40,278 nucleotides of DNA from a virus: the IMG/VR virus record IMGVR_UViG_3300027891_000003, positions 1-40,278 of that record; one strand, given 5' to 3'. The notes below the pieces were generated by a model. That model was not told where the DNA came from and made no database searches. It worked only from the letters and a program-made list of their open reading frames with translations. Each line of letters begins with the position of its first letter. Positions within the stretch are counted from its first letter, which is position 1. This document shows positions 1 through 40,278 of the stretch, piece after piece. The position numbers were made by a program, and so were the translations under genes.

Positions 1-119
1 AATTGGATTTGTCATGGAAATTGGAGTTGACGAAATGATATTGGATTGACTGCAAAGATGGCGAATGGATATATTCGATTAAGCAGAAAGTTTTTTTCAG
101 GCCATTACTGGATTCAGGA
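1..119. repeat. Terminal direct repeat, copy 1 (identical to 40160-40278)
   Basis: Read by eye: nt 1-119 (aattggatttgtcatgg...gattcagga) recur exactly as the last 119 nt. This implies a circular or terminally redundant genome with about 40,159 bp of unique sequence. Confidence 0.95.
2..50 (+). repeat. Three phased ATTGGA(N)TTGWC direct repeats 5' of the replication gene
   Basis: ATTGGAtTTGtC (2-13), ATTGGAgTTGAC (20-31), ATTGGA-TTGAC (40-50). Spacing is 18-20 bp, directly upstream of ATG 58. Confidence 0.6.
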
Positions 120-867
120 ACGCGCCTACAGCTATGCCGAGGCATGGCTGGATTTAATCGTTATGGCACGGTATCAAACCGAGCCGGGGATTAAAACGCT
201 CGCATCAGGTCGCACGGTGAACGTACTACGGGGCGAATTACACGCCAGTTTGAGGTTCTTGTCCGAAAGATGGGGTTGGGGTGTCGATAAATGCCGACTT
301 TTCCTTGCTAAGGCGGAAAAAAACAATGAGATCGAACATAGAGTCGAACATCGCGAAACGATCTTAAAGCTAGTCAATTACGATAGATACAACCCGCCTC
401 CTGACGAAAATCGAACATCGACCAGTACATCGACCGAACATCGACCAGTACATCGACCAGTACATCGACCAGTACATCGACCAGTACATCGACCAGTACA
501 AATAAGAAGAAAGAGAAGAACTCAAAAAGGAAAAGAAGGGGGAGAAGGTGCGCCCCCCCACCCCCCAAATTCTGATTTTTTTGAAAATTCGGAGTTGAAT
601 TCCGTTTTTTGTGATTTTCTGGAGCAAAGAGCGGTCAAAGATACGAAATGTAACACGCCAAAGGCTGTGGAGTTGCTCGTGCGTAAGTTATCAGGGGTTC
701 CTGTCGATATGGCGAAACGTATGATCGAAACATCCATCGAAAACAACTGGAAGGGCGTGTTCCCGGAAAAACAGAATGCAAGAACGGAGAAAACCAAATC
801 CAATCGTGAAAACAAGTACGCAGAGATTGACGAAATGTTCATGGTGAGAGATGACGACGAAAATTGA
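58..867 (+). CDS. Replication initiator / replisome organiser (lambda O / DnaD-like)
   Basis: ORF 46-867 with first ATG at 58 (MANGYIRLSRKFF..AWLDLIVMA..). The N-terminal pattern is typical of phage replisome-organiser winged-helix domains. It has a central HRPV x5 repeat and is followed directly by a DnaC-like loader. Confidence 0.75.
   Translation: MANGYIRLSRKFFSGHYWIQERAYSYAEAWLDLIVMARYQTEPGIKTLASGRTVNVLRGELHASLRFLSERWGWGVDKCRLFLAKAEKNNEIEHRVEHRETILKLVNYDRYNPPPDENRTSTSTSTEHRPVHRPVHRPVHRPVHRPVQIRRKRRTQKGKEGGEGAPPHPPNSDFFENSELNSVFCDFLEQRAVKDTKCNTPKAVELLVRKLSGVPVDMAKRMIETSIENNWKGVFPEKQNARTEKTKSNRENKYAEIDEMFMVRDDDEN
415..500 (+). repeat. Tandem 12-nt repeat ACATCGACCAGT (about 7 units, 5 perfect) inside the replication gene; iteron-like
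   Basis: acatcgaccagt at 415, a degenerate 11-nt unit at 427, then perfect units at 438, 450, 462, 474 and 486. Related tcgaacat motifs lie at 331-360. A purine-rich tract (498-545) and a C7-A-C6 run (554-567) follow. Confidence 0.85.
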
Positions 868-1705
868 AGAAGCAAACCGCAGAATCCACGAATACCGGGA
901 GAGTATCGCATATCGCGAAGCTGATGCTGCACTGGAAAAAATCGGGTACGGCAACTTTGTCGGGAAAGTGTTTTTCTATAAACCAAAAGTAGGTTTCAAG
1001 GAAACCATCGTGAGTTTCGAATGCGAAAAATGCCATGATCGCGGTATCATTCTCACTGAAAATGTAGGACTTCCATGCGATTGCGTCAAAAAAAGAGTGT
1101 CCCTGCGTGCGCTGGAAAAAATCGGGTACGGCATTCGGAATCTCAAATCGTTTGAGTCCTACATGCCGAAAAATAAGGCACAAACCAAAGCAAAACGATT
1201 GTGCGAAATGTTCGCGGACGATTTTTGTAATGGAAATGACGCCATGCCGTGGATTGTGCTTTCCGGCCAGAGCGGGGCGGGGAAAACGCACCTCATGCAG
1301 GCAGTCATCAAACGAATTATCGAATCGGGAAAACTCGTGTCCATGAGAGTCATGCGTTTTGTCGAGGACTTGCAGCGCATGAAAGACTATTCCGATGAAA
1401 ACGCGAGAGCGTCGCTATTGCAGGAGTATTGCAAATGCGACCTGCTTTACATCGATGATTTTTTGAAATCCTACAAAGGCTTGACCGGAGAACACATCTC
1501 AAAACCGGACTTGAATCAGTTGTTTCCTCTGATCGACACGCGATACAGGGAATGCCTGCCGACGATCATTTCCACGGAATTGTCTGTTTCGCAAATCATC
1601 GGTTTTGACGAAGCCATCGGTGGGCGAATCGTTGAACGATGCAACGGAAACATCGTTGTGTTCAATGGAGACCATTTAAATCACAGACTCAAGGTGACGC
1701 CATGA
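851..1705 (+). CDS. DnaC/IstB-like AAA+ helicase loader with N-terminal zinc motif
   Basis: Walker A GQSGAGKTH, Walker B DLLYIDDF, CEKCHDRG..CDC motif. The start overlaps the end of the initiator gene. Confidence 0.85.
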   Translation: MTTKIEEANRRIHEYRESIAYREADAALEKIGYGNFVGKVFFYKPKVGFKETIVSFECEKCHDRGIILTENVGLPCDCVKKRVSLRALEKIGYGIRNLKSFESYMPKNKAQTKAKRLCEMFADDFCNGNDAMPWIVLSGQSGAGKTHLMQAVIKRIIESGKLVSMRVMRFVEDLQRMKDYSDENARASLLQEYCKCDLLYIDDFLKSYKGLTGEHISKPDLNQLFPLIDTRYRECLPTIISTELSVSQIIGFDEAIGGRIVERCNGNIVVFNGDHLNHRLKVTP

Positions 1706-2313
1706 CAAAACAGAAACCGATCATCTTTTCGCCGGAATCCGTGAAGGCCATCATTGACGGTCGTAAGACGCAAACGAGACGGGCGGTGAAACTGATAAAC
1801 AACAACGTCATCTGTTTTAAGCCGGTCTTGGACGAGGACGGGACTTTCACCTGCGGCAATCAGGTGGATTGTGCCGATATGGGATGCCCCAAAAAACCGC
1901 GTTACAAAACCGGCGATGTGCTGTGGGTGAAAGAAGCGTTCATCAATTATGAATCCGGGGCAGAGAGTGAGGTTTCGGAATCCATTGTGTTTTACAAAGC
2001 GGCAGACGAAGAAGCCTGGTCTGAGTTTGCAAATATTCCCATCCATCAGGCATCATGGCAAAACCCCATGTTCATGCCGCGTCGGTTCGCCCGGCTGTTT
2101 CTGCGCGTCACCGGCGTGCGCTGTGAGAGGTTGGGTGATATTCGACTGCATCTTGACGATGCTATCGCCGAAGGAATGGAACACCCCTACGCACTGGCGG
2201 ACTTTATCAGGCATTGGAACGAAATCAACGGCAAAAAACACCCGTGGGACTCGAACCCGTGGGTTTGGGTCTATGAGTTCGAGAGAATCGATATGAATCA
2301 GATGTCGGGTTGA
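1702..2313 (+). CDS. ASCH/PUA-like conserved phage protein
   Basis: ATGA overlap with the upstream stop. The N-terminus MTKQKPIIFSPESVKAIIDGRKTQTRR matches the common phage ASCH-like family signature. Confidence 0.7.
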   Translation: MTKQKPIIFSPESVKAIIDGRKTQTRRAVKLINNNVICFKPVLDEDGTFTCGNQVDCADMGCPKKPRYKTGDVLWVKEAFINYESGAESEVSESIVFYKAADEEAWSEFANIPIHQASWQNPMFMPRRFARLFLRVTGVRCERLGDIRLHLDDAIAEGMEHPYALADFIRHWNEINGKKHPWDSNPWVWVYEFERIDMNQMSG

Positions 2314-2460
2314 CTGCCGAACGCCCCGCACAGGCCGTTTTATTGAATTGTACGAAAATTTTTCGAAGGTACTTTTCGAGATTTTATATTAGCTGGGGTA
2401 TGGCAAAGATCAAGGGCTTTCTTTGAATAAGTATATCAAAAATCAATACACATAAATACA

Positions 2461-3690
2461 ATGCAAATCAGAGACCGAGTTAAAGAGCTACGCCGCGTTC
2501 CGGCGAGCGAGTTGAAACCAAATCCCAAGAACTGGCGGACGCACCCCAAAGAGCAGCAGGACGCCCTGCGCGGCATACTGGCCGATATTGGCTTTGCCGA
2601 CGCCCTGATCGCCCGCGAGCTTGCCGACGGTTCGCTCGAATTAATCGACGGTCACTTGCGGGCGGAGACGACGCCCGACATGCAAATTCCGGTGCTCATT
2701 TTGGATTTGAACGACGAGGAGGCCGGGAAGTTGCTTGCCGTGCTCGATCCGCTTGCGGCAATGGCCGAAACGGATCAGGCATCGCTCGACGCGCTGATTG
2801 CCTCCATTCACACGGACAATGATGCCTTGCAAGAGATGCTTGACTCGCTTGCCACGCCGGATGTCATAGAAACGGAAGAGGTCGGCGTCCCGGACGAAGT
2901 GGAAGCGGTTACTCAACTCGGCGACATCTGGCTACTCGGAAGGCACCGTTTGATGTGCGGTGACAGTGCCAAATTGGACGATGTGGAAACTCTCATGGCC
3001 GGGACAAAGGCTGACATGATTTTTACTGACCCGCCTTATGGTGTGGCGATAGGCGATAAAAACAAGCAAATGAATAAATTCAAAAAGCTTAAAAAAGGCA
3101 GTATTGAGAAAAACATCGTGAATGACTGTGCGAGTGAGGACGAGTTGTACAAAATTTTGTTGCCATGTTTCGTCAATATCAAAAACCATCTGAATGACTG
3201 TGCCGCAGTTTATGTCACCGCGCCGCAAGGCGGAGGACTCGGCTTGATGATGATGATGATGATGATGAAAGAAGCCGGTCTTGATGTGAGGCATATTCTG
3301 ATATGGGTGAAGAACAGTCCTACGTTTTCGATGGTCAGACTGGATTACGACTATCAGCACGAACCGATACTTTTTACATGGAACAAAACGCACAAGCGTC
3401 GGAAACTCGGCAAGCATCAAACATCGTGCTGGTTCATTGACAAAGAACAGGTTTGCGGAGTTCATCCGACCATGAAACCGATTGCCCTGATCGAAAACGC
3501 CCTGCTCAACTCCAGCGACGAGAGCGATACGATCATGGATTTGTTCGGCGGAAGCGGTTCGACGCTGATCGCCTGCGAACAACTGGGCAGGACGTGTCGC
3601 ATGATGGAGATTGACCCGCACTACTGCGATGTCATTATCAAACGCTGGGAAGAGTTTACCGGAAATAAGGCGGTTCGTCAGGAGGCGTAA
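2461..3690 (+). CDS. ParB-like nuclease domain fused to a beta-class (N6A/N4C) DNA methyltransferase
   Basis: N-terminus ELKPNPKNWRTHP...IDGHLR (ParB-N pattern). Motif IV FTDPPYG precedes motif I DLFGGSGST. No adjacent restriction gene, so it looks like an orphan phage MTase. Confidence 0.85.
   Translation: MQIRDRVKELRRVPASELKPNPKNWRTHPKEQQDALRGILADIGFADALIARELADGSLELIDGHLRAETTPDMQIPVLILDLNDEEAGKLLAVLDPLAAMAETDQASLDALIASIHTDNDALQEMLDSLATPDVIETEEVGVPDEVEAVTQLGDIWLLGRHRLMCGDSAKLDDVETLMAGTKADMIFTDPPYGVAIGDKNKQMNKFKKLKKGSIEKNIVNDCASEDELYKILLPCFVNIKNHLNDCAAVYVTAPQGGGLGLMMMMMMMKEAGLDVRHILIWVKNSPTFSMVRLDYDYQHEPILFTWNKTHKRRKLGKHQTSCWFIDKEQVCGVHPTMKPIALIENALLNSSDESDTIMDLFGGSGSTLIACEQLGRTCRMMEIDPHYCDVIIKRWEEFTGNKAVRQEA
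3247..3267 (+). repeat. (ATG)7 trinucleotide microsatellite encoding Met7 inside the methyltransferase
   Basis: atgatgatgatgatgatgatg read directly; in frame with ORF 2461-3690. Confidence 0.95.
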
Positions 3691-3694
3691 GTCA

Positions 3695-3868
3695 ATGGAA
3701 ACAAACCAACTCAGTGCCGAACAACTTGTCAAACTGCTGAAAACAGCAGGGTCGAAGCACATCTCGGAGGATATGTTGCAGCGGGACATTGATGACGGCG
3801 ACTTTGCCGACGCGAACGGCAACATGAAAATTTTGGATTACCTTGCATGGATGATTGCCAACGATTGA
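3695..3868 (+). CDS. Small protein, possible terminase small-subunit-like DNA-recognition module
   Basis: 57 aa. The ATG lies 5 nt after the MTase stop. It shares the motif L-S/T-x-x-Q-L/F-x-K/R-L...N-M/I-x-I/L-x-x-F/Y-x-AWM with the N-terminus of the terminase ORF. Confidence 0.5.
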   Translation: METNQLSAEQLVKLLKTAGSKHISEDMLQRDIDDGDFADANGNMKILDYLAWMIAND

Positions 3869-3885
3869 AAGTCAGGAGTTGTGAT

Positions 3886-4248
3886 ATGAATCAAGAACGA
3901 CCTATTTGCACAAAAGAGGGCGTGACAACAGATGACTGCCATGCTTACTTCGGTGGTCATTGCATGACTGGTGGTGGTTGCATGTGGAGAGAACCGCAAT
4001 GGTTGCCACATGAATGCACACCTGCCGCTCCCGTCCTTGCATGGACGAAAACGTTGCCGACCGAAAAGGATGTGGGGAAATACTTTTTAGTAAGAATTCC
4101 TGGTCTAAAGGAAGCGACTCATCTTTGCGGATGTTATATCAAAACAAGTTCACGTAAGAAAATCAAACCGCTCATGCTTGGAACTATGCCAATATCTTAT
4201 TATACAGGTGAGATTGAGTATGAATTTCTCGGCCCTTTACCGGAGTGA
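3886..4248 (+). CDS. Cys/His-rich N-domain + DUF551-like C-domain protein (mosaic paralogue of 38954 and 39337 ORFs)
   Basis: AGGAG at 3874-3878, ATG at 3886. ICTKEGVTTDDCHAYFGGHCM resembles KCTKPGMTIDECHACNGGYCM of ORF 39337. PVLAWTKTLPTEKDVGKYF...EFLGPLPE resembles the C-terminus of ORF 38954. Confidence 0.7.
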   Translation: MNQERPICTKEGVTTDDCHAYFGGHCMTGGGCMWREPQWLPHECTPAAPVLAWTKTLPTEKDVGKYFLVRIPGLKEATHLCGCYIKTSSRKKIKPLMLGTMPISYYTGEIEYEFLGPLPE

Positions 4249-4251
4249 CAA

Positions 4252-6669
4252 ATGGACTTACAAAAACTGACGCTCGCCCAATTCACACGTCTTGTCAATT
4301 CCACAAAGTACGGCACGGTGATGACCAAGTCGAAGGCCATCGAATGGCAGGATCAGGGCGGGATGCAGGTCGGAGATATTTTGAACAAAAACATCAACCT
4401 GTACAAGTTCACGGCGTGGATGTTCGACCGCCGTGTCAACCAAAGACGAAAACGCGCGGAACGCAGAGAAGACCGCAGGTATATACAGAACGAAGCAAAC
4501 AAACTCTTGCATCGCGAGACAAGAGAAGCAAACGCGGATATTGGAGAAATACCTGAGTGTGAGGACATGGCGCGTCGCGAAAGTTGCCGGGACTCTCTTG
4601 AACAGTTCATTCTCACCTACATCAAGCCGTCCATTCCCCACTGGAGGCCATTCAATAAATATCACTACCAACTGATCGAAGGAGTGGAAAGTTCGATCAA
4701 GCAACAGAAGTGCATCGCGTTTGCTTTGCCGAGGGCGTTTTTCAAAACATTTGTTTTGAGAGCGGGACTGCTGTGGGCGATTCTTTACCACAACAAAAAG
4801 CACAAATGTTTCGCCGTCACTTGCTCGACACTCAGAAAGACTTACACCACGTTCCGTTATATCATTCAAAATTTTGTTTCCGAAAAAGGTTTGATTTATC
4901 GTGATTTTCCTGAGTTGTGTTACCCGTTAAAAATTCTTTACGACAATCCCAAACGCCCGAGCACCTATCGCGGCGAACGCATACGCGGAAGTTTGGCCAA
5001 AGACCTGATCATTTTTCCATTTATTGAAGGCAGCCCCTATTCCGGTATCACGATTTCCATGTTCAGCATGGGAACGGAAGACATTCGCGGGACGGACACG
5101 ACCATCGACGGCGTGACCTATCGCACATCGATGGTATTTATTGACGACCCGCAAAACAACGAGACGGCACGCAGTAAAACGACGATTATCAATTACGATC
5201 ATAAACTGAATCAGGAAATCATGTTTCTCGCCGGGGACGACCCGGAAACAGGAAAGCAGCTCCCCACGACGGTTATTGTGGCCTGCACCTGCATCGGCGT
5301 GGACGATTTGGCCGAGCAGATTCTTGATCATAAAATTTACCCTCAGTATCGCGGTATCAAGGTTCCACGTCTGTTGAAAATGCCGGACTTGAGAAAGTGG
5401 TCGCTGTACAAGGACGTGAGAAATGCTGCCATACTTCAGGGGAAACAGGAACTGGCCACGCAGTATTATCTTGAACACAGAGAGGAACTGGACGCGGGGG
5501 CGGAGTGTATCGAAGATCATTTTGCATCCCATCAAGCCAGCGGAATTCAAGCTGCGATGGACATGTGGTGCAATAACGAATATGCCTTTTGGACCGAGCA
5601 ACAACAGAATCCCCACATGGCGCAATATGCCGTGTCGGGCGGGATCAGCGTCGATACCGTAACTCCGCCCATGATCGAGTCGCGCATGGTGAATATCAAC
5701 CGGCTTGTCATTCCATCAGAATCGCAGTTTATGGCGTCATTCATTGACGTCGGGAAAAATGTGTTGCACTACGAAACGACGGCGTTCGGTATCAAACGGA
5801 AATTCGCCCATGTTTTGGATTACTGTTTTTGGCCGGATCAGGGCGTCAGCCGCATCACGAAATCCACGCCGCGCGTCAAAATCGGCGATGCGTTTTACGG
5901 CGCGGACGAATTCGAGTGCCTATCCATTGCGCTAAGGGAATTGTTGTTTCACCTCACGCAACAAACCTATATCCTTCGAGACAAGGACGGTTCGCAAAGG
6001 CAAATGACGGAGGCGGATTTGTTGCGTCCGACGCAATACCGGCACGAATGGAGTGGTGACATTTACCCATTCTATTCTCTGATTGGGATTGACTGCACCG
6101 ATCAGACTTACGAGCAGACGATCTATGAAACCATCATCGCGTTTCAGGCGGATTGCCCGGCGTGGGAAAACCGCGTCATCCCGATGTACGCCGGATACGC
6201 GACAAACCGTTTGGTTTCACAATGGGATTTGAACTACGATCTCGGCGAACGGCAGCGCGGCAGGATGTTTGAGAACAAAGAATTTCAATCCAAGTATGGA
6301 AATACAAACTGCCACTGGATTGAGAATTCCAACAGAAATCTTGAAGTCAGGGAACGCAACCACCATGCCGTCCGCTACACGGTGTTTCGCGACGTGAACA
6401 AATTCAAGGAACGCGTGGTCAACACTTGGATCGACGGCACGACGTCCCTGTTCGCCCAAGACCCCGGCGATTTGCAGTGTTACGCCGAACACCAGAGCAA
6501 CGAAGTCCCAACAAAGGTTTACGTTGGAGGTTATGACTATTACCGTTTCAAGGAACGCAAGGGTGCCAATGGCAACGTGGATTACTTCGATTGTCGCGTC
6601 GGAACGGAAACGCTCTGCGATTACATCGGATGTTTTTCCGGGGTGAACCATGACAAGCCAAAATCGTGA
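4252..6669 (+). CDS. terL: Terminase large subunit with N-terminal extension of about 110 aa
   Basis: 805 aa. Degenerate P-loop region ALPRAFFKT, Walker B-like MVFIDDP, C-terminal nuclease-like acidic motifs (FIDVGKN, LIGIDCTD). Located at the head of the packaging/structural gene block, upstream of the portal but separated from it by the 6650-9362 island. Confidence 0.75.
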   Translation: MDLQKLTLAQFTRLVNSTKYGTVMTKSKAIEWQDQGGMQVGDILNKNINLYKFTAWMFDRRVNQRRKRAERREDRRYIQNEANKLLHRETREANADIGEIPECEDMARRESCRDSLEQFILTYIKPSIPHWRPFNKYHYQLIEGVESSIKQQKCIAFALPRAFFKTFVLRAGLLWAILYHNKKHKCFAVTCSTLRKTYTTFRYIIQNFVSEKGLIYRDFPELCYPLKILYDNPKRPSTYRGERIRGSLAKDLIIFPFIEGSPYSGITISMFSMGTEDIRGTDTTIDGVTYRTSMVFIDDPQNNETARSKTTIINYDHKLNQEIMFLAGDDPETGKQLPTTVIVACTCIGVDDLAEQILDHKIYPQYRGIKVPRLLKMPDLRKWSLYKDVRNAAILQGKQELATQYYLEHREELDAGAECIEDHFASHQASGIQAAMDMWCNNEYAFWTEQQQNPHMAQYAVSGGISVDTVTPPMIESRMVNINRLVIPSESQFMASFIDVGKNVLHYETTAFGIKRKFAHVLDYCFWPDQGVSRITKSTPRVKIGDAFYGADEFECLSIALRELLFHLTQQTYILRDKDGSQRQMTEADLLRPTQYRHEWSGDIYPFYSLIGIDCTDQTYEQTIYETIIAFQADCPAWENRVIPMYAGYATNRLVSQWDLNYDLGERQRGRMFENKEFQSKYGNTNCHWIENSNRNLEVRERNHHAVRYTVFRDVNKFKERVVNTWIDGTTSLFAQDPGDLQCYAEHQSNEVPTKVYVGGYDYYRFKERKGANGNVDYFDCRVGTETLCDYIGCFSGVNHDKPKS

Positions 6670-6877
6670 ACCGGGTTTCAAGTGCCCGATTTGTGGAAGA
6701 GGTCTTTACGTCTGTCACGTCCGGTTCAAGACGAAACAGGTCATGATACGCTACCGGAAATGCAAAGAAAGCAAAGGCGGTTGCGGCCATGAGGAGTTGA
6801 CTATCGAAAAGATTCTTGTATCAATAAACCAAGTGACTGCAATGGAGTCGTCGCAACGAATGATAACCTTTGAGTGA
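6650..6877 (+). CDS. Ogr/Delta-like zinc-finger transcription activator
   Basis: FKCPICGRG...IRYRKCKESKGGCGHEE gives a CxxC-N22-C-N6-C layout. Length of 75 aa is like P2 Ogr/Delta late activators. Confidence 0.6.
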   Translation: MTSQNREPGFKCPICGRGLYVCHVRFKTKQVMIRYRKCKESKGGCGHEELTIEKILVSINQVTAMESSQRMITFE

Positions 6878-6885
6878 GAGAGAAA

Positions 6886-7155
6886 ATGAAAACTATCTGG
6901 AAATTTCAAATGGAAATCACTGACGATGTGCAATTCATTCAGTTGCCTCAAGGATTCAAATTTATCCATTTTGAAATGCATGGAAAGAATCCCTGCTTTT
7001 GGGCAATCGTTGACAAACGGAAAAAACTCTGTGAATATCAGTTTGTGATAACCGGTACTGGTCAAGACATCCCGGAATCCGCAGTCTGGCTTGGAACATG
7101 TCTGGACCAAAGAAGTTCTTCCACTCTGGTTTGGCATTTGCACCATTTGATTTGA
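6886..7155 (+). CDS. Conserved small phage protein of unknown function
   Basis: ATG 6886 (MKTIWKFQMEITDDVQFIQLPQGFKFIHFEMHGKNPCFWAIVD...). Resembles a widespread small phage protein family with an MKxIWKY..L start. Confidence 0.55.
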   Translation: MKTIWKFQMEITDDVQFIQLPQGFKFIHFEMHGKNPCFWAIVDKRKKLCEYQFVITGTGQDIPESAVWLGTCLDQRSSSTLVWHLHHLI

Positions 7156-7168
7156 TACAAATTGATAA

Positions 7169-7501
7169 TCAATGATGTTTTCCAAAGAAGTATCTCAGAC
7201 CAAACCCCCACAAACCCAAGACAATCCCCAAGGTGTTTGTCAGGAAAGCAATCATCACAGGATCGGACAATTGAAAACAATCACAAGGGATGCCAACCAT
7301 AATCACAATGATTGCCGTGAAACCAAGCCAGATACAGGAAATCCATGCTAAAAGACGAATCAGCCACTTGCGATTTGTCATGTATTCCTGATGTAATTCC
7401 GCTCGTTCTTTTGCTGCCTGCTCGATCTCCACATCCGCTTGTGAGTCTTGTGGTAAAATTTTCGCAACGTTTTTAATAAAAGATTTTTCTTTCGGAGTCA
7501 C
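7169..7501 (-). CDS. Small 2-TM membrane protein, partner of the ImmA-like peptidase
   Basis: 110 aa. Charged N-terminal segment, then two hydrophobic helices (WLIRLLAWISCIWLGFTAIIVIMVGI, VMIAFLTNTLGIVLGLWGFGL). 4-nt overlap with the upstream gene. Confidence 0.65.
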   Translation of the reverse strand: MTPKEKSFIKNVAKILPQDSQADVEIEQAAKERAELHQEYMTNRKWLIRLLAWISCIWLGFTAIIVIMVGIPCDCFQLSDPVMIAFLTNTLGIVLGLWGFGLRYFFGKHH

Positions 7502-7989
7502 AGATATTGTCTCCTGATACGAATGACTTCAGCAGATACTCCGAACCACTTCGCAAACTGCGCATCCGTTGCATAAGGATACAATTCAAGATACTCACGT
7601 AAAAATATTTCAGGAACCAAAAGATTGCCAGCAAACCAGTTTGCCTCTTTTTCCATGTAGTTATTTTCCATTTGCGTTGTGTCACGCAATAGGACGCTGT
7701 AGCCTTCATTCAAGTGATGTCCACGCAAAAAATGGCCAAGTTCGTGAGCAATCGTAAAATTTTGTCTTACCGGCGGGTCTTCAGCATTCACTGCGATTGC
7801 CATTTCATCGGTATCGATAAAACCGGCAATGTCCTCGTGATCTTCGTTAAATTGAACACGATAGACTTTGAGACCGTAAGATGGCGCGAGCCGCGATGCT
7901 ATCACAGGAGGTCTGGCAACCATGTTCTGTTTGAGCACTTCTTTAGCCAGTTGTTTGACAGCGTTGTAATCAGGTTTTTCAAGAGACAT
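7498..7989 (-). CDS. ImmA/IrrE-family (COG2856/DUF955) zinc metallopeptidase, no HTH
   Basis: HEXXH in FTIAHELGHFLRGHH plus downstream EKEANWFAGNLLVPE. GGAGG RBS upstream. Confidence 0.8.
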   Translation of the reverse strand: MSLEKPDYNAVKQLAKEVLKQNMVARPPVIASRLAPSYGLKVYRVQFNEDHEDIAGFIDTDEMAIAVNAEDPPVRQNFTIAHELGHFLRGHHLNEGYSVLLRDTTQMENNYMEKEANWFAGNLLVPEIFLREYLELYPYATDAQFAKWFGVSAEVIRIRRQYL

Positions 7990-8011
7990 AAATTCACCTC
8001 CATTTTATTAC

Positions 8012-8040
8012 ATAATACGAAAACTGTACCATACAGTCAA
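8012..8040 (-). promoter_or_regulatory. Putative sigma70-type promoter of the peptidase/TM operon
   Basis: Gene-sense reading is TTGACT-17 nt (ending tttcg)-TATTAT, followed 10 nt later by GGAGG and the ATG. Confidence 0.5.
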
Positions 8041-8112
8041 GATTGATTTTTTAACAAAATAAGAAAAATAATCAAAATAGTGAAAAAACAGTTGCGTTTT
8101 TTGTCCGTTTGA

Positions 8113-8556
8113 ATGAGAATAGCTATCATGCGGTATCAATACTTGGTTTTGATTTTTGTTTTGGTTTTGTCCGTTGCGCTGTTGTGCTACGCACAGACCG
8201 CCGCGAAGCCGGGGTACGTTTACGTGCTTTCGAACGTTGGTTCGTTCGGTGAAGGGGTTTACAAAGTCGGAATGACGCAACGGGAAAAACCGCTTGACCG
8301 CGTCCGTGAACTCGGCGACGCTTCGGTTCCGTTTCCGTTCGATGTGCATGTGATGATCGCCACCAACGATCCGCGTGGTCTGGAGCGCAAAATCCAAAAC
8401 GACCTGAATGAATTTCGCGTCAACAAAATCAATACAAAAAAAGAGTTTTTCCGCACCGATCTCGATACAATCGTTAGTATCATTGAAAAACACAACGGCA
8501 AGCCGTTTGATGTCACGCATGATGTAAAATCTACAGAATTTCAGCGGAGTCTTTGA
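8113..8556 (+). CDS. T5orf172/MUG113 (GIY-YIG-like) domain protein with N-terminal hydrophobic signal-anchor
   Basis: GYVYVLSN...GVYKVGMTQRE..RVRELG...PFPFDVH...EFFRTDLD fits the T5orf172 pattern. It is preceded by YLVLIFVLVLSVALLCYAQTA. Confidence 0.7.
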   Translation: MRIAIMRYQYLVLIFVLVLSVALLCYAQTAAKPGYVYVLSNVGSFGEGVYKVGMTQREKPLDRVRELGDASVPFPFDVHVMIATNDPRGLERKIQNDLNEFRVNKINTKKEFFRTDLDTIVSIIEKHNGKPFDVTHDVKSTEFQRSL

Positions 8557-8558
8557 GC

Positions 8559-9362
8559 ATGAAAAGATCAATATTATTAATTTGCATTTTTTTGATTTTT
8601 GCCAATATATTAACTGTTGATTGCTTTTCACAAGCATCGATGAGTTATGAATCCTTGCAGCGCAAGGACTTCAATACTATTCATCAACATAGAATTGATT
8701 CTGCACGTTATGCAATTGAATCAGGCAACAAACAAATGGATATTTTTAAAGAAAAATTGAATGAAAAATTTGGAGATGATGAATCGCTGAAAGAAATAGC
8801 GATGCCATTTATTAAAGAGATAATACAACAATCATCAAGAATAAAGGAGTATGAAGAGTATATTTTTAATACGATTGATGAATATAAAGACAAAGATGGT
8901 AAAAAAAGATATGAAAATACCATTGAATTTTCAAGATATGTTACATCTCTAATACAAATCGATCACGACAAAAAAATTCAATACTATAAAGACAACAAAA
9001 TCAAAACAAGGACGACTCCAACAGGATTTGAACAAATGATTGCATTGTCGAAAAAGATTGAAAAGAAATTCGTCGATGAAAAAAAGAAAGCGGAAATTCG
9101 CGCTGAAAATGAAAGAAAAGCAGAAGAACGACGATTATCAGTGGCAGCAAAGAGAGAAGCTGAATCAAAGGAAAAGGAAACGGGGTTCCGAACATGGACG
9201 ACTGCTGACGGCAAGCAACAAATCAGTGCAAAGTTTATTGGATACACTGAAGATGGAAAAGCAAGACTAGAGCGAGAAGATGGGCGATCTGGCGCAATTG
9301 CAGTGAAACTTTTGTCGCAAGCAGACCAAGAATATCTTACAAAGAAAAACTCCTACAAATAA
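8559..9362 (+). CDS. Secreted coiled-coil protein with C-terminal SHD1-like domain
   Basis: Signal-peptide-like MKRSILLICIFLIFANILTVDCFSQA and a K/E-rich middle. The C-terminus FRTWTTADGKQQISAKFIGYTEDGKARLEREDGRSGAIAVKLLSQADQEYL matches the SHD1 pattern. Confidence 0.65.
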   Translation: MKRSILLICIFLIFANILTVDCFSQASMSYESLQRKDFNTIHQHRIDSARYAIESGNKQMDIFKEKLNEKFGDDESLKEIAMPFIKEIIQQSSRIKEYEEYIFNTIDEYKDKDGKKRYENTIEFSRYVTSLIQIDHDKKIQYYKDNKIKTRTTPTGFEQMIALSKKIEKKFVDEKKKAEIRAENERKAEERRLSVAAKREAESKEKETGFRTWTTADGKQQISAKFIGYTEDGKARLEREDGRSGAIAVKLLSQADQEYLTKKNSYK

Positions 9363-9380
9363 TCTCAAAAAATAAATTCA

Positions 9381-9403
9381 GCCCCGACCGCCGGGGCTTT
9401 TTT
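9381..9403 (+). terminator. Rho-independent terminator
   Basis: gccccg-accg-ccggggc stem-loop followed by tttttt. Confidence 0.8.
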
Positions 9404-9416
9404 CATGCGCACTTCA

Positions 9417-9438
9417 GCTATGTGATATATCACATAGC
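9417..9438. promoter_or_regulatory. Perfect 22-bp palindrome GCTATGTGATA|TATCACATAGC upstream of the structural operon promoter
   Basis: Read directly. The centre lies about 70 bp upstream of the predicted start of the 9465-9492 promoter. Confidence 0.6.
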
Positions 9439-9464
9439 ACTCTATTAAGACGCTGTAAAAACTC

Positions 9465-9492
9465 TTGATGTTTCCCGGAATCGCTCTATAGT
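9465..9492 (+). promoter_or_regulatory. Putative promoter of the head operon
   Basis: TTGATG-16 nt-TATAGT, about 20 nt upstream of ATG 9512. Confidence 0.45.
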
Positions 9493-9511
9493 GCGATCAA
9501 GGGAAACGACC

Positions 9512-9706
9512 ATGTCTGACTTCGGCACCATTCTTCAAAATCAATTCGACGAAGGCGCGCGCGTTCAATCGGCGTCGGGCGACGGGATCACTATCTCGTT
9601 CCAGAATCCGAAAGATGCGGTCGAGGCCGAAATGCTGAAAGAAGCACTCGACCAGATGCGACAGGGTGTTGTCATTGCCACCGTAACGGGAGCGAATCGC
9701 GGATAG
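9512..9706 (+). CDS. Small hypothetical protein (64 aa)
   Basis: ATG 9512 inside ORF 9491-9706. It sits between the promoter and the portal gene. Confidence 0.5.
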   Translation: MSDFGTILQNQFDEGARVQSASGDGITISFQNPKDAVEAEMLKEALDQMRQGVVIATVTGANRG

Positions 9707-9716
9707 ATTTTAATTT

Positions 9717-9802
9717 TCACCACGAAGAGCACGAAGAACACGAAGTTTTTTAAAAATTGTTTATGAAAATCCCTTCGTGGTTCTTCGTGACCTTCGTGGT
9801 GA
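9717..9802. repeat. Long imperfect palindromic element, copy A (CACCACGAAG..ACGAAG arms)
   Basis: Left arm tcaccacgaagagcacgaagaacacgaag (9717-9745). Loop contains gtttatgaaaat. Right arm cttcgtggttcttcgtgaccttcgtggtga (9773-9802). Near-identical second copy at 14349-14423. Confidence 0.85.
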
Positions 9803-9812
9803 ATCAAATATT

Positions 9813-12158
9813 ATGAAACGCAAGAAACGAAAACAACCCGCCCACACTGCAAACCACGCGATTGCCCGCGTGGAGGCGGTTTCGTTTCAGCCGGATACGT
9901 GGCAACGATGGATCGGGGCAAGACAATTTCTCGATGCCGTCCAACCGATCACGGTCATGGACCGAAACGAAGCGACGGCGAGATCGCGCTATTTGTTCAC
10001 GCACAGTTCACACGTCGCCGGAATGCTTCGTAACATTGCATCGCAGGTGATCGGCACTGGGGCGGCTCTCGAATTTTCCATCGACCACCTGATCGATGAC
10101 CGCAAAAGCGCGACGCTCAACAGGATGTCCCGCGAGATTTCGTACAAAGTCCAGTCAAAATTTCATCAATGGGCGGACGAAACCGGGCTGTTTCAAGAAC
10201 TTTACAATGCGATCATCGATCTTTACACAACCGGCGACAGCTTCGGCGTCATGGTGCCCGACCCGGACAATGAAATTTGCCCCGTCCGTTACTTGACCAT
10301 CGACCCAGTGCGCGTCGGAAACCCGAACAACACGATCAACACGGTCGATCAACTCGACGGCATCAACTACAACAGGTACGGTAAGCCGACGCACTACACG
10401 ATCTACGAAATTCCAGAAAATGTCAACGGTTCGTGGAATGCGATGCGTTACAAAACCATCCCGGAAAGTCAGGTTTGCCACATTTACCTCAAGGATTTCA
10501 GCGAGGGACGGCGCGGAATCAGCCCCTTGCTTCCTGTTCTGGAAGACATTGGACGGTTGATCGACTACGAAACGAATTACCTTGAGCAGATCAAGAATCA
10601 AGCGGCGTTTATCGGTTTTATCGAGACCGAACGCAACGCCATGTCGGGTGCCAACCTCACCAAGAGCGCGTTTGAACAAGCACTCGACAATTTCAACGCG
10701 CCGAACAACAGGCACATCAACAGGTGCAAACTCCCCATCCTGACTCCCGGTAGCAATTGGAAGTCAGCACCCAACGCGCCGAACAATATCACCTACGACA
10801 ATTACGTCCAAACGAAGCTTGCAGCCATTGCACACGCCCTGCAAATCCCAAAACACATCGCAGTCAACTCGGCTGAGAAAGGTTCCTACTCGTCCATCCG
10901 GCTTGAACAACAACGCCAGCAGGTTTGGCTGGACACGCTGAGAAAAATCGTGGACGTAAGAATCCACAATCGCATCTTCCGGTATTTTTACCAGTGGATT
11001 TTGCCGGATTTGTACGAAGAGTACATCGACGAATACTTCAAGTATATTCCCGAACCGGAAAACGTTTGCATCAAGTGGAACTACCCGACGCCGGAGGGAA
11101 TCAACCCGAAAGACAAGGTGGAAATGCTTGTCCTCGCGCTCGACAACGACCTGATTACACCCGATCAGGCTGTCAAGGCGATGGGCAACTCGACCAGCGT
11201 CACGGACATCATCGACAAAAAGACAGAGAAGGACACCTACCGCAACCAAATGGCCGGGACGGTGGAAACCAGTTACGTTGACATCACTCTTGCCAACAGT
11301 ATCAAGGAAACGATCAAGCAGGTGCAGGCCGGTGAGATCATGGAAAGCCAGGCGATTCAACTGCTCGAAAAAGTCTATGGCATCGAACGCGAAACGGCAG
11401 TGTCGATCATTACCGGAGAAGACCCCAAAACACCTGAAACGACGCTTGAATTGACGCCGGAAACGAACACGCTCAACAAATCGGTAGCGAATCGCACAAG
11501 AATTGTCATGCCGATCTGCGGTACACTCAAGCAAAAGGTCATTGCCGCTTTGCAGGAAAACAAAAACAGGGATTTGTACTTTGTGGACGCCGTGCTTGTT
11601 TCGACCGGCATGAATAATAAAGACGACGTGTTTTTGCGTGATGAACTCTGGAAGGCGCGCAACACGCCGATCAACAAGCCCACGAACATCGAGCACTATT
11701 CCAATATCGCCATCGGTCACATTACGGAAACATGGGCGACGGCTTTTGGAAGCGACGAAGAAATCCGTTCTCTGCGCGATTTGCCGGAAGAGTTTCACTT
11801 GAATTGCCGCAGCGTCATTTACCGGAAGCTTGAAGGCGATTTGGGAACGGCCATCCGCGATTTGATTTTGCGAATCGAGGCCGACGAAATGAGCGTGTCG
11901 ATGGAGGTATGGTTCGACGATTACGATTTTGCCTTTCAAAATAAGGACGGAAGCATTGAAGTCATTCCGCGCGACTCAAGCAATGCGTCCATGAAAAAAT
12001 ACCTCAAAGCCTATCGCGGTCCGGGCGAGTACGAAGGGCGGCGCATCGGCAGAGCTTTTCGCGGCATCGAGTTCATCGGGATGGGTTTCGTTGAAAACCC
12101 GGCGAACGAATATTCGGAAATTTTGGGCGGGTCGTTTTTTGAGTCCGCATTAAATTAA
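9813..12158 (+). CDS. Portal protein with C-terminal prohead-protease-like extension
   Basis: 782 aa from ATG 9813; the track start at 9777 lies inside the palindromic element. Positioned as the first large gene of the head operon, immediately upstream of the capsid gene (the terminase lies 3.1 kb further upstream, beyond the accessory island). The last ~220 aa carry His (NIEHYSNIAIGHI) and Ser (MSVSMEVW) motifs and GMGFVENPAN, like HK97-type prohead proteases. Confidence 0.65.
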   Translation: MKRKKRKQPAHTANHAIARVEAVSFQPDTWQRWIGARQFLDAVQPITVMDRNEATARSRYLFTHSSHVAGMLRNIASQVIGTGAALEFSIDHLIDDRKSATLNRMSREISYKVQSKFHQWADETGLFQELYNAIIDLYTTGDSFGVMVPDPDNEICPVRYLTIDPVRVGNPNNTINTVDQLDGINYNRYGKPTHYTIYEIPENVNGSWNAMRYKTIPESQVCHIYLKDFSEGRRGISPLLPVLEDIGRLIDYETNYLEQIKNQAAFIGFIETERNAMSGANLTKSAFEQALDNFNAPNNRHINRCKLPILTPGSNWKSAPNAPNNITYDNYVQTKLAAIAHALQIPKHIAVNSAEKGSYSSIRLEQQRQQVWLDTLRKIVDVRIHNRIFRYFYQWILPDLYEEYIDEYFKYIPEPENVCIKWNYPTPEGINPKDKVEMLVLALDNDLITPDQAVKAMGNSTSVTDIIDKKTEKDTYRNQMAGTVETSYVDITLANSIKETIKQVQAGEIMESQAIQLLEKVYGIERETAVSIITGEDPKTPETTLELTPETNTLNKSVANRTRIVMPICGTLKQKVIAALQENKNRDLYFVDAVLVSTGMNNKDDVFLRDELWKARNTPINKPTNIEHYSNIAIGHITETWATAFGSDEEIRSLRDLPEEFHLNCRSVIYRKLEGDLGTAIRDLILRIEADEMSVSMEVWFDDYDFAFQNKDGSIEVIPRDSSNASMKKYLKAYRGPGEYEGRRIGRAFRGIEFIGMGFVENPANEYSEILGGSFFESALN

Positions 12159-12172
12159 CACAAGGAAAAATC

Positions 12173-13963
12173 ATGACAAAAAAGCAAAATACCAAAGCTT
12201 CCACCGAGCAGGAAATTCTCGACGAGGCGGGAACGACGCTCGATGAAGTGGTGCAAACCGCCGTCGACGCCGTGGATACGCTGCTCGCGGAAAACCCGGA
12301 CGTCACCGTGGACGAGGTGGCGACCACCGTTGTCGAAGCTGTTATGGCGGACATTGACTCGGGCACTTCGCCCGACGGTGCCGCAGCCGCAGCCGCAGCA
12401 GAAACGCCGACCGACACCACAAACTACGAAGACGAAGCCTTCATGAAGTGGCTCGATGTGGTGGGAGTCACTATGGACGCATGGGACGCCATGTCCGACG
12501 AGGACAAAAACGTTCTCTGGACGGCGTACAATGCCATCGGAAATGCCATGACGGATGACGAGAAAAAGAAGGAGTCCGTCGCATCGATCACAAAAAAAGC
12601 GTTGGCGAGTAAGGGTTCGGAGAGCAACGCCGTGAAAGAATTTGTTCGCGTCAATGCCATTCGCGCGATGTGTCCCGACAAGGCGTTTGCATCTGAAGCC
12701 ATCAAAAAGGGCTGGAACCAGGAACGTACGAAAAAACTTTACGAGCTTCGCTCGAAGGCCACAGCGTCTAAAAACGAAATTTCACAAACCATTCATAAAG
12801 GTTCAAACATGACCCACGAAAATGAATTCGATATTTACACTACCTCACTTGCCAGAACGTTTGGAGTCACGGAAAAAGGAATCCTCTCGCTCTACGGTCG
12901 CGACAAGAACCGGGCCGAGCGTGCCATTGCTTCCGCCGACAAAGAGTACAACGGAATGACGCCGAGCGACGTGATTCGCAGGATATTGAAACTGGACTAC
13001 AGCCGCAAGCTGAATACGGACGACGTGCGCAAAGCGTTTGCGAGCACGGGATTTTCGACCATTGACGCACTCGCCATTTTCAACACGGTGCATCAGCGTT
13101 ATCTTGACGAGCAGTACCAACTTCAGGAATCGATTGCAGGCAAGATCGTCAAGGAAGTCATAGTCGATGATTTCTCGGTGGCCGAGATCAGCAAGATGAT
13201 TCTTGGCAGCGGCCTTCGGGAAGTTCCCGTCAGCGGCGAAGTGCCGCATGGCAAAATGGAAATGGAAAAATTTTCCGTGCAGCCGAAACGCTACGCCGAA
13301 AAATTTGTCATCGACGAGATGTACTACATCAACGACGACATCGGCATGGTGCAGGACGCCATGCGCACCATAGCCAACGGGGCTTATGTTTTCTATGACG
13401 AAACCGTTATGGCCAAAGTACGACAACTGATGACTGGAGGTCTTGGCAATGATGGACTGCCATTCTTCAGCAGTGCCAACGGAAATCTGAGCACAGGATT
13501 GGCGAACAGTGTGCTCGGATTTAACGGGTACAATAACGCGACGAAACTGTTTTTGAATTTGCGCAGGCATGGCCAATTGATCAACGTGCAGCCCAGCATG
13601 GTGATTGTTCCGCCGGCGCAAGCGGCAACCGCGATGTTGCTCTTCCAATCGACGGCAACGACGGAATTGAGCATGAATGGCAACGCCAACATTTGGCAGG
13701 GAAGGTTCAACCCGATTGTCACTCCGGGATTGGGAAGCCTTGCCCCCGCCCCAACAGTGACTGACACGGCCTGGCTGATGATCGCCGACCCAAACCAAAT
13801 GCCGTTCATTTACGTGGCCAAGCAGCGCAACTACGCATCGCCGACAGTCGAAACTCAACCAGTTTCTCTCGATTATTTCGGAACGCTCACACGCGTTACC
13901 ATGTCTCTCGGAGTTGTTGCCGGAAACACTGCCGGTGCCGTTTTGAGCACTGGTGCGGCTTAA
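12173..13963 (+). CDS. Major capsid protein (Mu gpT-like/HK97 fold) with acidic Ala-rich N-terminal scaffold-like region
   Basis: 596 aa. KFSVQPKRYAEKFVIDEMYYINDDIGMV and NIWQGRFNPIVTPGL...AWLMIADP fit gpT-like capsid patterns. Positioned after the portal and before the decoration gene. Confidence 0.7.
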   Translation: MTKKQNTKASTEQEILDEAGTTLDEVVQTAVDAVDTLLAENPDVTVDEVATTVVEAVMADIDSGTSPDGAAAAAAAETPTDTTNYEDEAFMKWLDVVGVTMDAWDAMSDEDKNVLWTAYNAIGNAMTDDEKKKESVASITKKALASKGSESNAVKEFVRVNAIRAMCPDKAFASEAIKKGWNQERTKKLYELRSKATASKNEISQTIHKGSNMTHENEFDIYTTSLARTFGVTEKGILSLYGRDKNRAERAIASADKEYNGMTPSDVIRRILKLDYSRKLNTDDVRKAFASTGFSTIDALAIFNTVHQRYLDEQYQLQESIAGKIVKEVIVDDFSVAEISKMILGSGLREVPVSGEVPHGKMEMEKFSVQPKRYAEKFVIDEMYYINDDIGMVQDAMRTIANGAYVFYDETVMAKVRQLMTGGLGNDGLPFFSSANGNLSTGLANSVLGFNGYNNATKLFLNLRRHGQLINVQPSMVIVPPAQAATAMLLFQSTATTELSMNGNANIWQGRFNPIVTPGLGSLAPAPTVTDTAWLMIADPNQMPFIYVAKQRNYASPTVETQPVSLDYFGTLTRVTMSLGVVAGNTAGAVLSTGAA

Positions 13964-14013
13964 TCGCATTTTGAATTTCACAAAAACCATCACACGAAAA
14001 ATGAGGTCATATT

Positions 14014-14343
14014 ATGAGTCAAAGAACATACTCTTTTCCCGGCTTTGATTTTGAAGCCGTCGTGGACACGCCCGCCGGAACCATACTGGTGTTCAACCAG
14101 TTGATCGGAATCACGACAGATTCCATTCCAAAAGGCACAAAGGCAGGCGTCGCACAGCAAGGACACTTCCTGTTCGATACGGCAGAAGCCAAAGCCATAG
14201 CCTATACCAAAGGCGCGCCTGTGTATATCACTGCGTCCGCCGGGATCGGCACGATCACGGCAACCGGAATACAAATCGGCGTCGCAACGAAAGATTCCCC
14301 CGTCGGTCAGCCGCTCGAATGCATTTTGAAGCTGGGACATTAA
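14014..14343 (+). CDS. DUF2190-like head decoration/cement protein
   Basis: 109 aa. The pattern ...LIGITTDSIPKGTKAGVAQQGHFLF...GAPVYI...IQIGVATKDSPVG..LECILKLG is like DUF2190 proteins encoded next to capsid genes. Confidence 0.6.
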   Translation: MSQRTYSFPGFDFEAVVDTPAGTILVFNQLIGITTDSIPKGTKAGVAQQGHFLFDTAEAKAIAYTKGAPVYITASAGIGTITATGIQIGVATKDSPVGQPLECILKLGH

Positions 14344-14348
14344 TTTAT

Positions 14349-14423
14349 TCACCACGAAGAACACAAAGAACCACGAAGGAGTTTATGAAAAATCTTCGTG
14401 TTCCTTCGTGACCTTCGTGGTGA
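14349..14423. repeat. Long imperfect palindromic element, copy B
   Basis: tcaccacgaagaacacaaagaaccacgaag (14349-14378), loop gagtttatgaaaaat, cttcgtgttccttcgtgaccttcgtggtga (14394-14423). The right arm differs from copy A at about 3 positions. Confidence 0.85.
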
Positions 14424-14440
14424 AAATAAAAAGGAGTATC

Positions 14441-14671
14441 ATGAATCAAAAAGAAATTTACAAAGACGATTCCGTTTTGGTCATCCATAGCGGCAATAAT
14501 CTCGTTTTCCGGCACCCGACAGCCAGAATCTCTTATGGTAGCATCGAACTGATGGGGTTCGAGGCCGGCGGCGTGTGGGAAGCGATTTTTATTGAGTTTA
14601 GCAAGAAACAAGAGAATGTAACCAACGTTACTTCAAACGTTCGACCATCTAAAAACCAAAAACAAAGTTGA
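14441..14671 (+). CDS. Hypothetical protein (76 aa)
   Basis: AAGGAG at 14431-14436, ATG at 14441. Confidence 0.55.
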   Translation: MNQKEIYKDDSVLVIHSGNNLVFRHPTARISYGSIELMGFEAGGVWEAIFIEFSKKQENVTNVTSNVRPSKNQKQS

Positions 14672-14673
14672 AT

Positions 14674-15444
14674 ATGATAAAGAAAAAACAAATTCCTGTT
14701 GCGATTCTTGCGGCGGTTCTTTTTGGTTGTACCCATCTCCAGGGGAAAGTGGAAGCGGCGGAGATCGCCGGGCCGGTTCTTGTCCGGCCCGGTCTCCCTG
14801 CCGTTTTTGAACTGCCGGTCCAAGCGGCCTGGACGGTGACGCCTCTTGATCTTGCTAATGGAAAGTATGTTCCCGACAGCAGTTTCACTAAAATTTTCTT
14901 CGCGTCACCCGACGAAGGGACGTTTACCATCGTCGCCGCGTGCCTTGTCGATGGAGAGGTTGAGCAGTTTGTTCACACATTTATCGTATCGGCCAAAGAT
15001 GCGCCGCCTCCCAACCCCAACCCCCATCCCCAACCTGAACCTCCCCCTCCTCCTCCGCCACCACCTCCGGTCATCACTCTCGGCGATTGGGTGGCCAAGA
15101 ACGTTCCGGCGACAGACAAAATGCGATTGCAACGTGCTGCGTCTGTCTACACGAATGTTGCAAGCGGAATAGAACGCGGAACGATTCGCACGCCCGACGG
15201 TGTTTATGCCAGTTTGCGAAGCAACATGCAGCCCATCGCCGTCACCAAAGAATGGCAAACATTCATGGCACAACTCAACGAAAAACTGCAAGCTGACGTC
15301 GTTGAACGCATGAAAAACTTAACCTACCCGACCGAGGACTTGTGCAAAATGCAAGCCTTAAAACCGGCACTCAAAGAGATTGCCAAAGCATTAGGGACGA
15401 GGGACGAGGGGCGAGATTTCAGTAACCCTAGCCCCAGTCCCTAA
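14674..15444 (+). CDS. Lipoprotein with poly-proline linker
   Basis: MIKKKQIPVAILAAVLFGC is a lipobox-like LFGC. Internal tract PPPNPNPHPQPEPPPPPPPPPPV. Confidence 0.65.
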   Translation: MIKKKQIPVAILAAVLFGCTHLQGKVEAAEIAGPVLVRPGLPAVFELPVQAAWTVTPLDLANGKYVPDSSFTKIFFASPDEGTFTIVAACLVDGEVEQFVHTFIVSAKDAPPPNPNPHPQPEPPPPPPPPPPVITLGDWVAKNVPATDKMRLQRAASVYTNVASGIERGTIRTPDGVYASLRSNMQPIAVTKEWQTFMAQLNEKLQADVVERMKNLTYPTEDLCKMQALKPALKEIAKALGTRDEGRDFSNPSPSP

Positions 15445-15492
15445 CCCTTAGCCACTAGCCCCTAGCCCCTAACCCCTAGCCCCTAACCCCTA
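15426..15492. repeat. Tandem heptamer CCCTARC x ~9.5 (minus strand GYTAGGG, telomere-like, G4-prone)
   Basis: CCTA anchors at 15440, 47, 54, 61, 68, 75, 82 and 89 show a strict 7-nt period. The tract spans the stop of the lipoprotein gene and ends at ATG 15496. Confidence 0.9.
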
Positions 15493-15495
15493 AAA

Positions 15496-16581
15496 ATGAG
15501 ACGACCGCTTGCTTTTTGGAGACAGCGTTTTCAGAACCGCCCTCGCACGACCAGAATCTGGCAGCCGCAGATTGTCGATGAAGTTTGCGTCAACGGTTGT
15601 ATTCCCATCGAACATTGGGACGAATGGGAACAGGAAATCAACGAACTGATTTGCGACGAGGCTGCGGAGTTCAATTTTGAAACGTTATGGGAACACGGCG
15701 AGATGCCGGTCTTGCGTTACGACGAAAATTTCGTCCAATGGCGCAACAACGAAATCAAAACGATGGACGAATTGACCGGCGAAGGATTTTGCTTTCTTCC
15801 CTGGGTGGTATTGGAATCACTAGCCCCAATCCCCTCGTCCCTAGCCCCTCTCCTCTACTATTCACAGGGCAATCGGCCTTCGTGCATGGGGCACGCGGAT
15901 GCCTTTGCCGGACATTCGTCCACGCTCATTCAGATGGCTCGCGGGGCACCGCTGGATTACAAGCCGATCAATGCGATTTACACCTGGGCGTTGTCCAAGA
16001 ATGGTTCACTTTCCGGTGGTCAAACGGTCAGCGCAATGGCCGCCGCCGCCAACAAACTCGGTCATTACCCCATCGAGCTTGTCGGTTCAGACAATTTGAA
16101 TTTCAAACAGCCCAATGCCACGCAGGTCGAACAGGCCAAACAGTGGCAATGGGCGATCATGTTTTTGAATTACTCCGGCGACGCCATGGTCAATGAAATT
16201 TTTGACAGTTGCCACGCCGGGATGTCGATTGCCGTGGGCAACTCGCACGCGGTGAGCGGTGCGGAGACCGACCGCAACGGCGTCAAAGTTGCAAAGGTGT
16301 CCGGCAGTTGGGCACACGCCACATCGTTCACCGGATATCGCAAGGTCAACGGCACCGAGTATATCTTTTGGGTTAATTCCCACGGGCCGCGTTACGGCGT
16401 CAGTGACGAAGGCGAACCCGCCGACGGATGCTGGATGGACAAAACACGGTTAGCCGTTTTTGCCAAGTCCATGCCGAGCTATGGTGCCCCCTATATCGTA
16501 TTCCCGGAGTCAACGTGGCAACGGAACACGTCGATCAAACCGGCTGCAAGAATTCCGTTCCCGAAAAATTTCAGGTTCTGA
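15496..16581 (+). CDS. Papain-fold (C1-like) cysteine peptidase
   Basis: YSQGNRPSCMGHADAF (Gln + Cys), GSWAHATSFTGY (His) and FWVNSHGPRYG (Asn-Ser-x-Gly) occur in papain order. Confidence 0.55.
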   Translation: MRRPLAFWRQRFQNRPRTTRIWQPQIVDEVCVNGCIPIEHWDEWEQEINELICDEAAEFNFETLWEHGEMPVLRYDENFVQWRNNEIKTMDELTGEGFCFLPWVVLESLAPIPSSLAPLLYYSQGNRPSCMGHADAFAGHSSTLIQMARGAPLDYKPINAIYTWALSKNGSLSGGQTVSAMAAAANKLGHYPIELVGSDNLNFKQPNATQVEQAKQWQWAIMFLNYSGDAMVNEIFDSCHAGMSIAVGNSHAVSGAETDRNGVKVAKVSGSWAHATSFTGYRKVNGTEYIFWVNSHGPRYGVSDEGEPADGCWMDKTRLAVFAKSMPSYGAPYIVFPESTWQRNTSIKPAARIPFPKNFRF

Positions 16582-16582
16582 A

Positions 16583-17044
16583 ATGCCGGACGGTCACTCT
16601 TTTTTAATGCGTGATTTCAATATTCCCCAGTGCCCAAAATGTAAACCAATGAAAAAAGAAAGTAAAACCATGCCACGAGAACAAACACTCGAACTCGCGC
16701 CGGAAGGCATCATCGATAACATCAAGCAACGCATCATTCGCACAGTGATCTTTTCGCAGAAGCAGCGCATCAAGGAAACGCTGATTTTGATTGTGGAACA
16801 AACGAAAGATTTTACGGTCGAGTTTATTGAAACGAATTGGGACGCAATCTTTGACAAACTCGCTGTGGTGCTCAAGCTCACCGCGATCCCCGGCGACGTC
16901 ACCACGTTCGGCGAACCACTCTATCAATGCGATTTTGACCCGGAAAACGCTGTTTTGGTGCCAGAAGCAAATGCCGAAAGTGTGGACATCATTGTCCAAT
17001 TTATTTTGTTTGTGCTTCCCTACATCGTCAAACTTTTCAAGTAA
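16583..17044 (+). CDS. Hypothetical protein
   Basis: First ATG lies 1 nt after the upstream stop, within ORF 16460-17044. CPKC motif and a hydrophobic C-terminus. Confidence 0.5.
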   Translation: MPDGHSFLMRDFNIPQCPKCKPMKKESKTMPREQTLELAPEGIIDNIKQRIIRTVIFSQKQRIKETLILIVEQTKDFTVEFIETNWDAIFDKLAVVLKLTAIPGDVTTFGEPLYQCDFDPENAVLVPEANAESVDIIVQFILFVLPYIVKLFK

Positions 17045-17050
17045 ATTGAA

Positions 17051-17311
17051 ATGAATATCATTTACAACTATTTTTTTCCGGTTGCATGGTGTTCGGCTGT
17101 ATTAGCGGAAGTGACTCAAATGCCACAGAATGCACCGCATTACACGGCATATGGTCTTTTGTTGTGCGCCGTCGGTTATCTCTGGTGGGACAAAAAAAAT
17201 GACAAGGCCGAAATCCAGCGTTTGCAGGAAAGAGTTTTGCAACTGGAAAACAAGGTCTTTGCAGCCAAAGAAAAAACAATTGAAATATTGCGGGAGGGAA
17301 AATCCCCATGA
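17051..17311 (+). CDS. Membrane protein (2 TM + coiled coil), holin-like
   Basis: Hydrophobic segments FFPVAWCSAVLA and YGLLLCAVGYLWW, then a heptad-like C-terminus. Confidence 0.5.
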   Translation: MNIIYNYFFPVAWCSAVLAEVTQMPQNAPHYTAYGLLLCAVGYLWWDKKNDKAEIQRLQERVLQLENKVFAAKEKTIEILREGKSP

Positions 17312-17589
17312 GAACAATATTCATCATCTTGCTGTCCGTTTCCGCGACATTGATTGTTGTTTCCTTTGTCCGGGACTTGACCACACCGCCACCGCTCTTG
17401 TTGCGGTGTGAAGCCATTGATCTGGAAGGTCTGGTGACGCAGAAAGATTTTCTTCCGATGATCAATGATAAAAATATCATCGTTTGCCCGGAATGCCAGG
17501 TGAAAGTTTTCGAGATCAAAGACCTGATGAAACATGCAAGAGAATTAAAAGAAAAAATGGACGAGGATTCACATGCAAAATATTTTTGA
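17308..17589 (+). CDS. N-terminally anchored membrane protein
   Basis: MRTIFIILLSVSATLIVVSFV, then a soluble domain with CPEC. ATGA overlap with the upstream gene. Confidence 0.5.
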   Translation: MRTIFIILLSVSATLIVVSFVRDLTTPPPLLLRCEAIDLEGLVTQKDFLPMINDKNIIVCPECQVKVFEIKDLMKHARELKEKMDEDSHAKYF

Positions 17590-18001
17590 TGCAACGAAAC
17601 CGGCAACCGTGGTGTTTGACAAGGAATACTGGCTGGCACGGCTTCGGTCAACGAGCGATCCCGAAACGCAGCAGCAGATCATCAACGCGATGATGGCCGC
17701 GTGCAACTCCGGTCGCGCCGCGTTTTTCCGTGGCGAACTCGGTCAGGGGGCATTGGCCGCGCAAGTGGGGATCGGACTCAACGAACCCCTGACGCCGGAG
17801 GATTTCCATGACCTGGTGGGAACGCTGTTCACGCGGCCTTATGCGAACAAACTGCGCATGAACGACGCCGGAATTCCCGATATCCAAACGTTGTTTGACG
17901 CTTACGGTTTTTCGCAGGCCGACCTTACTGAGTTTCCGTTCCTTAAAAACTTCCAATTTTCGCTGAATATCGAAACGCGGTTGATCATCGCCGAAAAATA
18001 A
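17573..18001 (+). CDS. Hypothetical protein
   Basis: 142-aa ORF in the operon; no recognisable motif. Confidence 0.5.
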   Translation: MQNIFDATKPATVVFDKEYWLARLRSTSDPETQQQIINAMMAACNSGRAAFFRGELGQGALAAQVGIGLNEPLTPEDFHDLVGTLFTRPYANKLRMNDAGIPDIQTLFDAYGFSQADLTEFPFLKNFQFSLNIETRLIIAEK

Positions 18002-18033
18002 GAAGTGAGTTATGATCTTGTAACTAAAATACG

Positions 18034-18534
18034 ATGAGTAAAACACGGATTCAAAATGGCGATCTGCTTTTATTCCGACCGACCGGCTGGCTCGGCAAGA
18101 TCGTTGCCTGGGTGACCAAGTCGCAATATTGCCACGTCGCCATCGTTTATGATGATGATATTCTTGAATTTCGTGAATTTGTCGGTCATCGCCAAGTGTC
18201 TTTGCTCGTCGCGGTGGCCAAGTGGGGAGATGTACCCGATGTTTATCGGATCATCGGATATGATCCATCAACGTTTCATCGTGTGGTCAACGCATTCAAT
18301 GCACAAAGCGACGTTCGTTACGGCTGGTTGCACGCTCTGAAAGCCGGAATCACGCGACGATTGCCCAACTGGTTGTTTCGCGAATGTGAAAAGCACCCGC
18401 CGCATTGTTCCGAAGCCGTGTGCCGTGCCTTCCGGCTGGGGGCGGGAATCGTCCTTGTGCCGGGAAAATACGATTGGCGCACCACCCCGGGCGATCTTGC
18501 CAAAAGCATATTCGTTAAAAAGATGGAAAGATAA
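18034..18534 (+). CDS. Permuted papain-like (YiiX/NlpC-P60 superfamily) hydrolase, endolysin candidate
   Basis: GDLLLFRPTGWLGKIVAWVTKSQYCHVAIV (His first), later PPHCSEAVCRAF (Cys). This is the circularly permuted order. Confidence 0.55.
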   Translation: MSKTRIQNGDLLLFRPTGWLGKIVAWVTKSQYCHVAIVYDDDILEFREFVGHRQVSLLVAVAKWGDVPDVYRIIGYDPSTFHRVVNAFNAQSDVRYGWLHALKAGITRRLPNWLFRECEKHPPHCSEAVCRAFRLGAGIVLVPGKYDWRTTPGDLAKSIFVKKMER

Positions 18535-18536
18535 AC

Positions 18537-19670
18537 ATGGCGGACATCACTTGGACTTCAAGCGGAACTTGGCAAGGTGGAGTTGCACCGGGCGTCAATG
18601 ATCGAGCGGTCTTTGACGCGAACAGCGCAGCGTTCACGGCCACGCAAATCGATTCCTGGGGCGGCGTTCTTTTCAACGGCTACGCACAAACATTGGCGCG
18701 AGGTGCGTTTGACTGGAACATCGGTGCGCAGGGCATCACGTGGCAAAGTGGAACGGGAACGTTGAATCTGGGAACATGCACCGTCACCAACAACGGGACG
18801 TTGGCGATCTCCGCACTGCCTGCGGCCCAATTGCTGGCATCGACAGCCAACTGGAAACAGGGCGGCGGCACCGCCACTTCCAAAAACGCGATCACCTTTT
18901 CGACCACACAAACATTTCATCTGTTCCAATTTTTGCCGGGCAGTTATTCCAGTTTGAACAATACCATGACCGTGAACGCCAACATCATTCAGATCGATGG
19001 GGCGATTCATGTCAATGCGGCTTACGTGAATTTTCAGACGACAGGTGCGACGGGGACGCGGAACATCAACGTGGGATCAACGGCGGTCGTGACCGGCAAT
19101 GAACTGCGTCTCATTTATGGACCAACGACAGGAGCCATCACCCTGTCAACGTTCCAAAACAGTTCGCTGGCGATCATTTTGCACACGTCTGTTCCATCGG
19201 GCGTCTATGGAACGAATGTGACGTTGAGGAACTCCACCGCAAGCCCATTAACCATCAGCATGAGTCACTGCGATGTCATGGGCAATCTGATATTGCAATC
19301 CGACGTCGCCCTTATGACGGTGAATGTCTCCAACGTGAATGTTTACGGAAACCTCAACGCGGTCAAAGGCACTACGGCAACGATTGTTGTCAATGGCATC
19401 ATCAACCTGGAGGGAACGGGCAATCAACGTATTGACTTATTGGATGGGACGGTATCCATGAAGTTTAATAAATCGGTGGGGAATATTCAGATTCTTTCCG
19501 GAAATATCAAGCTTGCAGGTGATTCTACCTGTCAGGAAGTTGTCAATGCGTCTTCGCTTGAAATACCAACATCGGCGACAATCGATTGTATTTATACGGC
19601 AATCGGGACGGCCAAGTTTTATGGTGCTGGAACATGGAAAGCAAGAGGTTTGAATCGTGCCCTGGCTTGA
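18537..19670 (+). CDS. Beta-helix repeat protein (PATR/autotransporter-like N-terminal motif), fibre candidate
   Basis: ITWTSSGTWQGGVAPGVNDRAVFD followed by T/N/G/V-rich repeats. Confidence 0.55.
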   Translation: MADITWTSSGTWQGGVAPGVNDRAVFDANSAAFTATQIDSWGGVLFNGYAQTLARGAFDWNIGAQGITWQSGTGTLNLGTCTVTNNGTLAISALPAAQLLASTANWKQGGGTATSKNAITFSTTQTFHLFQFLPGSYSSLNNTMTVNANIIQIDGAIHVNAAYVNFQTTGATGTRNINVGSTAVVTGNELRLIYGPTTGAITLSTFQNSSLAIILHTSVPSGVYGTNVTLRNSTASPLTISMSHCDVMGNLILQSDVALMTVNVSNVNVYGNLNAVKGTTATIVVNGIINLEGTGNQRIDLLDGTVSMKFNKSVGNIQILSGNIKLAGDSTCQEVVNASSLEIPTSATIDCIYTAIGTAKFYGAGTWKARGLNRALA

Positions 19671-21012
19671 TACGATGGCGGTGGAGAATATTGTTCTGGA
19701 AGGGACAGCATCATCAATCCATCTTGATCTGACGGGATCGGGAAGTGTTGATGTCGCGGTGACTTTTTGTCATTCGTTGCAAACAGCAAATCAAGTCATC
19801 TTGATCACCGACCAACATGTGTCCATCCAAGGAAAGCATCTTGGTTCGATCCAACTGATCAATCAAAACAAAACGGCTATCCTGTCTTTATCAGGAGAGA
19901 TGATTGTTTTCAATGGAAAGATCGACTTGACCTTATTTTATGGCTCTTATCAATCAAACGGGTACAGGTATATCACTTTGCCGTTTACCGACGTGTTGGC
20001 CGTGGAAAACATCGAGGTGCAAAACGGATGCGTTCTGGATTTTACCGGTTCGATTTTGCATATCGCCCAAGTGAATGTGACGCTTGACCAAGTACCAGAT
20101 GATGTGACCATCAATACCGGACGTATCGACAAGCTGTCTGGCGCGTCAAAGTCCGGTATATCGTTTGTTAATCAAATCAACGTGCGATTGACGGGTGTAA
20201 TCTTTGGTACACTATTTGCCGATGCTTCCGTGATTGAATCGGCATTCGGCGATGTATTTATCAACAGGTTTGATACGGCTGAAAATTTGACGTTACCGGC
20301 AGGAGTTCGTATCGGGATATTGACCGTCATGGGAAGTGACAATATCACGATCGATCTGTCCGCAACACAACACGCCCAAAAGATGATACTGGACATGGTG
20401 GGAAGTTTGACCGTGATCGTGGCGTCGTTTGGGACGATCAACGATACGAAACTGATTATTTCCGGCCATGCGGAGAGTGTGTATTTTTCTGGAGTTGGCA
20501 CAGTCATTCAGGATGGGCATTTCATCGTCAACGATTTGCAAAAAGACGAAACAATCATTTTTGACACAAGCGGACTTGACTTTTTCAATCATCCGACAGT
20601 CATTTTGGAACTTTCGTCCATTCCGGTCGACGTCTATGGCGTTCCTATTTTTCGGAAAACGAATTTTACAGGAACTATTGCAAGCGACCATCCGAGAATG
20701 ACAGAAATTCGTTTCGATAGTGATATTCCTTTCGCACATATCGGTTTGGGAAATTTACAGTTGGAACGTTATCAAAATTTTCTCCCTGTTTCTACTTCCT
20801 CGACGATGGAATTGATTAACGGAGATGATGATGTTGACGTCAAAACCTACCGCAACACGGGAGTCATGTCATTTCCAGTCAATAATAAAGGAAGTTTGAT
20901 TGCAGCTATCGACACGGGTCCGGCGATCATTGAAAAGTTTGTCATGTATCGCACGATGGATTGGCCATTGAATCAACATGGGTATCCCATTGTGAAAGTG
21001 GTGAGTTCATGA
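19657..21012 (+). CDS. Beta-helix-like structural protein
   Basis: GTG 19657 has AGAGG 8 nt upstream; the alternative is ATG 19675. 451 aa, repetitive and I/V/T/G-rich. Confidence 0.5.
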   Translation: MPWLDTMAVENIVLEGTASSIHLDLTGSGSVDVAVTFCHSLQTANQVILITDQHVSIQGKHLGSIQLINQNKTAILSLSGEMIVFNGKIDLTLFYGSYQSNGYRYITLPFTDVLAVENIEVQNGCVLDFTGSILHIAQVNVTLDQVPDDVTINTGRIDKLSGASKSGISFVNQINVRLTGVIFGTLFADASVIESAFGDVFINRFDTAENLTLPAGVRIGILTVMGSDNITIDLSATQHAQKMILDMVGSLTVIVASFGTINDTKLIISGHAESVYFSGVGTVIQDGHFIVNDLQKDETIIFDTSGLDFFNHPTVILELSSIPVDVYGVPIFRKTNFTGTIASDHPRMTEIRFDSDIPFAHIGLGNLQLERYQNFLPVSTSSTMELINGDDDVDVKTYRNTGVMSFPVNNKGSLIAAIDTGPAIIEKFVMYRTMDWPLNQHGYPIVKVVSS

Positions 21013-21521
21013 GTGAAAAAGTTCAGGAAGTGATAGATGAAATCATCGGCGACACCTTAAAAACATACCGGAAATATTTTCCCAGTCCCATACCACCTGG
21101 CATGGAGTTCGACGACGACTCATTTATCAGAAGTTTTTACAAAAAGTTGATCGATCCCGTGCGCCGGGAGGTGTTTTCCAAGACGGTTTTGTACAAAACA
21201 CTGGAAGGAACATTCCACAAAATCAAAATACAGCCGTGGTCGTACAACAATTTTCAGGGATTGCAACAAATCGGTGAAAATTCCATCAACGAGAACAACT
21301 TCAGGGCGTCGTGGAAGGTTTTGAAAGACGAATTGAACATCGGAATTGACAACAAATTCCGGCATCCGCGAGTTGGCGACCAGATCATCGAGGCCGACGG
21401 CACGATCAACGTTGTCGAACCGTTCATGGGGCAGCCTCATTTCAGTTTTTCTGCGACCAATGCCGCGAAAACAACGCTCATTATTCATTCGCGAGTGCAG
21501 AAACCGTTGAGTGTCACATGA
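21009..21521 (+). CDS. Head-tail connector/adaptor candidate
   Basis: ATGA overlap with the upstream stop. Sits directly before the gp10-like gene. Confidence 0.45.
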   Translation: MSEKVQEVIDEIIGDTLKTYRKYFPSPIPPGMEFDDDSFIRSFYKKLIDPVRREVFSKTVLYKTLEGTFHKIKIQPWSYNNFQGLQQIGENSINENNFRASWKVLKDELNIGIDNKFRHPRVGDQIIEADGTINVVEPFMGQPHFSFSATNAAKTTLIIHSRVQKPLSVT

Positions 21522-22090
21522 GTCATACGCCGATTAAACTGAAAATCATTGACGATAAGGCTGTTACAGATGCAATTCAACGGTCTCCGTGGCTTTTTGA
21601 GAAAATTTTGAAAAAGGAACTGGCCAAAGAAGGCAATGAATTGCGCAAGGACACTTTGAATGAGTTGAAAAAACATCAAAAAGGAAAGTGGATACTTGAG
21701 CAGGTGATTATCACTCGTGTACGAGGAAACATGAAACGTGGATTCATCAGTTTGAGACAGGGAATCAGCGGTAAACTCACGGGAAAAACAGACCGTGGCG
21801 ACCCACAACAATATGGTTATTATATCGAACATGGCAATGAGGGAAAGCGAGAACAGCAAGAAGGAAATGCCAGACTCGTCAAATCTCGAAAAAACAGACA
21901 GCATTTTTACAAAGAGGAATGGCAGCCGATTGAAGTCGTTGCAAGATACTGGCGTGGAGTCGGCTATCAAAGAAAACCGCGCCCATTCATGGAACCTGCT
22001 CGCGAGCGATACATTGACAGCGGACGCGGGGAAGCGGCGATTCAGAAAGCCATTGACGATTTGATTGAAAAATTCAACGCGGGAACTTGA
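21518..22090 (+). CDS. HK97 gp10-like head-tail joining protein
   Basis: YYIEHGNEG...RKPRPFMEPARERY resembles the HK97-gp10 family core (vE.Gt...arPFl.pA). Confidence 0.55.
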   Translation: MSHTPIKLKIIDDKAVTDAIQRSPWLFEKILKKELAKEGNELRKDTLNELKKHQKGKWILEQVIITRVRGNMKRGFISLRQGISGKLTGKTDRGDPQQYGYYIEHGNEGKREQQEGNARLVKSRKNRQHFYKEEWQPIEVVARYWRGVGYQRKPRPFMEPARERYIDSGRGEAAIQKAIDDLIEKFNAGT

Positions 22091-22093
22091 AAC

Positions 22094-22495
22094 ATGCTGA
22101 CGGTGTTGAACTACATCGACACGATCATGGATGCGCTGAGGCAAATTCCGGACGCTTATGTTTCCACGGAACAAATCCAGCAGGATATTGCTGATCCCGT
22201 TTGGAACGGCGTCAACAGCATCACGCTCATCACCGGCGACCTCAATCCGATCAATACGCTGAACGCGGGAACCATTGGGTACAGCACGCAAATCATTGTG
22301 CGCTGCATCAGCGATACGAATGATAATGCGGTCAAACTGGCACGCATCGCGGCGGCGGTCGTTCGCGCGGCCATTCCAATAAACACATTGACTGACGGCA
22401 ATACGGCCATTGCAAGAGTGAGCGACAGCAACAACGCACCTTTTGGTTGGCGTGTGTCCGTTGGTTTCAATTTACACGTTAAAAACTCCATATAG
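22094..22495 (+). CDS. Tail completion/terminator-like protein
   Basis: 133 aa, positioned between the gp10-like and tail tube genes. Confidence 0.45.
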   Translation: MLTVLNYIDTIMDALRQIPDAYVSTEQIQQDIADPVWNGVNSITLITGDLNPINTLNAGTIGYSTQIIVRCISDTNDNAVKLARIAAAVVRAAIPINTLTDGNTAIARVSDSNNAPFGWRVSVGFNLHVKNSI

Positions 22496-22507
22496 AAAGT
22501 CACCATC

Positions 22508-23023
22508 ATGGCCAATGAATTCATTGATGTCCCGTCGTGGACATCGGAAATCGACAATACATTTTTCCTGCAACTGGGAATTTACCTCACATTCACGCCT
22601 CCGGGCAGTTCCGAAGACATGTTGGTGGGATTCAAGCCGACGTCGTTCGGATACGATGGTTGCAGTGCGGACGAAATCGAAGTCAACCATTTTTACTCCA
22701 CGCAAAACTTCAAACAGTTTGTCACCACGATGATCGACGGCGGAACAGTCACCGTGCAGGGGCTGTTCGACCCGCGTTTTCCCGTCCCAAAATTCGCCGG
22801 AACGCGGCAGTCCAGAACGCAGGGAACGTCAGGGGAACTCGTTTGTGCCATGACTGACGAAAGTTTTGAAAAAGGAAAAATGGCGGTGATTTTCAAAGGC
22901 GACGCCAACGTCACCAACTGGGGTGGACTTGAAAACACAGAAGCGGGCGGACTCATCCACCGCAGTTTCACCTTCCATTTCACCGGCGAACCTCACTTCA
23001 ATGCGATTGAATTCACAGAATAG
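22508..23023 (+). CDS. Major tail (tube) protein
   Basis: 171 aa, immediately upstream of the G/GT chaperone pair and the tape measure. Confidence 0.6.
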   Translation: MANEFIDVPSWTSEIDNTFFLQLGIYLTFTPPGSSEDMLVGFKPTSFGYDGCSADEIEVNHFYSTQNFKQFVTTMIDGGTVTVQGLFDPRFPVPKFAGTRQSRTQGTSGELVCAMTDESFEKGKMAVIFKGDANVTNWGGLENTEAGGLIHRSFTFHFTGEPHFNAIEFTE

Positions 23024-23031
23024 TAAAAATC

Positions 23032-23436
23032 ATGCAAAACTTACTGAATAAAATCTCTCAGAAATACGCCCGTAAGGAAATCGAACTCGATCTGACTCCC
23101 TTGTTTGACGAGCCGGTGACGGGCGTCGGTGTGGAACTGTCATGGATTGACCGGCGTCGCGTCATCAAAATGTTTGACGGCAAAGCGGACGGGGACGGCA
23201 ACGGCGACAGTGTCTCCTACTACGAATCGTCCGCGTTGATGCTGATTCTCAGTGTTTACGTCAAAGATGAATCCGGCAATCTTGTCCGATTGTTCCAGGA
23301 CTCGAAAGAGTCTATGGATATGGTTTGCAGGATCATTCAAACAAAAAATCTGGACGTCCTGCTCAAACCGCTCAATCAACTCAATGGATTTATTGCCGAA
23401 GAGGTCAAAGAAGACAAGGCCGAAGAAAAAAACTGA
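23032..23436 (+). CDS. Tail assembly chaperone (gpG-like)
   Basis: Acidic 134-aa protein ending at the slippery site, upstream of the tape measure. Confidence 0.75.
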   Translation: MQNLLNKISQKYARKEIELDLTPLFDEPVTGVGVELSWIDRRRVIKMFDGKADGDGNGDSVSYYESSALMLILSVYVKDESGNLVRLFQDSKESMDMVCRIIQTKNLDVLLKPLNQLNGFIAEEVKEDKAEEKN

Positions 23437-23795
23437 CAGTCGAGGAAGAAATGATCGTGAGTCTCTGTTTGCATTTGAAAAAATTGCCTGAAGAGATTCG
23501 CGGGATGGCTTCCTCGGATTTCGATATGTTTATGCGGGCTTTTGATTACTATTGCAATGATTCCATGAATCCGCTGGTGCGCGAAGACCTTGCCGTTGGT
23601 CGCATCATTAAGTGTTGCAATCAACGCACAAATCTGCAACAGTATGATATTTACCCGCGCTACGGAAAATCCGAGAGTCAACTCATTGAATCCGGGGATT
23701 CCAAAACATTGAACCGTCGCATGAAGAAAAATATCGCCGGGATCGCGAAAGCAGCAGAAGAGTATAAACGAAAGAAACAATCTCGGAAAGAATGA
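23032..23795 (+). CDS. Tail assembly chaperone, -1 frameshift product (gpGT-like)
   Basis: The ORF in the -1 frame (track 23325-23795) stays open from the slippery heptamer to 23795, just before the tape measure start at 23804. Confidence 0.7.
23427..23433 (+). promoter_or_regulatory. Slippery heptamer A_AAA_AAC for programmed -1 frameshift
   Basis: gaA AAA AAC tga in the zero frame; the -1 reading continues as ...KK LTVEEEMIVS. Confidence 0.7.
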
Positions 23796-23803
23796 GGTGA
23801 AAC

Positions 23804-25099
23804 ATGGCACGTCGTGCAATGAGGGTTGCCATTGAAACCGACACTCGCGGCTTTGTCATGGGGATGAACAAGGCCGGGAAGTCGATTGAAGACATGCGCA
23901 GCACAGTGGGCGGAAGCGCAATGGCGATCAAGAATCTTGGCACCTCATTGGACGGACTCACCGGCAACGCACTCGGACTCAGTGCGATCAGTAGCCAGAT
24001 GGGGAAGATCGGAATGCTCACCAAAGGCGTCCATCAGGGATTCACCGCACTGAAAAATATTTCATTTTCCGGCCTGATCGCCGGAATGAGAGGAGTGACG
24101 ACTTCAACAACAGGCGCGACAGCGGCGACACATGGTCTTACAGCGGCCACCGTCGCGTATCAGGCGGTGGCAACGTTAGGGATTGCCGCTGCTATTGCAG
24201 GGATTGTTGCATTTGTGAGTCATATCGGAAAACAGCGTGAAGAAATGGAGCGTTTACGTGAGGAAGAGAATAAGCTAATGCAAGATAGAATGCAAGCGGA
24301 ACAAAATGAACACAAAACATGGATGGATCGAGTGAATCGTTTGACATCAGTCCCACTGACAAAAGAGCAAGAAATAATAAAGATGATTGATGAACGAACA
24401 AAAAAAGAAAAAGAATACCAAAAAGCATTAAAAAATAGAGATTCCATTGAAAGAGCTTTAAAATCTGGTCATACTGCGATGGGATACACAGTTGCAAATC
24501 TAGCTGAAGCAAAGCAAACCGTTTCGAGGCTTGAAACTGAATTGAAAGAATCTGAGGTCCTTGACACCGCTCTTTTAGAAGAACAGAAAAGAATTTTGGA
24601 ACAACAAAAAAAATTACAAAATGACGAAACTCGCAAACGACTCAAGGCGGAAGATGATATCATGAAAAAACGCGCGAGTTTCATCGAAGGAGAGCAGGAA
24701 AAATATGCGAAATATACCAAGACGCAAGAGGAACTGATCACGGCGGAAATCAAAAAACGTCAGGATGCGTATAAAAACTACGTGAAAGAGCTTGCAAAAA
24801 CGGGAGTGAGAATTGGCGCAGAAGAACGCAAGATGGTTTTAGAGGGAATTGCCAAAGACGTTCGCGAGCAAATGACGTCTCAAGAAAGACAAATGAAACA
24901 ACCGGAAATGCAGCAAGCTAACGTCGAGGCGATTATGCGCGGGAGCATGGAGGATTACCGAGCCAGAATGGCAACAACCGATCCGCGTGTTCAACTCGTG
25001 GAAGAGCAGAACAAACAACTGCGCGAACAAAACAGGATGCTTGCCGCGGCATTGCCTGTACTTGTCCAAGCGGCACAAAATATCAATCAAGTAGCATAA
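23804..25099 (+). CDS. Tape measure protein (short, 431 aa)
   Basis: Gly/Ala-rich hydrophobic N-part, then a long K/E/Q coiled coil. Positioned after G/GT. Confidence 0.75.
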   Translation: MARRAMRVAIETDTRGFVMGMNKAGKSIEDMRSTVGGSAMAIKNLGTSLDGLTGNALGLSAISSQMGKIGMLTKGVHQGFTALKNISFSGLIAGMRGVTTSTTGATAATHGLTAATVAYQAVATLGIAAAIAGIVAFVSHIGKQREEMERLREEENKLMQDRMQAEQNEHKTWMDRVNRLTSVPLTKEQEIIKMIDERTKKEKEYQKALKNRDSIERALKSGHTAMGYTVANLAEAKQTVSRLETELKESEVLDTALLEEQKRILEQQKKLQNDETRKRLKAEDDIMKKRASFIEGEQEKYAKYTKTQEELITAEIKKRQDAYKNYVKELAKTGVRIGAEERKMVLEGIAKDVREQMTSQERQMKQPEMQQANVEAIMRGSMEDYRARMATTDPRVQLVEEQNKQLREQNRMLAAALPVLVQAAQNINQVA

Positions 25100-25231
25100 A
25101 TACTACCGAAAGGAAAACCATGAAAAAAAAGGAAATAATAGCAATTTTAAACCAAGCGATTGGTCATGTGCGTGTAACGGATAAACAATATCCTGGAATT
25201 CTTGAGCATAACTTGTACAGAGTCCTTGAAT

Positions 25232-25504
25232 TTATTGAAATTCTTTTTCAAGAGTCTCAAGAAGATCAAAACCTTGCCATGACAAATCATAAAGAGGCAT
25301 AATGGTCGATGTAATATAATTCTCTTTACATCGAACGAAACCACTTTCAGCAAGCAATCTGTATTGGATGGCAAGTACAACCGGATCAATATCTGAAAAT
25401 TCAGGAAATGTGTGTAAATATTTGGGTGGTGTTGAAAATGAGTCCGGTGCATTATCACTTAAAAATTTAAGAATACGGTAAGCAATTTTTTTATCTCTTT
25501 TCAT
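25232..25504 (-). CDS. DUF2513-like winged-helix protein (paralogue A), moron inside the tail module
   Basis: MKRDKKIAYRILKFL...LLAESGFVRCK...LSWQGFDLLETLEKE parallels MKRNLDLIREILLLVE...MVSAGFIKCK...ITWSGHEYLDKIRD of ORF 29623-30075. Confidence 0.7.
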   Translation of the reverse strand: MKRDKKIAYRILKFLSDNAPDSFSTPPKYLHTFPEFSDIDPVVLAIQYRLLAESGFVRCKENYITSTIMPLYDLSWQGFDLLETLEKEFQ

Positions 25505-25584
25505 TTTTGAATCCTTTCAAAAGAGGTATTTGTGTTTGAAAACGGAATAGTACGAAATCACAGCATACGCCGCAAGAGCAGTTT
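25505..25584 (-). promoter_or_regulatory. Promoter + 5'UTR cassette, copy 1
   Basis: Gene-sense reading: ctgctcTTGCGG-17 nt (..gatttcg)-TACTAT-tccgttttcaaacacaaatacctcttttgaaAGGAttcaaaaATG. Near-identical to 32817-32894. Confidence 0.6.
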
Positions 25585-25605
25585 TCATAAAAATATCAAA
25601 AATTC

Positions 25606-26643
25606 ATGGCACTCGTCGATCTGATCAGAAGAGACGGACAATCACGCGAAGAGCTCACTGCACGCAGTGGGTTCACCGGAGAGATTACGGCCAACTACAT
25701 CATCGTCACGGACAATCATCTGGACGATGAGAATGTCGCCCGTGGTTTTCTGCCGCAGGGATACGGTCAATCCTACAACCTGCCGGAATCACCGCCCAAT
25801 CCGATGTTCGTGCAAACGCATCGCGAGGCTGTTAAGCTCGGCACCGACAGCCGCTACGCGCAACAGGGAAGCATCTTTGAAGGCATTCTGAAATACACAC
25901 GATTGCCGCGCACCGAGTTTCCCGAACAGCCGCAACCGCCGGAACCTGTCGTCGATTCTTCTTTTCGCATCGTATCCGGTTTTGAAACGCGCATGGTTCC
26001 TCTGGAAACGGCGTACCTTGTGCATAATGAGACCGGAGTGGTCAGTAATAAATTATGGCCGGTGCAGAACACATTGTCCCTGCCGTTTGACACGTTGCCG
26101 GAACGCGAAATTTCCGAGTCCACGTGGACAGTCTCGCGCACGGAGTATTACAACCCGGTTGACAAAATGCGGTTCTTCAACCAGGCCGGAGGCGCGGTGA
26201 ATCGCGATCCGATCTGGGGTTACGGATCGCGATGTGTTCGCGTTACGGTTGGAGCGAGTTACACGGCGGGGAGTTCATGGAGTGTCGAGTATCGTTTCAA
26301 GGCGCGCGAAGAAACATTCGACTATTTCATTCTCAACACAAGCCAGTTTGAATTTGCTCCGGGTTTATCACCGCAACCGCCACTTTATATTCCGTCTCAA
26401 GAATTGCCGATGGGATATGGAGAGGCTGGTCGAAAAATCACAAGAAAAATGCGTGTCACAATTAAAGATATGACGGAAGAAGAATTGAATGTAAAAACAG
26501 CAGTGCCGATCACAAGTGGTGGATATGCTGTTGCACTTCAAGATGACGATATAAAACGAGAATTTCATTACCGTCGTTACAATTACAATTTCATTGCGGA
26601 CTTTTCACTTTTGGCGTTGCCGGATATTTCCTTGATTTGGTAA
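25606..26643 (+). CDS. Distal tail / minor tail protein
   Basis: 345 aa; first large gene after the tape measure on the + strand. Confidence 0.5.
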   Translation: MALVDLIRRDGQSREELTARSGFTGEITANYIIVTDNHLDDENVARGFLPQGYGQSYNLPESPPNPMFVQTHREAVKLGTDSRYAQQGSIFEGILKYTRLPRTEFPEQPQPPEPVVDSSFRIVSGFETRMVPLETAYLVHNETGVVSNKLWPVQNTLSLPFDTLPEREISESTWTVSRTEYYNPVDKMRFFNQAGGAVNRDPIWGYGSRCVRVTVGASYTAGSSWSVEYRFKAREETFDYFILNTSQFEFAPGLSPQPPLYIPSQELPMGYGEAGRKITRKMRVTIKDMTEEELNVKTAVPITSGGYAVALQDDDIKREFHYRRYNYNFIADFSLLALPDISLIW

Positions 26644-26647
26644 AGAC

Positions 26648-27262
26648 ATGTTTGTTACCCGAAAACAACTGGAAAACGCAAAATCCGGCAACACCGGTGT
26701 TTCGTCGCGTGAAGTGCAGTCCAAGCAGCGGAAAGACAATTTTCCCAACACGGTCAACGCAGACTACACCGCGACGGTGGAGTTGACTTCCGACTGGACT
26801 GAAAGTAATGGCGTTTGGACGGCCAAAGCCCGCCGCGTGTCCTGGTCGGAAGGCAAGTATGACAAACTGACGGGCAAAGAGTTCACCATTCATTACCCGC
26901 TACAGAGTGCAGGCGACGGCAAACCGGATTTGAGCACGGGAAACCGTTGCAACGTGGTGCATCGCGGTCGCTGGGAAGTGATCGGCGGCGGTGGTGGTGG
27001 AGGTCAATCCATTCCATGCCGTTTTGGCATGACACTGGAAGCGTTCAACGCCGGGACAGTCGGTAATGTTCGACTTTACAACAACTTTGCCATGACGAGT
27101 TACACGACGGTCAAGGCGTTTGTCCCGCCGAACTTTTATCAGGTGGCCGTGGCTGCCAACACGCCCTGCGAACTGCTACCGTCTGAGTACATTGTGGGCA
27201 GCGAAACCATCAAGTGGATGATCGGCCCCATCCTCTACTCCAGCCCGGAGCCGACGCCATGA
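26648..27262 (+). CDS. Minor tail protein
   Basis: 204 aa with a GGGGGGQ linker; lies in the tail operon. Confidence 0.5.
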   Translation: MFVTRKQLENAKSGNTGVSSREVQSKQRKDNFPNTVNADYTATVELTSDWTESNGVWTAKARRVSWSEGKYDKLTGKEFTIHYPLQSAGDGKPDLSTGNRCNVVHRGRWEVIGGGGGGGQSIPCRFGMTLEAFNAGTVGNVRLYNNFAMTSYTTVKAFVPPNFYQVAVAANTPCELLPSEYIVGSETIKWMIGPILYSSPEPTP

Positions 27263-28290
27263 TCGAACACGCAAGAAGTTTGGATTTGAGACGGTTGCCG
27301 AGAAGATTGTTCTTGAAAAGAGAAGAATCGATTTTACAAGAAATCACTGTAGCAACGGGATACACAACACCCCCTAGTTTTTTTGGTTTTGAAATTCGGA
27401 CCGTACCGACAAATATCACGTTATTTACTGAAGAATTGCCTTTGGATTTAACAGTCAACAGGGCTGCTCATGGAAACGGATTTGATAATATTTTATATCG
27501 ATACGGAGATGTTCGTTATGGTCTCTATGGGCAGGAATTCGCACAAATTGGAATAAAAGAAATTCGACAAGGGACAAAAAAAAATACAACTCTACCAATT
27601 TTTCCAAGCAGTAGCAGCAATTTCACGACAAATGTACCGGCGGAAGGTTTTTATTTTCGGTTTGATCTTTCAAATCAATTGTATAGTCGATTAAATTCAA
27701 AGCATCGGGTTACAGGGAATGTTAATGGCGATCCTGTTGATCTGGAATTTTCAAGCAATGAGCTTGGATATTCAAACACACTTCTTGCGAACAATCCCGG
27801 ATGGGAAATAGGTACAGTTGGAACCGGCAATTATTATGGGATGTTAAGCTATGTCATACAATCTGGAGGTGCTGTTTTACGTTTTGCATTCCTTGATATT
27901 GGTATTGCACCGATGCTTGATGTATTTATTGGTGGAAATGTGTTTTCAACATGGGTAAGCTCTAATCATGATGCAGAACACCAAGCGATAACAACACAAA
28001 ACCCAATAACTTATTCAACAAGGTTATGGACGAGAATTACCCATCCTCTTATAAACTATGATTTACAAGTTGAAGGTAAAGCAACGCTGAAAACAATTGC
28101 GTTCCCGACACAAACTTATTTAAATGATGGCTATGCAATCAAACATCCAACAACGACTGGAGCGTATGGACCGCCGGTCACAAACGTCGTAGAAAAATAC
28201 TTTCCCGATAAAGTTCTCGACTACTGGAATCCCGAACTGGAAGTCGATGGTTACAAATTCACGATTGATACGGACAAAACGGTGTGGTGA
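27259..28290 (+). CDS. Tail fibre / receptor-binding candidate (visibly A/T-rich gene)
   Basis: ATGA overlap at 27259. Last large tail gene, with composition clearly more A/T-rich than 26648-27262. Confidence 0.5.
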   Translation: MIEHARSLDLRRLPRRLFLKREESILQEITVATGYTTPPSFFGFEIRTVPTNITLFTEELPLDLTVNRAAHGNGFDNILYRYGDVRYGLYGQEFAQIGIKEIRQGTKKNTTLPIFPSSSSNFTTNVPAEGFYFRFDLSNQLYSRLNSKHRVTGNVNGDPVDLEFSSNELGYSNTLLANNPGWEIGTVGTGNYYGMLSYVIQSGGAVLRFAFLDIGIAPMLDVFIGGNVFSTWVSSNHDAEHQAITTQNPITYSTRLWTRITHPLINYDLQVEGKATLKTIAFPTQTYLNDGYAIKHPTTTGAYGPPVTNVVEKYFPDKVLDYWNPELEVDGYKFTIDTDKTVW

Positions 28291-28303
28291 GGAGGAGTGA
28301 AAA

Positions 28304-28534
28304 ATGATCATTCGTAGAATTTGTCGGTTGCTTTTTATGATCATCGTGATTGTCATGTTCAGTCAGATATTCCGGTTGTACCATGAGGGCGATTTGACAT
28401 GGGTGATGATGACGCAATTTGACTTGACCGATTGGTGCATGCTGATCAGGTATTCGTTCGTGTTCATGTATGAACTTTGCCCGGCTTTGGTTTACGTTTT
28501 TTTGGCTCTCGCGATATTCCGGTCAACGGTATGA
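28304..28534 (+). CDS. Holin-like small membrane protein
   Basis: 76 aa with hydrophobic segments LLFMIIVIVMFSQIF and ALVYVFLALAIF. Confidence 0.5.
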   Translation: MIIRRICRLLFMIIVIVMFSQIFRLYHEGDLTWVMMTQFDLTDWCMLIRYSFVFMYELCPALVYVFLALAIFRSTV

Positions 28535-28722
28535 AAAAGAAAAAGAAGAAAATGCAACAGCAAGTGCAGAGTGCAGAGTTCAGAGTTCAGAGTGGGAAAC
28601 AACTCCGAGAGAATATTTTGTCCCGCAGAAACATAGTTTTGGCCGTCATTGCCTCTGTTCTCTTATTGCTTGTGATATGGTTTTTTCTATTGAAAAAATG
28701 GACTATTTACGGAATGCGGTGA
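28531..28722 (+). CDS. Small type-II membrane protein (K-rich N-terminus + 1 TM)
   Basis: ATGA overlap. MKKKKKKMQQQ...NIVLAVIASVLLLLVIWFFLL. Confidence 0.45.
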   Translation: MKKKKKKMQQQVQSAEFRVQSGKQLRENILSRRNIVLAVIASVLLLLVIWFFLLKKWTIYGMR

Positions 28723-28946
28723 CTGGACTTCAAGTTGCATTTCTTCATCCGAGCACTGAAATAGTCATGAACGGTAAAATCATTTCAAACGATGGAAATC
28801 AGTTTTTAAGCGTTATCATAGGAAAAGATAAAGTCATCAAGATTCACTACGACCATGTTCTCTGGGTCAAGACAAGTACCCGCTGGCCCTCATGGGTTTA
28901 CAAACTTTTGAAAAAAAATACAAATTCAAACCTCAAAAATTTTTGA
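28707..28946 (+). CDS. Hypothetical protein
   Basis: MDYLRNAVTG... in ORF 28470-28946; an alternative ATG is at 28686. Confidence 0.4.
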   Translation, partial: LRNAVTGLQVAFLHPSTEIVMNGKIISNDGNQFLSVIIGKDKVIKIHYDHVLWVKTSTRWPSWVYKLLKKNTNSNLKNF

Positions 28947-28965
28947 AATTTTTTTTGGAATCCCC

Positions 28966-28994
28966 TTGCAAACGGAATAGTCCTGTGTTAAGAT
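28966..28994 (+). promoter_or_regulatory. Putative promoter facing the tRNA-like fragment
   Basis: TTGCAA-17 nt-TAAGAT, about 35 nt upstream of the tRNA-like 5' end. The same stretch read on the minus strand resembles a degenerate copy of the 25505/32817 cassette (gACTATtccgtttgcaa). Confidence 0.35.
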
Positions 28995-29031
28995 AGCTCT
29001 CAACAATTCGATTTATTGCCACCAGGATTTC

Positions 29032-29082
29032 GGGTAGGTAGCTCAGTTGGTAGAGCACAGGACTGAAAAGCCTGTGTCCTAC
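29032..29082 (+). pseudogene. tRNA-Phe(GAA)-like 5' fragment (acceptor 5' strand, D arm, anticodon arm, variable loop; no T arm or 3' acceptor)
   Basis: GGGTAGG-TA-GCTC-AGTTGGTA-GAGC-A-CAGGA-CTGAAAA-GCCTG-TGTC-CT; compare E. coli tRNA-Phe ..GCTCAGTCGGTAGAGCAGGGGATTGAAAATCCCCGTGTCCTTGG. Downstream there is no GTTCRANYC loop and no CCTACCC. Confidence 0.6.
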
Positions 29083-29197
29083 GGGGCAAAAACTCAAAAG
29101 TCCTGTGACATAGAACAATAAATCGAGGCGTTGGTGCCTCGTTTACGAAATTGGGTCAAGCCGGTCTCCGCGAGGCACCGGGCAAGTTAAATTGAAA

Positions 29198-29226
29198 ACG
29201 GCATTTTTGACAGTCAAAAATGCCGT
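29198..29226. other. Perfect 13-bp stem / 3-nt loop hairpin
   Basis: acggcatttttga-cag-tcaaaaatgccgt. Confidence 0.8.
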
Positions 29227-29622
29227 GCGTCTCGAAGCGAATCTTTCGCATTAGCGTGCATTGGTTCAATGAGACTTGGTCTTAACTTGACCCAGTAATT
29301 TTTTGTACATCAATTCTTTGAACGGACGTAAGACATCCGAACACTGAAACGATATTTTAACCAATGTACGTTATTTCATTTCTCACACTCGCTGTGAGTT
29401 TCTGGAATGACATAACCCAAGCCTCAAAGGTGTTCGTTTGTGCGCGGATTGTACTGAACTTTGCGAAACATTGAAACGCATTGAAAGCCTGCTGCGATTG
29501 CATTTACATATTAATGACAAGGATGAGCGCGGATTCAGCAAACTGCTTGCTATGACTCATACGCAAGTTCCTGAATATTTCGATGTTGCAAAACAAATCA
29601 AAGAAGACATGTTGAATGTCAA

Positions 29623-30075
29623 CTACCTGACGAATTTTGTAAGCAAACCAAATGAGTAAACCAATGCCGTATAAATGGCAATGGGAAACCAATATTTGAT
29701 TTGTTCGGAAGTTAGTTGCGAGATGGCTTGAGTGATTGCCTCGCGTGAGAAATCGCCAATGGGGGCAAGTTTTGATTTGATTTTTTCCCAACGGTTTTTA
29801 TCCCTGATTTTGTCGAGATATTCGTGACCTGACCACGTAATGAATTCAATGTGAGGTTGCACACTGTGTATCCTTCCCTTGCATTTGATAAAACCAGCCG
29901 ACACCATGATTTCAATGGCATTCCATATTTCATTGCATTGATAAGATTTGAAATGATCGAATTCGATCACGGCGTCATGTTTTCCATGTAATTTTTCTGA
30001 CTCGTCAATTGCGATGTTATTATGTTTTTCAACTAATAATAAAATTTCACGAATTAAATCAAGATTGCGTTTCAT
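29623..30075 (-). CDS. DUF2513-like winged-helix protein with C-terminal TM helix (paralogue B)
   Basis: MKRNLDLIREILLLVEKH...FITWSGHEYLDKIRDKNRWEKIK is the canonical DUF2513 pattern. C-terminus YWFPIAIYTALVYSFGLLTKFV. AGGAGG RBS. Confidence 0.75.
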   Translation of the reverse strand: MKRNLDLIREILLLVEKHNNIAIDESEKLHGKHDAVIEFDHFKSYQCNEIWNAIEIMVSAGFIKCKGRIHSVQPHIEFITWSGHEYLDKIRDKNRWEKIKSKLAPIGDFSREAITQAISQLTSEQIKYWFPIAIYTALVYSFGLLTKFVR

Positions 30076-30247
30076 AAATAAACCTCCTGAAGTTGTGGGT
30101 GTAAAAAAGTTTTTGACCTTTCGATTTTACCCCACGACTTTCGGGAAACAAGAATTGCAATGACAGCCGGGAAAGACCGGCAACTACCAAGATCGTATTG
30201 AAGGTAATACACCGTGTGAGCTTTGCATTGCAGTCCGGCACGGAGAA

Positions 30248-30272
30248 ACAGGTTCGATCCCTGGGCTTGGCT
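30248..30272 (+). other. tRNA 3'-end-like segment (T arm + acceptor strand); candidate attP core
   Basis: ACAGG-TTCGATC-CCTGG-GCTTGGC-T has G53 T54 T55 C56 R57 A58..C61 in register. The sequence upstream does not fold as a tRNA. It lies 245 nt 5' of the integrase gene. Confidence 0.4.
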
Positions 30273-30517
30273 TTTGAAAACATAACAAGTGATCGTTACA
30301 CAGTGTTGTTTTTCAACAGATTATAGCGATTGTAAACATAAGAACCATGAATTCCATTGATTTTTTGGAATTTGTAGGTCAGGAAAAAATGACATTGAAT
30401 TAGGCTGAAAACTGTTGTCAAAATGTTTGGCAACGGAACACATAACAGCCTGGCATCGGAGGTCGGCAATCCATTGAACGGCGTCCGGTGCGAACATCAG
30501 AGGTTGCGTACCGACGT

Positions 30518-31477
30518 ATGAGGTACTCAACCATGACGATGCAACATTTTTTTGACACGACCTACAAACAGTATTTGTCCGCGAAGGGAACGCGGGCAAG
30601 CAGTATTTCCGATGTGCAGAGCACACTAAACAAATGGAATGATATCATCGGAGCAATCGCACTGGACGCGATTGCCGACGAAACGATTTGGCATTTTGCC
30701 GCGACGCTGTCCGGCCAAAAGAACGCAAAGGGCTTGGCTTTCAGCCCGAACACCACAAGAAAGCATTTGAGAAATATTCGGGCGATTTTGCGGTACGCCT
30801 TGAAGCGACGCATGATCGGCCAAATGCCGGACATCATCATGCCGAAAGAACGATTTCGCGGAGCGTGCGACTCATTCACATTCAGCGAAATTCAGACGTT
30901 GATCCAAACAACATCGATGTTCAAAGGCCAAGAGATTGATGGCATGGACGCGGCGGAATGGTGGAAACAATTGATTGTTTTCCTTTACTGTTCGGCCTGC
31001 CGTGTTGGAACGGCAACGAAGGCAAGATTCGACTGGGTGCATGGCAACCGGCTCGAAATTGCCGCAAACACCGATGGAGTCAAGACCTGCTATGATTTAC
31101 CGCTTGGAAACGAGGCCCAATCGGTGATAGGAATGATGCGGCGATCCCACAAGGAAAGCCGTATCTTTCCGAACCCTCACAAGAGGGAATGGTTGCACCG
31201 CCGGTTTCGGGAGTTATGCGAAGAAGCAGGAATACCGCCAGAACGCCGGTTTGGTTTTCACGGGATTCGTAAGCATACCGGCAGTGTCATGGCGACAAAG
31301 GATTTTGCGGCGGCGGTCAAACTGCTTGGCCACAGCGATCCCAAAGTGACGGCCAGGTATTATTTGAATCCCGAAATCGTTTGCGAAAAGGCGGTGGAAA
31401 GGATACCGCCGCTGCACCATGACGGGATATTCAAGCGGGTTTGGAAACAGATTGTGCGATTGTTTTTTGGAAAATAA
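30518..31477 (+). CDS. int: Tyrosine recombinase / phage integrase
   Basis: C-terminal FGFHGIRKHTGS...LLGHSDPKVTARYY (HxxR ... Y) and earlier ACRVGTA (Arg I). Start ambiguous: GTG 30488, or ATG 30518, 30533 or 30539. Confidence 0.85.
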   Translation: MRYSTMTMQHFFDTTYKQYLSAKGTRASSISDVQSTLNKWNDIIGAIALDAIADETIWHFAATLSGQKNAKGLAFSPNTTRKHLRNIRAILRYALKRRMIGQMPDIIMPKERFRGACDSFTFSEIQTLIQTTSMFKGQEIDGMDAAEWWKQLIVFLYCSACRVGTATKARFDWVHGNRLEIAANTDGVKTCYDLPLGNEAQSVIGMMRRSHKESRIFPNPHKREWLHRRFRELCEEAGIPPERRFGFHGIRKHTGSVMATKDFAAAVKLLGHSDPKVTARYYLNPEIVCEKAVERIPPLHHDGIFKRVWKQIVRLFFGK

Positions 31478-31478
31478 C

Positions 31479-32018
31479 ATGACATTGGAACAACTGATAT
31501 TATTTGGAATTTTGATTGCGGTCGCTGTGATCGCATACTATCTACGAGACGCGGTTGCGTGGTGGAAAGACCTGCAAATCACACGGATACACCATATCCA
31601 TTTTCACTTGCAGAGACCGCCCGCTCCGCCGAAACCTATCCTGATGAAAGAAAGGGTTTACATGAACATGGGAAAAATTTATTTTCCGTTCCTGCTGCCG
31701 GAAGTGCCGAAAGTCGGCTCGCCGGTCAAACGTATCGTCGTCGTTTCCTACAATGGCGAAGTCGTCAAAACGTTCGAGGATGCCCCCCTGAAAAAATGCA
31801 GACTCGACCTTTGGCCGGACGCGGATACCGAGGTGACGGTAGCGACCTATACCGTTGATGCCTCCGGGAATGTGTCCGAGACATCCTCCGTGACATTCAA
31901 AGCGGAAGACGTTTACCCGCCGCCGAAACCGCCGCAAGCTGAGTTGTTGATTGATGAAATCGACGAGGTCGAAGACGATGAGTCGGGTGAAATCGAAATT
32001 GTGCCACTGGAAGACTGA
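31479..32018 (+). CDS. Membrane-anchored protein with Ig/FN3-like domain and acidic tail
   Basis: The ATG lies 1 nt after the int stop. LILFGILIAVAVIAYYL TM helix, a beta-rich middle, C-terminal DEIDEVEDDESGEIEIVPLED. Confidence 0.55.
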   Translation: MTLEQLILFGILIAVAVIAYYLRDAVAWWKDLQITRIHHIHFHLQRPPAPPKPILMKERVYMNMGKIYFPFLLPEVPKVGSPVKRIVVVSYNGEVVKTFEDAPLKKCRLDLWPDADTEVTVATYTVDASGNVSETSSVTFKAEDVYPPPKPPQAELLIDEIDEVEDDESGEIEIVPLED

Positions 32019-32056
32019 AATTTGGCCTGTGACGGCGACTTGACGCGGGGGGAGTG

Positions 32057-32082
32057 ACGTCCCCCAATTTTTAACCCCAAGG
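32057..32082 (+). terminator. Rho-independent terminator (GGGGGA-gtgacg-TCCCCC + T run)
   Basis: Read directly. It shares a ~45-nt consensus with the terminator at 34355-34380. Confidence 0.65.
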
Positions 32083-32092
32083 AGAATGAACC

Positions 32093-32368
32093 ATGAAATT
32101 CAAAAGATTGCTTTTTGTGACAGCCGTGATGCTTGCGTTATGCGGCACGGCTTACGGTCAACAGTATAGGTACATTTGTACACCGAATGGATGTCAACTT
32201 GTGCTGGTGGAGCAGAAAATCGATGATTGCATCGTGCCTGATTTGCCGGAAAGCAATGCCTGCTTGCCTGCGAACAATGCCTGTTTACCGGCTGACACCA
32301 CCTGCTTGAAAACGCCGACGGGAAAACGCTGTTTTTCTTTTTTGCGACGATTGAGGTTTTGGAGGTAA
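32093..32368 (+). CDS. Secreted Cys-rich small protein
   Basis: AAGGAG RBS. Signal peptide MKFKRLLFVTAVMLALCGTAYG, 9 Cys, tandem NACLPANNACLPAD. Confidence 0.6.
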   Translation: MKFKRLLFVTAVMLALCGTAYGQQYRYICTPNGCQLVLVEQKIDDCIVPDLPESNACLPANNACLPADTTCLKTPTGKRCFSFLRRLRFWR

Positions 32369-32453
32369 CTGGAAACTTTCCACGCGGTCGGATTCTGCAC
32401 TGTGGTGCAAGCGTGCGTGGCCGACCGCATCTTCAACTTAAAGGAGAATGAAA

Positions 32454-32660
32454 ATGGATAATGAACAGTCTGAAAAAATTTTGGCTGCTTTGAAGCGTAT
32501 TACAGAAATTCTTGACCCATCATGGACTTCAGTGATGGAAGAAGACCCGTCAGAAAAAACGACGGGTGAACTCATTGATTCACTTGAAAAAGTGAGCGGA
32601 TTGAAAATTAAAACCATTGATTTTCAGCCGTATCAACTGGTCGTTTGTTTTAAAACATGA
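32454..32660 (+). CDS. Small acidic hypothetical protein
   Basis: AAGGAG at 32441-32446 with ATG 32454 at good spacing; ATG 32448 is too close to the RBS. Confidence 0.5.
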   Translation: MDNEQSEKILAALKRITEILDPSWTSVMEEDPSEKTTGELIDSLEKVSGLKIKTIDFQPYQLVVCFKT

Positions 32661-32816
32661 TCATTCTGCTTTTTGATTTGAAGAAGTCAGAGCGGCCAAT
32701 ATCGCAAGATACGACTCCGCAATCTGTTTTGCAAATCCTTCTGCAGGAAAATCCTTAGACGGCCATTCAAATTTGCCACATTTCATCAGTTCAAGAGCGA
32801 TTTCTTCCAGATTCAT
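32661..32816 (-). CDS. 51-aa hypothetical protein (below the ORF-track cutoff)
   Basis: Hand translation gives MNLEEIALELMKCGKFEWPSKDFPAEGFAKQIAESYLAILAALTSSNQKAE. It is preceded by AGGA and by the conserved promoter/UTR cassette. Confidence 0.55.
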   Translation of the reverse strand: MNLEEIALELMKCGKFEWPSKDFPAEGFAKQIAESYLAILAALTSSNQKAE

Positions 32817-32894
32817 TTTTGAGTCCTTTCAAAATGGGTTTTGTGTTGAAAACGGAACGATACGAAACCTTGCAGTTTGACGCAAGAGCAGTTA
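32817..32894 (-). promoter_or_regulatory. Promoter + 5'UTR cassette, copy 2
   Basis: Gene-sense reading: ctgctcTTGCGT-17 nt (..ggtttcg)-TATCGT-tccgttttcaacacaaaacccattttgaaAGGActcaaaaATG. Confidence 0.6.
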
Positions 32895-32990
32895 TTTAGG
32901 TTGAATATGAAGCATGGATTTATTATAGGTGTTGCTTTAGGACTTGTAGCAGTTTTAGTGTCTGTTATATCAACAGCTATCCTTTGTTTT

Positions 32991-33329
32991 TTATTGATAA
33001 AACAACATCCAAAATACAAGTTGCACGATGGCATTTGTGATTGCTGTGAACACAGTACCTGCTATGAATCCCAAACAAACGTAGAGCTTGACGTTCCTTT
33101 TTTCAATGAATCTGAGACCTTCTGATGTAAGATAAGCACCTGTTAGATTCCCTTGCATTGTGCAATTCAAGTATTGTTTATCTAAATAACCACAGATTGT
33201 CAAAGAGTCAATGGCATCAATAAAACGTTTCACACGGTCGTCAGATGATAGGAAAATGTCACTTGACATTTCTCTGTTTCCTGAAGCAATGTGACGTAGT
33301 ATGGCAAGTTGAAGTTGTTGATTTGTCAT
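32991..33329 (-). CDS. wHTH (DUF2513-like) protein with hydrophobic C-terminus (paralogue C); repressor candidate, apparently leaderless
   Basis: MTNQQLQLAILRHIASGN...SLTICGYLDK...AYLTSEGLRFIEKR, then LYVCLGFIAGTVFTAITNAIVQLVFWMLF. The -10 element ends 6 nt before the ATG. Confidence 0.55.
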   Translation of the reverse strand: MTNQQLQLAILRHIASGNREMSSDIFLSSDDRVKRFIDAIDSLTICGYLDKQYLNCTMQGNLTGAYLTSEGLRFIEKRNVKLYVCLGFIAGTVFTAITNAIVQLVFWMLFYQ

Positions 33330-33335
33330 TTGCGA

Positions 33336-33364
33336 ACGATACGAAATCACAGTCAGTGGCACAA
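33336..33364 (-). promoter_or_regulatory. Promoter of paralogue C
   Basis: Gene-sense TTGTGC-17 nt (..gatttcg)-TATCGT-tcgcaa-ATG. Confidence 0.5.
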
Positions 33365-33408
33365 GGCCAGTTTTTCAATAATTTTCAGGAATTTTACCGG
33401 AATTGGAA

Positions 33409-33437
33409 TTGTTTCCGTGGTCAGGAGTTGGTATTAT
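33409..33437 (+). promoter_or_regulatory. Rightward promoter of the Cro-like gene
   Basis: TTGTTT-17 nt-TATTAT, preceded by GGAATT direct repeats (33388, 33399, 33405). Confidence 0.45.
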
Positions 33438-33481
33438 GCCGCGACTTTTTGAACATCCAGAACACACGGGGGAATTCCATC

Positions 33482-33727
33482 ATGGCAGCCGCACGTCCCA
33501 AGAAAGAGGTGGATATGAGCACTTACGCGGGCAAGTTCGCCGCGCACATCCGGCAACTCCGGCTCAAGGCAAAACTCTCGGTGGAAGAACTGGCCGAGAA
33601 GTCAGGAATTGCCAAACGGACGTTGTATGCTTGGGAATCAGGGGAATTTTCACCTCTCATAGACCAGCTACCATCTCTTGCGCGAGGTATTGGTGTGAAA
33701 ATCGGGAAACTATTTCCAGAAGAATAG
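33482..33727 (+). CDS. XRE-family HTH protein (Cro-like)
   Basis: FAAHIRQLRLKAKLSVEELAEKSGIAKRTLYAWESGEFSP is an HTH_3 pattern. Confidence 0.75.
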   Translation: MAAARPKKEVDMSTYAGKFAAHIRQLRLKAKLSVEELAEKSGIAKRTLYAWESGEFSPLIDQLPSLARGIGVKIGKLFPEE

Positions 33728-33846
33728 AAAATTTTTTCCCGTGTCTGTTTAGGCGTAACATCAATAAATTTCTATGTTTACGCAATTCCATAAAAGTCTC
33801 TGTGGAATTATTTTCAACTATTTTGCAAAACTCTGCATTTTCTATA

Positions 33847-33875
33847 TTGCAAAAGTCTGCAAATGACGTTATAAT
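33847..33875 (+). promoter_or_regulatory. Near-consensus sigma70 promoter TTGCAA-17-TATAAT
   Basis: Read directly. The -35 lies inside the second of two 15-nt direct repeats TTGCAAAASTCTGCA (33823-33837, 33847-33861). Confidence 0.6.
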
Positions 33876-34060
33876 ACCAATACAAGACTTGAGTGATGCA
33901 ATCAAGTCGGACGCCCGGAAGCCATTGTCAGGTTTGGCTTCGCAGAAATTCCAGAGACGCAAAAGACCGGATCGGCAACCCCTTAACCTGACATCAGGGG
34001 GAAGCTGGCCGGTTTTTTTATGTTGAGCCCCATCCTCTGAGAGGCGGGCAGGAGAGAACA

Positions 34061-34339
34061 ATGACAACAGCTATGGCAACACAACAGAAGCACGCAAACA
34101 CCATGTTGCACAAGCTTCGCAAGGAACTCAAGAGCAGACTTCCATACGTTCTCGTCACGGTGGAAGTCAGGAACAAAACGATACGCGGCCACTCCGTTCC
34201 GTGTTATGTGGTGAGATGGTCAAAGGCCGGTCGAGTGAGTGATGAGATTTACATGGCCGTGGAGGACATTGACCATGATGATGCATTACGGCAAACATTG
34301 ATCGATGGTGTTGTGGACGATTATGACAATGGCCGGTGA
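34061..34339 (+). CDS. Hypothetical protein (92 aa)
   Basis: AGGAGA RBS; ORF followed by a terminator. Confidence 0.55.
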   Translation: MTTAMATQQKHANTMLHKLRKELKSRLPYVLVTVEVRNKTIRGHSVPCYVVRWSKAGRVSDEIYMAVEDIDHDDALRQTLIDGVVDDYDNGR

Positions 34340-34354
34340 CGACTGGACTTGGCC

Positions 34355-34380
34355 GGGGGAGGTGACGCTCCCCCCTTTTT
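34355..34380 (+). terminator. Rho-independent terminator (GGGGGAG-gtgacg-CTCCCCC + T5)
   Basis: Read directly. Confidence 0.7.
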
Positions 34381-34395
34381 GAAAGGATAAACATC

Positions 34396-34851
34396 ATGAC
34401 AACCGGAAATCACGTCGTTGACAATTATGATCGGCAAATGCAAGCCGAGGAGAAATGGGAATGCGAGAAACGCGCGGAGGCGGAATCTCTCGGTGTGGTG
34501 TCACTGTATGAACGTTGGCGAGACATGTCAGGGAAAGAACGATGGACTGAACTCCAGTCCAATGGTATGTTGCGAGAAGTGCAGAGCGAAACTCGTGTTT
34601 ACGCATTTTGGCACGACGACGAACTCCAGAATTTATATCCACTCGATGAACCAGTGGGGACATTCGATGAAGTCGAGAGTTTCATTCCCGACCCGGAACC
34701 TCGGAAAGAGTCGATGATGAAAAGACTCTTACATGTCGAATCGACGATTTACGCAACCCATCATGCACTTTCACTACATCAGTCTATCAAAGACGAGTTG
34801 ATCAAGGCCGAAGAAACCATCAAAATTCTCCGGGAGTTTTTTACACCATGA
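34396..34851 (+). CDS. Hypothetical protein (151 aa)
   Basis: ORF with 4-nt overlap to the exonuclease gene. Confidence 0.55.
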   Translation: MTTGNHVVDNYDRQMQAEEKWECEKRAEAESLGVVSLYERWRDMSGKERWTELQSNGMLREVQSETRVYAFWHDDELQNLYPLDEPVGTFDEVESFIPDPEPRKESMMKRLLHVESTIYATHHALSLHQSIKDELIKAEETIKILREFFTP

Positions 34852-35993
34852 GCATAACACTTGAAAATCCAAAAGTCAAAAAACCGCATTCCGAATCCCG
34901 ACTCGGCACCATCGGCGGGACGGACATCAGTTCCATCTTTGGTTGCAACCCGTGGCAATCGGCTTTCGGTCTGTACCAAAAAATCATCGGAGAAGCGGAA
35001 CAGGTCAAAGACAACGCGGCCATGAAGCGGGGGCGGTTATATGAAAAAGGACTGCACGCATTTTACGAGGCCAAAAACGGAATTGATGATGTGGTTTGCA
35101 CGGTAGGGAGTCAGTATCGCGACCCGGACGATGAATTGATCGTCGATCACCGGGGATGGTTTCAGTCAATCCTTGTGCATGATTCCATCAATTTTCTGAG
35201 TGGCAGACCGGATTACGTTTACAATCTTCGTGGCAATCGGTTCGGCCTTGAGATCAAGACCGCCGACTGGTCGCAACGCGATCAGTATGATTTCAGCAAC
35301 CCGGGCAACGTCCAGATACCCATGCACTACTACATGCAGTGCCAGTGGTACGCAGGACTTGCTGAAGTGCCGCGATGGGACTTCATCGTCGGCTTCTTTG
35401 CCGGTGAAGAAATGAAATATCACGAGACCTGCTCGTTTGCATTCGATCAGGAATTGTACGACATGATGGTCAAGACGGCGGTCGAATTTTGGGAAACGCA
35501 CGTTCTTCCGCGCAAGCCACCGGAGGACGCGAAACCGGCGGAACTCGAAACGTACTATCGCAAAAAATTCCCGTGTCATATACCGAAGACATTTGCCGAA
35601 CGATCCCCACACTGGGACGAAGTCGTGGAGAGAATATTGAAACGTGAAGAGCAGATCAAGTTTTTGGAACAGGAACAACAGCTTGATAAAATCGCAATCA
35701 TCTCTCATTTTGAGGACAAAGAGGCACTCGAAACGCCGTTTGGCAACGTGACCTACAAGGCTTGCAAGGATTCGGAAGTCATGAAATGGCAGGAGTATGC
35801 GGAAATCCTTGAAAAGTGTATTTGGAAAATTGATGATGCCTGGGATGAAATTCTTGATATGCAAAGTATCAACTATTTCGATGAAGAAAATGGTGCCTTG
35901 TATCAAGAAGGTATTGATACGTTGAGAAGGCGATTCAAGATAACAAAACCCGGCGCACGCCGCTTGCTGTTGCCGAGAAAGAAGGGAGAGTGA
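34848..35993 (+). CDS. YqaJ-type (lambda Exo-like, PD-(D/E)xK) recombination exonuclease with C-terminal extension
   Basis: SRLGTIGGTDISSIFGCNPWQSAFGLYQKI is the YqaJ N-terminal pattern. GRPDYV...LEIKTA supplies the D..ExK motif. Confidence 0.8.
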   Translation: MSITLENPKVKKPHSESRLGTIGGTDISSIFGCNPWQSAFGLYQKIIGEAEQVKDNAAMKRGRLYEKGLHAFYEAKNGIDDVVCTVGSQYRDPDDELIVDHRGWFQSILVHDSINFLSGRPDYVYNLRGNRFGLEIKTADWSQRDQYDFSNPGNVQIPMHYYMQCQWYAGLAEVPRWDFIVGFFAGEEMKYHETCSFAFDQELYDMMVKTAVEFWETHVLPRKPPEDAKPAELETYYRKKFPCHIPKTFAERSPHWDEVVERILKREEQIKFLEQEQQLDKIAIISHFEDKEALETPFGNVTYKACKDSEVMKWQEYAEILEKCIWKIDDAWDEILDMQSINYFDEENGALYQEGIDTLRRRFKITKPGARRLLLPRKKGE

Positions 35994-36002
35994 CAGATTA
36001 AA

Positions 36003-36218
36003 ATGAAAAATATCGGTGAGAGATTAAAACAACTGAGAAACGATGCCGGTCTTACCCAAAGTTTTGTATCCAATTTGATTGGGATCACGCTTCGCAACTA
36101 TCAATACTATGAAGCAGATCAGGCATGTCCACGAATTGAAAATTTGATCGCTCTCGCCGATTACTATGAAATTTCACTTGACGATCTTGTCGGGAGGTCT
36201 GACAGGTTTTCGGATTAA
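36003..36218 (+). CDS. XRE-family HTH protein
   Basis: IGERLKQLRNDAGLTQSFVSNLIGITLRNYQYYE...ISLDDLVG. Confidence 0.75.
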   Translation: MKNIGERLKQLRNDAGLTQSFVSNLIGITLRNYQYYEADQACPRIENLIALADYYEISLDDLVGRSDRFSD

Positions 36219-36494
36219 TTCCTTTGCTTTTTCAGACATCGATTTTTGAGGAGGTAATTTTTCAAGAACATGGTTTCTCATATGGTCGGTGGAATCAGAG
36301 AGTCCAACCAAGTAATCCAACGAGACATCGTAAAACTGAGCCAAGTCAACCAGTGTATCAATTTCAGGACTGACATCGCTTGCCTCATAGTATTGATAAT
36401 TTCTGAGTGTAATACGAAGAAACTCAGCAACATGGCTTTGCGTAAGTCCTGAATTTATACGAAGTTCGCGTAATCGATAGCCAAATTTGAACAT
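36174..36494 (-). CDS. XRE-family HTH repressor candidate, paralogue of 36003-36218, apparently leaderless
   Basis: FGYRLRELRINSGLTQSHVAEFLRITLRNYQYYE...VSLDYLVG. The 3' ends of the two genes overlap by 45 nt. TATTAT ends 5 nt before the ATG. Confidence 0.75.
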   Translation of the reverse strand: MFKFGYRLRELRINSGLTQSHVAEFLRITLRNYQYYEASDVSPEIDTLVDLAQFYDVSLDYLVGLSDSTDHMRNHVLEKLPPQKSMSEKAKELIRKPVRPPDKIVK

Positions 36495-36530
36495 AAAAAA
36501 TAATACGAAAAAATTTCAAAAGCCCCATTG

Positions 36531-36579
36531 ATACGAAACGATGCTTCGTATATATTTATTACGAAACATGGTTTCGTTA
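36531..36579. promoter_or_regulatory. Two operator-like palindromes TACGAAAC-N3-GYTTCGTW in the divergent promoter region
   Basis: aTACGAAAC-gat-GCTTCGTAt (36531-36551) and tTACGAAAC-atg-GTTTCGTTa (36559-36579). Overlapping promoters are TTGATA-17-TATATT (+, 36528-36556), ATGGGG-17-TATTAT (-, 36500-36528) and TTGACA-17-TAGCAT (-, 36583-36611). Confidence 0.55.
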
Positions 36580-36645
36580 GACATGCTACGAAATTTTGTT
36601 GCATGTGTCAAGAGCGGCCTGTGGAAAAATAGAAAGTTTTGCAAA

Positions 36646-37497
36646 ATGAGCACAACAGAATTGACCGCCCCAGTCAAAGACCCGCGAACTCCACAGGAAT
36701 GGTTTGCGGTGCTGACGCAGGACAAGACCATAGCAAACATTGGGGCACAGATCGCCGGTAACGTCAATCCCGATCATCTTGCCCGCGTGGTCTATGGGGC
36801 GATGACGAGATCGCCGAAATTGTTTCAATGCACGAAGGCAAGCGTTATGTTTTGCCTCGCGGAATGTGCCCGGCTTGGGCTGGAACCGGCATTGGGACGG
36901 GTGTATTTCATTCCGTTCAACAACAAAAAAACCGGTGCAATGGACTGCACCATGATCATCGGCTATCAGGGACTCTGCGAACTGGCGCGAAGGTCGGGAG
37001 AGGTTTTGAGTATTGAAGCGGTGGCAGTTCGCAAAGGCGATGAATTTCAGATCGTGCGCGGAACCGAAAGCAAGATTCACCATGTCCCGAAAATCACGGA
37101 GAGCGGAGAGCAGGCTGGCGAGTCGTATTACTATTATTGCGTGGCGAAATTCCGGGACGGCGGGTATCACGTGGAAACCATGTCCCGCGCCGAAGTCGAT
37201 ACGATCCGGGAGCGCAGCCTTTCCAAAGACAGCGGCCCGTGGAAAACGGATTATGACGAAATGGCGAAAAAGACGGTCATTCGCCGCGCGGCCAAGATGT
37301 GGCCGATGAGCGTCAATGAAAAAATGACAGACGCCTTGCAACACAACGACGAGGGCGAGTTCGGCGATGTGTTCGATGTTTCAAGCGAACAACCCATGTC
37401 GATGGCCGAAAAAGCCAAAGCAAGAATGCAACCCAAGAGTGATGCGCCGTTGGACGCTGACATGTTTGACGAACCGGACGGGGAGCCGAGGACATGA
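36646..37497 (+). CDS. recT: RecT-family single-strand annealing protein
   Basis: ATG 36646 (MSTTELTAPV). CTKASVMFCLAECARLGLEPALGRVYFIPF...IIGYQGLCELARRSGEV is the RecT core pattern. Confidence 0.85.
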   Translation: MSTTELTAPVKDPRTPQEWFAVLTQDKTIANIGAQIAGNVNPDHLARVVYGAMTRSPKLFQCTKASVMFCLAECARLGLEPALGRVYFIPFNNKKTGAMDCTMIIGYQGLCELARRSGEVLSIEAVAVRKGDEFQIVRGTESKIHHVPKITESGEQAGESYYYYCVAKFRDGGYHVETMSRAEVDTIRERSLSKDSGPWKTDYDEMAKKTVIRRAAKMWPMSVNEKMTDALQHNDEGEFGDVFDVSSEQPMSMAEKAKARMQPKSDAPLDADMFDEPDGEPRT

Positions 37498-37525
37498 GCA
37501 GAAACCAAAAAGAAACGGAGGAGTC

Positions 37526-38014
37526 GTGAGTAAAATCTACATCGGGATTGATCCGGGAGTGACAGGGGCAGTGGCAATCATTGACCCGATCAACGGACTC
37601 GAAGTGCATGACATGCCAGTCCATGTCGTCCCCAATGGGAAACGCAAGGAATCGCAGGTTGATGCTACGGCATTGTTCGAGCTGCTCCAAAACACGTTGT
37701 TTGGAAGCCGCGACGCGGTATTGATTCTCGAAAAGACACAGCCAATGCAAGACTCAGCCATGACCGCGTTCAGTATGGGAATGTCGCGCATGGCGGTGAT
37801 CGCCGTGGCAGGCATTCTGGAAATTCCGAGAATTGACGTCACGCCGCAGGAATGGAAAAAGCATTTTGTCCTGCTCAAGTGTGACAAGGAAGCAAGCAGG
37901 TCACTGGCATTGCAACGGTTCCCGGCATTGCGTGAGAATCTGAAAAACAAAAATCACCACAACCGCGCCGAAGCACTGTTGATCGCGCTGTGGGGGAAGG
38001 AAAAAGGATGGTGA
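37526..38014 (+). CDS. RuvC-like Holliday junction resolvase
   Basis: GGAGGA RBS, GTG 37526. IYIGIDPGVTGAVAIID and the C-terminal NRAEALLIALWG. Confidence 0.7.
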   Translation: MSKIYIGIDPGVTGAVAIIDPINGLEVHDMPVHVVPNGKRKESQVDATALFELLQNTLFGSRDAVLILEKTQPMQDSAMTAFSMGMSRMAVIAVAGILEIPRIDVTPQEWKKHFVLLKCDKEASRSLALQRFPALRENLKNKNHHNRAEALLIALWGKEKGW

Positions 38015-38015
38015 C

Positions 38016-38261
38016 ATGAAAGTCTATAAGACTGGTGAAATTGCGAAGATGCTACAATGTTCATGTAGAACGGTGTGCAATTGGATTGATTCAGGTTTGA
38101 TCAAAGGTTTTCGATTGCCCATGTCAAAAGACCGGAGAGTCAACCATGATGATCTGATCAGGTTTTTGCGAAAGCACGAAGGGTATCACCCTGTCCTTGA
38201 ACAATTGGAACGCGAAACACCGGACGATTCATGGAAAGATCAGGTGGCGGTGAAAATATGA
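38016..38261 (+). CDS. Excisionase/MerR-type HTH (HTH_17-like) DNA-binding protein
   Basis: YKTGEIAKMLQCSCRTVCNWIDSGLIKGFRLP..RRVNHDDLIRFL. Confidence 0.6.
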   Translation: MKVYKTGEIAKMLQCSCRTVCNWIDSGLIKGFRLPMSKDRRVNHDDLIRFLRKHEGYHPVLEQLERETPDDSWKDQVAVKI

Positions 38262-38539
38262 GTCAGGAAACAACCAACGAAGTGCTGGACAAACTTGCGG
38301 CGCAGGCGTTTGACTTGGCATTGAACATTTGCCCGGATTTGTTTGTTGTGTGGAACAACGGAGGAAAGTCTGTTGATTGTTCCTTTCGCCGCTACCATGA
38401 ACCGTGCCGTATCGCTATTGTCAAAGCATTTCAGATGGGATTCACAATGGGCTTTATCGAATGCAACAGCACCAGCCGCGACGATGCTTATGATGAAAAC
38501 GATGTACTCAAACCATTAACCGTTGAGGATGTGACATGA
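38258..38539 (+). CDS. Hypothetical protein
   Basis: ATGA overlap at both ends. Confidence 0.5.
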   Translation: MSQETTNEVLDKLAAQAFDLALNICPDLFVVWNNGGKSVDCSFRRYHEPCRIAIVKAFQMGFTMGFIECNSTSRDDAYDENDVLKPLTVEDVT

Positions 38540-38811
38540 CATTTTGCGATCATATTGTCGTATTGATCATTTTGACAGTATTTTCATGTCTCCATTTTAT
38601 CCTTTTCCAAGTCGTGATGTGGAAATTGCACTATCGATTGAAGGGGGACATGCAACACTATCTTGGACGCATCAAATTTGAGTTTCGTTGTCTGCATGAT
38701 ATAGCTGATTATCATGTACTTCCCATGCTGAGTTATCTCTGGAGAAAAGCAAATGGTTGGGAAGAAGAAACTGACGAAGAAAAAGAGGAGGATGTGACAT
38801 GTCCGAAGTGA
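38536..38811 (+). CDS. Small membrane protein with acidic tail
   Basis: IVVLIILTVFSCLHFILFQVV TM helix; C-terminal EEETDEEKEED. Confidence 0.45.
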   Translation: MTFCDHIVVLIILTVFSCLHFILFQVVMWKLHYRLKGDMQHYLGRIKFEFRCLHDIADYHVLPMLSYLWRKANGWEEETDEEKEEDVTCPK

Positions 38812-38953
38812 CCGTGGAAGAACTAGCAAATTTGATGTTTTCATCTGATGACGAATTATTTGACAGCATGGACTTGAATAGTATGCATAAACTTGCAGCC
38901 GTCATTTTTTGAAGTCATTAAACTGTGGTGCAACCGGAGAAGGGAGAACACGA

Positions 38954-39331
38954 ATGAGTAACGAATTGAAACCGTGCCCGTTTTGCGGGAAAATTCCCAC
39001 GATGATTACACACCACGCACGTGTGATAACATACAATTTGGTCTGTTGTGTTTGGCAAGGCTATAAATTCAAAACGCAAAAAAAAGCGATTGAACAATGG
39101 AACACACGCCACGCGCCGCCCGTCCTTGCGTGGACGAAAACGCCGCCGACCGAAAAGGATGCGGGGAAATATTTTGTTGTGCGAATGTGGAATGAGGATA
39201 CAAAAGTTTGGGATTGTATGGCCGGTCATGTTTATAAACGGCACAAGTCCGATCCATTGCATATTAATGAAATCAGAATTGATCGATTTGTGATTTGGGA
39301 CGCCGAATTTCTCGGCCCCTTGCCGGAGTGA
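38954..39331 (+). CDS. Lar-like zinc-ribbon (restriction alleviation family) + DUF551-like domain protein
   Basis: NELKPCPFCGK...KKAIEQWNTR (Lar pattern), then PVLAWTKTPPTEKDAGKYF...EFLGPLPE (DUF551-like). Confidence 0.65.
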   Translation: MSNELKPCPFCGKIPTMITHHARVITYNLVCCVWQGYKFKTQKKAIEQWNTRHAPPVLAWTKTPPTEKDAGKYFVVRMWNEDTKVWDCMAGHVYKRHKSDPLHINEIRIDRFVIWDAEFLGPLPE

Positions 39332-39336
39332 GTGAG

Positions 39337-39741
39337 ATGATCGTGAATAAACTTGACAAAAATGGAACGCCGAACAAATGCACAAAGCCGGGCATGACCA
39401 TCGATGAGTGCCATGCTTGTAACGGAGGATATTGTATGAACGCCATTCTTTGTACGCCGGAAACACGCGACAGGATTGCCACGGCCTGTGACCGATTGAA
39501 AGAGACGTTGCAACGCAAGAACGCCGATTACGGCGACTCGGCGTTTTTGCCTCCGTTACTCACGCCGGAACTGGACGCAAATACGGCCATTCTTGTGCGC
39601 ATGAGCGACAAGATCAGACGCATCATCCATTTGGAACAAAACGCGACCACAATCCAAAATGAATCACTGGCCGACAGTTACCTTGATCTGGCAGGATACG
39701 CCATTTTGCGACTCATTGCATTGGAACAGGGGAAAATATGA
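39337..39741 (+). CDS. Cys/His-rich N-domain + DUF1599-like domain protein
   Basis: LQRKNADYGDSAF...ILVRMSDKIRRIIHL...LADSYLDLAGYAILRL fits the DUF1599 pattern (K..DYG / R..DK..R / D..DL.nYa). Confidence 0.55.
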   Translation: MIVNKLDKNGTPNKCTKPGMTIDECHACNGGYCMNAILCTPETRDRIATACDRLKETLQRKNADYGDSAFLPPLLTPELDANTAILVRMSDKIRRIIHLEQNATTIQNESLADSYLDLAGYAILRLIALEQGKI

Positions 39742-39982
39742 CAGACGAAATCAAACCCTGTTTGTACTGCAAATTTCCACCGACGATTTACTTCAGCGAT
39801 TTCAGCCATCATGGTCAGGACTCCCGTTTTTTTACACTGTGGTCGAGTGCCATTGTACGATTGCAAGTGTTATGGAACACATATCCATGAATAAAACAGG
39901 CCATGACAAAGAACATATTGTTCACAGGGACAAATGCAAACAATACCACATCGCGGAGTGGAACAATAGAAATCGTGAGTGA
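39738..39982 (+). pseudogene. Second Lar-like gene split by a frame change at a T7 run (pseudogene, sequencing error or -1 recoding)
   Basis: Frame 0 gives MTDEIKPCLYC...DSRFF, then a stop at 39888. The -1 frame from T7 (39827-39833) reads YTVVECHCT...HIAEWNNRNRE to 39982. Together they give the Lar layout CxxC...CxC...AxxWNxR. Confidence 0.6.
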
Positions 39983-40159
39983 AGGCGCAGGCGGGTTCGA
40001 TTCCCGCCGCTCATACTGGGGACAGACAGCCCGAATGACACGTCCAATGACGGGGCGTAGCGTGCTAGAGGAATGCACTCCGTGTCATCAAAGTCAGAGC
40101 AAATGCTAGGGGCTGACAGTTGGTTACTGTCGAACCGGACGCCACGAGTGCCGGAAATG

Positions 40160-40278
40160 AATTGGATTTGTCATGGAAATTGGAGTTGACGAAATGATAT
40201 TGGATTGACTGCAAAGATGGCGAATGGATATATTCGATTAAGCAGAAAGTTTTTTTCAGGCCATTACTGGATTCAGGA
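40160..40278. repeat. Terminal direct repeat, copy 2
   Basis: Exact copy of nt 1-119, including the start of the replication gene. Confidence 0.95.

Follow-up and report, generated by a model that had tools for sequence, protein, structure and literature searches.

Gene content between the terminase and portal genes

The window analysed here, a stretch of 40,278 nt corresponding to positions 1 to 40,278 of IMG/VR virus record IMGVR_UViG_3300027891_000003, is a circular assembly with a terminal repeat of 119 nt. The phage is temperate, with an integrase encoded at 30488-31477, and its host is probably a member of the Planctomycetaceae. The terminase gene (4252-6669, plus strand) was identified from its size and position; the protein matched no Pfam and no PHROG family. 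The portal is encoded on the same strand by an ORF that opens at 9777, has a likely ATG at 9813 and runs to 12158 (Pfam Phage_portal_2, 6.3e-39). A sequence-only reading of the window had noted that terminase and portal are separated by approximately 3.1 kb, most of it accessory genes, and ORF calls and Pfam confirmed all four of the ORFs and domains that it described there.

These four genes form two divergent pairs. On the minus strand, an M78 peptidase of 163 aa (7498-7989; Pfam Peptidase_M78, 6.5e-22) is followed by a protein of 110 aa with two hydrophobic segments (7169-7501), referred to here as the 2-TM protein. The plus strand encodes a T5orf172 protein (8113 or 8128 to 8556, with gene callers placing the start at 8128; Pfam T5orf172, 1.9e-15) and an SHD1 protein of 267 aa (8553 or 8559 to 9362; Pfam SHD1, 1.9e-07). 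A divergent control region of 123 nt, A/T-rich at 26% GC, separates the two pairs. The plus-strand pair is closed by a G+C-rich, terminator-like hairpin with a T-run (T6) at 9380-9398 (-13.7 kcal/mol), which is scored as a terminator in the minus-strand direction as well, and an ORF of 71 aa (9491-9706, plus strand) lies between this hairpin and the portal. Immediately downstream of the terminase and in its orientation are a zinc-ribbon ORF of 75 aa (6650-6877), whose weak Ogr/Delta-like match falls short of the cut-off, and a DUF7352 protein (phrog_3848; 6874-7155; Pfam DUF7352, 4.3e-22). Neither of these adjoins the peptidase/2-TM pair at other loci, and together (6650..7155) they are context, outside both of the cassettes described below.

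Searches of IMG/VR with the terminase, portal and capsid found no sibling phage. Among GenBank phages the terminase had no match by tblastn and the portal only matches of 23% identity, while blastn with the island returned only a 121-nt match to the T5orf172 gene. NCBIfam added nothing, and at the flanks of the cassettes no direct repeats that might mark an insertion were found beyond short matches at chance level.

Two independent cassettes

The earlier reading had grouped the four genes as one module, and this grouping does not hold. None of approximately 20 peptidase/2-TM loci contains T5orf172, SHD1 or DUF7352, and tblastn of these three proteins, the terminase and the portal against those loci gave no match beyond copies of the same phage. 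Conversely, close relatives of the T5orf172 protein have other partners and no peptidase pair at their loci, and Gordonia phage Kita, which is discussed below, carries the peptidase/toxin pair alone. Because the two pairs never co-occur elsewhere, the island at 7169-9362 is a mosaic of two independent accessory cassettes. A single integrated, divergent defence system of peptidase, 2-TM, T5orf172 and SHD1 proteins would fit the adjacency of the genes, their common 123-nt control region and the membrane- or envelope-related character of all four products, but in view of the separate occurrence of the pairs we regard it as highly improbable. Both cassettes are fresh examples of known systems and not a new system.

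The peptidase/2-TM operon

The peptidase retains an intact HELGH motif at residues 82-86 and a downstream glutamate, E113; H82, E83, H86 and E113 are invariant across 29 peptidase sequences. A Pfam scan of its 163 residues found no HTH match, and no HTH gene adjoins it in the window or in the loci of its relatives, the nearest Xre-type HTH ORF (HTH_3) being located approximately 25 kb away at 33245-33727. The initial description of a peptidase with an intact HEXXH and neither a fused nor an adjacent HTH was therefore accurate, and the absence of the HTH is conserved in relatives.

In the 2-TM protein a charged N-terminal helix runs into TM1 and is followed by a short loop and TM2, which bears the family motif LSDxVxIAFLTxxLGxVLGLWxxGLRYFF. 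In the AF2 model (pLDDT 80) two helices, H19-70 and H80-109, form a hairpin, and Foldseek matched this model to nothing in BFVD, an outcome to be expected of a bare helical hairpin. A word-indexed search with the protein returned only itself, whereas an exhaustive HMMER search recovered a family of 134 cluster representatives at 50% identity. No Pfam, NCBIfam or PADLOC model describes this family, and a search of IMG/VR with it found nothing. Pfam scans of 53 members produced scattered sub-threshold matches, among them a single SLATT_5 match at 0.019 that was treated as noise.

The stop and start codons of the two genes overlap by 4 nt (GTGA, 7498-7501), as had been proposed. The overlap depends on a GTG start, which is supported because relatives and Kita show the same junctions of no more than 17 nt; these were found in 14 related loci and are often 4-nt ATGA overlaps. 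A GGAGG ribosome-binding site (8001->7997) lies 7 nt 5' of the peptidase ATG. Further upstream is a candidate sigma-70-like promoter, TTGACT-17-TATTAT (8040->8012), which the earlier reading had assigned to the pair as its own. The site is present and is the best promoter-like site of the region (10/12). Its assignment as a promoter is less secure, as only its match to the consensus identifies it, little is known of promoters in planctomycetes, and promoter-like sites are only about twice as frequent here as in shuffled sequence (12 vs 6.2+/-3.0), so that a match alone is weak evidence.

The linkage of the two genes was apparent from both sides. In three loci (L005, L007 and L008) recovered by searches with the peptidase, the next gene downstream encodes a homologous small 2-TM protein. 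Independent searches with the 2-TM protein gave loci in which, wherever there was room upstream (3/3 from genomes and 11/11 from metagenomes), the peptidase gene came immediately before, in all 14 cases as the same HTH-less M78 type. The two proteins also co-diverge (Mantel r = 0.72, 0/5000 permutations). As judged by these comparisons, the two minus-strand genes (7989→7169) form a conserved operon and diverge together. Elsewhere its neighbours include integrases, SocA_Panacea pairs and a RelA_SpoT gene, which are mobile, defence-type contexts, and one locus is a plain chromosomal site flanked by the genes for an MFS transporter and EPSP synthase. A holin/antiholin pair was considered and rejected, as the lysis genes are far off and the pair also occurs at this chromosomal site.

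Relationship to RosmerTA and to anti-repressor peptidases

An experimentally studied counterpart of this operon is found in Gordonia phage Kita, where gp32 is RmrA_D25 (YP_009301393.1) and gp33 is RmrT_D5 (YP_009301394.1). The Kita toxin is toxic, depolarising and pore-forming, and is neutralised only partly by its ImmA-type protease; the pair, challenged in E. coli with the BASEL collection, defends against two coliphages, and no antitoxin-toxin complex could be modelled (Ernits et al. 2023, PMC10440598). The window peptidase is 31.9% identical to Kita gp32 over 95% of its length, and the two have the same PADLOC match profile. The homology of the toxins is seen at the profile level only (27% identity over 74 columns), where the 2-TM family profile matched Kita gp33 with an hhalign probability of 95.3% (E 2e-8). 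In hmmsearch Kita gp33 scored 35.8 bits, compared with a maximum of 12.8 bits among 2000 composition-preserving shuffles. Toxin-family proteins from both the window and Kita match the linked PHROGs 13343, 26171 and 1544.

The two phage-encoded pairs are also built alike. In each, an HTH-less M78 peptidase of approximately 165-180 aa comes first and the toxin gene second, with the same 4-nt start/stop overlap, and the toxin has 110-120 aa, a charged N-terminus, a C-terminal 2-TM hairpin and a conserved SDxVMIA...VLGL motif in TM2. They differ in the low peptidase identity (32%), in the detection of the toxin by profile alone, and in their hosts, which belong to the Actinomycetota for Kita and probably to the Planctomycetota for the window pair. 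Their placement also differs; the Kita pair lies 3' of the tail genes on the structural strand, whereas the window pair occupies the terminase-portal gap on the opposite strand, with a promoter-like site.

The resemblance to canonical RosmerTA (Millman et al. 2022; PADLOC RmrA models) is more general, and consists of a Zn-peptidase antitoxin beside a toxin of an otherwise unknown family. Canonical RmrA has approximately 360-400 aa with an N-terminal Xre HTH, and that half is absent from the window peptidase, which matches the canonical models from about position 135 onward. The 2-TM protein, for its part, matches no PADLOC RmrT model, and standard tools would thus not call the system. The Xre HTH is present in canonical RmrA and 'often' in NetFlax node D25, but it is not obligatory in RosmerTA, since it is likewise missing from the validated RmrA_D25 of Kita (178 aa).

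The window pair thus combines adjacent, co-oriented and coupled genes, an intact M78/COG2856 antitoxin and a partner homologous to a validated RmrT. From homology, the conserved operon, gene co-divergence and the intact catalytic residues, we consider it likely that the minus-strand pair is a RosmerTA-type toxin-antitoxin/defence operon and a divergent member of that family, with the peptidase as RmrA-like antitoxin and the 2-TM protein as RmrT_D5-like toxin candidate. The earlier suggestion of a protease-controlled membrane toxin of the COG2856 toxin-antitoxin or abortive-infection type is upheld by this homology to the validated Kita pair. The suggestion of an uncharacterised defence module stands only in part; a defence moron of the toxin-antitoxin or abortive-infection type is indicated by homology, but the family is a characterised one, of which the Kita member has been studied (PMC10440598).

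By analogy with Kita, the 110-aa protein would use its C-terminal helical hairpin to insert into the cytoplasmic membrane, where, if unchecked, it would form pores and depolarise the cell. The co-translated peptidase, presumably expressed in the lysogen, would keep the toxin harmless while the cell is healthy. Neutralisation may be proteolytic, with the cytoplasmic N-terminal helix of the toxin as the most likely target. Infection by another phage may then lift the control exerted by the peptidase, and the cell would be shut down before the invader replicates.

M78 peptidases are otherwise familiar from ImmA/ImmR, IrrE/DdrO and CapP/CapH, with which the window protein shares its catalytic domain. 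Among its PADLOC matches were capP (4e-21) and 13 RmrA models (down to 4e-12), and the PDB entries closest to its family profile were CapP (7t5t) and IrrE (3dte), in the peptidase domain only; a single-sequence PDB search found nothing. It could therefore be asked whether the peptidase is a classical anti-repressor of the ImmA/CapP type that acts on a distal Xre repressor, such as the HTH_3 ORF of the early region at 33245-33727, and so controls induction, the 2-TM protein being an unrelated passenger, for example a superinfection-exclusion protein. Members of the ImmA, IrrE and CapP families act in this way, CapP is the best match in both PADLOC and the PDB, and the pair adjoins integrases in some relatives, as immA does. 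Against this, the partner is a 2-TM protein and never an HTH protein at 14/14 loci, including the chromosomal MFS transporter/EPSP synthase site, the two genes co-diverge, the homologues in Kita act as a toxin-antitoxin pair, and the candidate repressor gene is some 25 kb distant. The peptidase also lacks the C-terminal sensor domain of CapP and IrrE. It covers only positions 3-144 of 242 in the CapP profile of PADLOC and residues 24-173 of 291 in 7t5t, that is, approximately the first 145 profile positions or 170 residues. Unlike ImmA, it has no adjoining gene for an HTH repressor as substrate, either in the window or in relatives. Unlike CapP/CapH, the locus has no full-length CapP, no CapH HTH partner, and no downstream regulated defence operon or CBASS-like operon nearby. 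Taken together, the anti-repressor reading appears very unlikely.

As a probable RosmerTA operon, the pair ties an unannotated family of small 2-TM proteins (the 134 clusters) to the sole experimentally studied RmrT_D5 toxin, links that family strictly to an HTH-less M78 peptidase, and extends the range of RosmerTA to Planctomycetaceae-type genomes and their phages. The family profile is one that defence-finding tools now lack. An invariant catalytic site in an antitoxin without an HTH to cleave also sharpens the question of how RmrA neutralises its toxin, and the toxin's own cytoplasmic helix is the obvious candidate substrate.

The plus-strand pair and SNIPE

The T5orf172 protein consists of an N-terminal hydrophobic helix, an AxA|Q signal-peptidase-like site, approximately six residues and a complete GIY-YIG/T5orf172 domain (positions 1-99 of 101 in Pfam). 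The AF2 model is confident (pLDDT 88), and its weak best Foldseek matches are the GIY-YIG nucleases Slx1, UPF0213 and HIGLE (E about 0.3); a single-sequence PDB search found nothing. The domain is 60% identical over 97 aa to the C-terminus of a DUF4041-T5orf172 protein of an E. coli P2-like phage, and the PADLOC PD-Lambda-1 model matched at 7.7e-50 over profile positions 352-469 of 491 only. SNIPE/PD-lambda-1 is a membrane-bound GIY-YIG/T5orf172 nuclease that cleaves phage DNA as it is being injected (Saxton et al. 2026, PMC13190303). The hydrophobic anchor had been called odd for a T5orf172 fold, and this judgement is overturned, since the window domain belongs to the same subfamily as SNIPE, a membrane-tethered nuclease (PMC13190303), and an anchor is to be expected.

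Along with the nuclease subfamily, the two proteins share an N-terminal hydrophobic membrane-targeting segment and a prophage-borne location. The window protein differs in its length (142-147 aa vs about 490) and in the lack of the long coiled linker and of DUF4041, which was absent in a Pfam scan and for which there are only the six or so residues between hydrophobic segment and nuclease domain. SNIPE is N-out/C-in; the flanking charges (positive-inside rule) and the AxA|Q site of the window nuclease predict an exported domain, N-in/C-out. It is also predicted to be co-transcribed with a separate exported protein. The SHD1 gene starts (8559) 2 nt past the T5orf172 stop codon and encodes a coiled-coil protein, predicted to be exported, with its N-terminus read from the sequence as MKRSILLICIFLIFANILTVDCFSQA|S and an SHD1 domain at residues 206-266 (31.2 bits against a Pfam cut-off of 23.7). 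The SHD1 protein is an orphan; neither GenBank phages nor the retrieved loci contain a homologue. It is not a conserved partner, as relatives of the T5orf172 protein are instead paired with GYF-like membrane proteins.

Defence by SNIPE requires DUF4041, a domain that binds both DNA and the tape-measure protein (PMC13190303). The absence of this domain here, together with the partial PD-Lambda-1 match and an SHD1 gene of aberrant GC content without homologues, could mean that the T5orf172 gene is a functionless remnant of a full-length SNIPE/PD-lambda-1 gene in decay, whose hydrophobic N-terminus arose by chance, and that the SHD1 gene is an unrelated, recent, A/T-rich orphan. However, the short form recurs. 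Length, hydrophobic N-terminus and AxA|Q site are all preserved in nine relatives of 57-65% identity. The domain has 22 invariant columns and shows invariant Y, R, E and N positions, and a second short form without DUF4041 exists that has a SNIPE-like topology. The confident model, the 2-nt spacing of the two genes and a 123-nt intergenic region that leaves no room for frameshifted DUF4041 remnants likewise make decay unlikely.

Instead, the plus-strand pair would be a two-gene operon that encodes a DUF4041-less GIY-YIG nuclease of the SNIPE subfamily, either targeted to the membrane or exported, and an exported coiled-coil SHD1 protein. The Sec-type N-termini of both proteins and a predicted topology opposite to that of SNIPE would suit a role other than anti-phage defence, in which the nuclease would be lysogenic-conversion cargo that acts as a DNase (secreted or periplasmic) or as a toxin against other bacteria, and SHD1 its helper or immunity factor. 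We give this little credence, as the nuclease domain is of the SNIPE subfamily (60% identity), toxin-delivery domains are absent, and the partners in relatives are membrane proteins and not small immunity-like proteins. The most likely role of the plus-strand pair, put forward tentatively, is that of an envelope-located entry or superinfection-exclusion nuclease whose targeting is supplied in trans.

In a more specific and rather doubtful form of this proposal, the SNIPE principle would be split between two proteins and turned to face outward. A minimal GIY-YIG nuclease, tethered at the periplasmic face of the membrane or exported there, would take its guidance from an envelope protein that has its own gene and is rapidly exchanged (SHD1 here, GYF-like in relatives), and would destroy incoming phage DNA before it reaches the cytoplasm. 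If this were true, DUF4041 would be dispensable when targeting comes in trans, and DNA cleavage at the injection stage would be possible outside the cytoplasm. The SNIPE model holds that DUF4041 is indispensable and that tethering to the membrane averts autoimmunity (PMC13190303); proteins that join a transmembrane segment to the nuclease without DUF4041, in two topological types, offer a natural test of that model.

The SHD1 gene (8559-9362) had earlier been described as more A/T-rich than its surroundings and as followed by a strong terminator. Its GC content is indeed 33.3%, compared with 47.2% for the window, the lowest-GC 800-nt stretch of the window lies over it, and the terminator-like hairpin is present just downstream.

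Terminase-portal interval

Seven ORFs separate the putative large terminase gene (4252-6669, +) from the portal gene (probable ATG at 9813, +): a 75-aa zinc-ribbon ORF, a DUF7352 protein, a minus-strand pair encoding an M78 peptidase (7498-7989) and a 110-aa protein with two transmembrane segments (2-TM; 7169-7501), a plus-strand pair encoding a T5orf172 protein (8113/8128-8556) and an SHD1 protein (8559-9362), and a 71-aa ORF. The sequence-only reading had proposed 7169-9362 as a candidate for a single uncharacterised exclusion, defence or host-interaction module. The domains, promoter-like site, 4-nt overlap and terminator hairpin it described are each present in the window, together with a ribosome-binding site, and the SHD1 gene is indeed A/T-rich (33.3% GC vs 47.2% for the window), forming the lowest GC trough in the window. 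Because shuffled sequence yields about half as many promoter-like sites, the promoter match alone is weak.

Conservation of the peptidase and 2-TM genes

Peptidase homologues with 46-71% identity are uniformly about 160-175 aa long with M78 as the sole domain; on the longer contigs, the next gene is a 109-127-aa ORF whose product is homologous to the 2-TM protein. The exception is phage locus L011 (peptidase 46% identical), in which a different downstream protein has a signal-peptide-like N-terminus. A word-indexed protein search with the 2-TM protein found nothing. An exhaustive HMMER search recovered a family of 134 cluster representatives of 100-170 aa, for which Pfam, NCBIfam and PADLOC hold no covering model. 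In its members, the first 45 or so residues are charged and variable; a conserved Arg precedes TM1 (WLxFT), and a short loop leads to TM2, whose sequence is strongly conserved (LSDxVxIAFLTTSLGTVLGLWxIGLRYFF). The AF2 model of the window protein (pLDDT 80) has a long helix at 19-70 and a second at 80-109; the modelled first helix shows a predicted span from the cytoplasmic part into TM1.

Independent reverse retrieval through the 2-TM protein returned 3 genome loci and 13 metagenome loci, and wherever there was room upstream (14/14) a peptidase gene lies directly upstream on the same strand, with junctions of at most 17 nt that are often 4-nt overlaps. Partner similarity tracks peptidase similarity pairwise (Mantel r = 0.72, 0/5000 permutations), which with the conserved pairing indicates that the two genes are inherited and diverge as one unit. 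Their neighbourhood changes from locus to locus: integrases lie nearby in L017, L022 and L023, SocA_Panacea TA-like pairs in L005/L017 and L011, and a RelA_SpoT gene in L027, while in L008 the pair sits in an ordinary stretch of chromosome, flanked by genes for an MFS transporter and EPSP synthase. No HTH gene adjoins the pair at any of these loci. Homologues of the T5orf172, SHD1, DUF7352, terminase and portal proteins are likewise missing from the pair-bearing loci, and the proposal that the four genes form one module is not supported. In L021, a second, different M78 peptidase gene (3467-4018, 183 aa) lies about 1.2 kb downstream of the pair and is followed by a 125-aa ORF; the two could form a further protease-based pair within this island.

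Relationship to RosmerTA

In tblastn searches of GenBank phages, the best near-full-length matches of the peptidase belong to a cluster of Gordonia phages that includes Kita, whose gp32 is 31.9% identical across 95% of the query. Kita gp32 is a 178-aa metalloprotease that lacks an HTH. Its gene overlaps the next one by 4 nt; the product of the latter, gp33, has 119 aa, a charged N-terminus and, towards its C-terminus, two hydrophobic helices. The 2-TM family profile aligned to gp33 with an hhalign probability of 95.3% (E 2e-8), and the family HMM gave gp33 35.8 bits, against 12.8 bits or less in 2000 shuffles that kept the composition of its soluble and membrane halves; no other Kita ORF in that region matched. 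PHROGs 13343, 26171 and 1544 are matched by both 2-TM family members and gp33.

According to the supplement of Ernits et al. 2023 (PMC10440598), gp32 is the antitoxin RmrA_D25 (YP_009301393.1, Peptidase_M78) and gp33 the toxin RmrT_D5 (YP_009301394.1, 'Transmembrane'). RmrT_D5 depolarises and permeabilises the membrane and shuts off translation, transcription and replication; RmrA_D25 neutralises it incompletely, and the pair protects E. coli from phages Bas54 and Bas59 (PMC10440598). The suspected defence role of the minus-strand pair was therefore well founded, and the module belongs to a family with an experimentally studied member rather than being uncharacterised. Kita RmrA and the window peptidase share one PADLOC hit profile, with capP first and RmrA models after. 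PADLOC has no model for either RmrT_D5 or the window toxin candidate, and since the former is validated, silence on the latter is uninformative. The HExxH motif and downstream Glu are invariant in 29 family members, Kita included.

The nearest solved structures to the peptidase are CapP (7t5t) and IrrE (3dte), with coverage of their N-terminal peptidase domain only. With neither an HTH partner nor a sensor domain, the window pair does not fit ImmA/ImmR or CapP/CapH. Its testable features are those of RosmerTA except for the N-terminal HTH, which is missing too from the validated Kita member. From these sequence comparisons, we regard the pair as probably a divergent RosmerTA-type system, a defence moron of membrane toxin and peptidase antitoxin.

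Under this model, the 2-TM protein would depolarise the membrane and the M78 peptidase would be its antitoxin, the two acting as a TA or abortive-infection-type defence. The pair would have a promoter to itself, on the opposite strand to the late genes, and would presumably be expressed in the lysogen. Strict conservation of the catalytic site in the absence of an HTH substrate is most simply explained if the peptidase targets the cytoplasmic N-terminal helix of the toxin itself, a variable segment whose divergence goes along with that of the peptidase. A trigger would then release the toxin.

T5orf172 protein and its partners

The T5orf172 protein matched PADLOC's PD-lambda-1 (7.7e-50) solely in the C-terminal nuclease part of the profile (positions 352-469 of 491). 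An E. coli P2-like phage encodes, between cI and int, a 558-aa DUF4041-T5orf172 protein whose C-terminus is 60% identical to the window protein over 97 residues. Later work characterised PD-lambda-1 as SNIPE, a GIY-YIG nuclease with an N-terminal TM helix (N-out/C-in) and an essential DUF4041 that binds DNA and, probably, the tape-measure protein; SNIPE cleaves phage DNA as it is being injected, and its membrane tether prevents autoimmunity (PMC13190303). A hydrophobic anchor on this fold, which had been thought odd, is thus the norm.

The window protein shares the catalytic domain and predicted membrane targeting with SNIPE but lacks DUF4041 and has only about 6 residues between the hydrophobic helix and the first nuclease-domain strand, so it is not a SNIPE member. 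The short form is not debris, as nine relatives at 57-65% identity have retained its length, the hydrophobic segment with its K/R flanks and a (C/S/V/A)-x-A|Q(T/S) site of the signal peptidase I type, with 22 invariant domain columns. By the positive-inside rule, window-type proteins are predicted to be N-in/C-out with the nuclease exported, opposite to SNIPE. DUF4041 is also absent from a second set of homologues (P0209, P0228, P0233, P0296), which has the SNIPE-like orientation, with a TM helix at the extreme N-terminus, then K/R residues and a conserved linker of about 30 aa (…YVPPPKEEYRYVETKIP…). These TM+T5orf172 proteins are 167-183 aa (e.g. L035 224-727).

The SHD1 gene starts 2 nt past the T5orf172 stop, and its product has a Sec-type signal at the N-terminus; no homologue was found in phages or in any fetched locus. 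Close T5orf172 relatives are accompanied, upstream or downstream, by membrane proteins of 300-410 aa (L030 3269-4219, L031 2321-3559, L033 2294-3196) that have in common a GYF-like N-terminal domain of about 60 aa; beyond it come a TM segment and C-terminal regions unrelated to one another. This diversity suggests a variable-partner arrangement. More tentatively, the plus-strand pair could be a nuclease located in the envelope together with an exchangeable partner, possibly serving to exclude phages at the entry stage.

The minus-strand pair is new and divergent within a known defence family, and it adjoins an architectural variant of another known system. Both are of value for annotation and pose two sharp mechanistic questions; the kind of system is already known.

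Phage genome and host

An exact direct repeat of 119 nt at both window ends (1-119 and 40160-40278) shows that the contig was assembled circular and that the phage genome of about 40.16 kb is essentially complete; ENA also holds this contig, as a 40,276-bp assembly. The phage is temperate, as it encodes a tyrosine integrase (30488-31477, +) in the lysogeny/early region, RecT, a YqaJ-like exonuclease, Lar and a lambda-family portal. An Xre-type HTH_3 ORF (33245-33727, +) in the same region has its HTH only at residues 102-155 of the longest ORF, and its true start is therefore probably internal. A DUF2513 gene (29623-30075, -) lies in the lysogeny/early region; one is also found near the close T5orf172 relative in L030. 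Relatives of the accessory genes occur in Planctomycetaceae MAGs, which suggests a host from this family. No related phage genome was found with terminase, portal and capsid in IMG/VR or with terminase and portal in GenBank phages.

The 805-aa presumed terminase was assigned by size and position upstream of the portal only; no Pfam, PHROG or NCBIfam model matched it, nor did tblastn against GenBank phages. The 781-aa portal (to 12158) matches Pfam Phage_portal_2 at 61-379 and phrog_21 at 18-524. Its lambda-family domain stops near residue 500, and the C-terminal extension of about 260 aa, which has no family match, could represent a fused function in head maturation or scaffolding.

A hairpin element of about 85 nt, three CACGAAG repeats opposing three CTTCGTG repeats, occurs in two copies that are 79% identical. 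The first (9716-9803; RNA MFE -45.4 kcal/mol) separates the 71-aa ORF from the portal ATG, and the second (about 14350-14420) is just past the decoration/cement gene (14014-14343); the heptamer is rare elsewhere in the window. Possible roles are RNA stabilisation or attenuation between cistrons, or protein binding within the late operon.

What the first reader, a model, noticed from the sequence alone, without database searches (positions are those of the whole stretch)
28947..29440. Structured non-coding region containing a promoter-fronted tRNA-Phe(GAA) 5' fragment and a cluster of AGTCCTGTG 9-mers
Nt 29032-29082 read as positions 1 to about 50 of a bacterial tRNA-Phe (acceptor 5' strand, canonical D arm, CAGGA-CTGAAAA anticodon arm, TGTC variable loop). 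There is an A31:G39 mismatch, and no T arm or 3' acceptor strand follows. A TTGCAA-17-TAAGAT promoter-like element lies about 35 nt upstream. An 11-bp perfect inverted repeat (tcgatttattg 29008-29018 / caataaatcga 29116-29126) brackets the fragment. The 9-mer AGTCCTGTG occurs at 28979-28987 and 29099-29107, and inverted inside the anticodon stem at 29056-29064. The anticodon-loop/3'-stem segment is duplicated 30 nt downstream (actgaaaagcctgtg / actcaaaagtcctgtg). Further on, ggtgcctcg (29133-29141) can pair either with cgaggc upstream or with cgaggcacc (29171-29179), giving alternative helices. A perfect 13-bp hairpin lies at 29198-29226. Possible explanations are an attachment site that supplies a promoter plus the 5' half of the host tRNA-Phe (the reverse of the usual 3'-end arrangement), a tRNA-derived decoy or regulatory RNA, or a relic of imprecise excision.
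Basis: partly seen in the sequence, partly recalled or inferred. Interest (0 to 1): 0.62.

Follow-up and report, generated by a model that had tools for sequence, protein, structure and literature searches.

The report
Phage attachment site holding half a tRNA
This stretch is a crippled copy of the host's phenylalanine tRNA gene (front part perfect, T arm missing) lying in the integration region of a temperate phage of gut Planctomycetaceae. It most likely lets the phage insert into that tRNA gene "backwards" and rebuild it from the front, a rare but documented layout.

Summary
Window 29032-29069 equals positions 1-38 of the tRNA-Phe of gut Planctomycetaceae, base for base. Positions 39-48 follow with one substitution and one deletion. 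There is no T arm. A 5-nt remnant can pair with the 5' acceptor strand. ARAGORN finds no tRNA, and Rfam's tRNA model scores 26.4 bits against a threshold of 29.

The window is a complete 40-kb temperate phage, and its tyrosine integrase gene starts 1.45 kb downstream.

My best reading, at about 0.45, is a reverse-polarity attP: strand exchange in the anticodon loop, with the phage supplying a promoter and the 5' half. Supporting points:
- Only the 5' part is kept perfect.
- CACAGG/CCTGTG sites cluster around the loop.
- An unrelated IMG/VR phage has the same T-arm-less layout.
- Two Planctomycetota genomes show real reverse-type integrations at tRNA-Phe, broken after position 38.

No lysogen junction of this phage was found. 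One public contig (L186) joins an intact tRNA-Phe 3' half plus 31 nt to the phage's right arm at 29117-29125. It is either a sibling allele holding the whole tRNA unit, or an attL with exchange at the palindrome 29124-29141. That rival stands at about 0.22.

This is a known kind: 159 of 3919 Islander islands. This scan has already reported such attPs on other DNA.

The parts
28966..28994 (+). Promoter-like element TTGCAA-17-TAAGAT, 37 nt before tRNA position 1. Its spacer holds motif copy 1 (AATAGTCCTGTG, 28976-28987).
   Evidence: Read from the sequence. It has 8 of 12 consensus matches and the scan did not flag it. The second phage L159 has TTGCAA-17-GATAAT about 40 nt before its tRNA piece.
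29008..29018 (+). Leader arm (TCGATTTATTG) of the 11-bp inverted repeat that brackets the tRNA piece.
   Evidence: I6. It forms the closing helix of the minimum-energy fold, z -3.4 to -4.3.
29032..29069 (+). tRNA-Phe(GAA) positions 1-38: acceptor 5' strand GGGTAGG, D arm, 5' anticodon stem and anticodon loop. Identical to the tRNA-Phe of gut Planctomycetaceae. The inverted site CACAGGACT lies at 29056-29064. Under the best reading, strand exchange happens in the loop, 29063-29069.
29070..29082 (+). Altered tRNA positions 39-48 (T39G; loss of one G turns CCTGGTG into CCTGTG), then CCTAC (29078-29082), which can pair with GTAGG. There is no T arm.
   Evidence: The L159 piece shows the same T-arm-less alignment at 35.1 bits.
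29093..29110 (+). Second degenerate copy of anticodon loop plus 3' stem (ACTCAAAAGTCCTGTGAC), containing AGTCCTGTG at 29099-29107. It resembles the start of host tRNA-Phe terminators (CTCTAAAAAGTCC).
   Evidence: (D4). Local alignment against shuffles gives p about 0.012.
29116..29126 (+). Trailer arm (CAATAAATCGA) of the 11-bp inverted repeat. Contig L186 stops matching the window left of 29117, with SNPs at 29119 and 29124.
29124..29141 (.). Palindrome CGAGGC-GTTGGT-GCCTCG. It is terminator-like (flagged on the minus strand) and is the rival candidate for the crossover core. A third half-site CGAGGCACC lies at 29171-29179.
   Evidence: Identity between L186 and the window starts at 29125.
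29198..29226 (-). 29-nt perfect palindrome followed by TTTCAATTT on the minus strand. It is the likely terminator of the minus-strand DUF2513 gene. Its centre base 29212 is A, T or N in different assemblies.
   Evidence: (I8).
29623..30075 (-). DUF2513 winged-helix gene between the tRNA piece and the integrase. Another variant of the phage carries a different allele.
30248..30272 (+). Second tRNA-derived piece: a T arm plus 3' acceptor strand (ACAGGTTCGATCCCTGGGCTTGGC), 261 nt before int. It is probably a relic of a former usual-polarity attP.
   Evidence: Read from the sequence. No tRNA with this 3' end was found in 241 million metagenome records, nor within 2-3 mismatches in 405 Planctomycetota genomes apart from one 2-mismatch hit. 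It is absent from variant L185.
30533..31477 (+). Tyrosine integrase, 314 aa as called (an alternative GTG start lies at 30488). It has a SAM-like domain and a catalytic domain and no room for an arm-binding domain.
   Evidence: The catalytic R, K, H-x-x-R, H and Y columns are invariant in alignment A1.

Best explanation
The stretch is the attachment site (attP) of a temperate phage of gut Planctomycetaceae, built from a captured copy of the host's tRNA-Phe transcription unit.

Shown:
- The copy keeps the first 38 nt of the tRNA in perfect form.
- Everything 3' of the anticodon loop has been altered or lost. That covers T39G, one G deleted, the T arm gone, and the acceptor 3' strand reduced to CCTAC.

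Inferred:
- The promoter-like element and the leader belong to the same captured unit.
- The phage's tyrosine integrase binds the inverted sites CACAGG / CCTGTG on either side of the anticodon loop. It may also bind the extra copies at 28979 and 29099. It exchanges strands within the loop, CTGAAAA.
- Integration then leaves the host's own promoter and 5' half joined to the phage's dead right part, on the int side (attL).
- At the other end (attR), the phage's promoter and 5' half are joined to the host's 3' half. This rebuilds a working tRNA-Phe.

This is the mirror image of the usual arrangement. The small T-arm-less RNA that the free phage could make would be a by-product.
For: 1. Identity pattern. 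Positions 1-38 match 38/38, including the rare acceptor GGGTAGG. The match is to tRNA-Phe in 15 metagenome loci (some of whose record names resemble those of the phage's own JGI samples) and in MAGs G003, G004, G613, G618 and others. The remaining roughly 18 tRNA-derived nucleotides carry at least 5 changes.

2. A second case. The IMG/VR phage L159/L161 has no detectable protein similarity to this one. It carries TTGCAA-17-GATAAT, a leader, tRNA-Phe 1-49, no T arm, and a 5-of-7 acceptor remnant, flanked by a leader/trailer inverted repeat. It sits between late genes and an XRE gene. Rfam scores it 35.1 bits with the T arm skipped.

3. Reverse-type integration at tRNA-Phe does occur in this phylum.
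   - In G002 and G001 the native locus, which has syntenic upstream genes, ends after position 38 and runs into foreign DNA.
   - The intact tRNA-Phe lies elsewhere, with syntenic downstream DNA.
   - In G002 a tyrosine integrase gene stops 86 nt before that intact copy.
   - An element-type upstream region recurs in G001 and G002.

4. Site architecture. CACAGG occurs 4 times in 126 nt against 0.37 per kb. AGTCCTGTG occurs 3 times, only here. The G deletion creates a perfect CACAGG...CCTGTG inverted repeat around the loop.

5. Position. The piece lies between the late genes and the lysogeny module, 1.45 kb from int.

6. Literature. Anticodon-centred attP sites are the commonest class, and 159 of 3919 islands displace a 5' fragment (PMC4383910). 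Recombination with the 5'-distal part is rare but documented (PMC6563490).
Against: - No attL or attR of this phage was found. All 15 metagenome hits to the 38-mer are plain native tRNA genes, although records close to the window may have been withheld.
- Contig L186 comes from the same phage strain. It joins an intact tRNA-Phe 3' half plus 31 nt to window 29117 onward. A crossover in the anticodon loop of the window allele cannot produce this. It needs a sibling allele, or a crossover further right.
- The integrase's relatives (28-36% identity) lie 0.4-1.8 kb downstream of intact tRNA-Arg, tRNA-Ser and tRNA-Asp genes, which is the usual polarity.
- A T-arm/3'-acceptor piece sits 261 nt before int, in the classical position.
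- The promoter match is weak.
- The integrase of the proven G002 case is not closely related to this one.
Confidence: 0.45

Rival explanations
1. The phage integrates just downstream of the host tRNA-Phe gene, exchanging strands in or next to the palindrome CGAGGC-GTTGGT-GCCTCG (29124-29141). The host tRNA stays whole. The T-arm-less copy is only left-arm (P-arm) DNA, captured from the target locus. It ends up at the attR end of the prophage and rebuilds nothing.
For: - L186 reads: tRNA-Phe 3' half, then 31 nt, then window 29125 onward (DUF2513, then int). Its 1.7 kb of right arm has no SNP apart from two at the junction. This is what an attL of this kind would look like.
- Identity resumes exactly at the left edge of a palindrome with a 6-nt spacer, and there is a third half-site at 29171-79.
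- It gives the layout 'intact tRNA, 1.45 kb, int', as in the integrase's relatives.
- In G003:C60 and G518:C120 the sequence shared by the two elements appears to begin some 70-90 nt after the tRNA's 3' end. This was judged by eye from the printed intergenic regions; blastn aligned only a 37-nt block further downstream and the int gene.
Against: - Neither the 31-nt post-tRNA segment nor the palindrome was found next to tRNA-Phe in 32 genomes of the best-matching genus, or in 261 genomes of the family. L186's left part is therefore not shown to be host DNA.
- It gives no reason why two unrelated phages keep a promoter-like element and a perfect 5' part while the rest decays.
- The palindrome is equally well a terminator of the tRNA unit or of the minus-strand gene.
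Confidence: 0.22
2. It is a decayed phage tRNA gene with no role in integration. The phage lineage carried a complete tRNA-Phe cassette (promoter, tRNA, terminator hairpin). L186 is the allele in which it is still intact. It may have served codon supply, or tRNA-dependent lysogeny as in Fionnbharth. The window allele is a pseudogene that lost the T arm.
For: - The L186 allele has an intact 3' half followed by a hairpin, in the same flanks.
- The architecture promoter-like element, tRNA, hairpin fits a gene cassette.
- tRNA-dependent lysogeny is documented in PMC10865867.
- The window has no other tRNA.
Against: - The changes are not spread as in a decaying gene: 0 of 38 against at least 5 of about 18.
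- The broken allele is identical in five assemblies, including variants with different int and DUF2513 alleles.
- The same T-arm-less form occurs in an unrelated phage.
- The extra CACAGG/CCTGTG copies look added, not decayed.
Confidence: 0.13
3. The T-arm-less tRNA-Phe look-alike is itself the product. It would be a small RNA made from its own promoter, closed by the 11-bp leader/trailer helix. It would act as a decoy for a factor that binds or cuts the tRNA-Phe anticodon arm, or as a regulator, through alternative pairing of AGUCCUGUG with the anticodon stem.
For: - Strong predicted structure (z -3.4 to -4.3).
- The 5-bp acceptor remnant follows the variable loop directly in both phages.
- Both have leader/trailer pairing.
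- A weak terminator-like hairpin follows.
Against: - No transcript data are available.
- Both strands fold equally well, as expected of DNA palindromes.
- The minimum-energy fold is a rod, not a cloverleaf.
- The A31:G39 mismatch weakens the anticodon stem.
- One 9-mer copy lies upstream of the putative transcription start.
- With only two examples, no covariation test is possible.
Confidence: 0.1
4. The real attP is the T-arm plus 3' acceptor piece at 30248-30272, directly upstream of int. That would be the usual polarity, with AACATAAC-type repeats as arm sites. The tRNA-Phe piece would then be unrelated to this integrase.
For: - Classical position and orientation.
- Repeats at 30277-87, 30333-43 and 30437-47, with an inverted copy at 30017-28.
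- Same layout as in the integrase's relatives.
Against: - No tRNA with this 3' end in 241 million metagenome records.
- No match within 3 mismatches in G001-G004. Only one 2-mismatch match in 401 Planctomycetota genomes, and that one lies in an odd 12-tRNA array.
- Variant L185 lacks the piece but keeps the tRNA-Phe piece.
- A 50%-identical integrase has no such piece in its 320 nt upstream.
- The integrase has no arm-binding domain.
Confidence: 0.05

Closest known systems
Integrative elements that recombine with the 5'-distal part of a tRNA gene (Zhao & Williams 2002, J Bacteriol 184:859; 159 of 3919 islands with a 5' tDNA fragment in Islander, PMC4383910)
   Same: The element carries the 5' part of the target tRNA gene, identical to the host's from +1 to the anticodon loop, with an upstream promoter-like element. 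A tyrosine integrase is nearby. Displaced host 5' halves are seen in related genomes (G001, G002).
   Different: The junctions of this particular phage were not observed. The attP also retains altered remains of tRNA positions 39-48 and of the acceptor 3' strand, so it looks like a whole captured tRNA unit minus the T arm, not a clean half. I know the Zhao & Williams paper only from citations, because the text was not held.
Usual anticodon-loop attP sites of temperate phages and islands (Williams 2002 classification; 2083 anticodon-centred sites in Islander)
   Same: The anticodon stem would serve as the pair of inverted integrase sites, and the 7-nt loop as the exchange region. The integrase is a tyrosine recombinase. 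Its relatives lie next to intact tRNAs.
   Different: The phage holds the 5' side of the gene instead of the 3' side, so it must bring a promoter.
Actinomycete integrative plasmids whose attP spans a whole tRNA gene (SLP1- and pSAM2-type long identity segments; from my own knowledge, not checked here)
   Same: The L186 allele suggests a form of this phage region that holds the complete tRNA-Phe unit.
   Different: In the window allele the T arm and most of the 3' strand are gone. The host is a planctomycete and the element is a tailed phage.
tRNA-dependent lysogeny (Guerrero-Bustamante & Hatfull 2024, PMC10865867)
   Same: A phage integrates at a tRNA gene and a phage-borne tRNA sequence of the same isotype lies near the integration module.
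   Different: There the phage carries a complete, separate tRNA gene and shares only about 10 bp with attB. Here the window has no complete tRNA, and the shared block is 38 nt running from the tRNA's first base.

Membership tests
tRNA (Rfam RF00005), functional tRNA-Phe gene | Score at or above the family's gathering threshold, and detection by a tRNA finder | tested here: not met
   26.4 bits against a threshold of 29. ARAGORN finds 0 genes in the window.
tRNA (Rfam RF00005), functional tRNA-Phe gene | Complete cloverleaf with T arm and 7-bp acceptor stem | tested here: not met
   The T arm (19 model positions) is replaced by 1 nt. Only 5 acceptor pairs remain. There is an A31:G39 mismatch.
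Reverse-polarity tDNA attP (5' fragment type) | The element carries the 5' part of the tRNA, identical to the host gene from +1 to the crossover | tested here: met
   38/38 identity to the tRNA-Phe of gut Planctomycetaceae, including the acceptor GGGTAGG.
Reverse-polarity tDNA attP (5' fragment type) | A promoter upstream of the 5' fragment on the element | tested here: inconclusive
   TTGCAA-17-TAAGAT is present but has only 8 of 12 consensus matches and was not flagged. There is no transcript data, and Planctomycete promoters are poorly known.
Reverse-polarity tDNA attP (5' fragment type) | In lysogens, a displaced host 5' fragment upstream (attL) and a regenerated tRNA at the far end (attR) | tested here: inconclusive
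   Not found for this phage. The one junction-like contig, L186, does not have this form. The feature was found for other elements at tRNA-Phe in G001 and G002.
Reverse-polarity tDNA attP (5' fragment type) | A tyrosine integrase encoded by the element near the site | tested here: met
   PF00589 plus PF13102, phrog_1, at 30533-31477, which is 1.45 kb downstream.
Usual-polarity tDNA attP (3' fragment type), for the piece at 30248-30272 | A 3' tRNA fragment identical to a host tRNA's 3' end | tested here: not met
   0 exact matches to the 21-mer in 241 million metagenome records. No match within 3 mismatches in G001-G004, and one 2-mismatch match in 401 genomes of the phylum.
tRNA-dependent lysogeny | [quoted passage not shown] | tested here: not met
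   The window has no complete tRNA. The L186 allele may have one, but its 5' side was not seen.

The most novel reading that the evidence does not exclude
The T-arm-less tRNA-Phe look-alike is a real, selected small RNA of Planctomycete temperate phages. Its features would be: own promoter, leader/trailer closing helix, 5-bp acceptor, D arm and GAA anticodon arm. It recurs in two phages with no detectable protein similarity to each other. It would act as a mimic of tRNA-Phe, for example as a decoy for an anticodon-arm-binding or anticodon-cutting host factor. That role could be in addition to, or instead of, its role at the DNA level in integration.
Probability: 0.12. Interest if true: 0.65.

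Novelty: new member of a known kind. Interest (0 to 1): 0.36.

Why it matters
If the best reading holds, it adds a phage example from a little-studied host phylum to the rare reverse way of integrating into tRNA genes.

Together with the genomic arrays in G001 and G002 and the second IMG/VR phage, it suggests that the anticodon loop of tRNA-Phe is a recurrent reverse-polarity target in Planctomycetota.

It also ties this uncultured phage to hosts carrying the tRNA-Phe with acceptor GGGTAGG/CCTGCCC, which are gut Planctomycetaceae.

The practical value is modest: it predicts the host and the integration site. The kind of element is already documented, and this scan has reported similar attPs before on other DNA.

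Tried and rejected
Rejected.
- **Chance resemblance.** Rejected.
- **Two halves of one split tRNA** (29032-29082 plus 30248-30272). Rejected, because the acceptor strands GGGTAGG and GCTTGGC do not pair.
- **L004 as a host junction.** Rejected. It is a phage variant with another DUF2513 allele.
- **Relatives of the integrase in IMG/VR.** None found with the single protein or with the alignment.
- **Exact copies of the junction sequences in IMG/VR.** None.
- **Prophages related to this phage next to the 17 native GGGTAGG tRNA-Phe loci.** None.
- **Closer integrase relatives in 261 Planctomycetaceae genomes.** Only G003.
- **Host attB carrying the palindrome or L186's 31-nt segment.** Not found in 32 or 261 genomes. 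A weak hit in G650 lies in a region that reads like repetitive coding sequence, with no tRNA nearby, and is probably chance.
- **Window 29079-29124 as L186's post-tRNA segment after a precise T-arm deletion.** The alignment is not significant (p 0.15), so I do not rely on it, nor on the 'compensatory' changes it would imply.
- **Inferring the lysogen structure from where the Logan contigs L181 and L186 end.** Inconclusive, because I do not know whether those contigs keep their k-1 overlaps.
- **Literature.** Zhao & Williams 2002 and Williams 2002 could not be read.

Full report
**What the window is.** The window is a complete IMG/VR virus record of 40,278 bp with direct terminal repeats. Most genes are on the + strand. 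Genes of unknown function, taken to be late genes, end at 28946. A minus-strand DUF2513 gene lies at 29623-30075. A tyrosine integrase (PF00589 plus PF13102, phrog_1) lies at 30533-31477. Its catalytic residues are invariant among its few relatives. It has no room for an arm-binding domain. The finding therefore lies where temperate phages usually keep attP, between the late genes and the lysogeny module.

**Checking the observation.** ARAGORN finds no tRNA. Rfam's tRNA model matches 29034-29082 at 26.4 bits, below the threshold of 29. The T arm is replaced by one nucleotide, and GUAGG pairs with CCUAC. These were mostly Planctomycetota, Bacteroidota and Rokubacteria.

The full 38-mer includes the uncommon acceptor strand GGGTAGG. 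It occurs in two gut or rumen Planctomycete MAGs (G003, G004) and in 15 metagenome contigs. All of these are intact tRNA-Phe genes with 3' strand CCTGCCC. Some of those contigs have JGI record names of the same series as the phage's own samples (my reading of the names; nothing here gives the habitat). Homology to the tRNA continues to position 48 with T39G and loss of one G. After that there is no T arm. The 9-mers, the inverted repeats and the hairpins are all as described. The T-arm-less form is identical in five assemblies.

**Two tRNA pieces.** A second tRNA-derived piece lies 261 nt before int at 30248-30272. I tested it as the real attP. No tRNA with that 3' end exists in 241 million metagenome records. 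None was found within 3 mismatches in four candidate host genomes. Only one 2-mismatch match appears in 401 genomes of the phylum, inside an odd 12-tRNA array. A variant of the phage (L185), with an int allele only 80% identical, lacks the piece but keeps the tRNA-Phe piece unchanged. I read the T-arm piece as a relic.

**Evidence that reverse-type integration at tRNA-Phe is real in this phylum.**
- In MAGs G002 and G001 the native tRNA-Phe locus is recognisable by a syntenic divergent 547-aa gene, which in relatives is followed by an intact tRNA. In both MAGs the locus ends after position 38 and continues into unrelated DNA.
- Each MAG has an intact tRNA-Phe on another contig, and the DNA downstream of those copies is shared between the two MAGs.
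- In G002 a 381-aa tyrosine integrase gene stops 86 nt before that intact copy.
- An element-type upstream region precedes the intact copy in G001. In G002 it precedes a further displaced 5' half, as expected of serial integrations.
- Such elements are known. Islander lists 159 islands with a 5' fragment against 3760 with a 3' fragment (PMC4383910; see also PMC6563490).

**A second phage with the same layout.** IMG/VR contig L159/L161 shares no detectable protein with this phage. It carries TTGCAA-17-GATAAT, a 40-nt leader, tRNA-Phe 1-49 and no T arm. A 3' acceptor remnant pairs at 5 of 7 positions. An 8-bp leader/trailer inverted repeat flanks the piece. It sits between the terminase-side genes and an XRE gene. 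Rfam scores it 35.1 bits with the T arm skipped. In both phages the 5' part is perfect (0 changes in 38 and in 49 nt), while the few remaining tRNA-derived nucleotides carry several changes. A reverse-polarity attP predicts this asymmetry, because only the 5' part becomes part of a working tRNA. In the window, the G deletion also makes CACAGG...CCTGTG a perfect inverted repeat around the loop. Two further copies of AGTCCTGTG lie 77 nt upstream and 35 nt downstream. They look like recombinase-binding sites, but that is an inference.

**Evidence that does not fit simply.**
- The integrase's relatives in Planctomycetaceae MAGs (28-36% identity) lie 0.4-1.8 kb downstream of intact tRNA-Arg, tRNA-Ser and tRNA-Asp genes on the same strand. 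That is the usual polarity.
- Logan contig L186 matches window 30852 down to 29117 with no difference except two SNPs at 29119 and 29124. It then continues with 31 unrelated nucleotides and the 3' half of a genuine tRNA-Phe: end of the anticodon loop, variable loop, T arm, CCTGCCC and A.
- That 3' half is 100% identical to that of G613, G618 and G609.
- So a molecule exists in which an intact-looking tRNA-Phe lies 31 nt to the left of the palindrome 29124-29141 and is followed by DUF2513 and int.

L186 has two possible readings. One is a sibling allele of the phage that still holds the whole tRNA-Phe unit; this is compatible with the best reading, and the window allele would then be a T-arm deletion. 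The other is an attL formed by a crossover at the palindrome, which is the main rival. I could not find the 31-nt segment or the palindrome beside tRNA-Phe in 32 genomes of the best-matching genus or in 261 genomes of the family. L186's left part is therefore not shown to be host DNA. The ends of L181 and L186 did not settle the matter.

**Weighing.**

| Reading | Weight |
|---|---|
| Reverse-polarity attP | about 0.45 |
| Crossover at the palindrome, host tRNA untouched | about 0.22 |
| Decayed phage tRNA gene with no att role | about 0.13 |
| A functional T-arm-less RNA as the main point | about 0.10 |
| The T-arm piece near int as the real attP | about 0.05 |

Whichever holds, the piece is derived from the host's tRNA-Phe locus and points to gut Planctomycetaceae with the GGGTAGG tRNA-Phe as hosts.

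**Novelty.** This is a new member of a known, uncommon kind. The scan has already reported reverse-polarity attPs and 5'-half arrays on other DNA (e1-3430328, e1-1522916, e1-2849109, e1-1261154, e1-2100859). The read-mapping route that would decide between the readings was not available.

Noticed in passing
window 29212: The centre base of the perfect 29-nt palindrome 29198-29226 is A in the window, L182 and L186. It is T in L003 and L185, and N in the two JGI assemblies. An A/T flip at the centre equals the reverse complement of the whole palindrome. This could be a plain SNP or a sign that the palindrome flips.
   Followed up: no
window 30155-30394 and 29840-30075: Natural variants of the same phage carry a different int-proximal spacer and an int allele only 80% identical (L185). 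That spacer has ACAGGACTGTG where the window has the T-arm piece. Another variant (L004) has a different DUF2513 allele. The boundaries are sharp, so the lysogeny module is mosaic.
   Followed up: partly
L140 (G002:C27) 10740-12085, L143 (G002:C31) 4418-5722, L142 (G001:C436) about 590-628, L063 (G001:C550) about 628: Serial reverse-type integrations at tRNA-Phe in two Planctomycetota MAGs. Host 5' halves are left behind after position 38 or 42. An element-borne upstream region recurs. A tyrosine integrase gene stops 86 nt before the regenerated tRNA.
   Followed up: partly
L159 14370-14520 (= L161 about 17700-17860), IMGVR_UViG_3300028399_000037: An unrelated phage fragment with a promoter-like element, a leader and a T-arm-less tRNA-Phe (1-49 plus acceptor remnant), bracketed by GGAATGCA/TGCATTCC. 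It scores 35.1 bits on Rfam's tRNA model.
   Followed up: partly
L144 11230-11247 and 11290-11560; L150 5390-5420 and 5450-5700: Right after the intact tRNA-Arg (G003:C60) and tRNA-Ser (G518:C120) that precede the integrase relatives, there is a hairpin whose stem repeats that tRNA's own anticodon stem. The two elements also share a conserved, structured-looking, promoter-fronted leader of about 250 nt before int.
   Followed up: no
L173 about 4583-4660 (minus strand), metagenome contig Ga0082212_10006525: Directly upstream of a native GGGTAGG tRNA-Phe lie tandem 24-nt repeats. Each ends in TTTTTCGGGTAG, that is, it includes the first six bases of the tRNA.
   Followed up: no
L146 375-2207 (G016:C10): A dense array of 12 tRNA genes on one strand in a Planctomycetota genome, including a non-canonical tRNA-Phe and a tRNA with anticodon ATA.
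   Followed up: no
L196 (G619:C26), about 100 nt downstream of an intact tRNA-Phe: A 3'-partial tRNA-Phe copy (about positions 24-76) follows an intact tRNA-Phe and its terminator. It may be a decayed tandem copy or a displaced 3' fragment of a usual-polarity element.
   Followed up: no
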